From: Candidatus Uhrbacteria bacterium CG10_big_fil_rev_8_21_14_0_10_50_16
Lineage (GTDB): Bacteria; Patescibacteriota; Patescibacteriia; UBA9934; UBA11717
Assembly (NCBI GenBank): GCA_002774875.1
Contig: PCYM01000001.1
Coordinates: forward strand, 182,153-246,152
DNA length: 64,000 nucleotides
Direction of reading: 5' to 3'
Shown here: positions 1-64,000 of the stretch, piece after piece
How positions within the stretch are numbered: the first letter of the stretch is position 1
Layout of the letters: every line of letters begins with the position of its first letter
The notes under the pieces: generated by a model
What the model saw: the letters and a program-made list of their open reading frames with translations, nothing else
Told to the model about the DNA's origin: nothing
The model's database searches: none
Position numbers and translations under genes: made by a program

Positions 1-953
1 GCTGCCACCTCATTTAGTTGTGAAATTTGGCGTATAGCACGTCTAATCAGTCGTCGTAGAATGTAACCCTGATCTTTGTTGGACGGAAATACACCGTCGG
101 CAACCATCATGACTGACGTCCGTACATGATCCGCAATAATGCGCATGGCTCGCTCGTTATCGGTGTAGGACGCATGTGAAACAGATTCAATCGCCTCGAT
201 GATCGGCACAAACAAGTCCGTCTCAAACACGTTTGACTTACCAGTAAGCACCGCTAATGTTCGCTCCAATCCCATGCCTGTGTCGACATTTTGCTTTGCA
301 AGTGGCGTATAGACACCTTCTGGTGATCGATCAAACTGCATAAACACATTATTCCAAATCTCTACCCAAAGGTTATTCTCGGGATCAAACGTATCTGGCA
401 CAGCATCCGTACCTGTCCAGTAGAAAATTTCCGTGTCAGGTCCCTGCGGTCCTGAATGTTTACCACCTGCGGGCCACCAGTTATCCTCCTTACCAAGTTT
501 TGCAATGCGACCTTCTGGGATACCGAGTTCAAGCCATTTGTTAAAAGATTTTAGGTCATTGTCGCAATCATCATCCCCTGCAAACACAGAAACCGCAATC
601 CGATCCATGTCAACGTGTAAAACATCCTTGAGCAACTCAAAACTCCACGCGATTGATTCCTGTTTAAAATAGTCGCCAAGAGACCAGTTGCCTAACATTT
701 CAAAAAACGTGAGGTGCGTGTTGTCTCCTACTTCGTCGATATCGCCTGTTCGTACACACTTTTGTACGTCCACGAGGCGTGTTCCGGCAGGGTGTGTCTC
801 CCCTTTTAAATATGGGACGAGCGGATGCATTCCGGCTGTGGTAAAGAGCACAGACGGGTCATTCTCGGGAACTAAAGACGCCGAAGGAATCTCCACGTGT
901 CCCTTGGAGACAAAAAAATCGATATAGGCACGGCGTAATTGATGGGCGGTCAT
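1..953 (-). CDS. alaS: Alanine--tRNA ligase, N-terminal part (runs off the window start)
   Basis: Manual translation from CAT at 951-953: MTAHQLRRAYIDFFVSKGHVEIPSASLVPENDPSVLFTTAGMHPL...; later FFEMLGNWSLGDYFK, EIWNNVFMQ and VDTGMGLER motifs. Confidence 0.97.
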   Translation of the reverse strand, partial: MTAHQLRRAYIDFFVSKGHVEIPSASLVPENDPSVLFTTAGMHPLVPYLKGETHPAGTRLVDVQKCVRTGDIDEVGDNTHLTFFEMLGNWSLGDYFKQESIAWSFELLKDVLHVDMDRIAVSVFAGDDDCDNDLKSFNKWLELGIPEGRIAKLGKEDNWWPAGGKHSGPQGPDTEIFYWTGTDAVPDTFDPENNLWVEIWNNVFMQFDRSPEGVYTPLAKQNVDTGMGLERTLAVLTGKSNVFETDLFVPIIEAIESVSHASYTDNERAMRIIADHVRTSVMMVADGVFPSNKDQGYILRRLIRRAIRQISQLNEVA

Positions 954-1015
954 AGGAAATTGATAGTTCTAGAGAAATGCTGGTAGATGGGACAGGACAT
1001 GATACACAAAAGATC

Positions 1016-1477
1016 CTAGCGTGCTTTGGCGGCGATTTCAAGTGCCTGCCCGGCTAATTGTATCAAATTTGGGACCGTATCGAGATTTTTGATCTCATCC
1101 TCGGTAAACCAACCAATGGCATGAGCGCCTTCCTCTTCTAAAACGGGATCCGTTGTGATCGCCCTGCAAACATAGCCTAAATCACAATGCCTGTGGGTGT
1201 CACTTACCCAATGAATATTGATAAAATGCGGCCGTAGAAGTGGTGTTGTCTGTGCGTCTTTTTCACACGGACACAGTTCAGCAAGAACCTCTACCTCTAA
1301 TCCACACTCTTCTTGAATCTCCCGTAAAAGTGCCTGGTCCGGATTTTCATCGAGTTCAATATGCCCTCCAATCTGGAGCCATTTATTGAGTTTTTTATGG
1401 TGCACAAGGAGAATTTTATCCTCATGCACAATAAAAGCAGAAGCCGTAAAGTCTATAAGATCGTGAATATGCGCCAT
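1016..1477 (-). CDS. NUDIX hydrolase
   Basis: Nudix box GGHIELDENPDQALLREIQEECGL. Confidence 0.92.
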   Translation of the reverse strand: MAHIHDLIDFTASAFIVHEDKILLVHHKKLNKWLQIGGHIELDENPDQALLREIQEECGLEVEVLAELCPCEKDAQTTPLLRPHFINIHWVSDTHRHCDLGYVCRAITTDPVLEEEGAHAIGWFTEDEIKNLDTVPNLIQLAGQALEIAAKAR

Positions 1478-1480
1478 AGA

Positions 1481-3115
1481 TTAAAAGGAAGATTCAATCG
1501 CAGAGTCTGCGGATTCGGAAAGTCGATATTTTCGAAACAATCGACGCTGTAAGCTACACCAAAGCGTCGTGAGTTCTGGGCTGCGCCAGATCCACGCAGC
1601 AAGGATATATACAATAAGCCCCGCAATACCCGCCACGAGTCCCTGTCCTAGGATACCAAAAAATGTGTTCGTTGGAATCACGCGTTCGTAGAGTATCTTC
1701 ATAGCTTGAATCATGAGTCCTCCAAGTAAACTCGCGACACAAAAGGTAATGAGTGACTGCAAAATTCTTGATTCATCGAGTCCGTGAAGCTTCCGTGAGA
1801 TAAAAAACCATAAGCAAATGAGCTGCAAAATACTTGCCAAGGAAAACGCCATGGCAATCCCGGCTACGCCGTAGCTGTGACTCCAGTAGAGGGCAAGGAC
1901 AATATTGATAGCAGCCGTAGCTAGCGCAATAAGGGCGGGCGTGAGCGTGTTTTTAAACGCAAAATAAACGCGAACAAGCAACGGAATGAGGGCTTGTGCA
2001 AATAAACTCAGGACAAAAAATGCTAGCGTGTGCGCTGTGAGAATTGTCGAATCCCAATCAATGACGCCTGCTCCTAAAACAACACGGACAATTTGAATGC
2101 GTAATAGTAAGAAGACAACACTGAGAGGGATAATCAAAAACAGGATATTACGAGTGGTGGTGGAAATTGTCGCTCGCATCTTTGCCATGTCTTCATTGTT
2201 TGCTTGCTCACTAAGCAGAGGAAACGCGGCGATAGCAAACGAGATTCCCACGATTCCAATCGGCACATATTGAATATTATTTGCAAAATTAAAGATAGCA
2301 ATACTCCCTACTGCTAGTAACGACGCGATGGCCGTCATAACAATGAGATTTAATTGTGATATCCCAAGGCCGACAATGCGCGGTCCCATTAAATACAAAA
2401 GCGTACGAACATCTGGATCTCTCCAATCCCAAACCATCCGGTATCGCCATCCCGAATGGATCGCCCCCACTAATTGAATAAGAAAATGAAGAAATGAACC
2501 GAGCACAACCCCCCAGGCAACGGTTGCGATACCACCGCCAACAAATCCTGTGACAATAACACCACTAATAATTCCAATGTTATAGAGCAAAGGTGCGATT
2601 GCATACAGTGTAAATCGTTTAAGGCCTTGTAGTACTCCGCCAAAGACGCTTGAAAGTCCCAATAAAATCGTCGCAAAATACATGATGCGAGAGATTCCCA
2701 CAGCCTGATCTACGGTTGCCGCATTAAATCCTGGCGCAATCATGTGCAGAATCTGCGGTGTATAGATCATTCCAATTCCGGACAAGAGGATTAAAAATGC
2801 CCCCATGATATGTAGCACGTTATTGGTGAACTCCCATGCCAGGTCGGAATTTTTAGAAAAGCGTTTTGAGAAAAACGGAATAAACCCTGCCGACAAAGCG
2901 CCGAGAACCAAAAATGTAAAAATGAGGTCTGGGATTCTAAATGCCGCGTAATACACGTCGAGCTCGACACCCGCACCAAATGTTCCTGCAAGGAGTCGAT
3001 CGCGGATGAGTCCAAGAACCCGTGAGGCGAGTGCGGTGGCGCCTAACAAAACAGCAGCGCCAACAATGGTCGGTGCTGCTGCGCCTTCTCGTTGTCTGTT
3101 TCTAGTCCGTCTCAT
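1481..3115 (-). CDS. murJ: Lipid II flippase MurJ (MviN)
   Basis: SRVLGLIRD...FGAG..LDVYYAAFRIPD, GALSAGFIP, many TM segments; start moved to ATG at 3115. Confidence 0.95.
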   Translation of the reverse strand: MRRTRNRQREGAAAPTIVGAAVLLGATALASRVLGLIRDRLLAGTFGAGVELDVYYAAFRIPDLIFTFLVLGALSAGFIPFFSKRFSKNSDLAWEFTNNVLHIMGAFLILLSGIGMIYTPQILHMIAPGFNAATVDQAVGISRIMYFATILLGLSSVFGGVLQGLKRFTLYAIAPLLYNIGIISGVIVTGFVGGGIATVAWGVVLGSFLHFLIQLVGAIHSGWRYRMVWDWRDPDVRTLLYLMGPRIVGLGISQLNLIVMTAIASLLAVGSIAIFNFANNIQYVPIGIVGISFAIAAFPLLSEQANNEDMAKMRATISTTTRNILFLIIPLSVVFLLLRIQIVRVVLGAGVIDWDSTILTAHTLAFFVLSLFAQALIPLLVRVYFAFKNTLTPALIALATAAINIVLALYWSHSYGVAGIAMAFSLASILQLICLWFFISRKLHGLDESRILQSLITFCVASLLGGLMIQAMKILYERVIPTNTFFGILGQGLVAGIAGLIVYILAAWIWRSPELTTLWCSLQRRLFRKYRLSESADSAIESSF

Positions 3116-4262
3116 GTTTAGAGGGTCGCAAGATGGTTGCAAGCGACAGGAGAAGAATAACCACTAGCACAATGACAAATGCAAGGAACACGGGATTTGC
3201 AAGATGAAAAAAGGAAATGGTGATAAATGCTCGATCCTCGTTAATCGTTCCATCTTGACTTGTGACCATGAGCTGAACCTCGTACGTGCCGGCACCAGAA
3301 AACACGTGAACCGTGGAGGCATCGTGTGATTGTTCGCCATCTCCAAAGTCCCACGCCACGATTACAGGTACGACATCTGATTGAAACGTCTCAAAAGAAA
3401 ACGTATTCCATCCAAGTTTGTGTACTTCAAAAATGGCATTTGCGGAAAGTGCTTCCGGTTCACCGAGATCTGTCGGTTGCTCGTCACTTGAGCCGGTTTC
3501 TCCAAACGCAAATAACTTTGCAAATAAACTATCCTCCGTTGCAGCTATCTCGGTACTATTTGCTTGTACAGGCTCTTTTTGTTGATCAACGTGAGTATCT
3601 GAGACAGGCACATTGACAACATTTGGCACAAGCGGATCCTCGTCATCTAGGTCTGATATACCGTCATTGTCCGTATCAGCCTTCAATGGATCTGTCCCGA
3701 GGGTTTGTTCTACTTCATCTGTAATTCCATCGTTGTCGTCGTCAATGTCACAGACATCTCCAACCCCGTCTCCATCCGTATCACGTTGGTCCGCATTTGC
3801 TGCACGTGGACAGTTGTCTTGCTCATCCAGAATTGTATCCATGTCTTGATCCTGAATGGGTTGTAATAGCATCGTTACAACCGAGTTGTTTGCCGTAACC
3901 TGATCAACAGGTGTTGTGCTTTCGATCCTAACAGCAATATTAAACGGTTGATTGGGAACGATATAGTCCACAAACACTTCTTCATCGAATCCTCCAACGG
4001 GCAAGGAGATTGCCTGAGAATTCCCGATTTTTGTATCTGCCATATAAAACCCAACGGAGCCCGTAGCATCGACATCTCCATAGTTTCTCAAACGCGCATA
4101 GATACGAACCGTCTGACCAATATACACGTCTTGCTGGGACAAATAGACGCCCTTACCCGCAAAACCGACGTCAACCGTTTCCGCAGAAACAGCAAATGGT
4201 AAAAGAACAAAAACAAAGCAGCTAAGGACGAGGCGGAGAATCCTGTTTGTATTCAAAGTCAT
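3102..4262 (-). CDS. Membrane-anchored surface protein with CARDB-like Ig, thrombospondin type-3 Ca-binding repeats and PKD domain
   Basis: Signal peptide; DNCPRAANADQRDTDGDGVGDVCDIDDDNDG; WDFGDG...HVFSGAGTYEVQL; C-terminal TM helix. Confidence 0.85.
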   Translation of the reverse strand: MTLNTNRILRLVLSCFVFVLLPFAVSAETVDVGFAGKGVYLSQQDVYIGQTVRIYARLRNYGDVDATGSVGFYMADTKIGNSQAISLPVGGFDEEVFVDYIVPNQPFNIAVRIESTTPVDQVTANNSVVTMLLQPIQDQDMDTILDEQDNCPRAANADQRDTDGDGVGDVCDIDDDNDGITDEVEQTLGTDPLKADTDNDGISDLDDEDPLVPNVVNVPVSDTHVDQQKEPVQANSTEIAATEDSLFAKLFAFGETGSSDEQPTDLGEPEALSANAIFEVHKLGWNTFSFETFQSDVVPVIVAWDFGDGEQSHDASTVHVFSGAGTYEVQLMVTSQDGTINEDRAFITISFFHLANPVFLAFVIVLVVILLLSLATILRPSKHETD

Positions 4263-4941
4263 AGATGGCTGGTTTGCGAATCGGTCCCCTCAGGATCATA
4301 AAGACTTCACTGAGGAAGTACTTGATAGTAAGGCGTACTCGTCCTTCTTTTCTCCAGCGGCGCATGGGTGTGTACACCGAATGTGAACGTAGTATACCAA
4401 ACTCTCCCACATCTGAGCCAAGGCGTGCGTAGTGCATATCTTCGGCAAGCGTAACGGTTTCATCGAACCCGCCAATTGCTTCGTGTACAAACCGTTTTGC
4501 AAACATACATGTGCCTACCGCGTGCGGGAGGTGTTTTCCTAAAAGGTGCGTATACGCGTTATAAAACCGGTATGTGAGTCGATCGAGTTGATTCCCGTCC
4601 GAAGGCCGTACATCAATCGCTGCAAGATCCAGCTGCTTGTGTCGCATTTCACTCAGAGTATCTTGGAGAAAATGATCAGATCGTAAAATGGCGTCTGCGT
4701 CCATAAAGAGAAAGATATCCCCCTTTGCAACAGCCGCCCCTAAATTTCTCCCAGCTCCCGGCAGTCCTCCGTCTACAATAACCGCACTCAACGATTTTGC
4801 AATCTCACGGGTGCGATCGGTAGAAAACGCGTCGGCAACAATCACTTCAAAATCCTTAAAGGATTGCTCGCTGAGCTGAGTCAGTAAGCGTTCAATGTTG
4901 GTCTCCTCGTTTTTTGCCGGTATGACAATGGAGACAAACAT
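4222..4941 (-). CDS. Glycosyltransferase family 2
   Basis: VSIVIPAKNEE, VADAFSTDRT, RNLGA, FMDAD, GGFDE...ED. Confidence 0.93.
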   Translation of the reverse strand: MFVSIVIPAKNEETNIERLLTQLSEQSFKDFEVIVADAFSTDRTREIAKSLSAVIVDGGLPGAGRNLGAAVAKGDIFLFMDADAILRSDHFLQDTLSEMRHKQLDLAAIDVRPSDGNQLDRLTYRFYNAYTHLLGKHLPHAVGTCMFAKRFVHEAIGGFDETVTLAEDMHYARLGSDVGEFGILRSHSVYTPMRRWRKEGRVRLTIKYFLSEVFMILRGPIRKPAIYDFEYKQDSPPRP

Positions 4942-4944
4942 AAG

Positions 4945-5436
4945 TTAGTTGAGTTTTATTGGAGGTACGTCTACGAGATAAAAGAGCCCATCGACGTTTT
5001 TCATACGAAACTGTGTCGTATTTTTTTTGATCTGACACTCGGTATCGATACAGACAGGTTGTCGATTCCCTTCACTATCCAAAAACGCCACTGTGTGAGG
5101 AAAGAGACCCGATGTTGTGGCGGTGCCTAACCCATCGATCTCGACGCGTGTGCAAAAATGATCTTCACACAGTGTCTTAAGATCGGACGCAATGTCATCT
5201 GCTGATTTATTTTCTGCGAAACAAGGCTTTGATGAACAGTTTGCCTGTACATACTCGGCTGCCTGGGCATAATTTTTTGCCGCAAGCGCATCAAAGAAGC
5301 TTACAAGCTCCGCGGATCCATCTTCAGAGACCACACGATCACCTGTTACCCCAGGAGCACCAGGCTTATAAACAAAGACAGCGACCAAAATAAGCACAAT
5401 AATTCCAAGTGGTAAAAGCAGTTTGAGAGGTTTCAT
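4945..5436 (-). CDS. Hypothetical exported protein with N-terminal anchor and Cys pairs
   Basis: 163-aa ORF in operon orientation; hydrophobic N-terminus. Confidence 0.75.
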   Translation of the reverse strand: MKPLKLLLPLGIIVLILVAVFVYKPGAPGVTGDRVVSEDGSAELVSFFDALAAKNYAQAAEYVQANCSSKPCFAENKSADDIASDLKTLCEDHFCTRVEIDGLGTATTSGLFPHTVAFLDSEGNRQPVCIDTECQIKKNTTQFRMKNVDGLFYLVDVPPIKLN

Positions 5437-5463
5437 AGTTGTTTGATTCAGTAAAAGTATAAC

Positions 5464-5907
5464 TTATTTATGTGTGAGTGCATAGAGTCCTACCCCGCAC
5501 GCAACAGAAATATTGAGGGATGTTTTTGTGCCCTGCATAGGAATGTACAGGCGCAAGTCCGCGGCATTAAGCACGTCTTCCGGCAATCCCTCCGGCTCGT
5601 TACCAAAGAGAATCACAGCGTCCGAGGGGACTTGGACATCTTCCACTGACGGAAAAGACGGGTTCGATTCAAAAGCAACCACGGCTTTCCCTTCTGTCTG
5701 CAGTCGATCGATCAACGCGAGGATGTCTGGTTCGTGTGACCAAGGAATGGTGTCATCCGCTCCAAGCGCCGTTTTTGCAATCTCCAGTCGAGGTGGCGTA
5801 GCTGTATACCCGGCGAGGTAGAGATGTTTGACGCCAAATGCATCACAATTCCTAAAACACGCACCAATATTAAAGAGGCTGCGAATATTGTGAATAACCA
5901 CTTCCAT
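5464..5907 (-). CDS. SpoU/TrmH family RNA methyltransferase
   Basis: HNIRSLFNIGACFR, FGNEPEGL, IPMQGTKTSLNISVA. Confidence 0.93.
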   Translation of the reverse strand: MEVVIHNIRSLFNIGACFRNCDAFGVKHLYLAGYTATPPRLEIAKTALGADDTIPWSHEPDILALIDRLQTEGKAVVAFESNPSFPSVEDVQVPSDAVILFGNEPEGLPEDVLNAADLRLYIPMQGTKTSLNISVACGVGLYALTHK

Positions 5908-5995
5908 AGTGCTGAGAGTAAACAGGAATGAAACGTTTCGGTCAAGCGGAACATCCACCCTTTACAAAAGCCGCATTTTAGGCTAGTATGCCCGC

Positions 5996-6844
5996 ATGAA
6001 AACAGGATTCGTCACACTCTTTGGACGCTCCAACGTTGGCAAGTCCACCTTGCTCAATCGTTTGGTTGGGACAAAGGTTGCCATTACCTCTCCAAAACCA
6101 CAAACAACACGGCATCAAATTCAGGGGGTCGTACATTCAGAGGACGGACAGATTGTCTTTGTGGATACACCGGGAATCTTTACTACGTCTCGTGATAACC
6201 TCACCAAGTATCTTAATAAGACGGCGCAGAGTGCTCTTAAAGACGTCGATATTGTGATCCACGTGGTAGACCCAACGCGCCCAATTGGACCGGAGGACAA
6301 AAAGATTTTTAGCATTATCCGCGAGCTCAAACTGCCAAAGGTCCTCGTGATCAATAAGATTGACGTCTACCAGCCCCGCTATCTCGCCTCTTTTGAAGCG
6401 ATGGCCGATGAGTATGACACCGTCGTGAAACTCTCCGCTAAGGATGGTCAGCACACAAAGGCCCTCGTGAACGCGCTTATCGAATTATTGCCAGAGGGCG
6501 ATCCGATCTACGAACACGGTCAGTTTACCAACCTCGACAATGAATTCTGGTTTGCAGAGTTAATTCGAGAGAAGTTGTTTCTTCGACTCTCTGAAGAAGT
6601 CCCTTACTCTCTCACGGTAAAAGTGGACGAAATTGAACGTCGCGCCGATAACACGCTCTACATCAAAGCACGTATCATCACTAACGCGGATCGATATAAG
6701 GGAATGATTGTAGGAAAAGGCGGACGCGGTATTAAGGAGATTGGTCAGTCTGCGCGTAGAGAGATTGAAAACGCAACCAACTCAAACGTGTACCTGGACT
6801 TACAGGTGAGCGTCAACGAGCATTGGACCGAGGAATATAAATAA
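5996..6844 (+). CDS. era: GTPase Era
   Basis: GRSNVGKSTLLN, KPQTTR, DTPG, NKID, KH domain IVGKGG. Confidence 0.97.
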   Translation: MKTGFVTLFGRSNVGKSTLLNRLVGTKVAITSPKPQTTRHQIQGVVHSEDGQIVFVDTPGIFTTSRDNLTKYLNKTAQSALKDVDIVIHVVDPTRPIGPEDKKIFSIIRELKLPKVLVINKIDVYQPRYLASFEAMADEYDTVVKLSAKDGQHTKALVNALIELLPEGDPIYEHGQFTNLDNEFWFAELIREKLFLRLSEEVPYSLTVKVDEIERRADNTLYIKARIITNADRYKGMIVGKGGRGIKEIGQSARREIENATNSNVYLDLQVSVNEHWTEEYK

Positions 6845-6846
6845 CC

Positions 6847-7293
6847 CTACACCGTTTGGTGGAGGGTTATTTTGTTGAGGTTTCCGTTGAGCACCGTTGG
6901 CTGCATGGCAAGCATCTCGTCTGTGTAGGTGAGATTGGGTAATGGATAAAGAACAAAGATCGGCTTGTTGAGTACGTGGGCGAATCCCATTTCCAGGAAT
7001 GTGTTTCCGCCAATGTACCCCGGGACACCATTTTTCTCAATATTGGTTACCAACACGGCATCGCCTTCCGCAATCTTTTTGTAATGCGTGCGAATAGCAT
7101 CATATTGGATGGATAACGTGTGGTGTTGACCTGCTTGTTTAAGCACCTCGAGTTGAGCAAGATCGAGGTCTCCCGCCCGTACCAAATCCGCGCTAAGAGG
7201 CACAATTGTCTCATGACCCAACGCGTCGAGTTCGGTCTTAAGGACATCCATCTCTTTAACAAACGTCAAACTGCCACAAATCACCAGTCGCAT
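6847..7293 (-). CDS. Hypothetical protein, nucleoside 2-deoxyribosyltransferase-like fold
   Basis: ICGS near the N-terminus, DAVLV.N...GYIGGNTFLEMGFAHVLNKPIF. Confidence 0.7.
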   Translation of the reverse strand: MRLVICGSLTFVKEMDVLKTELDALGHETIVPLSADLVRAGDLDLAQLEVLKQAGQHHTLSIQYDAIRTHYKKIAEGDAVLVTNIEKNGVPGYIGGNTFLEMGFAHVLNKPIFVLYPLPNLTYTDEMLAMQPTVLNGNLNKITLHQTV

Positions 7294-7294
7294 A

Positions 7295-7564
7295 TTAATT
7301 TTGAATCTTCTCGCCTGCGGCCCACAGGCGAAGCGTTGCCTCATCTGTTCCGCCACAGATCCATTGATCCGACTTGGTGTTAAGAAAGAACGGAACGCCA
7401 GGGCAACGATTTTGATTTACCTCATTCATTTTCTTGGCATTTTCCTCGTTATTCCACACCTCCAACTTTTCTATTGCCACGCCCTCGGCAATCAACTTGT
7501 CGATAATTGGCATCATTTCTACACAATGCGGACACGTTTCTCCGTAAAATTCGAGTAAAGCCAT
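7295..7564 (-). CDS. Thioredoxin/glutaredoxin-like protein
   Basis: FYGETCPHC motif, cis-Pro motif GVPFF. Confidence 0.88.
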   Translation of the reverse strand: MALLEFYGETCPHCVEMMPIIDKLIAEGVAIEKLEVWNNEENAKKMNEVNQNRCPGVPFFLNTKSDQWICGGTDEATLRLWAAGEKIQN

Positions 7565-7646
7565 ACAGTCACATTTAGGAATAATTTGTCACATGGCGCT
7601 AGTATAACATCTTGCTGCACGACAGAAAACACCGTACTATAGTCTT

Positions 7647-8189
7647 ATGTCTATAGGAAGATCACAACGTGCACTTCGCCTTTTTGCTGTACTCGCGATT
7701 CCATTTGCACTCTGGCAGACGCTCGACTGGTCTCCACGACCCGTTTTTTTGGTCGCCGATGCCACAGACGGCGTTGCACACCTGCACAAAGAGGTGCATC
7801 TTGTTCCGGGACTACGCATTCTCAGTAGAGCAACTATTCAGACACAATCCCTCCCTGCTCTCCTCACATTCGAAGGGACATCCCTCACGCTCGATTCCCG
7901 ATCACAGGTTAAAATCAAAGAAATTGCAACAGATCATCTCTCGTTTTTTTCTACACGCGGTCATGTTTGGATGACGCCCGACCGACAATTTACGTTCTGC
8001 ACGCGCGCAACATGTACCACAAGCAACGAGCCGATTGAGTTGTTTTACTACACGCCAGGTGAAGTTGTGGAGATCCGCGCTGCCGGCGAGGCGACCGTAA
8101 CATTTTTAGACACAGACTATTTTTTGCACGCAGGCGACAAACTCACCATCGACGAACTCACGCACGACGTGCAGACATTTACACCGTAA
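7647..8189 (+). CDS. Hypothetical membrane-anchored beta-rich protein (FecR-like)
   Basis: N-terminal TM, beta-strand-rich body; -10 box TATAGT just upstream. Confidence 0.6.
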   Translation: MSIGRSQRALRLFAVLAIPFALWQTLDWSPRPVFLVADATDGVAHLHKEVHLVPGLRILSRATIQTQSLPALLTFEGTSLTLDSRSQVKIKEIATDHLSFFSTRGHVWMTPDRQFTFCTRATCTTSNEPIELFYYTPGEVVEIRAAGEATVTFLDTDYFLHAGDKLTIDELTHDVQTFTP

Positions 8190-9531
8190 GCCAGGTGCCA
8201 AATTCTGGCATCTCCACATTCTCAACTCCTTTAGTAGCAAGATACGCTTTAAAAGCCTTTTGCGCCTTAACGTCCCCGTGTACAAGCTGCACGTTTTTTG
8301 GTTGCGCGGCCGATACCCAGTTTCCGAGTTTATTGTAATCCGCATGACCGCTATAGCTTTCGATCTTTATTACACGTGCGCGTACAGGCACGGTGTAGTC
8401 AAAAATATGCACGGGTGATTTTCCTTCCGCAATATCATTTCCGAGCGTTCCTGGTGCCTGATATCCCGTAACAAGAAGCGTATTATTGGCGTCGTCCAAG
8501 TAGCGAACAAGATGGTGTTGAATACGTCCCGCGTTCATCATACCGGAACCCGCAATAATCACTTTTGGATTTGGAACTTGGTTGATTTGCTTAGACGCGT
8601 CCACCGTGTCCGTAACATGAAGTTCCTTGAACGCAAAAAAGTTGTTATCTGTAAAACCGTCCGGTACGTCAAACTGCATCATCTCTGTGTCCTGACTGTA
8701 CTTTTGGAAGACGGCAATGGCCGTAATGGCAAGAGGGCTATCCAAAAACACTTGGCCCGGGTTGAGTCCGTCATGTTCGATAAGCTCATTCATTTCAAAC
8801 AGAATTTCCTGTGTACGCTCAATAGAAAACGCCGGAATCATAAGCACGCCATTTTGTTTGTGGTTGCGAAGAATCTCTGCACGTAATTGTTCCTTGCGTT
8901 CCTCGCGCTCCGGATGCAGCCGGTCTCCATACGTTGATTCGCAAACGAGAACATCTAGATTTGTTGGTAGCGCCTCCGTGTCATGGAGGAGTGGTGTGAT
9001 TGTAGAACCTACGTCGCCACTAAACGCGATCCGCTTTCCCTCTAACTCCAAAACCACAAAACTTGAACCCAGAATGTGCCCTGTATCATAGAACGTGGCC
9101 GTCACACCCTCCACGATTTCAAACGAGGAACGATACGTAACGGTCTGCCAACGTTTGTACGCCGCTTCCAAATCCTTTTCGCCGTAGAGTTCGTCCAAGT
9201 GACATTCCTCCGCATGGATGAGCATAATGTGATGCGCGTCCTCTAAGTTGATCTGCCCAAGCTCCTTTGTAGGACCCGTAGAATAAATCTGCGGTTTTCC
9301 ACCTTGATTGAACAATCGCGGAATACGACCAACGTGATCCAGGTGCGCATGCGTGACCAAAAGAACATCGACTTGTTTTGGATCAAACCCAAATTCGTCG
9401 TAATTACGCATATCACAAATACCACCGCCTTGGTAGTATCCGCAGTCAATTAAAATCTGTTTGTCCCCTGTTTTAATGAGGTAACAAGAACCCGGGACCT
9501 GACGTGTGGCACCGAAAAATCCTATTTGCAT
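8179..9531 (-). CDS. MBL-fold beta-CASP ribonuclease (YSH1/CPSF-like)
   Basis: THAHLDHVG, GHILGS, FSGD, CESTYG, SGHAD, LVHG. Confidence 0.94.
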   Translation of the reverse strand: MQIGFFGATRQVPGSCYLIKTGDKQILIDCGYYQGGGICDMRNYDEFGFDPKQVDVLLVTHAHLDHVGRIPRLFNQGGKPQIYSTGPTKELGQINLEDAHHIMLIHAEECHLDELYGEKDLEAAYKRWQTVTYRSSFEIVEGVTATFYDTGHILGSSFVVLELEGKRIAFSGDVGSTITPLLHDTEALPTNLDVLVCESTYGDRLHPEREERKEQLRAEILRNHKQNGVLMIPAFSIERTQEILFEMNELIEHDGLNPGQVFLDSPLAITAIAVFQKYSQDTEMMQFDVPDGFTDNNFFAFKELHVTDTVDASKQINQVPNPKVIIAGSGMMNAGRIQHHLVRYLDDANNTLLVTGYQAPGTLGNDIAEGKSPVHIFDYTVPVRARVIKIESYSGHADYNKLGNWVSAAQPKNVQLVHGDVKAQKAFKAYLATKGVENVEMPEFGTWLTV

Positions 9532-9559
9532 ATTAAGTGCAGTATACAGGATTTCTCCC

Positions 9560-9674
9560 CCTTCGCCGATTCTCGTAGCACAGGCCCAATCCGATCGTGG
9601 GTGATGTCAATTTAGCGAAACAAAAAGGAGGGAGAAAGAATAAATTGATTGCTTCGTGAAACTCGCAATGACGA
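9560..9674 (-). repeat. Short copy of REP/MITE-like repeat (longer copy at 59116-59484)
   Basis: Reverse complement of 9615-9674 matches 59116-59175 at 57/60 nt; also shares CACGATC and TCGGCGAAGG blocks. Confidence 0.85.
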
Positions 9675-9740
9675 CACGGGATACTAGATGCCCCATGGAC
9701 TCTCGACAAAAACAAGTATTTATGCTAGTCTTGCGTCATT

Positions 9741-10754
9741 ATGGCGTTTGACTGGAACAATCTTCCGCGGCCAATCATTGCTCTCTCTCCCATGGCAGAC
9801 ATGACGGACTCCGCGTTTTGCCAAACCGTCAAAGAAGTTGGTTCCCCTATTTTGTTTCGTGAGATGGTGAGTGCTGAAGCGTTAGTACGTGCAAACGAAA
9901 AAACCATGGAGATGGTAGAGTTTGTAGAGGCAGAACGACCAATCATTCAACAGATTTTTGGATCGGACCCGGACACCATGGCCAAGGCTGCACAGATTGT
10001 GGAACAAACGGCACACCCAGAGGGAATTGATATCAACATGGGATGCCCCGTCTACAAGTTGACGTCGAGCTTTAATGGCGCCGCACTCATGAAAAACCCT
10101 GAGCTTGCCACACAGATTATCCAAAAAGTGAAAGTGGCGATTACCTGTCCTCTCTCTGTAAAAATTCGTGCGGGCTGGGATGACCCCGAGGAATGTATTG
10201 CGTTTGCAAAAGTTGTTGAGGCAGCCGGTGCGGACCTCATTACGATTCACGGCCGCACAAAGGCGCAAGCCTATGCCGGTTACTCGGACTGGGGTATTAT
10301 AAAGCGCGTAAAAGAGGCAGTGTCGATTCCGGTGCTTGCCAACGGTGATATCTTTTCTGCAGACGACGCACAGCGTGCGCTTGCCGTAACAGGTGCCGAC
10401 GGAGTCTTGGTGGCGCGCGGTGCACTTGGGAATCCGTGGATTTTTCCGCAGATCGTCGAGCAGCTCACCACGGGTACGATTGCAACCCGTCCAACCGTGC
10501 GTGAACATTTTGAACTTGTTCTGCGCCATGCCAAACGACACGTAGAACAATACGGAGAGCAAGGTCTTGTAACGTTTAGAAAACATTTGAGCTGGTACAC
10601 AAAAGGAATGCAGGGTGCAAAAGAAGTTCGATCTTCCCTGGTACGCATTCACACGTTTGAAGAATTAACCAATCTCTTGCAACCATTCTTGCAAGATAAT
10701 CGTCCAATGGAGCTTCAACGACTGGCGTCTCTTCAGCCAGAGTCTTACGACTAA
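9741..10754 (+). CDS. dusB: tRNA-dihydrouridine synthase
   Basis: LSPMA, QIFGSDP, DINMGCP, IHGRT, ANGDI, ARGALGNPWIF, RKHLSWY. Confidence 0.94.
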   Translation: MAFDWNNLPRPIIALSPMADMTDSAFCQTVKEVGSPILFREMVSAEALVRANEKTMEMVEFVEAERPIIQQIFGSDPDTMAKAAQIVEQTAHPEGIDINMGCPVYKLTSSFNGAALMKNPELATQIIQKVKVAITCPLSVKIRAGWDDPEECIAFAKVVEAAGADLITIHGRTKAQAYAGYSDWGIIKRVKEAVSIPVLANGDIFSADDAQRALAVTGADGVLVARGALGNPWIFPQIVEQLTTGTIATRPTVREHFELVLRHAKRHVEQYGEQGLVTFRKHLSWYTKGMQGAKEVRSSLVRIHTFEELTNLLQPFLQDNRPMELQRLASLQPESYD

Positions 10755-10773
10755 TCCCTCTGGGATCTCATCT

Positions 10774-12099
10774 ATGTCAACAACCAAAAAGACAACACGA
10801 TCGTGGCACGCCGGTAAGGATCTCGTTTTATTTGTAGAACGCATGCCCGTTGGTGCGGAAAAAATCATAAAGGCACACGGCCGCACCCATGGACGCAACC
10901 TAAAGGTGGGTGTGATTTATGACTCTCGCAGTTCCCTTTCCAAAACCTACATCCTCAAACATAAATCCATGTTTGATGTTCTGATTCCCTGTGATTTTTC
11001 GGATCATAAATTTATTACCAAGGCTTTGCAGCCCTATCTCGATCGACTCCTAGCCATCACCTGCCGGTCCGAAGCCAACATGATGAAGTTCCGACAAATT
11101 ATTCCGCACGTTCCTTATTTGCGAACACCCACGATGGATTCGCTTTCCTGGTCCACAAACAAGCTCGCCATGCGACGCCGTTTTGCCGCTTGGGATAAAG
11201 CCATTACGCCTGCCTACACGGTTGTTCACGATGGAGGTAAAGAGAGCATTAAAAAGATTAAGAAAAAAATTGGTTTTCCGCTCGTTGTTAAGCCAACCGG
11301 ATTAGCACAAAGCATTTTGGTGACACTCTGTTTTCATGAAGAAGAATTAGAGGCGGCTTTGCGTCGCACGTTTAGAACGGTGAATCGTATTTACCGAGAA
11401 CGTGACAGTAAGGAGGAAGCAACTGTACTTGTGGAACAATTCATTGAAGGAGAAATGTATTCCGTGGACGCTTACGTTGATACACGCGGACGCATTACGT
11501 TCTGCCCGATGGTGTGGATTAAAACAGGTCGCGCGATTGGATTTGACGACTTCTTTGGTTATCAGCAAATGACGCCAACACGCCTCACCAAAGAGAGCGT
11601 CGCGGCAGCTGAGAAAACGGCGACCGCGTCAATCCGTGCCCTTGGTCTACGTAGTACAACGGCACACATTGAGATGATTCGCGACGATAACACGTGGAGG
11701 ATCGTGGAGGTTGGTGCACGACCAGGTGGGTTCCGAGTCGAGCTTTATAAACTCTCCTACGGAATCGACCATATTCTCAACGACGTATTAATTCGCATCC
11801 CCGAGAAAGTGAGCGTATCTCGACGCATAAAAGGCACGACCGCTGCCATGAAATTTTTTGCCAAACAAGAAGGAAAACTGGTAAAGATCAAAGGGCTCAA
11901 AAAGGCCGAAAAGCTTAAATCGTTTTACGAGGTGACGGTTAATAAGGTTCCCGGAGATCCATGTAAGTTTGCAAAAAATGGTGGAACGAGCGTATTTAAC
12001 ATCATCATGTTTAACAAGGAACGTTCGGAACTCCTTGCAGACATCCGCCGGTTAGAGCAAATGATCGATATTCAAACCGTTAAGAAGTCTTCCAAGTAG
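10774..12099 (+). CDS. ATP-grasp domain protein (L-amino acid ligase-like)
   Basis: NKLAMRRRF, GFPLVVKP, LVEQFIEGEMYSVD, AHIEM, IVEVGARPGG. Confidence 0.88.
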   Translation: MSTTKKTTRSWHAGKDLVLFVERMPVGAEKIIKAHGRTHGRNLKVGVIYDSRSSLSKTYILKHKSMFDVLIPCDFSDHKFITKALQPYLDRLLAITCRSEANMMKFRQIIPHVPYLRTPTMDSLSWSTNKLAMRRRFAAWDKAITPAYTVVHDGGKESIKKIKKKIGFPLVVKPTGLAQSILVTLCFHEEELEAALRRTFRTVNRIYRERDSKEEATVLVEQFIEGEMYSVDAYVDTRGRITFCPMVWIKTGRAIGFDDFFGYQQMTPTRLTKESVAAAEKTATASIRALGLRSTTAHIEMIRDDNTWRIVEVGARPGGFRVELYKLSYGIDHILNDVLIRIPEKVSVSRRIKGTTAAMKFFAKQEGKLVKIKGLKKAEKLKSFYEVTVNKVPGDPCKFAKNGGTSVFNIIMFNKERSELLADIRRLEQMIDIQTVKKSSK

Positions 12100-12100
12100 G

Positions 12101-12133
12101 TAAAAACTCCTCGAGCAATTCGAGGAGTTTTTA
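12101..12133. terminator. Bidirectional intrinsic terminator
   Basis: TAAAAACTCCTCGA-gcaat-TCGAGGAGTTTTTA. Confidence 0.85.
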
Positions 12134-12152
12134 TTTGATTCAATGTGTGAGA

Positions 12153-12287
12153 TTAACGTTCTCCGGCGATTGGCAGATGTAGGGGCTCCAGAGGTGACGG
12201 CTGTATCTTAACGGCAATCAATGCGCCAAAAAACGCGATAAGAAGTATAACGATAAGGAAAAATCGGTAGTGATCTTTGAAGGTCAT
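12153..12287 (-). CDS. Small membrane protein (44 aa)
   Basis: MTFKDHYRFFLIVILLIAFFGALIAVKIQPSPLEPLHLPIAGER; TATACT -10 box 6 nt upstream of the ATG. Confidence 0.55.
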   Translation of the reverse strand: MTFKDHYRFFLIVILLIAFFGALIAVKIQPSPLEPLHLPIAGER

Positions 12288-12361
12288 GCTAAAAGTATAC
12301 CGCGTTGACAGGTGCCTGTGAATACGATACACTCGTGTTGCCTTAATTGAGGCATGGAGAT

Positions 12362-12435
12362 TCGGGGATCGTCTAATGGTAGGACACCAGGTTCTGGTCC
12401 TGGGAATCGGGGTTCGAGCCCCTGTCCCCGAACCA
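12362..12435 (+). tRNA. tRNA-Gln (CTG)
   Basis: Acceptor TCGGGGA/TCCCCGA, anticodon arm CCAGG-TTCTGGT-CCTGG, GGTTCGAGCC T-arm, encoded CCA. Confidence 0.96.
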
Positions 12436-12675
12436 AAGAAAAACCACGGCAGCGCGCCGTGATTTTTCTTTGTGTGATGGGGTGGAGAGAACATGCCATT
12501 GAGGCATGTTTGACGGGTGAGAACGGCCGGAGCCATGTTGCGCTGATATTGGCGAGAAGCGCAACGGCGAGGCCCGGACCCGAACCCGAATTTTCGGAAG
12601 AACATGAGAGGTGAGGGCGAGCCCCTGTCCCCTTCCACAGGAAAAATCACGGGCGCTGCCGTGATTTTTCTTTGT
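12415..12675 (+). repeat. Direct duplication of tRNA-Gln 3' end plus terminator, 203 bp apart
   Basis: CGAGCCCCTGTCCCC at 12415-12429 and 12618-12632, each followed by a GAAAAA(C/T)CACGG...CCGTGATTTTTCTTTGTG hairpin. Confidence 0.85.
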
Positions 12676-12704
12676 GAGAGGAATGTGAGTTCTTACTGAA
12701 GCGA

Positions 12705-13061
12705 CTATTCTTTTATAACGCGTACAACCTGCTTGCAGCTTGCGTATCCTTCTGATAGCGTCCTGTACATTCCTGTGCTCGCCTGTCTTGTCCGTTCAAG
12801 TTCACTCCCTAAAGCACTTAGTTGAGAAGCAACGTGCTTAAACAGAGGAAGACTGTCACGAGGCTGCAAAGCCTCTCGTACGGAAGAAATAACAAGATAA
12901 GCTTCTCTTGCAAAAGGCGACGGTTCTTCTCCTGTTTCCCTATCCACAACCACCTCGTCTTTCGACGTTACAGGAGCGGTTTCGACCTCCGACTTGGCAG
13001 CTCCTAGGTGACAATCGTTTGTGTGACCAGTAAAACTTGGTGACCCGCACGCCTCACACAC
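12705..13061 (-). CDS. Hypothetical protein, possibly a decayed gene, with N-terminal CxxC...H...C
   Basis: 118-aa ORF with GTG start; no recognisable family. Confidence 0.4.
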   Translation of the reverse strand: MCEACGSPSFTGHTNDCHLGAAKSEVETAPVTSKDEVVVDRETGEEPSPFAREAYLVISSVREALQPRDSLPLFKHVASQLSALGSELERTRQASTGMYRTLSEGYASCKQVVRVIKE

Positions 13062-13320
13062 GATTCCGATCCTGACTCGATATTGAACATAAGGAGATAG
13101 GAGTGACTCTCTTAGAAATATGTAAATGATGTGTCTATCTTAGTGGAAGCACCATTCGAGCAGCTGTACTGGATGAATCCCGTTCGAGCTGTGCACGGAG
13201 GATCCCCCGCAGTTCCCGTCTCCAACCTCGAGCAAGATTATGCATGACGTTTCCCCTCTCCAATGATGCTGGTCTACATCCCTCTTGACGTATGCTATTC
13301 ATGACGTTGTATCAACAATA

Positions 13321-13350
13321 AAAAAAACACCCCGCAAGAGAGGTGTTTTT
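13321..13350 (-). terminator. Intrinsic terminator after dnaX
   Basis: AAAAAAACACC-ccgcaagag-AGGTGTTTTT. Confidence 0.7.
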
Positions 13351-14911
13351 AGCTTACCACCGTGCCACCAAACGCCTCCAAAACACTTGTTACCTGCGGG
13401 TCCTGCTCCACATTGGAGAAGATGGCCTGTATCCCCACATTTTCTCCAACCACCTCGGTGAGGATTCCTGCAAGGAGGTGATTATTCTTTGGCTGATTAA
13501 CCGTCTCCGCGTAGAACTCAAATTTTACTTTGATAATGGCACGGCCGCCATCCACACGTATCGGCTCTGCTAACTCAAGCGCGAGAGGAAGTGATGCATG
13601 CCGTTCCCGCACGGTTTTTTGAAACGTGCTCCAATACCGTTTAATTATCTCAAACGTCACCTTTTCACCTGGTACCGTCTCCGCCTTTGGATCCGCATCA
13701 ATCCGAACAGCCTCAACAGTGGGTACTACGACGGATTTTTTTTCAATCACCACCGGCGTAACCTCTTGAGGAGCTTCTATTACTGCCGGTCGTGCCTCAA
13801 CGATAGGAGACAGGGGTAAGGTTGCTATTTGTACGCCATCACAAGCATCGATAATTGCAAGTTCAATGCCTAATTGTGGAAGATGATACGAGTACTCCTT
13901 GTACTGTGTCTGGGCCGACAAAAAAAGATCCAGCAACTGCTTAATACGAGAAATACTTACGTCCGTAAAACACGCACGGAGATCCGCTTGTTGCTCCTGT
14001 GTATATCCTTTATCTTCTCCACCCCCAATACGTTGCAAAAGTGCCAATCGCATAAGCTGCACAATCTCCCCCACGAGTCTTGCAGGTTCTGCGCCCGTAT
14101 CAATAAGCTCATGTACGCAATGGAGTGCTTGATCGACGGTTTGACTCACTAACAATGTTAACAAGCGCATGGTCTGTTCCACATCCACGATCGGCATTAC
14201 AACTCGTGCCCGCTCGGCTGTAATGGACTTTGCGTCCAACGTCAACACTTGTTCGAGTAAACTAATGGCATCACGCACATGTCCGCCAGACCGGCGCGCG
14301 ATCTCCTCTAACACCAACGTGTCCACGTGCACACCTTCCCTTTTTGCGATTACGTCTAATCGGTCCGTCAACAATTCTGCAGGCACATTGGTAAAATCGT
14401 ACCGCTGACACCGACTCACAATGGTGTCTGGAATTTTGTGCAACTCCGTGGTCGCCAAAATAAACATCGCGTACGACGGTGGTTCTTCGAGTGTTTTAAG
14501 TAATGCATTAAACGCGCCCTTGGAGAGCATGTGTACCTCGTCTACAATAAACACTTTCTTGGCAAGTTGCGTGGGCGCAAAACGCACGTTCTCAATCACA
14601 TTCTCGCGCACATTGTCGACACCGGTGTGAGACGCTGCATCAATCTCAATCACATCCATTGCGGAACCTTCTGTGATAGACCTACACGCTGGACACACCT
14701 CACACGGCTCTGCACCCTTACGGTCTGCACAGTTAACGGCCTTGGCAAGTAATCGTGCAATAGTTGTTTTTCCAATCCCGCGAGGTCCAGAAAACAGGTA
14801 GGCATGTGCCACGGTGTCGGTTTCTAATTGATGCCGAATTGGCGTCACAACATGATGTTGCCCTGTAACCTCCTTGAATGTTTGTGGTCGATAGGTGCGA
14901 TAAAGGCTCAT
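13349..14911 (-). CDS. dnaX: DNA polymerase III subunit gamma/tau
   Basis: LYRTYRPQTF, GPRGIGKTT, Zn Cys cluster, EIDAAS, DEVHML, FNALLKTLEEPP, SRCQ. Confidence 0.97.
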   Translation of the reverse strand: MSLYRTYRPQTFKEVTGQHHVVTPIRHQLETDTVAHAYLFSGPRGIGKTTIARLLAKAVNCADRKGAEPCEVCPACRSITEGSAMDVIEIDAASHTGVDNVRENVIENVRFAPTQLAKKVFIVDEVHMLSKGAFNALLKTLEEPPSYAMFILATTELHKIPDTIVSRCQRYDFTNVPAELLTDRLDVIAKREGVHVDTLVLEEIARRSGGHVRDAISLLEQVLTLDAKSITAERARVVMPIVDVEQTMRLLTLLVSQTVDQALHCVHELIDTGAEPARLVGEIVQLMRLALLQRIGGGEDKGYTQEQQADLRACFTDVSISRIKQLLDLFLSAQTQYKEYSYHLPQLGIELAIIDACDGVQIATLPLSPIVEARPAVIEAPQEVTPVVIEKKSVVVPTVEAVRIDADPKAETVPGEKVTFEIIKRYWSTFQKTVRERHASLPLALELAEPIRVDGGRAIIKVKFEFYAETVNQPKNNHLLAGILTEVVGENVGIQAIFSNVEQDPQVTSVLEAFGGTVVS

Positions 14912-14955
14912 AGTGGAGGCAGTATACCACAATCAAAAGACCGCCCTGAGGCGGC

Positions 14956-15570
14956 CTATTTCTTGATAATATTCTCAACGGCGGCCCAAGATGCGGTCTG
15001 TCCTTGCGGCAAAAGCCCCACAATCTCGTCGCCTGCCTCCCCTCGAAAATACGTGACGCTTGCCGTGAGAACGTGGTAAGAGGTTCCGTCTTCGTCGATG
15101 AGCGCATAGTTGCCGTAATCGTCAATGGCCAACGTTCCAACCACACGATCCCGCTCCACCGGTCCGATTTGCTTAAAGATAAACGATCCATCTTCCTTAA
15201 TAACGAGCTTCATAATGTCCCCTTCCACCAGTTTGGATTTAGAAGCGTAGTTGGGAGGAATATTATATTTAACCCCATCGGTCCCCATCATACGCTCCCC
15301 ATCAAACACACCTTCTACAGTACGATCCTCCCCTTCCTCATCACGAGGAGCCACTTGTGTTTTATAGAGCGCCGTGTCGAGTTCCAGGTCTCCTTCTCCA
15401 CGTTCGAGCATGTCTAACACATTGTCCATTTGCTGACGCATTTGTCGCAGAGCACGAATCGCAACACGCACCCGCTGGTCGGGTGATCGTACCTCTTCGC
15501 TCTGGCCGTGCATGTTTGGCTCTAGAGCAAACTGGTCGTTGGCGTCATCGAATGTTGGGAGAAACGGCAT
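14956..15570 (-). CDS. Conserved CPR-type hypothetical protein
   Basis: VEGVFDGERM...Y.IPPNYASKSKLVEGD...FKQIGP, a motif I recognise from Patescibacteria. Confidence 0.8.
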   Translation of the reverse strand: MPFLPTFDDANDQFALEPNMHGQSEEVRSPDQRVRVAIRALRQMRQQMDNVLDMLERGEGDLELDTALYKTQVAPRDEEGEDRTVEGVFDGERMMGTDGVKYNIPPNYASKSKLVEGDIMKLVIKEDGSFIFKQIGPVERDRVVGTLAIDDYGNYALIDEDGTSYHVLTASVTYFRGEAGDEIVGLLPQGQTASWAAVENIIKK

Positions 15571-15683
15571 TTTATTTTTCTTTTTGCCCAGAACGTTTTT
15601 GTGGGCGCCTCCTTAGTAGCCTCAGTATAACATCTGTACGCGCGTTGGAGTAGAACAAGATCACGTGTTGCCTGTGGAAAAGT

Positions 15684-18239
15684 CTACAACGATGCAGGGA
15701 GTGTTGGCGCAACGGGCGGTGGCGGTGTTGGCGATCCGTATCCAGAACGTCGCGCGATGTCGCGTTCTACCTGTGCACGCGGTTTTCCGTAGGTAAGTCG
15801 TGCAAGCTGACGGATTTTTTCTGCAAGTTCTGGATTTGATTTGACGGGCGGTAAACTCGTCATAGTAAACGGCGGCAACTGCGTATTATTTTTTATCATC
15901 TTTGTGTACCACGTAAACGGATCGGAGTTAATGAGGTCGTTGGCATTAAACTCTGGTGCGAAGACTTTAATAAAGGTGTCCGTGTCCTCCGGTCCAATGC
16001 GACTCACAAACATCGATCCCACGTTTCCCAAAATCGCGTCGCGAATTTCCGTGTCCCCGCGTTGCACCACTTGGCTCATGTATTGGTGAGCCAAAATGAG
16101 ATCGAGTCGATATTTACGCGCCTCGGAAAGAATTGTTGCAATACTTGGCGTCACAAAGTTTTGAAACTCGTCGATATAAAGGTAGAAGTCTTTTCGCAGC
16201 TCCTCTGCCATGTCGGCGCGTGCCATAGCCGCCATTTGAAGTTTCGACACAATCACCAATCCCAAAAGCTGCGCGTTTACCTCTCCTGTTTTTCCTTTGG
16301 AAAGATCGATCAACAAGATTTTTTCCTTGTCCATCACCTCGCGGAAACTAAATCCGGAATGCGTTTGACCAATAATATTGCGCATCATGGCGTCCTCCAC
16401 AAAACGACCAACCTTGGAGATGAGGTAACCTAACATCTCGGACTTATGGAAGTCACTCACCTTTGCCATCTCTTGTTCCCAATACGCACGCACAACAGGA
16501 TCCTTAACCTTTGCAACCCATTGCTTCTGAAAGTCTTCGTCGCTAAACATGCGAGGGATCTCGGCAATCGTCCCCGGGTTCTCAAAATCTGACATAAGCG
16601 TAAGCATCACGTTGCGCATATGATGCTCAAACGTTGGCCCGATCATGTCTGGCGGAAACAACTTATAGAAAATGGAAATCATGTCCTGCACCGTAAGGTC
16701 GATCAACGCAGGCGTTGGTGCCTCCAACATGTTGAGTCCAACCGGCATGTCTGTGTCATATGGCGCAAACACCACCACATCCTCAATACGGTCCGGTGGA
16801 ATCGCCCCAAGAATCGTCGTAATAGCGTCTCCATGGGGATCCACGTAGCAAACACCGTGACCAGCAACAATATCGGCCACCGCCATGGCAACAATTTCTG
16901 TGGTTTTTCCGGAACCAGACTTACCGATAAAATACATGTGGCGCTGACGATCCGATGCAGAAATGCGAATCGGCGTCTTGGCACCTCTGTATTTATTGTG
17001 ACCAAGCAAAATTCCTTCCTTTGGCATATCGGCAGGCGCCGGTGCTGTGCGTGCGCCAAGCCAATCAATGTTCGACACAGGCGTGCCCGACATGGGAGGA
17101 TGCCACAAACTGGCAAGCTCTTCCGTGTTTAATACCAATCCTTCAGAATCGACGTAATTGCGATAAATAAAATCTTGCACCATGCGTGAGATATTACGTG
17201 GCACACTCTTTTCAAAACTATTCCCGAATTGGTAAATGTTGTATTGCGAAAAACTATTAAGAATATTATTGAGCGACGCTTGTGCAGATCCAACGTTTTC
17301 TGCACTCACGAGTATACGAATATTCACATCAAGCCCTGCACGTGAGGCCTTGTCTTCGATCCCTTTAAGCATCTCACGCTCGCGATCACTCATCTGACGC
17401 TGCGGCTCCTGCGACCCAGAACCATTTTTATCGCTTTTTCCAGAGATCAAACTCCCAAGTTTCATTCCGGAACCTCCTTCCTTTGGACTCTTCCCTTTTA
17501 ACGCCTGCTTGATTGTTGCCCCCTCCTGCATTAATTTGACAACGTTCAAGCCTCTTTCTCGCCAGGAACCTTTTGCAGAACGCGCGACAACCTGGATTGC
17601 TGCTCCGTCTGTTTCTGGGACTTTTGCCAATGCATTCAACAAGGCATAAAGAGGATCAGATTCAAGCTGTTTGTACGTTTTAATAGGAAACAAGTCCTCG
17701 CGCTTTAACGTGACATAGCTTCCAAGCACAACACCCGTTGGCGTAAACATATTGTAATCTTCCGCCTCCTCTACCTCTGCATCCGGAAACTGCGCATGCA
17801 ACTGCTGTACCATAAGCTCCTTCATAGCCGCAGGCGTTGCCACATAAAAATAAATAACCCCCGCTTTTACGACCATCTCAAATGCAATGTGATCTGTCCT
17901 GCCGTGCAACCATGCATTAAATCCTTTCTGATATGGTAGTCCACCGAGCGCCGAAAAAAACGTCTCTGCCACAGCAATGTCTTCCTGCACTTGTCGCAGT
18001 TCTAATGCTTCCTCACGCTCGCTCGATACAAATCGCGGGATCCGAACACGTAATACACGCATGTGCAAATTACCTCCCGCTTTACGGTGCGCGCGTAGAT
18101 GAAACCCACGGAACACAAAGAGCGCCGCTACGAGAATTCCTATCACCAGCAGCCCAATGACAACAGGAACAAGGCTCTCGATCATCGAAGGCGTGGATGA
18201 GAGTGTTGAGGCACTCGTGTTGAGGGTGATGGCAAACAT
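15684..18239 (-). CDS. VirD4/TraD/HerA-like membrane-anchored ATPase (type IV coupling protein-like)
   Basis: N-terminal TM; RHMYFIGKSGSGKTT (Walker A), YVDPHGD, LYIDEFQNF (Walker B), LSEARKY, LAHQY. Confidence 0.9.
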   Translation of the reverse strand: MFAITLNTSASTLSSTPSMIESLVPVVIGLLVIGILVAALFVFRGFHLRAHRKAGGNLHMRVLRVRIPRFVSSEREEALELRQVQEDIAVAETFFSALGGLPYQKGFNAWLHGRTDHIAFEMVVKAGVIYFYVATPAAMKELMVQQLHAQFPDAEVEEAEDYNMFTPTGVVLGSYVTLKREDLFPIKTYKQLESDPLYALLNALAKVPETDGAAIQVVARSAKGSWRERGLNVVKLMQEGATIKQALKGKSPKEGGSGMKLGSLISGKSDKNGSGSQEPQRQMSDREREMLKGIEDKASRAGLDVNIRILVSAENVGSAQASLNNILNSFSQYNIYQFGNSFEKSVPRNISRMVQDFIYRNYVDSEGLVLNTEELASLWHPPMSGTPVSNIDWLGARTAPAPADMPKEGILLGHNKYRGAKTPIRISASDRQRHMYFIGKSGSGKTTEIVAMAVADIVAGHGVCYVDPHGDAITTILGAIPPDRIEDVVVFAPYDTDMPVGLNMLEAPTPALIDLTVQDMISIFYKLFPPDMIGPTFEHHMRNVMLTLMSDFENPGTIAEIPRMFSDEDFQKQWVAKVKDPVVRAYWEQEMAKVSDFHKSEMLGYLISKVGRFVEDAMMRNIIGQTHSGFSFREVMDKEKILLIDLSKGKTGEVNAQLLGLVIVSKLQMAAMARADMAEELRKDFYLYIDEFQNFVTPSIATILSEARKYRLDLILAHQYMSQVVQRGDTEIRDAILGNVGSMFVSRIGPEDTDTFIKVFAPEFNANDLINSDPFTWYTKMIKNNTQLPPFTMTSLPPVKSNPELAEKIRQLARLTYGKPRAQVERDIARRSGYGSPTPPPPVAPTLPASL

Positions 18240-18243
18240 GCGA

Positions 18244-18726
18244 TTAACCGAGTAAATGATCAGATTCGGCGAGAGCCAAAATATGATCTGTTTTAATTTT
18301 AGACTCTTGTTCGAGATAGTGCTTATTGAGTTTTGGTGCCATGCCTAACCATTCGCGGATCAATCTCAACACGCGTGACGCCACAAGTTTTGCTTCTTGC
18401 CTCCAAACTAAAATTGTCCTCGCAACTTCTTCTCCTTTTGCCTTAAAGGCTGGTTTGAGATCTTGCGGCAATTCCTTATAGAAATCTTGTAGCCCTTCGG
18501 ACAAAATATCCTCTACCTGTACAAGTTCAGGATCTTTTTCTACAACGGGTGCCGCAACAGGCGTAACGGGCGTAACGGGTTGCTGCTGTACAGGTGCCTC
18601 GACAACAGGAGTTTGCTCCACAACCTCCGACGTTTGCTCATGTGTCGATTCAATATCCGTAAGTACCTCGGCCGCCGGCAACGGTTGCACATCCAATGTT
18701 TTCTTTACGCTTCCTTCCATAGTCAT
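18244..18726 (-). CDS. Conserved CPR-type hypothetical protein
   Basis: VEDILSEGL...FKAKGEE...WL...P.LNK.YLEQESKIKTD; directly upstream of the ATPase. Confidence 0.75.
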   Translation of the reverse strand: MTMEGSVKKTLDVQPLPAAEVLTDIESTHEQTSEVVEQTPVVEAPVQQQPVTPVTPVAAPVVEKDPELVQVEDILSEGLQDFYKELPQDLKPAFKAKGEEVARTILVWRQEAKLVASRVLRLIREWLGMAPKLNKHYLEQESKIKTDHILALAESDHLLG

Positions 18727-18836
18727 CAAATTATACCACGGCACACGCATGCGTAAACGATGTTTTTCCGTTCTATCCCCATATGGCTGTGCACGCAGTC
18801 TGCGAAGGCACGCTGGCTATGTTATACTTTTGGTAC

Positions 18837-19748
18837 ATGACAAGGAGGTCAACGGTGCAACGTCTTAAGCGTGGAAACACGGAATGGTTCAACGTGGAAC
18901 ATGCACGCTCCCTAGACGTACAATCTCTTGTAAAACCCTTCCATCTTTCCGACGAAGATATTCGTTTGATTTTGGATGCCAGTCATAGATCACGGTTATT
19001 CGTACGACCTGATTATCTCATGGTGTTTTTAACGCATCCCGTTTACGATCGCGTACGAGATGATGTCGTGATACAGGAAATTGACCTATTGCTTACTCCC
19101 CACGCAATCGCCACTATTCACCACAGTCCTTTTAATCAGGTATCTAGCCTATTTTCGACATTACAGGCAACAAAGTCGCAAACAGCGCTCGGTGATCCCG
19201 CGCTCATTTTTGCCGATGTTCTATCTCTCCTCATTGAAGACGTGCGTGACATCTTAGAAATCCTTGCAAAACAAATCGACGTCGTAGAAGAGCAATTGTT
19301 TCATAATCGTCGCAGTCTATTGCAAGAGCTGCTTAGCATCCAAACCAACCTTATTGATGTGCAAAAAACGCTTGAATCACGTACAACGATTATCGATCGC
19401 TTGCTGGCCGCATTGCCAAAACGAACCGGATCCGCACGTACAGCAACCTACGCAGAGCTTCATCGTCAGACAGACGAGCTTCAAAATAGTCTCAACACGG
19501 AATATCAAACGATTGTTACCCTGCACCGTGCGCATGAGACCTACCTCAACTCGCGTACCAACAGGTTGATTTACATTTTGACATCTGTGACAATTATCGT
19601 AATGCCTGCCACGTTGCTTGCTGGGATTTTTGGGATGAATACGGTGCATCCATGGATTCTGGGAACAGAAAAAGACTTTTCGATTATTATTGCCATCATG
19701 GTTCTCAGCGGAACCTTTCTGTGGCTGTTTCTGCGTCGCAAACGTTAG
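18837..19748 (+). CDS. corA: CorA family Mg2+/Co2+ transporter
   Basis: Two C-terminal TM helices with MPATLLAGIFGMN signature. Confidence 0.88.
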   Translation: MTRRSTVQRLKRGNTEWFNVEHARSLDVQSLVKPFHLSDEDIRLILDASHRSRLFVRPDYLMVFLTHPVYDRVRDDVVIQEIDLLLTPHAIATIHHSPFNQVSSLFSTLQATKSQTALGDPALIFADVLSLLIEDVRDILEILAKQIDVVEEQLFHNRRSLLQELLSIQTNLIDVQKTLESRTTIIDRLLAALPKRTGSARTATYAELHRQTDELQNSLNTEYQTIVTLHRAHETYLNSRTNRLIYILTSVTIIVMPATLLAGIFGMNTVHPWILGTEKDFSIIIAIMVLSGTFLWLFLRRKR

Positions 19749-19753
19749 AACCC

Positions 19754-19782
19754 AAAACGGGCTCAGAGGAGCCCGTTTTTTT
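19754..19782. terminator. Bidirectional terminator between convergent corA and cysS
   Basis: AAAACGGGCTC-agag-GAGCCCGTTTT. Confidence 0.85.
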
Positions 19783-21159
19783 CTACAATTCCGTAATTTT
19801 TTGACCGTCTGCTGTGTCATCCACGTGATAGCCCATGTCTGCAATCAATGACCTCAAGCGGTCTCCTTCCTCCCAGTCTTGTGTTTCACGCGCCACTTGT
19901 CGTTGATCAACCAGCTCCTGGACCTCTTCGGAAACCACGAGCGGTCGTGCAATGTAATCAATCAGCCCAAGCCCAAGCACCGCGTCCCATTTTTTGAGTG
20001 TTTGTGCCTTAGATGAGCTTGCGAGTTGAGAATCATTTACCAGCTCCCACACCAAGGCAATCGCACGTGGTGTATCTAAATCGTTATTTACCGCCTCTAA
20101 AAATCGAATATCAAAGTCAGCCGATCCAACTGAGGGCATCTCCCATTCTCGCACCATTTGACGAAGACGTTTGAGGGCGCTTTGTGCCGCCGCAAGCGAG
20201 TCCCAAGTAAAGTTAAGTTGCTGCCGGTAGTGCGCGGTCAGCGTGAGGTAGCGGAAAATCACCGGATCAAATCTCTTCTCGATCAACTGATCTGCCGTAT
20301 ACACGTTTCCAATCGACTTACTCATCTTACCGCCGTCTACGAGCAGAAATTCGTTATGCATCCACACGCGTGCCTCCGTAGTCCCTTTGCTACCCTGCGC
20401 TTGCGCCATCTCGTTGGGATGATGAATCATTTTGTGATCAATCCCGCCCGTGTGAATATCGTAGAGCTCGCCGAGCTCCTTAATGGACATAGCTGTACAT
20501 TCCACATGCCAACCGGGAAATCCAATACCCCAGGGAGATTCCCATTCCATTTGACGATGTTCCTCGGGTGAAGAGAACTTCCAAAGCGCAAAATCTGCTG
20601 AGTGTTTCTTTTCTGTGTTCTCTTCTATTCGTGCCTCCTCGTTTTCTGATTCCCCCATACCACGCAACACGCCGTAGTCGGCAAGCGTGGACGTATCAAA
20701 ATACACACCGTCGGAGGTTGTGTAGGTGTGTCCGTTTGCTTCGAGCTCCTGTACGATGGCAATCTGTTCTGCAATGTGATCTGTAGCCTTAGGAAGTGCA
20801 TCTGGTCGCGAAATATGGAATCGATCCATGTCCAGATAGAACTGATCTGTGTGGTGCTTTGCAACTTCCCATGCGGTCATCCCCTGCTCTCGCGACCCTT
20901 TTTCCATCTTGTCCTCACCCTGGTCCGCGTCGTCTGTCAGGTGACCTACGTCGGTAATATTCATCACCCATTTAACCTCCAATCCGTTAAAACGAAGGGT
21001 GCGTACCAAAATATCGGCAAAAATAAACGCGCGAAAGTTTCCAATGTGCTGCGTGTTGTACACCGTAGGCCCACACGTGTAAACACCGACCAGGTCTCGA
21101 TAAAGCGGTTCAAAAACTTCCTTTTTCTTTGTAAGCGAGTTGTAAAGCTGAATGTCCAT
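19783..21159 (-). CDS. cysS: Cysteine--tRNA ligase
   Basis: YTCGPTVY, HIGN, MNITDVGH, DFALWK, GFPGWHVEC, KMSKS. Confidence 0.97.
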   Translation of the reverse strand: MDIQLYNSLTKKKEVFEPLYRDLVGVYTCGPTVYNTQHIGNFRAFIFADILVRTLRFNGLEVKWVMNITDVGHLTDDADQGEDKMEKGSREQGMTAWEVAKHHTDQFYLDMDRFHISRPDALPKATDHIAEQIAIVQELEANGHTYTTSDGVYFDTSTLADYGVLRGMGESENEEARIEENTEKKHSADFALWKFSSPEEHRQMEWESPWGIGFPGWHVECTAMSIKELGELYDIHTGGIDHKMIHHPNEMAQAQGSKGTTEARVWMHNEFLLVDGGKMSKSIGNVYTADQLIEKRFDPVIFRYLTLTAHYRQQLNFTWDSLAAAQSALKRLRQMVREWEMPSVGSADFDIRFLEAVNNDLDTPRAIALVWELVNDSQLASSSKAQTLKKWDAVLGLGLIDYIARPLVVSEEVQELVDQRQVARETQDWEEGDRLRSLIADMGYHVDDTADGQKITEL

Positions 21160-21204
21160 AGTGAGGCTAGTTTACCAGATCTGTTGCAAACACAAAACCT
21201 GTAT

Positions 21205-21577
21205 AAAAGAACAGCCCCACCGAGACATTCGGTGGGGGCCGGGAGGGAGAGGTGGCGCCACCGAATGTTTCTCGATGGAACCGTTCTACTGTGTGGTTGA
21301 AGCGTAATTAGGCACTGTCACAAACGCTTAATCAACACACACAGGCCAGAATTTCCACGCAGGCGAGGGGGAATTCCTGCAATGGCTAGGGGACAGCACG
21401 GGGCGGCGTGCTGTCTCAACTGTAGCGTCTGGCGGCTACGATCCGTTATGAACCTGGTCGAACAGGTGCTGCAGCGTGAGCCACAACGCGATTTCCCCGT
21501 AGGAGAACCGTCATAACAGGACCTACGCGTGACATAAGGATCGTTGGGTCGAACGCTCCCTATGCCAGTCACGTATG
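21205..21577 (-). ncRNA. Candidate structured ncRNA B (~370 nt), family unknown
   Basis: Own promoter (TTGACA 21611-21606, 17 bp, TAATTT), nested helices, terminal CCCCACCGA hairpin plus U-rich tail; no credible ORF. Confidence 0.6.
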
Positions 21578-21582
21578 GCAAA

Positions 21583-21611
21583 AAATTATCACAATCCAAG
21601 AGCCCTGTCAA
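21583..21611 (-). promoter_or_regulatory. Sigma70 promoter of candidate ncRNA B
   Basis: TTGACA-N17-TAATTT with extended TG. Confidence 0.7.
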
Positions 21612-21621
21612 CCCCTGGATA

Positions 21622-21802
21622 CAACAACCCCACCATGAGTCGTTTGGTGGGGGAAGAGAGTCCCACCGTACGTAGGTGGGATTGCTGGTATGTCGTGCCT
21701 GATCGCCCGAGGACAATGCAACTGCACAGGCGCACGCGCGAGCGTGGGCACAGGCGGCACGGGGAAATCATGGCGGTTGGACCATGACGACCGTGCCGGG
21801 CA
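21622..21802 (-). ncRNA. Candidate structured ncRNA A (~180 nt), family unknown
   Basis: Own promoter (TTGACC-N17-TAGTTT), consecutive GC-rich hairpins ending in a CCCCACCA/TGGTGGGG terminator-like stem. Confidence 0.55.
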
Positions 21803-21808
21803 AGGAGC

Positions 21809-21837
21809 AAACTACCACAAACAAAAAAAGAGGTCAA
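21809..21837 (-). promoter_or_regulatory. Sigma70 promoter of candidate ncRNA A
   Basis: TTGACC-N17-TAGTTT with extended TG. Confidence 0.65.
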
Positions 21838-21874
21838 GCCCCTGCCTCTCCTATCCTTTTATGAGACAGGTTCG

Positions 21875-22399
21875 TTAATCTCGTGTTACACCGATGCAAA
21901 ATATTGGTGCCACAATCCACAAGATCGTTCCAAGCGGACTCATAAAAAGAGACTGCATAAATACCGAGAATCCACTCACTGTTTCTGCATTAAACTGTTG
22001 AAAGAGGATGACTGTCAACATTCCGAGTGCAGACGCAGACACAAAAACGGATGCCGCGCGCGAGCCTCGCTCCTCCTCTAATGTATCGCCAATTCCGTAC
22101 TGAACAATTGCAAACACGATTCCCGCAAGCCCGGCAATCACGCCAATGCGTCCCGGAATACTCGTTGGAATCCCAAACGTGCCGTGTATCCACGCAAGTG
22201 CTGCACTTACGCTCACGATTCCTACAACCACATAACCTGCGATCACAAACGCGAGCGTCTTCCCTCTCCCCCACATCCCAACAAAAAATGCGAGGCCTAC
22301 AAGTAAGGCCGTTAACAAAACATCCCAAGAAGGGTGCTCTCCAAAAATCGACAAGCCCCAGGCAAGTGCCGTGGCTGACCATTGTGCAAGTTGATCCAT
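21875..22399 (-). CDS. Hypothetical multi-pass membrane protein
   Basis: About 5 hydrophobic segments; start moved to MDQLA. Confidence 0.75.
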   Translation of the reverse strand: MDQLAQWSATALAWGLSIFGEHPSWDVLLTALLVGLAFFVGMWGRGKTLAFVIAGYVVVGIVSVSAALAWIHGTFGIPTSIPGRIGVIAGLAGIVFAIVQYGIGDTLEEERGSRAASVFVSASALGMLTVILFQQFNAETVSGFSVFMQSLFMSPLGTILWIVAPIFCIGVTRD

Positions 22400-22467
22400 A
22401 AAGACTAGTCTATCAAACTCGCGCCGCTTGTACGACGTGGATAAAAAGAACAGGCTCAATGCCTGCT

Positions 22468-23532
22468 CTATTCCTCTCGCAAATCGAGTTCTTGCAAAAG
22501 TTGTTTCTGCTTCTTGTTAAGCTTTGTTGGTGTGACAACAAAGATCGTCACAAGTTGATTTGCTCGACCGCGCCCTGTCTCAATTCCCTTTCCTTTAATA
22601 CTCAACACGTCGCCAGATTGCGTACCGGGTGGCACCTTCATCTTCACCTTTCCATCAATCGTCTCCACTTCCACGGAATCTCCAAGTGCGGCTTGCGTGA
22701 ATCCCACCGTCACCGAAGATCGCAGGTCAAACCCATCGCGCTCAAAACGCGCATCATCCTTAATAAACACACGGATAAACAAGTCGCCCGGCTCACCACC
22801 AAAGGGTGCCGCCTCTCCTTTACCGCGCACACGCACAGATTCTCCGTCGCTCATACCAGGTGGCAACGTAATCTTAATCGTAGATTGTTTTTTGACGGTT
22901 CCGGTGCCGGAGCACTCCCCGCAAGCGTGCTCAGCTTCCTTGCCTTGTCCATGGCACACGTCGCAGGCAACGGTTTGTGCAATTTGTCCAAACGGCGTGT
23001 TGCGTGCCACGCGCTTTACTCCTTGGCCACTGCAGCTTGTACACGTCTTAGTTTTGCCATCTTTTGCGCCTGTCCCCGCACAGTTGTCGCACGTGTCTGT
23101 CTTGCGTAACGTAATCTCCTTCTCTGCACCACGCACCACCTCCTCAAACGTGAGCTGCATGTCGGTTTGAATATCCTGGCCTTGCGAGCGACGTCGACCA
23201 CGGCCACCACCTCCAAACATGCCGCCAAAGATATCTCCCAGGTCTCCCAAATCTCCAAAATCAAAATTCACGCCTTGTGCGCCAAATCCACCAAAGCCCG
23301 CGCCAGGTGCACCTCCGCCGCCACCAAACGCCGCCTCTCCAAACTGATCGTACTGCTGGCGTTTTGACTCGTCTCCCAAGACTTGGTATGCGGAGTTGAT
23401 CTCTTTAAACTTAGCCTCATCTCCCCCCTCCTTATCCGGGTGATATTTGTGCGCCAGTTTTCTAAACGCCTTTTTGATCTCCTCCTGCGTCGCTCCCCGC
23501 TCAACTCCTAAAATTTTATATGGATCTGGCAT
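22468..23532 (-). CDS. dnaJ: Chaperone DnaJ
   Basis: J domain HPD, G/F-rich region, four CxxCxGxG motifs. Confidence 0.97.
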
Positions 23533-23546
23533 GCAATGAGAAAGAA

Positions 23547-24521
23547 TTACTTGATCTGAAACGTTCCTAAACCTCCACGATTAAAGACGTAAGAATGACT
23601 GCCAATGGCAAAGTGAATCTCCTCTGGGCGGTCCAACATCGCCACCCAGTCCACACCAAATTCATCCACTTGTCCTTTGAGTACCGACGTTGAATCAGAC
23701 GCAGACGAGAGTAGATACGAAGGATTCGTTCCGTTTGTATCAATCGTCACCTCCAAATCTCCTCGTTTGATTGTGGTGATCGCCCATCCTCGCTCATCCT
23801 GTGTCGACGTTGCCGACCCGATCAACGCGCGATATTTTGTATTCAGATCGATCGTAAAGGCGTCTTCCATACTCACGCCTGCATCACCCATACCCATACT
23901 AATGAGTAGCTTGTCGCCAACCATCTGCATCTCTCCCACGGTTCCCGTCTCCCCTTCTGGAAACCCTTGTGTGGTGGACAACGTTGAGAAAAATCCTAGG
24001 ATTTCTACGTTATTCACATTCTTTTGACGCATCACAACGCAGAGACTCTGCCCATATATTCCGCAATATTCCTGGTTCACATCCTTGTCTGGAACAGACA
24101 TAATGCGAATATCATCCAGAGCGGCGATGTGCAGACGATCCACCTCTACAAGAAGTCCGGTCTGCAACGCCTCACGAAGCATCTCTTGGAGATCCACAGA
24201 CGCATTTCCCGCAGCTGGATACCCTTCCAGCACATACTGATCATAAATAGAGCGAACCGTTACGGCATCTACTTCATTCTCCATCATCTCATCCATCATG
24301 TCTCCATCACCCTCCTCCACGTTTGCCGAGTCCTCCACGGAGTCCTTTTCCTCACGCGGCATGGTGGTAAGAATACCTCCACCCACAATCGCAATAGACA
24401 CAATAAACAACGCCATCCAAAACACCAAGGAACTCTCCTTCTCCTTTGCACCGCGCGTAGGTGTCTCTACGCGCGGTGTTGCTTTTATTGTCTTCTTTGT
24501 TGTGGTTTTTTTAGTGGCCAT
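23547..24521 (-). CDS. Hypothetical single-pass membrane protein between dnaK and dnaJ
   Basis: Basic N-tail, TM helix, acidic extracellular domain. Confidence 0.8.
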
Positions 24522-24522
24522 A

Positions 24523-26430
24523 TTATTCCGCCTTTGTTTTCTCACCGCCTTCCTTTACATCCTCGACCTCTGCCTCTTTGATGTCTTCCTTCTTTTCGCC
24601 TTCCGTTGATTCTGCACTCTTAGCTTCTTGTTCTGCCTGATACATAGCCGCACCAACTTTTTGCGCCGATGTTGTGAGTTCGTCTGCGGCCTTTTTGATA
24701 GCCTCCATGTCTGTTCCGTCTTTAACGGCCCTCAATGCCTCTAATTTTTCCTCAACCTCTTTTTTATCTGCCTCGCTTACCTTGCCTCCACCCTCCTTGA
24801 GCATTTTCTCCGTGGTGTACACAAGTGTATCGGCAAGGTTCTTGGTCTCAATTTCTTCGCGCTTCTTTTTGTCTGCCTCCGCGTTTGCCTCCGCGTCCTT
24901 CTTCATCTTCTCCACTTCTTCCTTACTCAAACCGGTGGACGATGTGATGGTAATCTTCTGCTCCGTGCCAGTTCCCTTATCGACCGCCTTTACATTAAGG
25001 ATACCGTTTGCGTCGATGTCAAAACTCACCTCAACTTGTGGAACACCACGCGGTGCCGGTGGAATACCTGAGAGGATAAACCGACCAAGCGTCTTGTTGT
25101 CTTGTGCCATTTCTCGTTCACCCTGCAACACGTGAATCTCCACCGAGTTTTGATTGTCAGCCGCGGTTGAGAAGATTTGTGACTTGGACGCCGGAATTGT
25201 GGTATTGCGTTCGATCAATTTGGTCGACACACCACCCAACGTCTCCAACCCAAGAGATAACGGCGTAACGTCCAGCAAAAGCACGTCCTTCACGTCTCCC
25301 TGTAACACACCTGCCTGCACAGCCGCACCCATGGCAACCACCTCGTCTGGGTTAACTGTAACGTTTGGTTTTTTGCCAAAGAATTCTTCCACGGTCTTTA
25401 AGACGAGTGGCATGCGCGTCATTCCACCCACCATAATCACCTCATCAATATCCGATGCCTTCATACCGGCATCCTCCAAGGCCTTTTTACAAGGCTCGAG
25501 CGTCTTGATCGCAAGGTCATACACCAACTCCTCCAATTTTGCACGTGTCATGGTCATCACCAAGTGCTTTGGACCATCGGCGCCCTGTGTAATAAACGGC
25601 TGATTGATCTCGGACTGTTGTGACGTGGACAATTCGATCTTCGCTTTTTCTGCTGCCTCTTTTATACGTTGAAGTGCTAGAGGATCTGCACCCAAGTCAA
25701 TCCCTTCTTGATTCTTAAATTCTGCAATGATCCACTTAATAATCACCTGGTCAAAATCGTCTCCACCAAGATGTGTGTCTCCGTTGGTTGACTTTACCTC
25801 CACCGTGTCGTCGGAGATATCCAAAATGGACACATCAAACGTTCCACCACCAAGGTCGTACACGGCGATTTGCTGACCAACCTTTTTATCGAACCCATAT
25901 GCCAATGCTGCAGCCGTTGGTTCGTTGATAATACGTCGTACTTTAAGACCCGCAATCTCTCCTGCGTCTTTTGTGGCCTGTCGTTGTGCGTCGTCAAAAT
26001 ACGCTGGTACCGTAATCACCGCCTCTTCAATCTTCTCGCCAATTTTAGCTTCTGCGTCCGCTTTAAGTTTACCCAAAATCATGGCAGAGATTTCTTGAGG
26101 CGTGTATTCCTTGTCACCCAACGCAACCTTAATCCCTTCGCCAGACTGTACGAGCTTAAATGGAAACAGTTCCGCGTCGCGCTTAACTTCTGGGTCATCC
26201 CATCGACGACCAATCAGACGCTTTAATGAGAACAACGTATTCCCTGGGTTTGTAACTGCCTGCCGTTTTGCTGCGATTCCCACCAAGCGCTCTCCCGTTT
26301 TTGATTCTCCAACCACAGACGGGGTTGTGCGATGTCCTTCTGCATTTTCTAAAATAAGAGGTTTTCCTCCTTCAATCACCGCGATAGCGGAGTTGGTTGT
26401 CCCAAGGTCGATTCCGAGTATTTTTGCCAT
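24523..26430 (-). CDS. dnaK: Chaperone DnaK
   Basis: [30 protein letters not shown]. Confidence 0.98.
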
Positions 26431-26451
26431 ATGATTTGATTCTGATTGATG

Positions 26452-27000
26452 TTAGTTGATCGTGTTCTTTGCTTTTGCCACCACTACGCGTGCGGGGCGA
26501 ATAAGCTTGTCGAACAGTTTAAATCCACGTTGTAACACCTGCAAGATAGTTCCCTCCGGTTGATCGCTTTCCCGCTCCTCCGCCGATTCCTGCTCATTAG
26601 GATTAAACATTCCTACAGGTTCCAGCACAGTGAGCCCTTGCTCCGTCAACTTGTCCAACAAGAGCTTTTGCACATGCCCGATTCCAATGAGCCAATTCTG
26701 GATCTCCTTTTGTGTGGCCTCGTCACAGCGCTCCGTATTTGGAGGTTGACGCATCGCCGCGTCAAAGTAGTCGATCGTTGGCAGTAGGTCTTGAATGAGT
26801 GCCGCCGTGGCGTATTTGGCAAATTCTGTGCGTTCTTGTGACGCATTACGTTTGAGGTTCTCATAGTCCGCAAGTGCGCGCTGCCATCCGGCTAAATAGT
26901 CTGATGCGAGTTGATCAGGAGTTTTCTCAACAGGCACGTCTACAATTTCTTCCTCCATTTCTGTGGCCGAAATCTTTTTTACTGGTTCTTTTTTTGCCAT
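26452..27000 (-). CDS. grpE: Nucleotide exchange factor GrpE
   Basis: QRALADYENLKR, FNPNEQE, QRGFKL...IRPARVVV. Confidence 0.95.
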   Translation of the reverse strand: MAKKEPVKKISATEMEEEIVDVPVEKTPDQLASDYLAGWQRALADYENLKRNASQERTEFAKYATAALIQDLLPTIDYFDAAMRQPPNTERCDEATQKEIQNWLIGIGHVQKLLLDKLTEQGLTVLEPVGMFNPNEQESAEERESDQPEGTILQVLQRGFKLFDKLIRPARVVVAKAKNTIN

Positions 27001-27003
27001 ACG

Positions 27004-27696
27004 TTAATTGGTAAGGAGTCTTCGCACTTCACGCAACAACGCGCGATTATAACCGTAATTCATGCGCGTGGGGCCAATAATGCTCACCACGCCATGCACG
27101 CCCGACGGATCATCGAATGAGATAAACAGAGAGGAAAGCTGCTCGCCAAACGGGTTCTCGTTTCCGATGAGAATACACACATCGTCAAACCGTCTGCGCA
27201 TGAGTTGGGCCATAGTTGCGTCCATGACATCCATGAGTTGACTAAACCGGCGCATTTGGTCTGCACTGGCAAACTCAGGAAGTTCAAACAGCCGAGAGAT
27301 GCCCGTGGTATAGGAATGACGCGGACCCAGGGTAAACACGACGGCGTTTCCGGTGAGTGCGGCGAGTTGCACGCAGAGTTGACGCAGTCGCACCTCCATA
27401 TTGCGCACCCGCGATTGATCCACGAGTTGTTTATACTCACGTTCCAGGCGTCGCTTTTGCTCAAGGAATGTCTCAATGTAATACCGATACCCCGTGTCCG
27501 TTGGAATGCGGCCGGCAGAGGTGTGTGGAGAAACAAGGTATCCTTCTTCCTCCAACTCCGCGAGATCGTTCCGAATGGTTGCGCTTGAGACACCAATGTC
27601 TGGCAACTGCGCCAACCACGAAGAGCTCACCGGCTCGGCAGATTGTATGTAACTCTCCACGAGCAGCTTCAAAATTTGTTCTTGTCTCTGTGTCAT
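27004..27696 (-). CDS. hrcA: Heat-inducible transcription repressor HrcA (short form)
   Basis: VSSATIRNDLAELEEEGYL..PHTSAGRIPTD.GYR; IIGPTRMNY. Confidence 0.94.
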   Translation of the reverse strand: MTQRQEQILKLLVESYIQSAEPVSSSWLAQLPDIGVSSATIRNDLAELEEEGYLVSPHTSAGRIPTDTGYRYYIETFLEQKRRLEREYKQLVDQSRVRNMEVRLRQLCVQLAALTGNAVVFTLGPRHSYTTGISRLFELPEFASADQMRRFSQLMDVMDATMAQLMRRRFDDVCILIGNENPFGEQLSSLFISFDDPSGVHGVVSIIGPTRMNYGYNRALLREVRRLLTN

Positions 27697-27702
27697 GGGG
27701 TA

Positions 27703-27743
27703 TTAGCACTCGTCATTCTACACTGCTAGTTTTTGGGTGTCAA
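27703..27743 (-). promoter_or_regulatory. CIRCE-like operator overlapping the sigma70 promoter of the hrcA operon
   Basis: TTAGCACTC-N9-CACTGCTAG (27703-27729) versus consensus TTAGCACTC-N9-GAGTGCTAA; promoter TTGACA-N17-TAGAAT on the minus strand. Confidence 0.85.
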
Positions 27744-27789
27744 GATAACTGAAGAGGCCGCTGTTTGCGACCTTTAATAGAAACAATCG

Positions 27790-27822
27790 ACGGGCGGCAG
27801 GGAGAGTTCCCCGCCGCCCGTT
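27790..27822 (-). terminator. Terminator-like hairpin of the 27836-28546 cassette
   Basis: ACGGGCGGC...GCCGCCCGT stem. Confidence 0.65.
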
Positions 27823-27835
27823 TGGAAGTTGTGGG

Positions 27836-28546
27836 TCATTCGATGCGACGCTCCTTGAGCAGTACCAGCGTGAGGACATCGGCCGCCAAGGTTACCGCGA
27901 TGCATAGCCGAATCACCGGCACGTTGAGCGAGCCCGGGACGTTCTCCACAAAGAGCAGGAGTACTACACCGGTGGTTGCAGCATCTGCCAAGAACCGTGC
28001 ACGTTGCGCCCACATCGAGAGCTGCTGCGGTTCCTGCGCTTGCATCACAAACGGCACGTAGGCCACGGAGATGTAAGCGCCGATGATCACCGCGCCGGAG
28101 ATGGGATCCTGCACGTTAAACTGTTGCGCGAAACTCTGGTACAGCACCGTCGTCAAAGTGAGCACGGCGCCCGCGGTCAGAGCCTTGAGCATGCGGCTAG
28201 TGCCCTTGTCGGCAAACAGTACCCAGCACACCACCAGCACAGTATCCATGGCCAGCCATGGCCACTCGATGATGCGCAGCGGCAGCTCGACTGGATCCGT
28301 AGGCGGCCACACAAGAGTGAACGTGTACTCAAAGCTCCACATCATTGCCAGACCCAGCAACGGAATGTTGTTGACCTTGTTCTTGATGCTTCCTCGAATC
28401 AACAAGATGAAGGTTGCCGTCCACCCGGCAAGCACGCCCACCAAGCTCAGACACGCCATCAAGGCAAGCGGCCACGGCAGACTCTTGAGGACGACCAACG
28501 TCTCACGAATCGCGTCCAACGTTACAAGGGGTTCACACGTTTCCAT
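27836..28546 (-). CDS. Integral membrane protein resembling Pyr4/PaxB/XiaE transmembrane terpene cyclases
   Basis: About 7 TM; GWTATFILLIRGSIKNKVNNIPLLGLAMMWSFE, WLAMD, QLSMW, C-terminal AAD; SD AGGAG; TTGACA promoter at 28618. Confidence 0.6.
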   Translation of the reverse strand: METCEPLVTLDAIRETLVVLKSLPWPLALMACLSLVGVLAGWTATFILLIRGSIKNKVNNIPLLGLAMMWSFEYTFTLVWPPTDPVELPLRIIEWPWLAMDTVLVVCWVLFADKGTSRMLKALTAGAVLTLTTVLYQSFAQQFNVQDPISGAVIIGAYISVAYVPFVMQAQEPQQLSMWAQRARFLADAATTGVVLLLFVENVPGSLNVPVIRLCIAVTLAADVLTLVLLKERRIE

Positions 28547-28669
28547 GTCTTTCTCCTCTCCAAGTACGTCAGCGTCATAACGACTCTGCGAACTTATCAG
28601 ATTTTTGAAATTTGTCAACGGAGCCGCCTAAACAAAAAAGAGCCCGAGGCTCTTTTAAGCAATGAATCG

Positions 28670-29005
28670 TTATTTTTTTCTTCGTTTTTTTGTGATACGC
28701 CCACGAATACTCATTTGATCGTGATAGCGTGCAAAAACTAGCTCGCCGACGATTCCAATTCCAAAGAGCAACAATGGAATAGAGAGGAGTGCGTAGACAC
28801 TTGTTACCAAGCGAGAGGTGTCCGATGAGGGTGCAAGATCTCCATAGCCGACTGTCGTCACCGTTGCCACGGAAAAATAAAACGCCTGGATCCATGTCCA
28901 ATTCTCAAGCCGCTGAAAAATGATCGTACCTCCTACCAAGAGCGCCGCGAGCACCACAAAGATCAGGAAGATACGTTTTACAAACTGGTTTGTAATCGTA
29001 TTCAT
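28670..29005 (-). CDS. Two-TM potassium channel (KcsA-like, Ion_trans_2)
   Basis: AFYFSVATVTTVGYGD selectivity filter. Confidence 0.93.
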   Translation of the reverse strand: MNTITNQFVKRIFLIFVVLAALLVGGTIIFQRLENWTWIQAFYFSVATVTTVGYGDLAPSSDTSRLVTSVYALLSIPLLLFGIGIVGELVFARYHDQMSIRGRITKKRRKK

Positions 29006-29247
29006 GATGACATTGTATCAATAAAGGATCCTTTTCTCTCTCCTTTTGTGTGGATAACAAACTCGCGCAAACGGAGGTTCTTCTATTGACAGGATCCGAA
29101 TTTAGAGATATGTTCATTTTATTGGAAAGGTTTATTGAGTCTGTGAGATAAGCGCTGTGTTTATCGATCATTGGTAAACAAGGCGCTTGTCTCATGCACG
29201 AGATGGCCGTGACCGTCCGAAGACGGATCGATTCTAGGGAGACGGTG

Positions 29248-30117
29248 ATGAAGAATTTCACACCCCCGCAGTTGGACATGTTCCGGGAGGCCGTCGAGTT
29301 GGAGGCTTCCGCCCTCAACCTAAGTCGAGAGCAGCTTCAAGGAGTCCTGGGCAGCAGGAGGCTCCGCGGCATGCTGCGAGACCTTCTGGTGGAGCTCGGA
29401 CAGGAGTATCCGCCAAACGCGGACGAGGCTCGCGTGCGTCTGTGGGACCATTTCCTGGGAGTCGCCGAGGCCCGCAAGGCGTTCGGAGTCCTGATCTCGG
29501 ACAGCATGATCCGGGAACTGGGCGATGTGCCGGACGACCTGTTGGGCCGTATCATGGCGAGCCACGGCCCTGGCGAGAAGGAGTATCTCCGGCTCTTCCT
29601 GGATCCGGGACTGTCCGTCGCGACCATGATTCGCTCGCAGGGAGTCCAGTACAAGGGGAGCTACGACGACTCCATGCTCTCCAGCTTCAACCAGCCGTGC
29701 TGGCGACTTGTGGATGTTCGCCACTTGTACAACCAGAGTGCCCGGCGGATCCTGACCATGGAGCTGATGAGCTTGCTCTCCAAGGGCATCAGCCAGACGG
29801 GTGAGTTGGAGCAACTCCAGCTCGGCCGTAAGGACACCGCTGGTCACACGGTCTACATGTCCTCGCGACAGAAGGTTCAGTACCACAAGCTGCAAATCAT
29901 CGGGTCGGCTCGGCCGAGCCAGGTGATGACCATCACGGTCCCCCTGATCCGTCCGTCGACTCAGAAATACCGGCACGCAACGCCGGAAGAGATCCGATCT
30001 GCCTACAGCAGAGAGATTGCGCTGGAAAGCGTTATGCTGCCTGACGGGAGGTGGTTCTTGTCCACCAGGATCGACAGAGTCGTTGTCCTGGTGAGCGAGA
30101 TCACCTGGATCAAGTAG
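29248..30117 (+). CDS. GC-rich orphan hypothetical protein
   Basis: SD GGAG, TTGACA promoter at 29086, terminator at 30139-30168; strong C/G third-position bias. Confidence 0.75.
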   Translation: MKNFTPPQLDMFREAVELEASALNLSREQLQGVLGSRRLRGMLRDLLVELGQEYPPNADEARVRLWDHFLGVAEARKAFGVLISDSMIRELGDVPDDLLGRIMASHGPGEKEYLRLFLDPGLSVATMIRSQGVQYKGSYDDSMLSSFNQPCWRLVDVRHLYNQSARRILTMELMSLLSKGISQTGELEQLQLGRKDTAGHTVYMSSRQKVQYHKLQIIGSARPSQVMTITVPLIRPSTQKYRHATPEEIRSAYSREIALESVMLPDGRWFLSTRIDRVVVLVSEITWIK

Positions 30118-30138
30118 CCCAGCGCCTAGCACCCACAA

Positions 30139-30168
30139 GGGGGCGTCCGCAATCCTGCGGACGCCCCC
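30139..30168 (+). terminator. Intrinsic terminator
   Basis: GGGGGCGTCCGCA-atcc-TGCGGACGCCCCC. Confidence 0.8.
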
Positions 30169-30238
30169 TCTCACTTTATCTACCCTCTATTGACGTCCTG
30201 TCTCTTTTCTTGTATCCTCTCGTTGCGTTTCAATTCAC

Positions 30239-30313
30239 GGCCCCATCGTCTAACGGTTAGGACAGCAGGTTCTCATCCTGCAAATCCGGGTTCGATTCCC
30301 GGTGGGGTCACCA
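30239..30313 (+). tRNA. tRNA-Glu (CTC)
   Basis: GGCCCCA acceptor, GCAGG-TTCTCAT-CCTGC anticodon arm, GGTTCGATTCC, CCA end. Confidence 0.96.
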
Positions 30314-30371
30314 ACAAAAAATCCGAGCTCGTCTCGGGTTTTTTGTTGGTACCTCCCGCGGAAATTGGACA

Positions 30372-30414
30372 AGGGGCACTGGGAAGGGAGAAATTCTCCC
30401 TTCCCAGTGCCCCT
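30372..30414. repeat. Perfect inverted repeat with 21-bp arms
   Basis: AGGGGCACTGGGAAGGGAGAA-a-TTCTCCCTTCCCAGTGCCCCT. Confidence 0.9.
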
Positions 30415-30522
30415 ATTATGAGGTTTAAAATGCGATCGACACCACGCATACACTCATATCTTATTCTAAATTAACAACACGGTGGGGTCCGGAGACCCCA
30501 CCGCTATCAGGAGTGGGTGCGT

Positions 30523-31008
30523 TCAGCCGCCGCCGCACCGACACGAGCTACGCTGACCGTGATCGCTGTTGCAGCAACCCTGCGCGTGACCCCAGTCGCG
30601 TTCACCATCCTCGGGCCAGATCTCGGTGTCGAGATCGGCGTACAGGCCGCACAGGTACTCACGGGTGCGCGCGTAGGTTCCCGGCTCCATCGATCCCGGC
30701 AGATCGCACGGGTCGTGGTGAAGGTAATCCACGCCCATGGACTGACAGAAGTCGGTGTACGGCTTGCTGTAGAGCAGGAACGTGTGCCACGCCTCATCGG
30801 CTAGATGTGACGGAGCAAGACGACGACCTTCCGGAACTGCGCAAGCGCGCAGGAACTGGATGGCGCCATCAAAGGCTCGACGGGCCACATCCTCGTCGAT
30901 ACTCATATTCTTGACCATGCGAGCTATCACGCGGTCACGAATGGATGAGTCGAGGTTGTAGTCGGGGAGTCGAATCTGAGACTCGACCAAACAAAGGGCG
31001 GCAGACAT
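30523..31008 (-). CDS. Glycine-rich-domain (GRDP/DUF1399-like) protein with Cys/Gly-rich tail
   Basis: PS..ADEAWHTFLLYSKPYTDFC......LHHDP motif; tail GCCNSDHGQRSSCRCGGG; SD GAGGT; hairpin at 30480-30503. Confidence 0.7.
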   Translation of the reverse strand: MSAALCLVESQIRLPDYNLDSSIRDRVIARMVKNMSIDEDVARRAFDGAIQFLRACAVPEGRRLAPSHLADEAWHTFLLYSKPYTDFCQSMGVDYLHHDPCDLPGSMEPGTYARTREYLCGLYADLDTEIWPEDGERDWGHAQGCCNSDHGQRSSCRCGGG

Positions 31009-31148
31009 AAGCACCTCAATCAATCGTCTCGAACGGCATGTCCGAGACGCTTACTCTACGTGCCTCACAGCCATGTTGTCAACATATCACTGGTCGGGTC
31101 TATAAAAATAGTGGCGCCCGCCCAGGAGGATCCCGGGCGGGCGTACGT

Positions 31149-31739
31149 TCACTTGATGTTCGGACAGACCTTGGGCAAATCGGAGAACTGCCAAGAGACT
31201 CCGAGATCCTGCAGATTCCGCAGTTCTTGTTCCATGCGGTTGCGAGTGTTGTTGAGACCGATTGCCATGGCCTGTATGAACCAGGTGCACACGTCGCTGA
31301 TCTCCTGCCAGGTCAACAGCTCGTACTTGGCGAGAACCGCAGACAGACGGCCGTCCTGCCCCTTGTCGAGTCTGCCACTGATGCCATCCACGGCAATCGT
31401 GTTCTGCATCACGTAGACGAGCAGACGGCCGGTCGAATCACTCCCCAGGCGACCCTGCCCGCCCGCGATCATGAGGTCCGCCACCTCCCGATACGAGCTC
31501 CACGCACCCTGGGAGGCTTGGAACATCTCGGCGATCTGCTGTAGTCCGCAGGTCAGCACCTTTGCGTTCTCCACGCGTTCTTCCCGACTCTCCCGTGCCT
31601 GAACCTTGGCCTCGTCTCGAACAGACTGATCCGACACGGACCCGGTGGCCCACGCATTCGTGCAGGACCCCGGTGCCAACAAGAGCACCAACACCACCAA
31701 CATGCAAAACCCCACGAACTTCAATTGCTTCTCCATCAT
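31149..31739 (-). CDS. GC-rich orphan exported protein
   Basis: Signal-like N-terminus; TTGACA-N17-TATAAA promoter at 31805-31777; terminator-like stem at 31115-31143. Confidence 0.7.
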   Translation of the reverse strand: MMEKQLKFVGFCMLVVLVLLLAPGSCTNAWATGSVSDQSVRDEAKVQARESREERVENAKVLTCGLQQIAEMFQASQGAWSSYREVADLMIAGGQGRLGSDSTGRLLVYVMQNTIAVDGISGRLDKGQDGRLSAVLAKYELLTWQEISDVCTWFIQAMAIGLNNTRNRMEQELRNLQDLGVSWQFSDLPKVCPNIK

Positions 31740-31815
31740 CTCTCCCGTCTCGCCATCTATTCGGCGGATCAACTTCTTTATAGTCAAAAAAAGACTCCGT
31801 GTCAATAGGCCGGGG

Positions 31816-32025
31816 CTAAACCGTCGTCGACCACCACAGGAGAAACGTGACCGTCTCCTCCACAGTGCCAAGCGTCAACAACAGCGTCTTCATCCGTCTT
31901 GTTCCCATACGGCGCCTCAACAAAGCCACCAACGTATTCCACTGCAGAAGATTTAGATCCAGGCCGGTCTGCCTCAGACGTGCGCATACATTTTTCTCAA
32001 CATCTTCCAACGAGAAATCATTCAT
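31816..32025 (-). CDS. Small orphan protein (69 aa)
   Basis: Strong SD GGAGGT upstream of the ATG. Confidence 0.5.
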   Translation of the reverse strand: MNDFSLEDVEKNVCARLRQTGLDLNLLQWNTLVALLRRRMGTRRMKTLLLTLGTVEETVTFLLWWSTTV

Positions 32026-32137
32026 CTATACCTCCAGGCGTTAGAGAGAAACCTGACATCTTAATACGTAATTTTCAGTTTCCGTCATGCGTCAATCAAA
32101 AACGACCCCACATACGCGAGGTCGTTAATTCCACCCA

Positions 32138-33805
32138 TCACACAGACAAAAACCGTTTTGCTTCTGCATGCCAGGACCGCTTAAGCGTTTTTTTCTTTTT
32201 GAGTAACTCTGCAAAAAATTCTCCTCCCATTACGCTTGGCACAATCACAAATGTTGCACCGTGCTTGTAGAGATATTCCGCATCCAGTGTATTGCGTGCG
32301 GTTACAATTACAATCGTCGTACCCCGTTGACGTTTCATGTAGGACAAAATCTCTTCGTTCACTTCCCTATCCGGAATGGTAGACACAAGGAGTTTTGCTT
32401 TGTGCGCTTGCAGTCCCACCAAAAGTTCCTCGTTAGAGACATCCCCATAAACCGCCTGAACAGGCCTATCCTGAAGCGCTTCAATTTGTTGTGGATCATA
32501 ATCCACTACCAACACATCCTTATGCACGCACAAGAGCGATGGCAAAATTGCCGCACCCATGTCCTGATACCCAAATAATAAAATGGCGGATGCACGAGAC
32601 CGGACACTCTCCAGTGGTGCGTATCCCGGTGCCATCCATTCAAACATCCATGCAAATAATTTGTAAACCGACTCTCCGTAAAGAATCAGGTAGGAGGAGA
32701 CGGCAATAGTGATCATCCCAACCATGGTGGCCATCGGGAGAATCTCCTCCGCAATTAAGCCAGCGGCAATTCCTGCGGCAAGAACAATAAAAGAAAATTC
32801 GCTCACCTGGGCCACCGTCGCACCCGTCATAAATCCTGCACGTGGGTGATAGCCAAACACACGCAACAAAGGAACGATAATTAAAGGCTTCCCTAACAAC
32901 ACAACGGTGCTAAACACAAGTGCTGGCACCCACATGGTTTGCAACGCCTCCAAAGAAAGGTTTGTCCCTAGAACGATAAAGAAAATGATAAGGAAAAAAT
33001 CGCGCAACGGCTTGATTTTAGATTCGATCTCTCGATGAAACCCGGTGCCAGCCAGCGAGATTCCTGCGAGCAACGCGCCAATCTCAATGCCAAATCCTAG
33101 AAAGAACAACACGCTTGTGACGGCAAAACACCAACCAACGGCCGTCAAAAACAAGAGTTCCTGCAAGCGCGCGGCATAACGAAACACGGCCGGCAATACA
33201 AAACGCGCCACCACCCACAAACTCACTAACACAACAACCGCCTTTACCAAAGAAATAGTAATTAACTCCGTTACATTTCCGTGATCTCGCAAGGCACCCA
33301 GTACAAGCAGTAAACCCATAGCAAGTAAATCCTGCACAATCAAAATTCCAATGCTTAATCGTCCGTGTAACCGTTCTAATTCCTCTTTGTCTGCGAGCAT
33401 TTTTACCACCACGATCGTACTAGAAAACGCAAATGCAGTACCCAAAAAGAGGCTCGTTGTCGCATTGAATCCAAGCAACATTCCCACACCGTAACCCAAT
33501 CCCGTCGTCAACACCGTTTGACCAAGACCAACAACGATCGCCGCGGAACCAATGTCCTTAATCTTTCGCCAATCTAAATTTAGACCGACCAAAAACAACA
33601 AAAACGCAATACCAACCTCCGAGAAGGCCCGCATGGTTTCCGTTTGATGCACAAACCCAAGAACACCTGGGCCAATAATCAACCCTGCCACCATGTAGGC
33701 AATCAATAATGGCTGTTTGATTTTAAATGCAAGTAATGCCAAACTACTCGCCGTTACAATCACGAAGGCAATTTGCAAGAAAATATTTTGTAGCAATAGG
33801 TCCAT
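32138..33805 (-). CDS. CPA2 family cation:proton antiporter (Kef-type) with TrkA-N domain
   Basis: FSSTIVVVK, GILIVQD, QVSEF; C-terminal Rossmann-like KTN domain. Confidence 0.93.
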   Translation of the reverse strand: MDLLLQNIFLQIAFVIVTASSLALLAFKIKQPLLIAYMVAGLIIGPGVLGFVHQTETMRAFSEVGIAFLLFLVGLNLDWRKIKDIGSAAIVVGLGQTVLTTGLGYGVGMLLGFNATTSLFLGTAFAFSSTIVVVKMLADKEELERLHGRLSIGILIVQDLLAMGLLLVLGALRDHGNVTELITISLVKAVVVLVSLWVVARFVLPAVFRYAARLQELLFLTAVGWCFAVTSVLFFLGFGIEIGALLAGISLAGTGFHREIESKIKPLRDFFLIIFFIVLGTNLSLEALQTMWVPALVFSTVVLLGKPLIIVPLLRVFGYHPRAGFMTGATVAQVSEFSFIVLAAGIAAGLIAEEILPMATMVGMITIAVSSYLILYGESVYKLFAWMFEWMAPGYAPLESVRSRASAILLFGYQDMGAAILPSLLCVHKDVLVVDYDPQQIEALQDRPVQAVYGDVSNEELLVGLQAHKAKLLVSTIPDREVNEEILSYMKRQRGTTIVIVTARNTLDAEYLYKHGATFVIVPSVMGGEFFAELLKKKKTLKRSWHAEAKRFLSV

Positions 33806-33806
33806 A

Positions 33807-35561
33807 CTAGGCAGCTCGTTGTGACTCTTCGGGTGCGTCCGCTTCTTTATTCGTCGTTGATTTTATCTCCGCCAAGAGTTGCGCAAGGTCTTCTTGTTCT
33901 TGAGCCGTTAACGGTTGTTCGTCTGGCTCGCGCAACGCACGGGATTCTTCCACGAGATGATCCATCTCTGCACGTTCTTCTCCTTCGATCTCCTTGGACA
34001 CCTCCAGCCCCGTTTCCTCCCCTAACTGACGCAACGCGTGCTGCGCCAAAACGCACACAAACTCTGCATCCTCGCGTGTATCCATGGTACGCAGGTTCTT
34101 GTTGAGCGTCTCTATGCGTGCGGAGAAATCAACCATCCTCTCTCCCTCATACCGTCGCCACAGCTCTTGTGCACGTAAGACGAGATTTGTTGCCTCTTGT
34201 TTTGTCTGTTGTTCGATCTCCTCCCGCCAGGATTCTTCCTCTTCTCGGCTCACATAGGCGCATCCCCCTTCTGCGAATAAATCCTCCAAACAATCCGAAA
34301 GACCTTCGGCAAACATCGTGAGATCCATTCCTCGCCCATCTGCATACGATTTCCATGCATTCACGCGCTCATTCTTCAGCGCATTTGCATATGGCAACAC
34401 CACATCCCACGCTAACTCGGCTAGCTTCAGCTCCGCAGGACTCAAAGGCTCACCCGTTTGCTGCGTGATAAATTCTTGAATTGATTCTCGATTCTCTGCA
34501 GAGAGATGAAACGTACCATTCATGATTTCGATAATCTTGTTCTGAATATCCAATTCTACCTTCTTTGGATCTCGGATAATCAATTTAAACCCTCTCGCAA
34601 GACACATGGCCAAGGAGTACATGTCTTCCAACGACTTCTCCATCGGAACGTCGATGTATTGTTCCGGAGCTGCAAAGAAAGGCGTTCCTGAATAACGTCC
34701 CGTAGGCCTTGGAACACCTGTCCGTTCTGAAATGCCAAAATCCACCGCACGTGCCCTGTGTGGTAATGCTGTATCCACGCGAATGTTTGCAGGTTTTATA
34801 TCGTGATGCGCCCAGCCAAGCTTACGCATATCGATCAACTGCCGCGCAACCGATTCAAACGCTAACGCCCCCATCGCACGCGCGTCATGAATCTCCATGA
34901 CGGACTCACCCGCCTCAATTGCCTCCCAAATGGTTTTCATGTCCTGCCCTGGAACATACCCCATAAGGAGAGCAAGTTTTCTCTCCCCACGCTTATCCTC
35001 CACACGTCGCACATCTTGGAGCGCGCCCATTTCGAGTGTTGCAGCAATTTCGTGCTCCATACGATCACGCGCCGAGCCAATTTTATCCGCATTTGTATCG
35101 AATCCCTCGTCAGGATGGTACTTTGCCACCTCTTCCGCATAAAAACGCGCGTTGCCCGCAGAGGGTTCATACATCGTTTTGATTACACCCAGTCGCCCCT
35201 GACTCCCCATCATGGCACGTTCCCAGCCTTTTTCTGGCATTTTTCGAACACGAAACACCTCGCCAAATACACCCGCACCCTCCCTCTTCTCAATCTTCCA
35301 TGGGCCAAACGTATCTGCGAGCGCCTGCTGCGCCTCCCTTGTAAACATACTCACATTGTCCACGTTTAAAATAGGAATTGCCTCTAACGCAACACCTCCG
35401 CCCTCCGCAGGATGTTTTGCACGATCAATCTCGTCTTCTTCTAACGCCGCCTCCTCCATTGGACGGGTAACATCAATGGACGATTCTAACTCTGCTCGCC
35501 GTTGTTGGCGCCGCGCATTGCGTTCCTCATCCCATCCAACATAATGTCCTCCAAAGTCCAT
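33807..35561 (-). CDS. Hanks-type Ser/Thr protein kinase (no TM segment)
   Basis: GAGVFGEV, VIK, HHDIKPANI, DFG, GTPFFAAPE, DMYSL. Confidence 0.88.
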   Translation of the reverse strand: MDFGGHYVGWDEERNARRQQRRAELESSIDVTRPMEEAALEEDEIDRAKHPAEGGGVALEAIPILNVDNVSMFTREAQQALADTFGPWKIEKREGAGVFGEVFRVRKMPEKGWERAMMGSQGRLGVIKTMYEPSAGNARFYAEEVAKYHPDEGFDTNADKIGSARDRMEHEIAATLEMGALQDVRRVEDKRGERKLALLMGYVPGQDMKTIWEAIEAGESVMEIHDARAMGALAFESVARQLIDMRKLGWAHHDIKPANIRVDTALPHRARAVDFGISERTGVPRPTGRYSGTPFFAAPEQYIDVPMEKSLEDMYSLAMCLARGFKLIIRDPKKVELDIQNKIIEIMNGTFHLSAENRESIQEFITQQTGEPLSPAELKLAELAWDVVLPYANALKNERVNAWKSYADGRGMDLTMFAEGLSDCLEDLFAEGGCAYVSREEEESWREEIEQQTKQEATNLVLRAQELWRRYEGERMVDFSARIETLNKNLRTMDTREDAEFVCVLAQHALRQLGEETGLEVSKEIEGEERAEMDHLVEESRALREPDEQPLTAQEQEDLAQLLAEIKSTTNKEADAPEESQRAA

Positions 35562-35562
35562 A

Positions 35563-36864
35563 TTAATTTGCAAGCCATTTTCCGTACTGACGCACAAGAA
35601 GCTCTGGTGCTCTCAACGGTTCTGCCATGAGTTCTTTGACAATCTTCTCTGTACGAATACCCTGCGATCCTTTAACAAGAATCGCGTCTCCACGTTTCAT
35701 CCGCTCCTGTAAAAATCGCCCCGCGTCCACCGAATTTGCATACGTGTAGACCTGCGTCTGTGCCATTCCCTGCTCCAACGCCGCACGTGCGGCATCGCGT
35801 GCATGTTCTCCCACCGTCACAAACAAATCAATCGGCAATGTTGCGACATGTTTACCAACATCTTTGTGCGCCTGTTCCGAGTAGCGTCCCAACTCCAACA
35901 TATCTCCCACAACCGCAATACGTTGTGCACCCGCATTAATAGGCACACCACACAACACTTCCAGCGCCGCATGCACCGCCTCCGGTGACGCATTATAGGT
36001 ATCATCAATTAACAACGTATGTTTAATACCTGGCAACAACCGCAATCGACCCGGCATAGGGATGTAGGACTGGACATTTTTTGCGATCGTTGAAGGAGAC
36101 AGTCCAAGCTGCAGAGCTACGGCTGCGCCTGCCAATACAGATCGTACGTGCGCGTCTCCAATCACGTTTTTCATTGTAACGGGCACGGAGTCTCGTCCCA
36201 TTCTGAGCGTAAACATTAACTGAGACATTGTGTCACCAACAAGCGTCTCACCATTTTGACGCATATCAACGCGAATATCCTCCGCCGTAATATCCGCCAT
36301 ACCTAATCCATACGTCACCACAGACCCCTTGGCGAGATGACTCATGCCTGACACATTTGCATCGTCTGCATTTAAAATCGCGATTCCATCCGCTGCCAAT
36401 CCGCGAATTAATGCGCTTTTTTCCTCTTTTACATCCTCGATCGTTCCAAAATATTCTGCGTGCGCCACACCAACAGCTGTTACAACTGCTATATAGGGAC
36501 GCGCCATCTGACAAAGGTATTGAATGTCTCCTCGTGCGTCCGCTCCAAATTCCAGCACAAGAATTTCTGGATAATCATGCGCGCCACCCTGAGAGCATCG
36601 CCATCCGCGCCACAACACACCCACCCAACCAAAGAATGAGCGGCCAGGTGACGTCTCGTTGAGGATAGTCAACGGCACACCAATCTCATTATTATAGTTT
36701 TCTACTGTCGCGCGCACGCGTCGTGAAGAACCAATGGCAGCAACAATCGCATGGCGTGTGGACGTCTTACCGACCGACCCGGTAATTGCAATAACTTTTG
36801 GTTTATACGCACGTAACGTTTTTTTGGCAAGGCGCGCAAGAACGCGCTGGAGGAGTTGTTTCAT
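35563..36864 (-). CDS. murF: UDP-MurNAc-tripeptide--D-Ala-D-Ala ligase
   Basis: ITGSVGKTS, NNEIGVP, DDTYNASP, GDMLELG, VKGS. Confidence 0.95.
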   Translation of the reverse strand: MKQLLQRVLARLAKKTLRAYKPKVIAITGSVGKTSTRHAIVAAIGSSRRVRATVENYNNEIGVPLTILNETSPGRSFFGWVGVLWRGWRCSQGGAHDYPEILVLEFGADARGDIQYLCQMARPYIAVVTAVGVAHAEYFGTIEDVKEEKSALIRGLAADGIAILNADDANVSGMSHLAKGSVVTYGLGMADITAEDIRVDMRQNGETLVGDTMSQLMFTLRMGRDSVPVTMKNVIGDAHVRSVLAGAAVALQLGLSPSTIAKNVQSYIPMPGRLRLLPGIKHTLLIDDTYNASPEAVHAALEVLCGVPINAGAQRIAVVGDMLELGRYSEQAHKDVGKHVATLPIDLFVTVGEHARDAARAALEQGMAQTQVYTYANSVDAGRFLQERMKRGDAILVKGSQGIRTEKIVKELMAEPLRAPELLVRQYGKWLAN

Positions 36865-36889
36865 ACAGGCAGGAATGCGGCTCTATAGG

Positions 36890-38707
36890 TTATCGTTCGG
36901 GGGAAATTTGCTTATAGTGTAGCAGAAAATCCGCGATCTCCCCAAACAAGGGAGCGGCGGTTCCGGCAGCCCATTCTGACGCACGTGGGTGATCTATTCG
37001 AATCAACATCACAAACCGTGGATCACGCGCTGGACCGTAGCCCACAAACGTTGCAATCGTATTGCCCGTTTGATATCCCGTACCACTATCGTTGGCCACC
37101 TGCGCCGTTCCTGTCTTTCCGGCAATGTAATATCCATCGACCTTTGCAAGCCCTGCATGTCCATTCTCAACTGTGGATACGAGCATCGCGGTAGTAAGTT
37201 GGGCGGTTTTTGGGGAGACAACTTGGCGAAGTTGCACAGGATCCGTCTTCTCAACGGTACCATCTTGATGTCGAACTTCCTTTACAAGGTAGGGTTGCAT
37301 CATCGCTCCCCCGTTGGCAAGTGCCGTATAAGCGCGTGCCATTTGCAGCGGTGTCACCGTCAATCCCTGACCGTAGGAACTCGTCGCAGAATAAATCTCA
37401 TGCCCTTTATCCACAGCACTAATCTCCCCTTGTACCTCACTGTTAAGCGAGATCCCAATAGTCTCGCCAAATCCAAAATCATGCACATAGCGCGCCAGAA
37501 CATCACCTCCCATTTTACGCATCACAAAAATCATCCCCGTATTGAGCGACTTCTCCAGCACTTCCGTCATGGTTTGGATACCGTTGGCCTTATGGTCTGA
37601 GTTGCGGATAGTATAGCGATCAATCTTCTCTTCTCCCGTGTCGTTATACGTCATGCTCGGTGTAACAGCGCCCGCATCCAATCCCGCCGCCATCACGAGC
37701 GGTTTAAACACGGAACCTGGTTCATATGCAGAAAAGATTGCCTGATTATTATAGACAGAAATTGATTCTACCTCGTTGTATACGTTGGGGTTATAGGTAG
37801 GCACACCGCACATAGCCCAAACAGCACCCGTTTTTGAATCCAAAATAATCAAAGATCCACTATCGGCCTCAAAGCGATCTACGTTCTCTTGCAATTTTGT
37901 ACAGGCCACATGCTGAATGGTGCGATCAAGTGTCAATACAAGATCCGCACCATTTTGTGCATCGTGAAGATTACGTGCGCCGATCCCAATCCAATTGCCT
38001 TTTGCATCCAGCTCTGAGAATAAAAATCCCGGCTGCCCTGCGAGCGTGTCATTAAAGTAACCCTCCAATCCATATTTTCCACTTACGGTTCCATTGGGGT
38101 CCTCACTCACAAAGCCCGTCACATGTGCCGTCGTTTCCTCCTCAGGATAAAAGCGAAATTGCTCACGCAATAAATGAATCCCCGTGAGATTTGCGCGCGT
38201 AATCTCGTCTCCCAATTCCTCGCTTACTCGACGTTTAATCGGCTCGTAGGGGTCGTCGGCTTTTTGTAATTGCGCAAGGACGTGATCGTATTCCGAAGGT
38301 AACGTAATGGTTTCTCCTTGATCATTCACAGATTCCTCTCCCTCACGAGACAATCCTAAAATGTCAGACAATACATCTGCGGTACGCACAGGGTCGTCGA
38401 CTTTACGAGGTTCTGCCCACACAAGATTTAAAAATTGATTCGTGGCAATCGCCACCTCTGTGCCATCTCGATCTTCTACAAGAATGGACCCGCGCTGTGG
38501 ATACAGGTCTTTATAGAGCTCCCGTTGCCCGCTCGCCAAGGCCTCATACACCCCGTGCTTGAGGATCTGTAAATACCCCAAACGGACAATAAGCATGGCG
38601 GCAACCAGAAAAAACGCGGCCTGCAAAAGACGCACACGAGAAGGCGTGGAGACGGATGCAGAGCGATTCCCGTAATACGCCCGTGTTTTTGGGGATTTTT
38701 GTGTCAT
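36890..38707 (-). CDS. ftsI: Class B penicillin-binding protein (FtsI/PBP2 family)
   Basis: RGSI, YEPGSVFK (SxxK), SLN (SxN), KTGT. Confidence 0.88.
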   Translation of the reverse strand: MTQKSPKTRAYYGNRSASVSTPSRVRLLQAAFFLVAAMLIVRLGYLQILKHGVYEALASGQRELYKDLYPQRGSILVEDRDGTEVAIATNQFLNLVWAEPRKVDDPVRTADVLSDILGLSREGEESVNDQGETITLPSEYDHVLAQLQKADDPYEPIKRRVSEELGDEITRANLTGIHLLREQFRFYPEEETTAHVTGFVSEDPNGTVSGKYGLEGYFNDTLAGQPGFLFSELDAKGNWIGIGARNLHDAQNGADLVLTLDRTIQHVACTKLQENVDRFEADSGSLIILDSKTGAVWAMCGVPTYNPNVYNEVESISVYNNQAIFSAYEPGSVFKPLVMAAGLDAGAVTPSMTYNDTGEEKIDRYTIRNSDHKANGIQTMTEVLEKSLNTGMIFVMRKMGGDVLARYVHDFGFGETIGISLNSEVQGEISAVDKGHEIYSATSSYGQGLTVTPLQMARAYTALANGGAMMQPYLVKEVRHQDGTVEKTDPVQLRQVVSPKTAQLTTAMLVSTVENGHAGLAKVDGYYIAGKTGTAQVANDSGTGYQTGNTIATFVGYGPARDPRFVMLIRIDHPRASEWAAGTAAPLFGEIADFLLHYKQISPER

Positions 38708-38864
38708 CTAGCACACAGTATACCACCTTGACAAAATCGCCATTTTCTGATAGGTTAGACCGTCACATTCCGTCTGAGGTTTGTGCAAAATTCACCAGAA
38801 ACATGCCTGTTTGAGGCTGTGCAACACATTTGATCTGCGCCTACGTGCGCGAGAGGAGGATGCG

Positions 38865-41018
38865 ATGAGCGTGAACGTGAAGAAGATTGGTTGGATGGGC
38901 TTCCACTCGGGTCGTCCGCATTTGGACGACTTGTTGGCAGCCGTGATTGGATGCGTGCTTGGCCTCTTTGAGGTCGAGTTCATGGACCCGAAGAGTTCCG
39001 TAAACCTTATCCTGGACGCGAGCGGCATCTCCAATGCCCTGGCGCGCCAGATGAGCGAGACGGGGCGGGACGCCGACGGCGTGCAGTTGTACGCCGCGTG
39101 GATCGGCACGACCCCCAACGGTGGGACCTCCCCCGTCTCCGAGGGCGACCAGTGGTGGTCGCCCTACGACGAGCACGGGAGTGGCAACCCCGCGGACTCG
39201 GCCACGGAGCTCATGCTCCACCTGGCCGGGGACGACAAGGCCATTGGCCGGCGGCTCCAGACCCTCTTCCGGGGATGGGGCATCCGCGCCTCGGAGGCGC
39301 AGGTCGCGGAGTCGGTGGAAAAGCTCCACCACATGGTGGCCTACACCACCATGAAGGACAACTTTCCCGTCGCCATGCGCGGCGGAATCAGCTGGCTCCT
39401 CAAGCAGCTGAACCGGGTGTGCTGCTTCCAGATCGGAGAAGGTGGGAAGATCCGGGAGGAGTCCTACTCCTCCCAGGAGGTCCTCCGTGACCTCCGTTGG
39501 ATCTACCGACTGCTCGTCACCTACATGACGAGCAACCTGCAGATTGAGACCTCCGATCTGGCCGCCGTGGACCAGGAGATGGTTCACTGGTACCTCCAGC
39601 GTGAGGACGTGAGCCCGGCATGGAAGCCGGACACCGCTCCACGCACGATGGCGGAGCTGACGGCCATGATCCGGACGGAGGTGCGCCGCAAGGCGCTGGA
39701 GGCCAAGAAGGCCAACCGGGCATTCAGCCCGCCCTCCACGCTGCTCCGCCGTTTGCGGAGCCTCACCGCTCTGGTGAGTGACTTGCGCAACCCCAGCAAC
39801 TGGGCATCGGTGGAGGCATGGATGCTCCACCAATGGATGGGGGGCAAGAAGGTCCACCTCGGGATGAACGTGGGTAACACCACGACCATCCAGGAGGTGA
39901 TCGCCAACCTCGCCGCCCGCGCGGAAGCTCTCAAGGAGAGCGCGCGGGCGGACACACCCCGCCAGCAGGAGAAGCTGGAGGGCTGGATCCGGCAGCTGCA
40001 GGAGTTGCAGCTGCGCGTGGAGGATGAAGAGCAGACCCGCCAGCTGATGGCGGGAGATGAGCGGATGGATGAGCGGACCGCCGCCTCCCCCTACGGGGTG
40101 GTGGCGACCACGGTCCTGCTCCTGCGGCGTTCCCGCCGCACGGACGGCCTGGCCTTCCCCGAGGGTCAGGCCGTGGCCGAGGAGTACCTCTTCATGGCGC
40201 TGGACGCGCTGTGGGGAAAGATGCTCCTGGCGGAGGCCGCCTCCCGTCAGATCCAGGAGGCACAGGCGGACCCCACCTGCACGCCGGCCATCGCGGTCGA
40301 CTGGCAGGTGAAAGGTGTGGAGCAGCCGGGACTGCTCCACTCCGATGGCATCAACCCCGAGACCCCGGCGGAGGCCCGCCGGATCTTGGGCAAAGGCCAG
40401 GTGGGTGGTCGCCAGGTGAAGCGCTTCCCGCTGATCCTGGTCACCTGCGAGAAGCTGCCGGACGGTACGCCGTTCGGAAGCGCCTACCTGGGCGCCGACC
40501 AGCGGTACTTCGGTACCGACTGGACGGACGGATTCTTCCGTCACATCACGTCCTGGCTCCGAGTCATGGAACTCCGGCGCCAGGGCAATCCGTTGCCGGA
40601 GGACCTCGATACCCTCGAGGCGCCCGACAAGGTGCAGGACCACGTGTGGTTCCTACACCTCAACGGAGACGGAAAGGCCGTCCAGGTGATGGCCAAGAGC
40701 CTCCACCGCCGGGATTCGCCCGGTACGGAGCTGGACGCCAAGCAGGAGATCCTGGCCGCCCAACTGGTGGTCTACACCGTCTTCTGCGCCTGGCGGTCTC
40801 TCGGAGTGTTCGGCAGCCAGCAGGGCCGCCTCAGCCTCCGGGCACGGGACAGCGCCCTGCGGGCGCTCCGCCACCGCCTCGCCGGCGCCGAGGACATGGC
40901 CGCCGAGCTGCAGCTCATCTTGAGCGAGCTCCGCAGCCAGATCGTCATCCACCAGACCGCCCTCCTCCCCCTGCGGGAGTCGAAGGCGCCGGGTGAAGAG
41001 CTCGCCCCCACGAGCTAA
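38865..41018 (+). CDS. Large GC-rich orphan with degenerate MYG1/DHH-like metal-binding motifs
   Basis: FHSGRPHLDDLLA, PYDEHG...SATEL; SD GAGGAGG; TTGACA-N17-TAGGTT at 38728-38756; downstream hairpins. Confidence 0.75.
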   Translation: MSVNVKKIGWMGFHSGRPHLDDLLAAVIGCVLGLFEVEFMDPKSSVNLILDASGISNALARQMSETGRDADGVQLYAAWIGTTPNGGTSPVSEGDQWWSPYDEHGSGNPADSATELMLHLAGDDKAIGRRLQTLFRGWGIRASEAQVAESVEKLHHMVAYTTMKDNFPVAMRGGISWLLKQLNRVCCFQIGEGGKIREESYSSQEVLRDLRWIYRLLVTYMTSNLQIETSDLAAVDQEMVHWYLQREDVSPAWKPDTAPRTMAELTAMIRTEVRRKALEAKKANRAFSPPSTLLRRLRSLTALVSDLRNPSNWASVEAWMLHQWMGGKKVHLGMNVGNTTTIQEVIANLAARAEALKESARADTPRQQEKLEGWIRQLQELQLRVEDEEQTRQLMAGDERMDERTAASPYGVVATTVLLLRRSRRTDGLAFPEGQAVAEEYLFMALDALWGKMLLAEAASRQIQEAQADPTCTPAIAVDWQVKGVEQPGLLHSDGINPETPAEARRILGKGQVGGRQVKRFPLILVTCEKLPDGTPFGSAYLGADQRYFGTDWTDGFFRHITSWLRVMELRRQGNPLPEDLDTLEAPDKVQDHVWFLHLNGDGKAVQVMAKSLHRRDSPGTELDAKQEILAAQLVVYTVFCAWRSLGVFGSQQGRLSLRARDSALRALRHRLAGAEDMAAELQLILSELRSQIVIHQTALLPLRESKAPGEELAPTS

Positions 41019-41098
41019 CCCCCTCCTGCACATGGAGGGACGCGAAAAAAGAGGGGCTCCGCAATCTGCGTGAGCCCCTTTTCCTTTTATCTCTTTTT

Positions 41099-41455
41099 TT
41101 ATTGCGCCGCAGCAATCGCTGCAACAAGTTTTGCTTTAAGACCCGTAAGTGCCGTGACGGCCGTTGCATAATCTTCATCACGGATTGCACGCGATCCCAC
41201 ATATCCTTCTTCCTCCCACACACTCAATTGTGTTGCATCCACACCCGCGGTACTTGCATCCACGAGCAACTGTCCCACGTCGAGCATAAGGTTAAGCGCT
41301 TGGGTCTTTGCGGCACTATCCACGGGAGCCGCTGTCTTAGGGATCTCCTGCGCAGGCACTGCTAATGGTTCAACAGGAATTGAATCGGAGGGTTTGGAAG
41401 CACATCCAGCTCCCACGAGTGAGAAGGCCATGAGCGAGAGAATGAGTTTTTTCAT
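41099..41455 (-). CDS. Hypothetical lipoprotein
   Basis: Lipobox-like LVGAGC after a signal peptide. Confidence 0.75.
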   Translation of the reverse strand: MKKLILSLMAFSLVGAGCASKPSDSIPVEPLAVPAQEIPKTAAPVDSAAKTQALNLMLDVGQLLVDASTAGVDATQLSVWEEEGYVGSRAIRDEDYATAVTALTGLKAKLVAAIAAAQ

Positions 41456-41709
41456 AAGTGCTGAATTACATCTATTAATTTTTTTGTAAACGGAAACAGT
41501 CGCAAGATCGTAAGCACAATGGCAACAACGACCGTGGCTCCAATCGCCGAGCCGACACCTCGTATCACCCCCGCCCCAAATTGCAACCCAACAAACGTTC
41601 TCTTGTTACCCGCAAATGAGAATCCGTCGATTTTTTGGATACGATCAAGATTGGCATTGAGACGTCGCATTTCGCGTGCAAGCGTCCTTTCTCCTGTTGC
41701 TTGTTTCAT
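41452..41709 (-). CDS. Small membrane protein (DUF5665-like)
   Basis: F.AGVIRGVGSAIGATVV motif. Confidence 0.75.
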   Translation of the reverse strand: MKQATGERTLAREMRRLNANLDRIQKIDGFSFAGNKRTFVGLQFGAGVIRGVGSAIGATVVVAIVLTILRLFPFTKKLIDVIQHL

Positions 41710-42011
41710 AAAGACAGTATATCAAATTTCCGCAACATCTTCTTTTTGCAGCGCATTATGGGCATCAATTACATCACTATTAATCGAGGTAAGGGGGTGC
41801 GTTTCTGTACAGACGGGTAATTCACGCACAACACGAATCCTCCCCGTGAATCAAATCAATGCCTTGCAGGCCGTAAACGGTTTCCTGACGTGTATATTCC
41901 AGCATTGCGGTTTGCGTTGCCTTTGTCAACTTCATCTGCAACGCTTCTTCACCAGTGACCCATACTGCCTCCCGATGTTCTGCCGACAAAAGAATCGTCA
42001 AATGCTCATTC

Positions 42012-45000
42012 TTAACTACATCCACTTGTAGACCCACAATTGAGACACTTATAACAAGCCGCATTGCGCACCATAATGGATCCACAGGTATCACACGCCG
42101 GCGCGTCCGACTGATTGTCAAACGTCTGCGTAAGTGACGCTGCCTTGTATCCGTAGGTTTCCCCTTCTGCCTTTGCGTCGAACAAGCTCACTTGATCCAA
42201 CGGGTCTTTTACCTCAGGTTCCTCTGCATGTGGTCTGCTCAAATGATCATCCATTCCCTGCTTATCCACCTGAATTCCCAATTCGATCTGCTTATTAACA
42301 TCCAAGAACTTGTACGCCATCCATCGGAAGATGTAATCCACTACGGACTTTGCAATGCGGATATTGGCGTTATTGGTAAATCCGGACGGTTCAAAGCGCA
42401 TGTGTGCAAATCGATTTACAAGCGCCTCCAACGGTACGCCATACTGCAGGGCGATAGAGACGGCAGACGCGAGCGCGTTCATGAGCCCAGAAATCACTGA
42501 TCCTTCCTTGCTCATCATGATAAACACTTCTCCCGGTGTTCCATCGTCGTACAACCCAACCGTCAAATATCCTTTGTGACCGGCAATCGAGAACTTATGC
42601 GTAACGGATCGGCGCTCGTCTGGCAACCGTCGTCGGCGTGGGGTAGAAACCTCACGTGTAATCACCACGGGCTGTGGGGCTTCTTGCACAGGCGCGGACG
42701 TCTCTTCCGCGGAATCTCCTTTTGCTCCGTCGTCCTTCTGTTTGAGTGACGTGGTGAGCGGCTGTTGACGCTTAGATCCATCACGGTAAATTGCAATGGC
42801 CTTAAGTCCCATCTTCCACCCTTCGCGATACACTTCCTCCACATCCTCTACCGTTGCCGTTTCTGGCATATTGACGGTCTTGGAGATAGCACCCGACAAA
42901 AACGGTTGCACCGCCGCCATCATGCGCACGTGTCCCATGTAATGAATGGTGCGTGTTCCCTGTGCGGCTTTAAAGGCACAATCAAACACAGGCAAATGCT
43001 CGTCTTTAAATCCAGGTGCCCCCTCGATCGTATCCTTCTCTTTAATGTAGTCAATAATCGACGCGCATTGTTCTGGGTTGTAGTTAAGGAACTCGAGCGC
43101 CTCCGGCACCGTTCCATTGACCAACTTCTCCATGCCGCCGTCTACCATCCATTTGTACTTAACGAGAGCGATATCTGGCTCCACACCTGTTGTGGCACAA
43201 TCCATAAGGAATGAGATGGTTCCCGTCGGTGCCAATACGCTAATTTGCGCATTGCGGAATCCATGTTTTGTTCCATACTCCAACGCCCTGTCCCAACTCG
43301 ATCGCGCAGCTGCCAACACTTCTGCCGGCACACCTGCCTCTGGAATGCGATACGCCGCTTCACGATGCATGCGAATCACGCCCAACATAGACTCGCGATT
43401 CCGCTCGTACCCAGCAAACGGACCAAGCTTCTCGGCAATTTTGGCGCTTTGATAGTACGTCTGGCCCGACATGATAGACGTAAGTGCCGCCGACAAGTTA
43501 CGACCTTCGTCCGAGTCATACGGTAATCCGCGGCTCATCAACAACGCGCCAAGGTTGGCATAACCAATGCCCAGAGGTCGGTAATCGAAACTGTTTTGTT
43601 CAATAGAGGGAGTTGGATAATCCGAGTTTCCAACAGCAATCTCCATAGCCGTAATCATCACTTCCAACGCATGGTTGTATTCCTCAACGTTAAAACTCTT
43701 GTCCTCGCGTCGGAACAACATGAGGTTAAGACTCGACAAATTACACGCCGTGTCGTCCAAAAACATGTACTCCGAACAAGGATTGGATCCGTTAATTTGA
43801 TCTGTCACTTTACACGTGTGCCATGCGTTAATGGTGTCATGATATTGCACACCCGGATCTCCGCACCACCACGCGCTCTCTGACATTTTACGCATCAACT
43901 CGCGCGCCTTGTACGTTTGTGCCACATTCCCCGTTGTGCGCTCGATCGTAGAAAAGTCGCCATCGGTCTCCACAGCACGCATAAACTGATCCGTTACGCG
44001 CACCGAGTTGTTGGCGTTTTGAAAGAAAATGGAACTGTATGCATCTCCCGTAAAGGACCCATCATAACCCGCATCAATCAGCGCCCATGCCTTCTTCTCC
44101 TCTTTTACTTTACACTCGATAAACTCCTCTACATCTGGATGATCGATGTTTAAAATCACCATCTTCGCTGCCCGTCGCGTTTTTCCGCCAGACCGCACGA
44201 TCCCGGCGAACGAATCCCAGCCCTTCATAAAACTCACAACGCCTGAGCTCTTGCCATTGGACTTTGCCAAGTACTCACACGACCCACGAAGATTCGACAA
44301 GTTGGAACCCGTACCCGATCCATACTTAAACAGCATGGTCTCCGTGGTAGCCAGGTTCATAATGGATCGCATGTCGTCCTGCACCGAGTTAATAAAACAG
44401 GCCGAACATTGTGGATGTTGGCTCACACCGACATTAAACCAAACGGGGCTATTAAACGCCGCCTTCTGGTTAATGAGAATATGCGCCAACTCCGCCTCAA
44501 ATATATCTGCGTCCTCCGCCGTCTGAAAATAGCCGTCGTTGCGGCCCCAATTTGCCATTGTCGTTGCTACGCGTCCAATCAACTGACGAGCACTTGTTTC
44601 ACGCTCCGGTTCACCAATCTTTCCTTTAAAATACTTTGAGACAACAATATTGGTAGCTGTTTGCGACCAGGTTGCTGGGACTTCTACGTCTTTCTGCTCA
44701 AAAATAACATTCCCTTTCTCATCTTTGATCGCTGCAACACGCGTCTCCCACGTGATTTGATCAAATGGGTGTACACCGGGAGTTGTAAAATGCCGTGCTA
44801 CCGTAATGCCGTTTCCATATTTTGGTTCGGAACGGTGTGTGGGAATGAGGTTTTGTTTTTGACCCATGTACGCGCGCGCCACAAACGCAAGGTTGTTGTC
44901 GATACACGTAAGCGAGACCATCTCGCGAATGTCACCCGTTGTTGGCACTAATACGCCGTCATACACTTTATTCAAACGCGTAATCACATGACCCGTCATG

Positions 45001-45200
45001 CGCTCGGCATAACGCAGCGCCTTATCTTGCTTCAACCCAGCGGTACGCACCGCTGCATCGATTGATTTGTAAAGCTTCTCTTGTGAGAACGTCTCCTCGC
45101 GCCCGTCCATTTTTTTTACCAGTTTGACGGAGGTGAGAAACGTCCAAACAGCGTCGGCAGAGCCTGCGACTGTTTGCTGCAGTTTATTGGTTGAAGACAT
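42012..45200 (-). CDS. nrdJ: Class II (adenosylcobalamin-dependent) ribonucleotide reductase with N-terminal ATP cone
   Basis: VKKMDGREE ATP cone; FNSPVWFN, CSACFI, SNPCSE, APTGTIS, ISKTVN, YRDGSK; C-terminal TSCPD-like and Zn-ribbon regions. Confidence 0.95.
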   Translation of the reverse strand: MSSTNKLQQTVAGSADAVWTFLTSVKLVKKMDGREETFSQEKLYKSIDAAVRTAGLKQDKALRYAERMTGHVITRLNKVYDGVLVPTTGDIREMVSLTCIDNNLAFVARAYMGQKQNLIPTHRSEPKYGNGITVARHFTTPGVHPFDQITWETRVAAIKDEKGNVIFEQKDVEVPATWSQTATNIVVSKYFKGKIGEPERETSARQLIGRVATTMANWGRNDGYFQTAEDADIFEAELAHILINQKAAFNSPVWFNVGVSQHPQCSACFINSVQDDMRSIMNLATTETMLFKYGSGTGSNLSNLRGSCEYLAKSNGKSSGVVSFMKGWDSFAGIVRSGGKTRRAAKMVILNIDHPDVEEFIECKVKEEKKAWALIDAGYDGSFTGDAYSSIFFQNANNSVRVTDQFMRAVETDGDFSTIERTTGNVAQTYKARELMRKMSESAWWCGDPGVQYHDTINAWHTCKVTDQINGSNPCSEYMFLDDTACNLSSLNLMLFRREDKSFNVEEYNHALEVMITAMEIAVGNSDYPTPSIEQNSFDYRPLGIGYANLGALLMSRGLPYDSDEGRNLSAALTSIMSGQTYYQSAKIAEKLGPFAGYERNRESMLGVIRMHREAAYRIPEAGVPAEVLAAARSSWDRALEYGTKHGFRNAQISVLAPTGTISFLMDCATTGVEPDIALVKYKWMVDGGMEKLVNGTVPEALEFLNYNPEQCASIIDYIKEKDTIEGAPGFKDEHLPVFDCAFKAAQGTRTIHYMGHVRMMAAVQPFLSGAISKTVNMPETATVEDVEEVYREGWKMGLKAIAIYRDGSKRQQPLTTSLKQKDDGAKGDSAEETSAPVQEAPQPVVITREVSTPRRRRLPDERRSVTHKFSIAGHKGYLTVGLYDDGTPGEVFIMMSKEGSVISGLMNALASAVSIALQYGVPLEALVNRFAHMRFEPSGFTNNANIRIAKSVVDYIFRWMAYKFLDVNKQIELGIQVDKQGMDDHLSRPHAEEPEVKDPLDQVSLFDAKAEGETYGYKAASLTQTFDNQSDAPACDTCGSIMVRNAACYKCLNCGSTSGCS

Positions 45201-45409
45201 AATGGGTCCGATGTTTGTTTCTTAAAGCCTTGTAGCTTATTCTCTTGGTGCGGACAAAAACAACATCCCAATCAAGGAGATATTGGAACCTCATCAAACC
45301 TTTATTCCCGCGGACAAAGGATTAGCGAAGTTCATCCAACACACTGTAAAAGACAAGCCTGCAAAGAGCGAACGTGTGAGCCGTGTCACCAGGGACAGGT
45401 TCGACGACA

Positions 45410-45457
45410 ATCCCACATCTTGTGCTCCAATGTGGATTCTACCACAAGATACGGTGT
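45410..45457. promoter_or_regulatory. Tandem NrdR boxes upstream of nrdJ
   Basis: ATCCCACATCTTGTGC (45410-25) and CCACAAGATACGGTGT (45442-57), 32 bp apart, fitting acaCwAtATaTwGtgt; TATAAT -10 box at 45474-45469. Confidence 0.8.
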
Positions 45458-45564
45458 CCCATCCCTCCATTATAGTGTCGCACAACGCTACGTTTGGGGA
45501 TAACCTTTTTTCCCTTCCAACACGCGCCCAATCTTAGCACGTTTTGACTCAAGATGCTCACCAC

Positions 45565-46143
45565 TTAAAGCGGCATTGAGAGGTTGATGGAGGCGGCAAG
45601 CTCTACCTCCGGCGCCACAGAAAAGGCAATCTCATGCACCTGCCCCATCCGGTCCTCAAACAACACATGCCCATGCTCGCGTGCAAATTCATAAATCTCT
45701 TTCGTGACACGGACATCTTGCAAACAATAGTCGGCGAGTTCCTGAATTTTTCCTTCCTTCCAAAACTCTACTGCCTGTAATCCGTGACCAGACTTTCCCA
45801 TACCAAGCGTGGACTTTGCCACGTCATCTAACTTGACGCGATAGCCGAGCGTCTGGTGAATTTTTTCCAACAGGTCGAGTTGTGGAATTTGATTCAAATC
45901 ACCCGCGTAGTAATTATTCATAACCGGGTTATCGAACCCTTTTTGGTTGTAGCCGATAATACGATCCGCTTGCTCAAGCCGCGGCCAAAGTTTTGGCAGG
46001 TCCGGCTCCAAAAAATATTCGTAACTGTCTGTTTCAAAAAAATACACCCCAACGAGCGATATGCGGAGCTTGTCATGATGCCATCCGCCAACGTCTTCAA
46101 AGGTGTTTTGAGTTTCAATATCGAGAACAATTTCTTTGGACAT
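45565..46143 (-). CDS. RNase H-like / DEDD 3'-5' exonuclease domain protein (YprB-like)
   Basis: VLDIET, IGYN..GFD, LDLL, KLDDVA, YCLQDV. Confidence 0.88.
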   Translation of the reverse strand: MSKEIVLDIETQNTFEDVGGWHHDKLRISLVGVYFFETDSYEYFLEPDLPKLWPRLEQADRIIGYNQKGFDNPVMNNYYAGDLNQIPQLDLLEKIHQTLGYRVKLDDVAKSTLGMGKSGHGLQAVEFWKEGKIQELADYCLQDVRVTKEIYEFAREHGHVLFEDRMGQVHEIAFSVAPEVELAASINLSMPL

Positions 46144-46278
46144 AGATAAAAGAGGAGGTCGAGCTAGGACACGATTATAACATATTGATTTTATCTCTAA
46201 TCTGAGAGAACCCTTGACAAAATCTGCAAAGACAGGTTGAATGGACATGCGTCAAATTCCACGACGCAAGGAGCCGAC

Positions 46279-46521
46279 ATGCGCAGCGCCAATACCGTGG
46301 AGACTGGGGAAGAACGAGACTGGAGGAAGAACGAGGAGGAGGGCCGGAAGCTCGCTGGGTGGGTCGACGTCCGCCTGCGCAACGGAAGGGTCCAGCACGA
46401 GGTCGTACAGGATCTCATCGACACCGGAGTTGGCCGCGAGGTCGCCGGATGGGCTCTCGCCATCGCCATCAGGAACAACGGAGGCAAGCCGCCCGAGGTT
46501 CTGCCGCACGTGACCGCCTGA
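46279..46521 (+). CDS. Small GC-rich orphan protein (80 aa)
   Basis: SD AAGGAG, TTGACA at 46214, terminator GAAGCCCGCCC...GGGCGGGCTTC at 46539-46573. Confidence 0.7.
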   Translation: MRSANTVETGEERDWRKNEEEGRKLAGWVDVRLRNGRVQHEVVQDLIDTGVGREVAGWALAIAIRNNGGKPPEVLPHVTA

Positions 46522-46578
46522 CGGTCCTGAACACGAACGAAGCCCGCCCGGGACACTACTTGGGCGGGCTTCCTGTTT

Positions 46579-47115
46579 TTACCATTCGTACAACCGAGCC
46601 GTAGCACGACCGACCGGTTGTTCTTTTTTTATCGTCGCCCCACCGGAAAGCGTAAAGTCGTGAGAGAGGACTTTGACATGCGTGTATCGGTCTCTAAGTC
46701 GCTGTTCGATTTTCTGCATGGCTTTTGGAAGAAGGTACAGAACCACCACATCCGTATCCGGCAGATCAACCTTAAAGATGTTCCCTCGAATAATCGTAAC
46801 CATATCCGATACACCGTTGCGATACGCGCGCCATCGTGCCAACCACACCAATACGGGATTGAGTTCGATGCCTATACACACGGCGCCATATTCGCGCGCC
46901 GCAACCAGCAACATACTCGCATCTCCACACCCCAGATCCACGACACGATCACCTGGTTTAATCCCGCCAAGACCACACATCGCGCGCGTGATCGCCTTAT
47001 TTGTTGGGACCCACGGCGCGCCCGAGAAAATCGTCAACGTCACCGCCACCATAAACACCGAAAAAATGCACAAACAAATCAACACAATCAACAAAATAAT
47101 CGTTGCTAGTTCCAT
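46579..47115 (-). CDS. Class I SAM-dependent methyltransferase with N-terminal TM
   Basis: GAPWVPT, VDLGCGD, GIELNP, LYLLP. Confidence 0.9.
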   Translation of the reverse strand: MELATIILLIVLICLCIFSVFMVAVTLTIFSGAPWVPTNKAITRAMCGLGGIKPGDRVVDLGCGDASMLLVAAREYGAVCIGIELNPVLVWLARWRAYRNGVSDMVTIIRGNIFKVDLPDTDVVVLYLLPKAMQKIEQRLRDRYTHVKVLSHDFTLSGGATIKKEQPVGRATARLYEW

Positions 47116-47116
47116 A

Positions 47117-48490
47117 TTACACAACCTCTGCCATCGTCGCCGCACCTGCGACCGCTTCTGAATACGTTGGATAGGCGTGTATCATTTCCGCCAGATCATC
47201 CATGCGCGCCTTCAGATGAATCGCAAGCGCCACTTCATGAATCAGCTCCCCGGCTCGCTCGCTTACTATGTGGCCGCCAAGCAGTTTGCGCGTTTTTGGA
47301 TCCGCAACAAGCTTTACAAATCCCTTTGTGTTGCCATCAATATAGGCACGACCAAGACCTCGCATATAAAATGTTCCCACCAGCACGGTGCCGTATTTTT
47401 CTCGCACTTCTGCCTCCGTCATTCCCACACTCGCCACCTCTGGGTCTACAAACGTCACCCGCGGCACCACGCGTTCGTCCACCTGTCGTGGAGTTTTAGC
47501 AAACGCATTCGCACCTGCAAGTGACCCTTCATAGTGTGCCGTGTGCGTAAACAACATCCCACCGTCCACATCCCCCGCCGCCCAGATGTTTTGCGCGCTC
47601 GTTACGAGCTCTGAGTTAGTGAGAACATTTCCCCGCGCATCCAATTGCACACCCGCAGCCTGACAACCAAGGCCTGCGGTATTTGCCTTCTTACCCGTTG
47701 CCAACACAAGCACTTGTGATTTGATTATTTTCATCTCCTTTCCCACGCGCACTTTTGTCTGTGTCCCTTTTTCTGCTTTCTCGACACGAATCACCTCCGC
47801 GTTTAATTCAACATGGATATTCAAAACGGCAAATTGATTTGCAACAAGCTCTGAGATTTCTGGTTCTTCTCGATTTAACAGCGCGCCCGCATGTTGAATA
47901 ATCGTGACCCGCGTGCCAAAACTCGCATAAATCAATGCCAACTCGCACCCAACAGGCCCGCCCCCGATAATGGTCATAGACTCGGGCAGCGCATCAAACG
48001 TCACCGCCTCTTTAAATCCAATCCACGCCACCTGATCAATCCCCGGGATCTCGGGAACAAACGTGGAGGATCCAGTCGCGATTACAAACTTGTCCGACGT
48101 CACCTGCTTGTCATCGATCTGTACCGTATGCGCGTCCAAAAATGTTGCAAACCCATGTAACACATCTATGCCAAGTTTATCGGCGATTTTTTCGATACGC
48201 GATCCACCGAGGGCACCAACAATCTGACCACGCCGCTTCATAATCTCCACAAAATCTGCCGTCACATCCTTGCTCGTCACGCCATACATCTGCGTCTGCA
48301 ATAAATCTCTGTAGACTTTGGCGCTTTTTAAGAGAGCTTTCGTTGGCACGCACGCCCAGTTTGGACACTCACCTCCAAGACGATCCGCCTCCACAATGCC
48401 AATCTTACGACCCTGCCCTTTTGCTGCATGCGCCGCGGAGAATCCTGCAGAACCGGATCCAATCACTAATAAGTCGTAGTCGTATTTCAT
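47117..48490 (-). CDS. Pyridine nucleotide-disulfide oxidoreductase (LpdA/MerA family)
   Basis: IGSGSAG, GGECPNWACVPTK, GGGPVG.E, AAGD, HAYPTYSE. Confidence 0.93.
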   Translation of the reverse strand: MKYDYDLLVIGSGSAGFSAAHAAKGQGRKIGIVEADRLGGECPNWACVPTKALLKSAKVYRDLLQTQMYGVTSKDVTADFVEIMKRRGQIVGALGGSRIEKIADKLGIDVLHGFATFLDAHTVQIDDKQVTSDKFVIATGSSTFVPEIPGIDQVAWIGFKEAVTFDALPESMTIIGGGPVGCELALIYASFGTRVTIIQHAGALLNREEPEISELVANQFAVLNIHVELNAEVIRVEKAEKGTQTKVRVGKEMKIIKSQVLVLATGKKANTAGLGCQAAGVQLDARGNVLTNSELVTSAQNIWAAGDVDGGMLFTHTAHYEGSLAGANAFAKTPRQVDERVVPRVTFVDPEVASVGMTEAEVREKYGTVLVGTFYMRGLGRAYIDGNTKGFVKLVADPKTRKLLGGHIVSERAGELIHEVALAIHLKARMDDLAEMIHAYPTYSEAVAGAATMAEVV

Positions 48491-48526
48491 AGATGGGTTG
48501 AGATGTCTGTCACAAATAATCGTTCA

Positions 48527-49870
48527 TCAACCACGTTGATGATTCTTTTTCCACTCGTTGAGAATGTCGGTGGTTCCATGCCCCAAGAACCGAAGGAAGT
48601 CGTGCTCAATGGCATTCTTTTCTGCAATCATACCGTAGACCATGGCACTCGTGCGAGGTGTTCGCTTCATGGTCGTGCGATCAACCTCGATAAGTCCAAA
48701 CGTAGGCGCAAATCCTTTTGCCCATTCAAAGTTATCCAACAAAGACCAGTGAAAGTACCCGCGCACGTCGGCACCTTCCTGTACGGCGTAGTACAGCTGC
48801 ATCAAAAATCCCACAATCACCCGGATACGCTTGTCGTCGTTGGTCGTCGCTAACCCATTCTCCGTAATATAGATCGGTTTTTTGTAACTCGCCATGTCCA
48901 TACAGACATCAAATATTCCATGGGGAAATAATTCCCAGCCAATGTCAGACGATTCAAACTGCGCACTTTGTGAATTCTCCACCGGCCCTTTACGCTTTAA
49001 AAAATCCCACGCACTTTTGAGTCTAAAGTGAAAATAATAGTTGAGCCCCAAAAAGTCGTGCGTGCGCATGCCACTGACATAGTAGAACACGTGATTCATG
49101 CCGCGATCGATCGCCGCTGCTGCCACATGATCCACAAAACTATGCTTGCGGTAAATGGTCATGGAGGAGACATTGTTGGCAATCCCGACCTGTGTTGTTC
49201 TATTGCGTGCACGCGCCCACGCATGAATCAGTTTGTACGCTGCTCTGTGACACCGTGTCTGCCACCACACCACCTTGGCCGCCTTGTAATAGCTCCGTCG
49301 TTGCGGAGGCCACTCCAAAAAAACATACCCCTGCAGCACATAGACCATCGGCTCGTTGATTGTGCACCATAGGTCGACAAACTCCCCGAGCTCCTCACAC
49401 ACCTTTTCTACAAATCGTGTGTAGTATTTAACCACTTTATGTGTCTCCCAACCTCCCTCGTCCATCAACCATTGCGGGTTGGTAAAGTGATGCAACGTCA
49501 ACATAATTTGCAAACCCTGGTTTTTGGCCTCTGAAAGCAGATCACGATAGTGCGCAAACGCCTCCCCGTCCCATGTTCCCTCGCTCGGCTCCAAACGTGA
49601 CCATTCCACACTCATCCGATAGGCGTTGTTGTGCAGATGATCTTTTGCAAGCGCAAAATCTTCCTTGTAGTGATTCCAATGATCCACCGCACTCCCAGAC
49701 GTTGTACCGTCGGCAATGTGTCCGCCTTCTTGCTCCCACTTCCACCAGTCGGCGTTTTTATTTCCGCCTTCAATTTGATACGAGCTCGTTCCCGTGCCCC
49801 ACAAAAACCCCTCCGGGAATTGACGGGGTTCGTAATGGAGATCCTTTGTGCGCTCACTCATGAGTCCCAT
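48527..49870 (-). CDS. Glycoside hydrolase family 1 (beta-glucosidase-like)
   Basis: FLWGTGTSSYQIEG, TINEP, YITENG, WSLLDNFEW. Confidence 0.95.
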   Translation of the reverse strand: MGLMSERTKDLHYEPRQFPEGFLWGTGTSSYQIEGGNKNADWWKWEQEGGHIADGTTSGSAVDHWNHYKEDFALAKDHLHNNAYRMSVEWSRLEPSEGTWDGEAFAHYRDLLSEAKNQGLQIMLTLHHFTNPQWLMDEGGWETHKVVKYYTRFVEKVCEELGEFVDLWCTINEPMVYVLQGYVFLEWPPQRRSYYKAAKVVWWQTRCHRAAYKLIHAWARARNRTTQVGIANNVSSMTIYRKHSFVDHVAAAAIDRGMNHVFYYVSGMRTHDFLGLNYYFHFRLKSAWDFLKRKGPVENSQSAQFESSDIGWELFPHGIFDVCMDMASYKKPIYITENGLATTNDDKRIRVIVGFLMQLYYAVQEGADVRGYFHWSLLDNFEWAKGFAPTFGLIEVDRTTMKRTPRTSAMVYGMIAEKNAIEHDFLRFLGHGTTDILNEWKKNHQRG

Positions 49871-49871
49871 A

Positions 49872-50873
49872 CTACCAGCGAATTGTACGTGCAGCCTCCC
49901 ACAACTCAGGGTGCCCCACTTGTCTTAATGCCAACCACCATTCCACACCCCAGACCATCACCTCGTCCATTCCAACCTGATTTGCATAGTCGACATTTTT
50001 CCGTAAATCGTCCGCAGAAAAAATATCAACTTGTTCTTGAGGCGAGTACGTTTGAATGGACCGCTCAAACCACGGCTCCATCTGAAGTTCTGATATCACC
50101 ACATGCGCCGGGCGCACAAGCCATGCCTTGGCTCGGTACATCCACGGAGGAATTGGGTATGTCGTGTAACCAATCCCCTTTGTAAACGTCGTACGATACA
50201 CGGACACGCCAATTGTATCAGACAGCTTGGCCACGCGATTCCACAGTTCCAACTCACCGCTTGCCGTAAGCTGCACCGGATGGCTTGGATCAATACGACG
50301 CACCAACGCAACCTCGTCTGATAACGTTGCAAGCGTTTCCCCGTCCCCACACTCCCCGAAGGCTCTAAAAAATGGTTCGTTTTCCACTTGCCAACGCAAG
50401 AGCGATGAACTGTTTTTGTAGCGTGTCACGGTCTGCTCAACAAATGTCAATTGTGCATGTATTTGATCCTCGGTCGACAACGCATTAATCCATGCGGGCA
50501 CAAAGCACTCGGGCCATCGCGGAACACGGCGACCGACCACCAACACAACATCTGCCCCATGTTCTTCGGCAAGTTGCATAAGCGCGTCCATCTCACTCCA
50601 ATCATAGCTGTTCTGTTGTGCCTCAACGCGATCCCAATACACAGGGATACGAAGCAGAGAAATACCAAGATCCTCCATAGATTCCCGCAGTCCATCCACC
50701 GGGTCCACGCCAATATATTCCGCGTACTGTGCCGACCACGTGGCGCCGTAGCGAATCTTATCTGTCTCAACACGTCGAGGAAGCACAAACGGTCCGCCAG
50801 CAAGAACAAGGATCAACGCAACGCCGATCCCGAGAATGATTCTTGTGAACCGTTTTTTTGTGTTTGTGTGCAT
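49872..50873 (-). CDS. Membrane-anchored clan GH-A glycoside hydrolase (GH42/GH10-like)
   Basis: RIPVYWDRVE, WQVENEP acid/base motif, ISELQ nucleophile motif. Confidence 0.8.
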   Translation of the reverse strand: MHTNTKKRFTRIILGIGVALILVLAGGPFVLPRRVETDKIRYGATWSAQYAEYIGVDPVDGLRESMEDLGISLLRIPVYWDRVEAQQNSYDWSEMDALMQLAEEHGADVVLVVGRRVPRWPECFVPAWINALSTEDQIHAQLTFVEQTVTRYKNSSSLLRWQVENEPFFRAFGECGDGETLATLSDEVALVRRIDPSHPVQLTASGELELWNRVAKLSDTIGVSVYRTTFTKGIGYTTYPIPPWMYRAKAWLVRPAHVVISELQMEPWFERSIQTYSPQEQVDIFSADDLRKNVDYANQVGMDEVMVWGVEWWLALRQVGHPELWEAARTIRW

Positions 50874-50894
50874 TCCTCCAGTCAAGATAACCTA

Positions 50895-52463
50895 CTATTC
50901 AATTTCTTCTTTTTGGGCCTTCACAAACGCGATCCACCCTTCCACAAGCTCAATAGCAAGTTTGATTGGTGCCTCGGCAACGTAATCCAAGAAAAAGGCA
51001 AACACATTCAACTTACTTGCACGCAACGTCATCCAACGGCCGGCGCGAGTAATCGGCAACAGAAAGAAATCAAACAGTGTTCCAAACACACTTCCTTGCC
51101 GTTCCACAACCAATAATTCCAATGTGCTCTGACGAATCCGCAATCCAAAGAACGTCACCAACGAGAAGAAGAGTAAGAACAACATCACGGACACCACATT
51201 AAAGGAGAGGACCACTGCCAAGAACCAGGCAAGGAATCCGTAACTCACCACGTAGGTCAACAAGTACAGCGTCGTAAAGAACCGTCCAAGTGCACCCTGC
51301 GTCCAGGGCTTGCGAATCTTAAACACCACGCCCAATGCTTGATCTTTTCCACTCAACACCGCCTTTACAAACGTGAGCAGTTGCGCCGTGTTGCGCTTTG
51401 CAGGAATGGTAAGCGTTGTGCCAATGAGCGCCAAGAAAAACGGATGGAATAGGATATTGATCGCTAACGATGTCTGGTTGATGTGCTGCAGCGCAAAGAA
51501 TTCATACGGAACCTCAATAATCAACGCCAACAACATTTTTGTAATAAACAAGAACAGCACGGCACGAGCCACCGTACGCGTGCGGCGTTTCTTAAATCGA
51601 TCGTAACGCGCGTAGGCTACATTGCGGACGGCCGTCGCAAGACGATCATCGTCCCGTGCCACTTCTGCAAAGTCTTTATGTTTCTCAATGAGGTCATGCA
51701 AGGTCCAAAACACAAACGTAAACCGCCGCATGTAGCGGAACAGTTGATCGGCTAATGGATGCTGAATCTGTCCATCAATTGCCTTCATGATTTTAGGCAA
51801 CTTGTGGGCGACGTCGTCAATTTCCGCCTGCGTGGCTTTTCCCCAATGCGGGAAGTACAACAACATAACTCGGTAGCGGAGCGATCCAAGATTAGACTTC
51901 AATAACGAACGGTGGATTGCGATATAAATGAGCAAATCCTTTTGCTTATCATCGATCTTCCCAGCCTCCCACACCAACTCGCGCCTGACGCGATCAAACA
52001 TAAAGTTTGCCAGCGCCTCATTCCCCTTTGGTGGGTGTAACAAATATTCAATTTCTGTAGAGATGACGTCAAACAGCCACTCCTCCATGTCGTTTTGCTC
52101 GTCACTGTTCTGTGGAATGACGGCAAATAGGCGATCGTATTTTTGAATCACCTTTTCCACCGTGTCGATCATCTCAATCGGCACCTGCTTGTTGGGAAGA
52201 TACTTGGCCCAAATCAACTCACGCAACACCAATTCTCCGCGTGAGATGCCGTGTTGATCGATTCCCTGAATCCGACGTTGCAAAATACGACGAATCGCAT
52301 TACGTCGCACCAAATGTTCTTCCTCGTACTCCACCGCGCGCCGTACCTTCTCGTAGGCAGATCCGGCCGTGCGACTTGTTTTACTCACCGTTATTTTTTC
52401 TCCATCTTCCGGCCACTCCTGCGTGGAGTGAATCGCCGATATGAGGTGCTTTACATGTTCCAT
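50895..52463 (-). CDS. Conserved CPR-type membrane protein
   Basis: YEKVR..VEYEEEHLVRRNAIRRIL; four C-terminal TMs. Confidence 0.8.
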   Translation of the reverse strand: MEHVKHLISAIHSTQEWPEDGEKITVSKTSRTAGSAYEKVRRAVEYEEEHLVRRNAIRRILQRRIQGIDQHGISRGELVLRELIWAKYLPNKQVPIEMIDTVEKVIQKYDRLFAVIPQNSDEQNDMEEWLFDVISTEIEYLLHPPKGNEALANFMFDRVRRELVWEAGKIDDKQKDLLIYIAIHRSLLKSNLGSLRYRVMLLYFPHWGKATQAEIDDVAHKLPKIMKAIDGQIQHPLADQLFRYMRRFTFVFWTLHDLIEKHKDFAEVARDDDRLATAVRNVAYARYDRFKKRRTRTVARAVLFLFITKMLLALIIEVPYEFFALQHINQTSLAINILFHPFFLALIGTTLTIPAKRNTAQLLTFVKAVLSGKDQALGVVFKIRKPWTQGALGRFFTTLYLLTYVVSYGFLAWFLAVVLSFNVVSVMLFLLFFSLVTFFGLRIRQSTLELLVVERQGSVFGTLFDFFLLPITRAGRWMTLRASKLNVFAFFLDYVAEAPIKLAIELVEGWIAFVKAQKEEIE

Positions 52464-52572
52464 AGTGAGGATAGTATAACATGGCGAGCAAAAGACTGCG
52501 GATATCTCCGTCTCCTTTCGTTCCCTCTTATTATTGGTTGTATACAAAAAGGCATGTCTCCATGCCCTTTGT

Positions 52573-53241
52573 TCAGTTGTTTGTAAATCGTGTGTGGAGG
52601 GCAATCGCTACAGCGTGACCCACATTCAGTGATTCAAGTGCCTCCTTGTGGCTAATCGACACCGACGTTCCCTCAACCGGTAGTTGTAATCCGTTCCCTT
52701 CACTTCCCACCACCAAGACAATCTCCTTTTGCTCGTTGAGGCCGTTTAACGACGTTCCGCCTTTTTCTAATCGATACACCGGTCGTCCAAGCTGCTCGAT
52801 CACCGTGAGTGCTTCTGGCCGTGACACAACCACCCAAGGGACCTGGAACAAGGCACCGACAGACGATCGCACCACCTTTGGATTGGTGACATCCACGGAA
52901 TCAATCAACAGCACAGCACCGTCAAATCCCAAGCAAAGTCGCAAAATCGCTCCCACATTCCCAGGATCTTGTACGCCATCTAGTACAAGGATCGTTGAAG
53001 CGTTTTTAACGTCCTCCAAACTCCACTCGGGGATTCGCGCCATCGCGGCATGATCTTGAGGAGTATCGGTCGTCACCAACCCATCAAACTCCAACACGTC
53101 ACCTCGTGTAAAACGCGTGACCACGGCGTCTCCCGCTAGGGCGATCACCTTTTCCCCCTCCACTAAACAGAGACCGTGTTTTGCACGTCCTTTTTTGGTC
53201 TGCAGCGACCGAACAATTTTTTCTTGGGCATTGCTTAGCAT
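52573..53241 (-). CDS. TrmH/SpoU family RNA methyltransferase
   Basis: LDGVQDPGNVGAILR, VGSEGNGL, ESLNV. Confidence 0.92.
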   Translation of the reverse strand: MLSNAQEKIVRSLQTKKGRAKHGLCLVEGEKVIALAGDAVVTRFTRGDVLEFDGLVTTDTPQDHAAMARIPEWSLEDVKNASTILVLDGVQDPGNVGAILRLCLGFDGAVLLIDSVDVTNPKVVRSSVGALFQVPWVVVSRPEALTVIEQLGRPVYRLEKGGTSLNGLNEQKEIVLVVGSEGNGLQLPVEGTSVSISHKEALESLNVGHAVAIALHTRFTNN

Positions 53242-53299
53242 AGTGGGAGGACCTAACCACATATCCTGCGATCCGTCAACCGGGGATCTCTGTGGACAA

Positions 53300-53653
53300 C
53301 TAGCCGTCCTTACGGAATTTAACGGAAAATGAGGGGACCCAGCGTTGATCGGCTTTATCCACAACCTCCACCTGTTCCTTGGCGAGGTACATGTTAAGCG
53401 ACAAATCTGAGAGGAGTTCTTGCAAACTCATGATCTCCAGCTTGAGATCGTCCAAGCGTTGTGCATCTTTGAGCGCGTGCGATTTAACTTCGTTCTCAAT
53501 GCTCTTCTTTTTTTCACGAAGAATCTTCATTTCTTCTGTGACTTTATTGTATTCCGCGTTATGTGAGAGCTCATCCTTAATGGTTTTGCTCAAATCGCGG
53601 CGTTCCATTTTTACGTCTAAAAGGTCGTTATAGGTTTCTTGTAATCGAGACAT
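53300..53653 (-). CDS. Conserved coiled-coil hypothetical protein
   Basis: 117-aa helical ORF ending P.FSVKFRK. Confidence 0.75.
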   Translation of the reverse strand: MSRLQETYNDLLDVKMERRDLSKTIKDELSHNAEYNKVTEEMKILREKKKSIENEVKSHALKDAQRLDDLKLEIMSLQELLSDLSLNMYLAKEQVEVVDKADQRWVPSFSVKFRKDG

Positions 53654-53768
53654 ACAAAAGGGTTATGTGCGCGCCATTGTATCACAATGTTCTTCTTGCA
53701 CGGTTGACAGTCTCACAAAAAATAGGTACAACCTCTGTACTGATCAAAGATATCAGTGGAGAACAGGT

Positions 53769-54290
53769 ATGGAAGATGGTAAGGATTTCTATTTTGAGAG
53801 CGTGATCATTCACGTGGGAGACAAGACGGTGGAGCTGGAGCATGTGCACAGCACCAACAGGCGGTTGCAACGGCTCATGGAGCAGGGTTACGACATAGCC
53901 GCATCGCTCGAGTTCACGGTGGACCCGAATAATCAGGTGGCGACCCAGCTGGGTCTACTGCAGTACCTGCCTGACCCGCGGCAGACGGAGGTCGCGGAAC
54001 CCGAGGTGGGCACTCAACCCGTCGACCTCGCCAACACCGGATTCACGCAAGAACAAGTGAACCTCCTCAACACCCCGGTTAGTGAGCTCCCCCAGATCTT
54101 CGTCGTCCAAGAAATTGTGAGCCTGGCTAGTCGCCATCTGACGCGTCTTCACCACGTAGTGGTGGGCGGTGGACCGAGGTCCCTGAGCCTTTCTGAGGCG
54201 ACAGAGACCAGATATCAGAACTTGCTCAACGCGCACGGCCTGAAGATCTATTCGCCACTTTCGAGCATTGAGGACCTCCTCCTCGTCTAG
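53769..54290 (+). CDS. Orphan with C-terminal RNAP alpha-CTD-like segment
   Basis: LLNTPVSELP...L.SRHLTRL..VV...LNAHGLKI; TTGACA at 53704; hairpin at ~54306-54331. Confidence 0.6.
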   Translation: MEDGKDFYFESVIIHVGDKTVELEHVHSTNRRLQRLMEQGYDIAASLEFTVDPNNQVATQLGLLQYLPDPRQTEVAEPEVGTQPVDLANTGFTQEQVNLLNTPVSELPQIFVVQEIVSLASRHLTRLHHVVVGGGPRSLSLSEATETRYQNLLNAHGLKIYSPLSSIEDLLLV

Positions 54291-54356
54291 CAGCCCCTAC
54301 AACAAGAGCCCGCACCACTGGTGTCGGGCTCAAACATTTTTCAACCGTTCCTCTGT

Positions 54357-54782
54357 TTAACGTGCGCGATAGGGGTAGGCTTTTCTAAAATCATCCTCGG
54401 TTCCCTCTACCCCATCCTTCCCCGCGGAAACCAATTGAATCATGGTTGCATCCGTCTCGGGTGTCACAAGGTGAATGGACTGCGTAAACGTATCCGTGGT
54501 TGGATACGCGTCCCCCGTGAGCGTCTGCCACTCCACAAAACGCTGCGTCAGGCTCACCGAAGCATCCGTATCGTACTCGTGTTCAAAGACCCACGTCATA
54601 AACCCATCGGCCACTTGATCAAACACCGTCTGCGTCAGCGACCCATCGATTCCCACAAACGCGCTGTCCTGCGTGGTATCCACCGTTTTATTACTCACCA
54701 AACCACCCGACACGCACCCCGCGCCCAGCACGAGTGTAAGCATACCAAGCATCCCTATCTGCAACAGAGGTTTATTCACCAT
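54357..54782 (-). CDS. Hypothetical lipoprotein with T2SS-G-like C-terminal motif
   Basis: LGAGC lipobox; LVSAGKDGVEGTEDD. Confidence 0.7.
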   Translation of the reverse strand: MVNKPLLQIGMLGMLTLVLGAGCVSGGLVSNKTVDTTQDSAFVGIDGSLTQTVFDQVADGFMTWVFEHEYDTDASVSLTQRFVEWQTLTGDAYPTTDTFTQSIHLVTPETDATMIQLVSAGKDGVEGTEDDFRKAYPYRAR

Positions 54783-56343
54783 AAAGTAATTGAGCGGCGG
54801 CAGGCGCCATTTGATAATTAGAATGAGCTACACCTGGGACCACCTGAAACGTCCAGTTAAACAACAACCCATTATCCATTGCAAATTGTCTCGCAGCGTT
54901 ATAAAAGTTTGTCGCACGTTCAACGCGTTGAGATCCCTGTAACTTGGCGGCAGCTGATTTTGATAAGTTTTCCGCATTTGGGTCCGTGTCCTCCGATCCA
55001 ACAATGACTTGCATTGGGACGGAAAACGATTGTGCCAAACGATCGTGATCAAAAAACGCTTCTCCAAATCCCGCAGGATAGGTCTGACCATAGTCTGGCC
55101 ACAGATACCAACCCGAGCTCGCTGCAATCACGCGTCTGACCTTTGCGTAAGGCTTGGCAAAAATAGCACGATGAACGAGTTGTCCACCACCAGAAAACCC
55201 AAATAAATCATAGAGTTGCTCCGTACTGTTCGATGTGGCAATAACCTGATCGAAAATCGCATCAAACATCGTTGCATACCAATAATTCTCTGGGAGAGCC
55301 ATACGGCTGCTCGTATAAATGTTTCCGTAAGGGTATTGATACCCCGAGGTATACACATCGGCTGGGAAATGAGGAAGCAATAACACAAAACCGTATTGTT
55401 CAGCATAGGGGACCCAACTAGACCTATACCCCTCAACAGCTCGACTTGCCCCATGAATAACAAACAAGATCGGAGCATCCTGTGGTAATCCCGCAGGGCG
55501 ATACGTGTAAACGGTCATTGGAATTGTAGGATTTATTGAAGGGTCCTGAAAAACAAATGAGCCGTATCCTTCTGGAATCAAAGAAGAAATGAGCGATATC
55601 TCTCCTTGTTCAAGCGGGATCTGCTCGCCGGCAACGGGCGCATGATCCACAACAGGCGCAAATAATTGTGCTGCATCTACAACCTCATCAACATGTCCCG
55701 TCATTACCTGTCCAATAGCCCGTGTAGGTGTAATAGTATCCGTCCAAATTCTCAAATCCGAACGCAAAGCATTTGCCGTGATCGCCGCTGCCGTCAACAA
55801 ATGTTTCTCCCCATTCCACACCATCCACGGATCACCACCGTTTGTGTAGACCAATCCGTTATACCCTTGGGATACATTCTCCGTAGTAATTGCCTCACCT
55901 ACGTGGTAATTCAAAAAAAACGTGTCAGGGACATCTCGTACGCGCGATTGCCACTGGTACGTGCCCGAAAGTTGTTGCGCCACCTGCTCACTCTCAATCC
56001 ATCGAATCTCGCCACCCTGCCCAACCGCATATACTTTTGGCAATGATTGAATTTTAATCCAGTACGTTCCGGGTCGATAAACAATATTCGCTCTTAATGG
56101 CAATGCAGCCATCTGAGATTGAGAGATAATGGTAACAGCAGAAAAATCTTGATACCAAGAGAAAAATACTTGTTCGTCTGGGAACGCGTGCCGGTTTCCC
56201 TGTGTATCAACGTAGTACACAGCGGATGCCTGCTCCGTTTTAACAAGCGATTGTGGAGCAATAGCCAAACTTGCATGCACAAATAGAGAGGAAGCTAGCA
56301 TTAATCCAAAACTCAATAAGCCCAGTGAGACGCAACGCTGCAT
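54772..56343 (-). CDS. Secreted alpha/beta hydrolase (esterase/PHB depolymerase-like) with N-terminal CPR surface repeats
   Basis: VYYVD..G.RHAFPDEQVFFSWY repeats; IHGASR, GFSGGGQ nucleophile elbow, VGSED, GVAH. Confidence 0.82.
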   Translation of the reverse strand: MQRCVSLGLLSFGLMLASSLFVHASLAIAPQSLVKTEQASAVYYVDTQGNRHAFPDEQVFFSWYQDFSAVTIISQSQMAALPLRANIVYRPGTYWIKIQSLPKVYAVGQGGEIRWIESEQVAQQLSGTYQWQSRVRDVPDTFFLNYHVGEAITTENVSQGYNGLVYTNGGDPWMVWNGEKHLLTAAAITANALRSDLRIWTDTITPTRAIGQVMTGHVDEVVDAAQLFAPVVDHAPVAGEQIPLEQGEISLISSLIPEGYGSFVFQDPSINPTIPMTVYTYRPAGLPQDAPILFVIHGASRAVEGYRSSWVPYAEQYGFVLLLPHFPADVYTSGYQYPYGNIYTSSRMALPENYWYATMFDAIFDQVIATSNSTEQLYDLFGFSGGGQLVHRAIFAKPYAKVRRVIAASSGWYLWPDYGQTYPAGFGEAFFDHDRLAQSFSVPMQVIVGSEDTDPNAENLSKSAAAKLQGSQRVERATNFYNAARQFAMDNGLLFNWTFQVVPGVAHSNYQMAPAAAQLLYGE

Positions 56344-56409
56344 AGTTTATCGTTTGCCCACATGATATCATGGCATAGACAGATCTTCCAATCCTGCTAA
56401 TCTCCTGTT

Positions 56410-57774
56410 ATGCAAACATTTTCCAACAAAACATTCACCTTTGTCTCCTACGCATTTGAAACAACAACCGGTGTCATTACCCTTTTGTATGATTTGAACG
56501 GCGATACCTACAAGGAGCGCATCACTGTGCCAATGAGCGATATCAATATGGACTGCGTCCCCCAGGAAGATCTTGATCGCGCACTTTTCTCTCTGCACCT
56601 CATGGTTGGAATCGGCTATTGGAAAACGTACTGCCCAAAAAACATCGTCATTCAAAGCGGCCAACTCACCCGCACACAGGCGCATTTTTGGAACACCGTC
56701 TACACCAACGGGCTTGGTGAATTGTATTACAAAAACGACATCGACTTTCGCGATCAAGTACATTTTCCCTACAATAAAGACTTGGAGGCACTCGTTCCAC
56801 AGGGCAGCAACGAGCGTAAGGAGCATGTATTGGTCCCCTTTGGTGGCGGAAAGGACTCCGTGGTGACGGCCGAGCTCATGCGCAAGCTCGGATTTACTGT
56901 GACCCTTTTCTCCATTCAAGACGCGGCACCAATCCAAGACGCCGCCCGTGTTTTTGACGCCCCACACGTGATTGTCGACAGAGCACTGGATCCAAACATC
57001 GTTGATCCCACCTCTGCCGTGCGCACAGACCCACAGGCGTTTAACGGTCACGTACCCATTAGTGCTATCTGGTCCATGATCACCGTTGTGACCGCAATCC
57101 TCCATGGTGCTACAGATATCGTGTACTCCTGGGAGCGGTCTGCATCGGAGGGAAACTTGGAGTATCTCGGCATGGAGATCAACCATCAGTGGAGCAAGTC
57201 GTTGGCATTTGAACGCTCACTCCAAGCCTACGTAGATACATTCATTACCAAACGCACACGCATCTATAGCCTTGTACGACCATTGAGTGAATTTCATATC
57301 GTGCAGCTCTTTACGCGCTATCCGCAGTATTTTGATTCTTTCTCGAGCTGTAATCGCAACTACACGCAGGAGGCCATTGCCAATCACGCGCCGACGTTTT
57401 GGTGCAATCAGTGCCCAAAATGTGCGTTTATTTTCTCGCAACTCAATGCGTTTTTGCCGCACACACAGGTGGTAAACATCTTCGGCGAAGACATGTTTGC
57501 CAATGACAACTTACTTGATCTCTACCGCGAGCTCCTAGGGATTCAGGGAAACAAGCCATTTGAGTGTGTCGGTGAGGCTAAAGAGGTGGTTGCCGCTATG
57601 GAACTTGCCTACCGTCGCGCCGATGCAAACGACGCACCTGTCATGCAACTCTATGCGGGTGAAGTACGAGACACCGTTGAGGATCATGATGCCGTAATCC
57701 AAGACTTGCTCACGCCAAGCACGGATCATGCGGTTCCATCTGACATCGTTGCACGCGTGGATTATGCGGCTTAA
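56410..57774 (+). CDS. murL: UDP-MurNAc-L-Ala-L-Glu epimerase
   Basis: SYWK-like GYWKTYCP, FGGGKDS, FNGHVPIS, ERSASEGN, INHQWSKS, SSCNRN, WCNQCPKC, KPFECVG; overlaps a downstream MurD. Confidence 0.87.
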   Translation: MQTFSNKTFTFVSYAFETTTGVITLLYDLNGDTYKERITVPMSDINMDCVPQEDLDRALFSLHLMVGIGYWKTYCPKNIVIQSGQLTRTQAHFWNTVYTNGLGELYYKNDIDFRDQVHFPYNKDLEALVPQGSNERKEHVLVPFGGGKDSVVTAELMRKLGFTVTLFSIQDAAPIQDAARVFDAPHVIVDRALDPNIVDPTSAVRTDPQAFNGHVPISAIWSMITVVTAILHGATDIVYSWERSASEGNLEYLGMEINHQWSKSLAFERSLQAYVDTFITKRTRIYSLVRPLSEFHIVQLFTRYPQYFDSFSSCNRNYTQEAIANHAPTFWCNQCPKCAFIFSQLNAFLPHTQVVNIFGEDMFANDNLLDLYRELLGIQGNKPFECVGEAKEVVAAMELAYRRADANDAPVMQLYAGEVRDTVEDHDAVIQDLLTPSTDHAVPSDIVARVDYAA

Positions 57775-59095
57775 AGACCTTGCCAACAAACGTGTTGCTT
57801 TGATTGGATTTGAGGCGACCAACCGTTCCCTATTTTATGCACTTCGCTCCGTCTGCCCCAACCTCTGGGTAGAGATTCGCGATCTTCGCACCACCGTCAC
57901 GCTGCCAGAGGACCCGTTTGTTACGCACACACTCGGCGAAACATACCTAGACCATCTACAAACGTTCGACGTCATTATTCGATCACCTGGCGTGCGCTAT
58001 TGGCCACAGTTGCAAGCGGTGCAATCGCATGTCACCACAAGTCTCAATCTCTTCTTTGACGAGGTACGATCAACGACCACGGCAACGATGATTGGTGTCA
58101 CCGGGACCAAGGGAAAATCAACCACTGCCACCCTGTTGGCACATGTTTTGCGTGAGGCGGGTAAAGCTGTGACGCTCATTGGCAACATGGATATTCAGGA
58201 ATGGGATCACCTACACGAGATTAACGACGACACAATTGTCGTGTACGAGATGTCCAGCTACATGTTGGAAGATTTTAACAACTGGCCAGACATTGCCCTC
58301 CTGCTCCCCTTATACCCGGATCATATGGACTGGCATGGATCATTTGCCGCATACACCGAGGCTAAATCTCGCATTACGGCTCGTCAAACAAGCGAAAACA
58401 TGTTGATCTTTCCTGCTAAAAACGCGGAGGCTCTCTCCATTGCAAAACAGACAGACGCCACAACCATCCCCGTGCAGATTGTAAGCGGTCTTCATTGGCA
58501 AAACGGTTTCTTTTTTGATGGAACACAGCAACTTTTTTCTACAAACGCGCTCCCGCTCCCCGGAGAGCATTGGTTAGACGATGCACTGCTCGTTCTCGCT
58601 GTCGTTAAACAGTTGGACATTCCCTTTGACCGTGCCCAGCGTGCGTTCACCAGCTTCAAAGGTTTGCCACATCGATTAGAGGTTGTGGCAACAATCAACC
58701 AAGTAACCTACGTGGACGATGCTATTTCCACCACACCAGAATCAACAATCGCGGCTGTAAAGGCGTTCGATACGGTCGGATCCATTGTCTTGGGCGGTAT
58801 GGATCGCGGATATGATTATGTGGCACTTGCGCAGCTACTCACAGAACGTCACGTGCCAAACGTCCTCCTCTTCCCCGGCGCCCGTGAGAAATTTCAACAC
58901 GCTCTTACACGCGCTCAGTTTGCTGGTAGCGTGATTCTTGTGGAATCCATGCAGGAGGTCGTTTCTACCATGGCGCAGTGCACACCCGCAGGGTCTGTGG
59001 CACTCTTGTCTACCGCCGCACCAAGTTACGATCAGTTTAAGAATTACAAAGATCAGGGGCAACAGTTTGTGGATTGTGTTCGAAAGTTGTCTTAG
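57764..59095 (+). CDS. murD: MurD-family ligase (MurD2 type, paired with MurL)
   Basis: RSPG, GVTGTKGKSTT, EMSSY, DHMDWHG, LPHRLE, DDAISTTP, LGGMDRG. Confidence 0.9.
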   Translation: MRLKDLANKRVALIGFEATNRSLFYALRSVCPNLWVEIRDLRTTVTLPEDPFVTHTLGETYLDHLQTFDVIIRSPGVRYWPQLQAVQSHVTTSLNLFFDEVRSTTTATMIGVTGTKGKSTTATLLAHVLREAGKAVTLIGNMDIQEWDHLHEINDDTIVVYEMSSYMLEDFNNWPDIALLLPLYPDHMDWHGSFAAYTEAKSRITARQTSENMLIFPAKNAEALSIAKQTDATTIPVQIVSGLHWQNGFFFDGTQQLFSTNALPLPGEHWLDDALLVLAVVKQLDIPFDRAQRAFTSFKGLPHRLEVVATINQVTYVDDAISTTPESTIAAVKAFDTVGSIVLGGMDRGYDYVALAQLLTERHVPNVLLFPGAREKFQHALTRAQFAGSVILVESMQEVVSTMAQCTPAGSVALLSTAAPSYDQFKNYKDQGQQFVDCVRKLS

Positions 59096-59115
59096 ATGCT
59101 ATCACCCTCGTTTGA

Positions 59116-59484
59116 TCGTCATTGCGCGTTTCACGAAGCAATCTATTTATTCTTTCTCTCTCCTTTTTGTTTCGCCAAAAAGGAGGCAAAAAGCATCGTG
59201 TCTGTACGGCGTACTCGTGGGGACACGCTGAGGGAACTCGCGATTTTGCTCACGATCAGATCAGCTCTGATCAATCCAGCCCTTCGCCCCCGAGGATATG
59301 TGCGTTTTGAAAGACGAAGCCTATGCGGAGAATTATCAAAACACGCATGTCCGAAGATGAGCGAGTTCGGCGAAGGATTTAAGCGTGATGAATAATGCGG
59401 TTAAGGTCCCTAGGCGGGCTCGGGATGACGGATGGTTTGCTCACGATCTAATCTGTTTCAGACTTCGTCGGCGAAGGATTTAAG
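59116..59484 (+). repeat. Composite REP/MITE-like element, long copy
   Basis: CGTCAT...ATGACG inverted ends (59117/59430); internal direct repeats TTTGCTCACGATC and TCGGCGAAGGATTTAAG; 57/60 identity to 9615-9674. Confidence 0.8.
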
Positions 59485-59518
59485 AAATAAAAAACACCCG
59501 CGCGAGGCGGATGTTTTT

Positions 59519-59629
59519 TTAGACACGGTGCTTGTTGCTGCGAAGACTCTTTGCTGCCGTCTTTTTTGCGACACGCTTCAACTTTGGCAATTTTACGCCC
59601 GTTGAGGCACTTTTTCCTTTGCGAGACAT
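59519..59629 (-). CDS. Small highly basic protein (36 aa)
   Basis: MSRKGKSASTGVKLPKLKRVAKKTAAKSLRSNKHRV*; promoter TTGACT-N17-TATACT (59724-59696); terminator right after the stop. Confidence 0.7.
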   Translation of the reverse strand: MSRKGKSASTGVKLPKLKRVAKKTAAKSLRSNKHRV

Positions 59630-59716
59630 AGATGTATGTGAGTAGTGATCGTTCCACCCCGTAGATCTACGAGACAGAATCTGCTAATACGCCAGAGTAT
59701 AGGCCAAGAGACGGGT

Positions 59717-60037
59717 TTAGTCAAGCCTCTCGCGGACAAAGCGTTGAAACTCCTGTTTCATGCGTAAAATCTCGCGTTCCACCGTTGGTCCATCGTATTC
59801 CCCGCTATGCATATTAGAGCCTGCATAGCTGGCCTTTTTTTGATCAAGGTGCAGATCAAACGTTACGACTTTGTCGGTCTCCTTTACATACACATGGAAT
59901 CGCGGATAAAACTCTCCACCGATTTTCCGCGTATAACTCAACTTCCCCATTTTACGGTCGTAGTGTGGAGAATACCGAGCCGCACGCAATAAGCGTTCGG
60001 GTGTTCCCGGCAACGGTTGTGCAAAGTGAATCTTCAT
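59717..60037 (-). CDS. Conserved CPR-type hypothetical protein
   Basis: YPRFHVY...LHLDQKKASY.G...HSGEYDG. Confidence 0.8.
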   Translation of the reverse strand: MKIHFAQPLPGTPERLLRAARYSPHYDRKMGKLSYTRKIGGEFYPRFHVYVKETDKVVTFDLHLDQKKASYAGSNMHSGEYDGPTVEREILRMKQEFQRFVRERLD

Positions 60038-60082
60038 TTCTCTAGTATACCAAAACCCCAGACATGCCGGGGTTTTTGCTGT

Positions 60083-60367
60083 TTACAAGATTGCCTCTTT
60101 TGCGGCCTTGCTCAAACGGAATTTTACGACCGTCTTTGCAGGGATGCTGATTGCCTCACCTGTTGCTGGGTTGCGTCCCATGCGTGCGGCACGGTTCTGC
60201 TTAACGAGCTTTCCCAATCCTGGGAGCGTCAACTCACCTTTCCCACGAACCTCACCGTATACGAGGTCAACAAACTTCTCGTAACCTTCTGCGGCCTCCT
60301 TTTTGGAGAGTCCCCATGCTTCTGAAAGAGCTGCTGTAAACTGTGACTTGGTTAGTCCTGATGCCAT
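60083..60367 (-). CDS. hup: HU family DNA-binding protein
   Basis: LPGLGKL, RAARMGRNPATGE, VVKFR; terminator at 60052-60078. Confidence 0.95.
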   Translation of the reverse strand: MASGLTKSQFTAALSEAWGLSKKEAAEGYEKFVDLVYGEVRGKGELTLPGLGKLVKQNRAARMGRNPATGEAISIPAKTVVKFRLSKAAKEAIL

Positions 60368-60475
60368 AATCTAGCGGTTAAGAATGCTTCTTAGAGGGAG
60401 TGTACACCAAACGCTCAAAAACGCTAGGGTTTATCCACATTTGCCATACACGCTCCAAAAAAGCTGTCAACAAAA

Positions 60476-61966
60476 TTAATTTTTAGCGCGATCAGACAAT
60501 AACGCCGACAAATGTTGCTGAATACGATCGATCGCAAATTCTGATCCGTCTTCTAACTCCAGACTCCAAATCATGGACGTTGCGATCTCAATGGTTTGTT
60601 CTTCATTGAACGTCTCAAACCAAGAAATCGTGCTTTCAAGAATCGCGATCGTTTCCATTATTGTTTGTCGCTCCGTTGCCTCTTCGATTTGCTGCCAAAT
60701 CTGTTGATCTATTAATGGTTGCAGGGCATCTCGCGCACGATCCTTGTCGCCATTAACAAGCGCGTTATACGCATATGTTTCCTGCCGTTGAATGTAGGCA
60801 AGCAATGTGGGCTGTACATCGGTCACGGTGAACGACCGATCATAGGCTCGCAATCGCGCATAAAGCGTGGCAACTTGTTCTGCCGCCGCGTCTTCATTGT
60901 AATGAATATCCTGGGCATGTGGCGTAGTGGCTGGTGCTGTTCTGTGTGTAATCCGTTTTGTGTCTTCTCGTGCCTTGCTTGTCTGAGCCCACGCGATTAA
61001 TCCGCGCGCCACGTTATAGGGCATATCTGTATCAATTAGGTGATAGAGCGCAAACTGTGCCGTTTTGGGTAAGGCGTCCACCATGTCGATCCGATGCACG
61101 AGCAAATCCTCCAAAAATAATGACTGATTGTAGCTGCGTTGCACATCCCCAAGAGCGTAACTCTTTCTATGACGCAAATATTGCAGGGTGGTGGTTGGAT
61201 CATAGGAAAGCGCACGTAATACCCCTTGTGCCTGAGAGAATCCCACCAATACGCGATAGTCCACTGGTTGACCCGTGATCTTCTCCACGCGCGACACAAA
61301 CTCATCGACGCCCAAATATTCACACACGTTGGAGATGTATTGTTCCTTTGCCCAAGCGAGCGACACGACGTCTGGCTCTTCCTCTGGAACCAAGGTGGAT
61401 TCTTGCGGCAACAACGTCGGCGCCTCACTCTCGGAGACTTCTTGGTTTGTAAACCAAGCCGCTTCTTCTGCCTGCCGCTCTTCTTCCACACGTTTGAGAT
61501 CCACATCGACGGCGTCCAATAATTCCGTTTGCGGCGTCCAGTGTTCTTGTCGTGGGATATAGCTATACGTTCCGCGTGGGACATTCACAAACTCCACGGT
61601 GTCTTTAGCGGTGTCAATCGTGATTGAATGAATTGCGTCGCAGTGAACCTCCTTTGCCCCCTTGCGAGAATCCACCCCCACCACTAACACGGTCACTTTT
61701 TCGGGCGTCTCGATATCTGTGTCAACACCCAATAAACCCGCGATTTGCGAGGAAAGGCTCCAAGTAGACCCCTCATCGCACGACTGTGAAGAGCAGACAG
61801 GGACAACAAACACCACAACAAAGAGCGTTGTGGCAGCCATGAGAATCGCAATCCATTTTAACGGTTTAGCTGCTTTCATGTGTGGAATTAGCCCCATCAT
61901 AGCATTGCCGCCGTCAAACCCGCAAAAGACGGTCTCTTCTTCGAAACTCAAACATGTCTCTTCCAT
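60476..61966 (-). CDS. Membrane-anchored LCP (LytR-CpsA-Psr)-like protein
   Basis: TM followed by VLVVGVDSR...CDAI...NVPRGTY, LRHRKS...GD..RS.NQ; start uncertain. Confidence 0.72.
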   Translation of the reverse strand: MEETCLSFEEETVFCGFDGGNAMMGLIPHMKAAKPLKWIAILMAATTLFVVVFVVPVCSSQSCDEGSTWSLSSQIAGLLGVDTDIETPEKVTVLVVGVDSRKGAKEVHCDAIHSITIDTAKDTVEFVNVPRGTYSYIPRQEHWTPQTELLDAVDVDLKRVEEERQAEEAAWFTNQEVSESEAPTLLPQESTLVPEEEPDVVSLAWAKEQYISNVCEYLGVDEFVSRVEKITGQPVDYRVLVGFSQAQGVLRALSYDPTTTLQYLRHRKSYALGDVQRSYNQSLFLEDLLVHRIDMVDALPKTAQFALYHLIDTDMPYNVARGLIAWAQTSKAREDTKRITHRTAPATTPHAQDIHYNEDAAAEQVATLYARLRAYDRSFTVTDVQPTLLAYIQRQETYAYNALVNGDKDRARDALQPLIDQQIWQQIEEATERQTIMETIAILESTISWFETFNEEQTIEIATSMIWSLELEDGSEFAIDRIQQHLSALLSDRAKN

Positions 61967-62046
61967 AGTTGACAACACTGGCATTTTTTGATATGAATGA
62001 TAGGTACGTAGCCACAATGGTTGTGGTTGCAATGCGGAGGTGGGAC

Positions 62047-62259
62047 ATGACCTACAAGGATCTGCAGGAGCTGTACATGGAGATCGGCCTAACGGCCGAT
62101 CAGGCCCATGCGGCCATCATGGGCGTCGCGCAACTCATGCTGCGTGCCGCCACCGGACGCGACAACATCCACGCGATCGGCGCCGCGGGATTCATCCCGC
62201 GTAAGAGCACGATGGACAATCAGTGCCCCCTCCCCCGGCGGAGGACGGCGACGGCGTGA
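62047..62259 (+). CDS. Small GC-rich orphan resembling a degenerate HU/IHF body
   Basis: SD GGAGGT; TTGACA at 61969; terminator CCCTGAGAAGAG/CTCTTCTCAGGG; hydrophobic pattern aligns with HU helices 1-2 and strands 1-2. Confidence 0.62.
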   Translation: MTYKDLQELYMEIGLTADQAHAAIMGVAQLMLRAATGRDNIHAIGAAGFIPRKSTMDNQCPLPRRRTATA

Positions 62260-62344
62260 ACAACCTGAACAGCGACAACGTGTCGCCCTGAGAAGAGCCC
62301 TCTTCTCAGGGTGGCTCTTCGTTTTTAGGGTATACTGTCCAAAA

Positions 62345-63454
62345 ATGTCTATGCAAAAACTCCTCCTTCTCCTCTGCCTCCCCGTATTCATCCTGTTTGC
62401 GCGCCCCGTATACGCACAATCCTCACAAGAGATCCGCGCCACCGTCGACACCATTACCCTCGATGAAACCGTTAACGGGGTTAGACACGTCGTGTTTAGC
62501 GCAACAGACAAGGCAGGTGATCAATTTACCGTTGATAGCGGCGATTCCTATCTGCAGGGAATTAAATACAACATTCGCCCCGGACAAGACGTCTTATTGC
62601 AACTAGTGGATTTTGGCGACGGGTCACCCAGCACCGTTTTCCTTGTAGACGTCGTCCGTTTTAATGCACTCGTGCTCATCGGTCTCCTCTTTGCCCTGCT
62701 CACGATCGTCGTAGGCTACGCGCGCGGTGGGTTTGCGCTATTGGGGCTAGGCATTACAGTTGCCATTCTTTTTGGCTATATCTTGCCGCAAATTCTCGCA
62801 GGCCATAATCCCGTCCTCGTCACCATCCTTGGCTCGATCGTCATTCTCGCCGTCAACATGCACCTCACCCATGGTTGGAATAAACGCACCTGGTATGGAT
62901 TTTTAAGTACCGTTATCGGCCTCTTGTTTGTGTGGGGATTCGCCGAGGTCTTTGTGTGGTTTGCGCAACTTTCCGGTCTCGCCTCTGAGGAAGTTTCTCT
63001 GCTCTTCCTCACAACCGATCAAATCGCTCTCCCAACAGGGCTCCTGCTCGCTGGCATTATTTTAGGTGCCACGGGCGTGTTGGATGACATCGCCGTAACA
63101 CAAACAGAAACTGTTGAGGAATTAAAACAAACAGACCCCACGCTTTCGCAGAAGGATCTCTTTCTTAAAGCCATGAACATTGGACGGCACCACATTGCCT
63201 CCGTGGTCAACACGTTGGTTCTTGCTTACGCGGGTGTTGCCCTTCCAATTTTTCTCCTATTTTACCTTCGTGAAGATATGAGCATTTGGCGGTTCATTAA
63301 CGAGGAGCTTGTGGCTGAGGAGATGATTCGCACGCTTGCGGGCACTATGGCGCTCATCTTACTCGTTCCTATCTCCACGTGGATGGCAACCTTGGTGCAC
63401 GGAGAATCTGCACACCATTACACAACCGCCAAGAAGTCCGCACACACGCACTAA
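62345..63454 (+). CDS. YibE/F family membrane protein
   Basis: AGIILGATGVLDDIAVTQ, IGRHHIASVVNTLVLAYAG. Confidence 0.92.
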   Translation: MSMQKLLLLLCLPVFILFARPVYAQSSQEIRATVDTITLDETVNGVRHVVFSATDKAGDQFTVDSGDSYLQGIKYNIRPGQDVLLQLVDFGDGSPSTVFLVDVVRFNALVLIGLLFALLTIVVGYARGGFALLGLGITVAILFGYILPQILAGHNPVLVTILGSIVILAVNMHLTHGWNKRTWYGFLSTVIGLLFVWGFAEVFVWFAQLSGLASEEVSLLFLTTDQIALPTGLLLAGIILGATGVLDDIAVTQTETVEELKQTDPTLSQKDLFLKAMNIGRHHIASVVNTLVLAYAGVALPIFLLFYLREDMSIWRFINEELVAEEMIRTLAGTMALILLVPISTWMATLVHGESAHHYTTAKKSAHTH

Positions 63455-63924
63455 TAATGATACGTCTTGCCGGCTAAAATCGTCATGGCTCGGTAGAGTT
63501 GCTCCGTGAGCATAACCAGCGCAAGATCGTGCGGGTAAGTTTGTTTAGACAATGCAAACGTTTTATCGGCAGATCGTTTAACCACATCTGCTAATCCCAA
63601 CGGCCCACCCACAATAAACGCCAAGTGCTGCGTTTGCTGTTCGGCCAATGTGTCGATCCACTCAGCAAGCTCCGTTGAATTGGGTTCTCGGCCATCGGCG
63701 TCCATCACAATTGGACGTGCGTCACTAGGGAGTATCGACGCGATTTTCTCGGCCTCCACCGACAAAACGTATTCACGCTCCTTGGCTGTACCAAATTTTT
63801 CCTCCTTCACTTCCAATAATTCCACCTGCGCGAATGGAGATAACCGCTTCAGATACCCGTCCACAAGCTCCTGATGTGGACCGTTTTTTAATTTTCCAAC
63901 GTGAATGATTGTAAATTTATACAT
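63451..63924 (-). CDS. rlmH: 23S rRNA (pseudouridine1915-N3)-methyltransferase
   Basis: VGKLK, FIVGGPLG, LSKQTYPH, EQLYRA.TI..G..YHY. Confidence 0.96.
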   Translation of the reverse strand: MYKFTIIHVGKLKNGPHQELVDGYLKRLSPFAQVELLEVKEEKFGTAKEREYVLSVEAEKIASILPSDARPIVMDADGREPNSTELAEWIDTLAEQQTQHLAFIVGGPLGLADVVKRSADKTFALSKQTYPHDLALVMLTEQLYRAMTILAGKTYHY

Positions 63925-64000
63925 AGAGTATTTTGAAATAGATACGCCCCAACATTCTACCGTTCGTTGACGAAATGAGCGAATTATGGTAAATCCCGGG

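Follow-up and report, generated by a model that had tools for sequence, protein, structure and literature searches.

Several described RNA systems resemble the locus reported here in part. RsaE and RNAIII of Staphylococcus aureus and FsrA of Bacillus subtilis each have their own promoter and intrinsic terminator and expose C-rich, unpaired loops that can bind ribosome-binding sites (RBS), and the sections of the source used here describe the UCCC loop of RsaE as acting at the RBS independently of Hfq (PMC4152353). GOLLD, ROOL and OLE are, in the part of PMC12286853 drawn on, stand-alone and highly structured RNAs of several hundred nucleotides with unknown function. TIGR arrays share with our locus a CPR host, a stem enclosing two segments bounded by CCA and UG, and tandem units, as far as the accessible sections of two sources describe them (PMC12045711; bioRxiv 10.64898/2026.09.09.750476). 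T-boxes and pyr/trp-type attenuators lie upstream of an aminoacyl-tRNA synthetase gene and form alternative 3′ pairings. Further parallels are phage morons and autonomous accessory cassettes, which we take to be self-contained promoter-cargo-terminator units inserted between conserved genes, and Listeria LhrC, presumably a multicopy array that can be likened to tandem copies of the units described below.

We analyzed a stretch of 64,000 nucleotides (the window) from the genome of Candidatus Uhrbacteria bacterium CG10_big_fil_rev_8_21_14_0_10_50_16 (G000; 896 kb, 100% complete). Two units, U1 and U2, occupy the space from an orphan membrane-protein gene to cysS; the units and both flanking genes are encoded on the minus strand. 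We propose, with a probability of roughly 0.85, that these encode two stand-alone, stable RNAs of an uncatalogued, Uhrbacteria-restricted class, built as self-contained cassettes of a strong sigma70 promoter, a variable hairpin body, a conserved 3′ rod and a U-tract.

Having their own promoter and intrinsic terminator and no open reading frame (ORF), the units qualify as sRNAs at the sequence level. They differ from RsaE, RNAIII, FsrA and LhrC in showing no sequence or Rfam similarity to them, in the long two-state 3′ rod and in their bodies, which span 165–780 nt among relatives, and the C-rich motif is present in part of the family only. Relative to GOLLD, ROOL and OLE, as presented in the section of PMC12286853 used, the rod units have a narrow range and are poorly conserved hairpin strings with no conserved ornate fold and no Rfam match. 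The TIGR spacers described in those sections of the two sources are free 9-nt segments, whereas the U1/U2-type segments are 11–15 nt long and pair with each other; each rod unit also has its own promoter and terminator and stands without a Tas protein. In contrast to T-boxes and attenuators, the gene downstream of the units is served by a promoter of its own and is not the same in all relatives, and no T-box match is found here. Unlike phage morons, the units have an RNA cargo, are chromosomal and match no phage or plasmid; they resemble such cassettes in that a single slot can hold protein-coding or RNA cargo (genomes G120 and G050). The literature searched (titles and abstract openings, mostly of open-access papers) gave no description of these RNAs. 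We regard the kind, a stand-alone bacterial sRNA, as known and the arrayed, swappable frame with its two-state rod and range of 97–780 nt as a variant, one that we could not match to a described family.

Two predicted RNA genes upstream of cysS

The membrane-protein gene (194 aa, 21878..22459, minus strand), for which no Pfam family was found, lies upstream of U1, and cysS, encoding cysteinyl-tRNA synthetase (19783..21159, minus strand; PF01406, E 9e-88), follows U2. The features described below are likewise on the minus strand. The U1 promoter (21809..21837) comprises a -35 element TTGACC (21837-21832), a 17-nt spacer and an extended -10 element TG-n-TAGTTT (21817-21809), from which we infer the start of an RNA of ~185 nt (21618..21802) with a 5′ hairpin, a three-way junction and a 3′ rod. 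Abutting the U1 3′ end, the U2 promoter (21583..21611) has a -35 element TTGACA (21611-21606), a 17-nt spacer and an extended -10 element TG-n-TAATTT (21591-21583). The RNA of ~370 nt predicted from it (21205..21576) would form four hairpin or multibranch domains with C-rich loops (for example 21375-21364), followed by the 3′ rod and a U-tract. An earlier note on this DNA had described two minus-strand units that start with GGGG(C/-)TTGAC and end in CCCCCACC...GGTGGGG(C/T)TGTT, and both the start motifs and the endings are in place in each unit. Its reading of two non-coding RNA genes built on one plan, each with a promoter of its own, fits the syntenic units of a sister species, the covarying rod and the lack of an Rfam or coding explanation, as detailed below.

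The promoter-plus-3′-rod frame is all that U1 and U2 share; their bodies are barely alike (alignment score 54 versus 33±8 for shuffles), and each unit is single-copy in the genome. In U1, a junction segment (~21716-21711) and a linker before the rod (~21695-21690) are complementary over 4–6 bp and conserved in the sister species, and a pseudoknot between them is possible.

A promoter pattern derived from U1 and U2 occurs three times in the genome, twice at this locus. A looser pattern of -35 plus extended -10 occurs 102 times genome-wide, this locus included, which indicates that the promoter type is the ordinary one of this organism. A generic scanner called no promoter at the locus because each -10 hexamer matches at only 3/6 positions. 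The same scanner called the U2 terminator and not that of U1; U2 is followed by a clear U-tract but U1 by a weak one, so that some read-through from U1 into U2, giving a 600-nt RNA, is possible.

Both units fold more stably than dinucleotide shuffles (U2, z -8.1, 0/100 shuffles as good; U1, z -5.1, 0/200), and z ≤ -5 was reached by 3/120 random genomic windows of 185 nt. Bodies without the rod are only moderately structured (z -2.7 for U1 and -3.5 for U2), and in 8/10 units the more stable fold is that of the sense strand. A census of intergenic regions missed the locus, which is covered by chance ORFs, and a rod census of the genome recovered U2 and not U1. Elsewhere in the window, a very stable fold (z -8.7) is seen at 30346-30530, right after tRNA-Glu, where a hairpin near 30480 repeats part of the tRNA-Glu 3′ end.

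The earlier note saw no credible coding sequence, and comparison with the sister species bears this out: among 51 and 32 ORFs compared from both strands, none of the small ones agrees in start, length and sequence, and 9 of the 11 gaps in the U1 alignment are not multiples of three. The same comparison bears on the idea that the units are antitoxin RNAs of type I toxin-antitoxin systems, or antisense to an overlapping gene for a small peptide. The units resemble type I antitoxins in their size, their strong promoter and their anti-SD-like loops, but neither a conserved small ORF nor a complementary locus elsewhere in the genome was found, and we consider this highly improbable.

The 3′ rod and its two predicted folds

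Each unit ends in a rod hairpin of ~70–80 nt, a long two-state structure and more than a short terminator hairpin, which the earlier note had not described. Every full rod is laid out as four arms, which can pair as two short hairpins (1:2/3:4) or as one rod of ~25–35 bp (1:4/2:3). In 8 units the rod is predicted to be 5–17 kcal/mol more stable than the two-hairpin state, and in the G120a unit two hairpins are favored, the test having been mis-set for G002_U2 and G120_c. In U1 the rod (21622..21687) has a pyrimidine-rich apical loop (21661-21652), two short hairpins as its alternative fold and the weak U-tract. The U2 rod (21208..21287, ~30 bp) is similar to those of G120 and G050; its apical loop (21253-21241) has an unpaired CCUCC core, and an intrinsic terminator hairpin (21237-21215) lies inside it. 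Since the U run starts directly after the rod in most units, and not after the short hairpin, we favor a reading of the rod as a long terminator stem, which would also bury the 3′ end.

Conservation and covariation of the units

By blastn the region was found in 2/41 genomes, that of G000 counted. A sister species (G002) has two units at the corresponding position; their promoters are almost the same as one another, and its U2 measures 268 nt. The U1 sequences of the two species are identical at 126 of 168 aligned columns (75%; alignment score 160 versus 60±8 for shuffles), compared with 61 of 172 four-fold (silent) sites in cysS (35%). The preservation of U1 across species whose silent sites are saturated argues for selection on the RNA. 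U2 is conserved mainly in the rod (score 143 versus 94±8), and the bodies are weakly alike outside it.

A third genome of the same genus, g1, has one 164-nt unit before cysS (G001), so that g1 holds five units (U1 and U2 of G000 and G002, and that of G001). Between the G001 unit and cysS we noted a further hairpin block of 165 nt (L018:~1317-1490), which has a terminator-like end and no visible promoter.

The covariation that the earlier note proposed to look for is present in the 3′ rod. With arms picked by the analyst from the folds of 10 of 11 units (G120_c left out), 128/130 cells of the outer stem pair, including 21 G-U against 1 A-C, and the rod is thus specific to the RNA strand. This asymmetry, and the single locus, led us to reject a MITE or REP-type DNA repeat. 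When the five g1 rods were aligned, 97.9% of cells paired and 9 cells were changed on both sides; none of 500 shuffles came up to this result and slid controls gave at most 62%, a result that kinship among the sequences can inflate. RNAalifold on the two U1 sequences gave double changes in 2/38 pairs, in an alignment that is poor at its 5′ end.

Relatives in the order

We built a covariance model of the rod (R1) from the five g1 units. Order-wide, R1 gave matches in 26/151 genomes, most of the 19 weak matches inspected being ordinary terminators, and strong matches to the rod models (R1 and a second one, R2, described below) were restricted to 7/151 genomes. Full rods close ORF-free units in G007 (526 nt) and in G008 (555 nt), where the unit lies between tgt and a small membrane gene. 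G120 has an array of three units (259, 778 and 590 nt, the last of them less tightly closed at its end), and the same slot in G050 holds one 668-nt unit and one protein-coding cassette. In total, six other genomes have hairpin-rich, ORF-free units of 165–780 nt that end in related rods, and three loci are involved. The number of units per genome is one in G001, G007, G008 and G050, two in G000 and G002 and three in G120. These counts refine the earlier note's "two-component or duplicated" locus in that the units are no fixed two-component system.

A second model (R2), which already contained C-rich loops, matched in 21/151 genomes, with strong matches only in its training set and 14 weak matches inspected; a stricter pattern was found in 3/162 genomes. 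In a class-wide search, R1 matched in 15/151 genomes: two full-length matches outside the order were rejected as tRNA genes and seven others inspected as plain terminators. The rod resembles the acceptor stem of tRNA-Glu, but without a T-loop being kept. A pattern scan of metagenome contigs returned at least 120 stretches, and among those listed were two true members, both matching G007 over the stretch compared, a yield that says little of how widely the units occur. Viral contigs gave a single chance match, and blastn against phages and plasmids short chance matches only.

Promoter-led hairpin strings that lack a full rod, or are cut by a contig end, were found in G003, G005, G014 and G082. 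These predicted RNAs (L396, L395, L335 and L412, respectively) are ORF-free and 240–555 nt long with z of -4.5 to -18.6, and the three that were scanned had no Rfam match. The smallest related gene is that of G118 (L405:~1480-1580; G118:C3:~59400-59495), in which promoter, rod and terminator occupy 97 nt around the loop CCUCCUCCU.

In G025, G027 and G090, orphan protein cassettes are bounded by this promoter type and by 3′ ends akin to those of the RNA units. The G025 cassettes (L105:1800-7000) are in tandem, GC-rich and orphan, contain acidic repeats and have one promoter each, and their rod-like 3′ ends are related to those of the RNA units. The related ends of RNA units and protein cassettes indicate that the shared element is the frame, promoter plus 3′ module, and that the cargo varies. 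These cassettes, the mixed content of the G050 slot and the few genomes with strong rod matches are consistent with the units being near-neutral cargo of a Uhrbacteria accessory-cassette system, the frame normally carrying an orphan ORF and folded filler being kept as harmless. However, U1 keeps its sequence and fold despite saturated silent sites, the stems covary, no ORF remnants are shared between G000 and G002 and each unit is single-copy, all of which make filler unlikely.

Alternatively, the units could be protein-binding, scaffold or decoy RNAs of the ornate or sponge kind, the rod being a handle or an RNase III processing site and the hairpin bodies a variable payload. The 3′ half of the rod is similar between two families of the order, the 500–780-nt bodies are hairpin strings with compensatory changes (5/45 pairs double-changed between G007 and G008) and z down to -19.8, and an RNase III signature is present in the genome. 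Against this, no partner gene travels with the RNAs at their three different loci, no loop motif is repeated (GGA, 80 versus 85.6 expected; no 8-mer in more than 3/11 bodies) and the bodies turn over fast, presumably unlike GOLLD, ROOL and OLE. We regard this explanation as doubtful.

Independence from cysS

cysS has its own extended -10 promoter (TG-n-TAAACT, 21169..21177) 9 nt before the ATG, predicting a leaderless transcript, and the same arrangement was seen by eye at 16/30 cysS loci of the order. In G007, a homolog of the membrane-protein gene (tblastn, E 3e-18) ends 6 nt before cysS, with no gap at the junction. The leaderless promoter and the gapless junction together argue that the units are an insertion at this junction and not cysS leaders. 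Related rods also end RNAs beside other genes, in G007 and G008 and in G120 and G050. We conclude from this gene arrangement that the units are most simply described as inserted, stand-alone RNA cassettes.

The contrary case is that they are tandem attenuator leaders of cysS, comparable to T-box or pyr attenuators, in which the 3′ module would terminate transcription when folded as two short hairpins and allow read-through when folded as the rod. Units do precede cysS in 3/3 genomes of g1, every full rod has the alternative four-arm layout, the two-hairpin state prevails in G120a, and this genome uses T-boxes. The T-box model (RF00230, with Stem I and the UGGN antiterminator bulge), however, matches two other places and not this locus, and the cysS promoter, the related modules beside unrelated genes and the position of the U-tract after the rod in most units make attenuation very unlikely. 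The two T-box matches in this CPR genome are at C1:43791-44033 (L014) and C5:102532-102731 (L015), one of them over the Rfam cut-off at 96.8 bits.

Comparison with known RNA families and systems

No Rfam family matched the locus at E ≤ 10, the outcome that the earlier note had taken to favor novelty, and in the relatives' units Rfam gave only chance matches, outside the units or far below cut-off. That note had also seen no tmRNA, RNase P or SRP features, and the searches agree. The true tmRNA (RF00023) and RNase P RNA (RF00010) genes are on contigs C3 and C2, with no match here. SRP RNA was rejected on the lack of RF00169 and RF01854 matches, the absence of its partner Ffh from 5/5 genomes and the absence of 4.5S RNA from 9/9 genomes. 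6S RNA (RF00013) was not found in the genome with a model that missed 9/14 control genomes; the fold is the stronger test, and U1 and U2 have no closing stem between 5′ and 3′ ends around a central bubble, as 6S RNA does. A CsrB/RsmZ sponge was discarded since GGA is not enriched and a motif search gave no CsrA signature. A retron was likewise rejected, with reverse transcriptases in 1/5 rod-bearing genomes and on other contigs. The two reverse transcriptases of G000 (C8:2387-3013, L365; C10:90572-91186, L366) have motifs that we take to be of the diversity-generating-retroelement type.

The last comparison is with TIGR guide RNAs. In the rods of g1 and g4, two segments inside the stem are bordered by CCA and UG, and TasR systems of CPR bacteria use stem-loop arrays, in the section of PMC12045711 used. 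We therefore weighed an orphan set of stem-loop guide RNAs alongside a divergent housekeeping RNA (6S or SRP), a class to which the missing 6S RNA of this genome lends some room. With the criteria given in the accessible part of bioRxiv 10.64898/2026.09.09.750476 (paired intervals of box C, 9 nt and box D, at most 15 nt apart inside a stem), no TIGR units were found on either strand of the 11 RNAs. A near-identical test (gap ≤30 nt) did find runs of true units beside Tas at L384, L388 and L390, three of the ten Tas loci inspected. A Tas (Nop-domain) profile found nothing in G000, another Tas search gave hits in 0/5 genomes, and Tas-like proteins occur in 14/162 genomes of the order, none of them rod-bearing. 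Guide RNAs of the TIGR type were therefore rejected, and together with the missing Ffh, 4.5S RNA and 6S-type stem this leaves the pair of readings hardly credible. Most of the Tas-like proteins (L384 in G141, L388 in G129, L390 in G111 and others) are open frames of 430–650 aa, and several of the Tas-like loci have stem-loop TIGR arrays with CGA as box C.

C-rich loops and possible pairing with mRNAs

We tentatively propose that the units repress mRNAs with Shine-Dalgarno (SD) sequences by base pairing through C-rich anti-SD loops, a possibility that we place at somewhat less than even odds. The frame would probably have arisen by tandem duplication, followed by turnover of the body. The rod would end transcription as a long stem with a buried 3′ end and, in g1, hold a pyrimidine-rich loop open. 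Unpaired C-rich or CCUCC loops may then cover the GGAGG ribosome-binding sites of SD-led mRNAs, giving Hfq-independent repression like that by RsaE and RNAIII, to which leaderless genes such as cysS, many in this genome, would be immune.

Loop composition is consistent with such a role in g1. The C fraction of hairpin loops is 0.47 in the five g1 units, versus 0.35±0.03 in 60 shuffles (maximum 0.42), and 0.22–0.32 only in the six other units. CCUCC or CUCCU is fully unpaired in the rod loop of 4/5 g1 units (chance 0.02–0.05 each, in related units that are not independent tests). G000 U1 and all four distant units considered (G007, G008, G120b and G050) lack the anti-SD core in their rod loops. 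When the 11 units are pooled, CCUCC shows no clear enrichment (13 versus 8.0±2.8, with 20/300 shuffles reaching 13). CCUCC/CUCCU is the sequence of the 16S tail, and the G000 16S rRNA retains its anti-SD tail. The apical loop of the 97-nt G118 gene is a perfect anti-SD repeat and offers a minimal test case for the anti-SD model, in a gene found with R2, which already held C-rich loops.

A crude census of starts assigned 136 of 653 ORFs as SD-led and 85 as leaderless, with 432 unclassified; stronger pairing to SD-class starts is circular, the class being defined by GGAGG. A search of the genome for long complementary targets gave none, the longest matches being 15 and 14 nt where shuffles give up to 16, and no specific mRNA target stands out in the genome comparison. 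Signatures of RNase III, PNPase and RNase J are present in the genome by motif search, and that of Hfq was not found by it. The relatives' bodies of 500–780 nt are far larger than seed pairing needs.

Discussion

A wider form of the proposal joins the RNA and protein cassettes. One promoter-plus-3′-rod frame would have multiplied into arrays whose cargo is either an orphan protein or a rapidly evolving RNA made of hairpin strings. Rods that display a copy of the 16S anti-SD sequence would silence the GC-rich, SD-led accessory genes collectively and leave leaderless housekeeping genes active, or would act on mRNAs of phages or host cells. This is a speculative extension, and we think it quite unlikely to hold in full.

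The usual view of CPR bacteria is that they have lost most of their regulation. Here a sub-megabase genome spends two strong promoters on predicted RNA-only genes, and its relatives have up to three such units, of up to 780 nt. The family provides short, testable RNAs (97–370 nt) for gene regulation without Hfq and bears on the origin of the many orphan cassettes of these cells. If the anti-SD loops work as proposed, they would allow accessory genes to be silenced together in a cell in which many core genes are leaderless.
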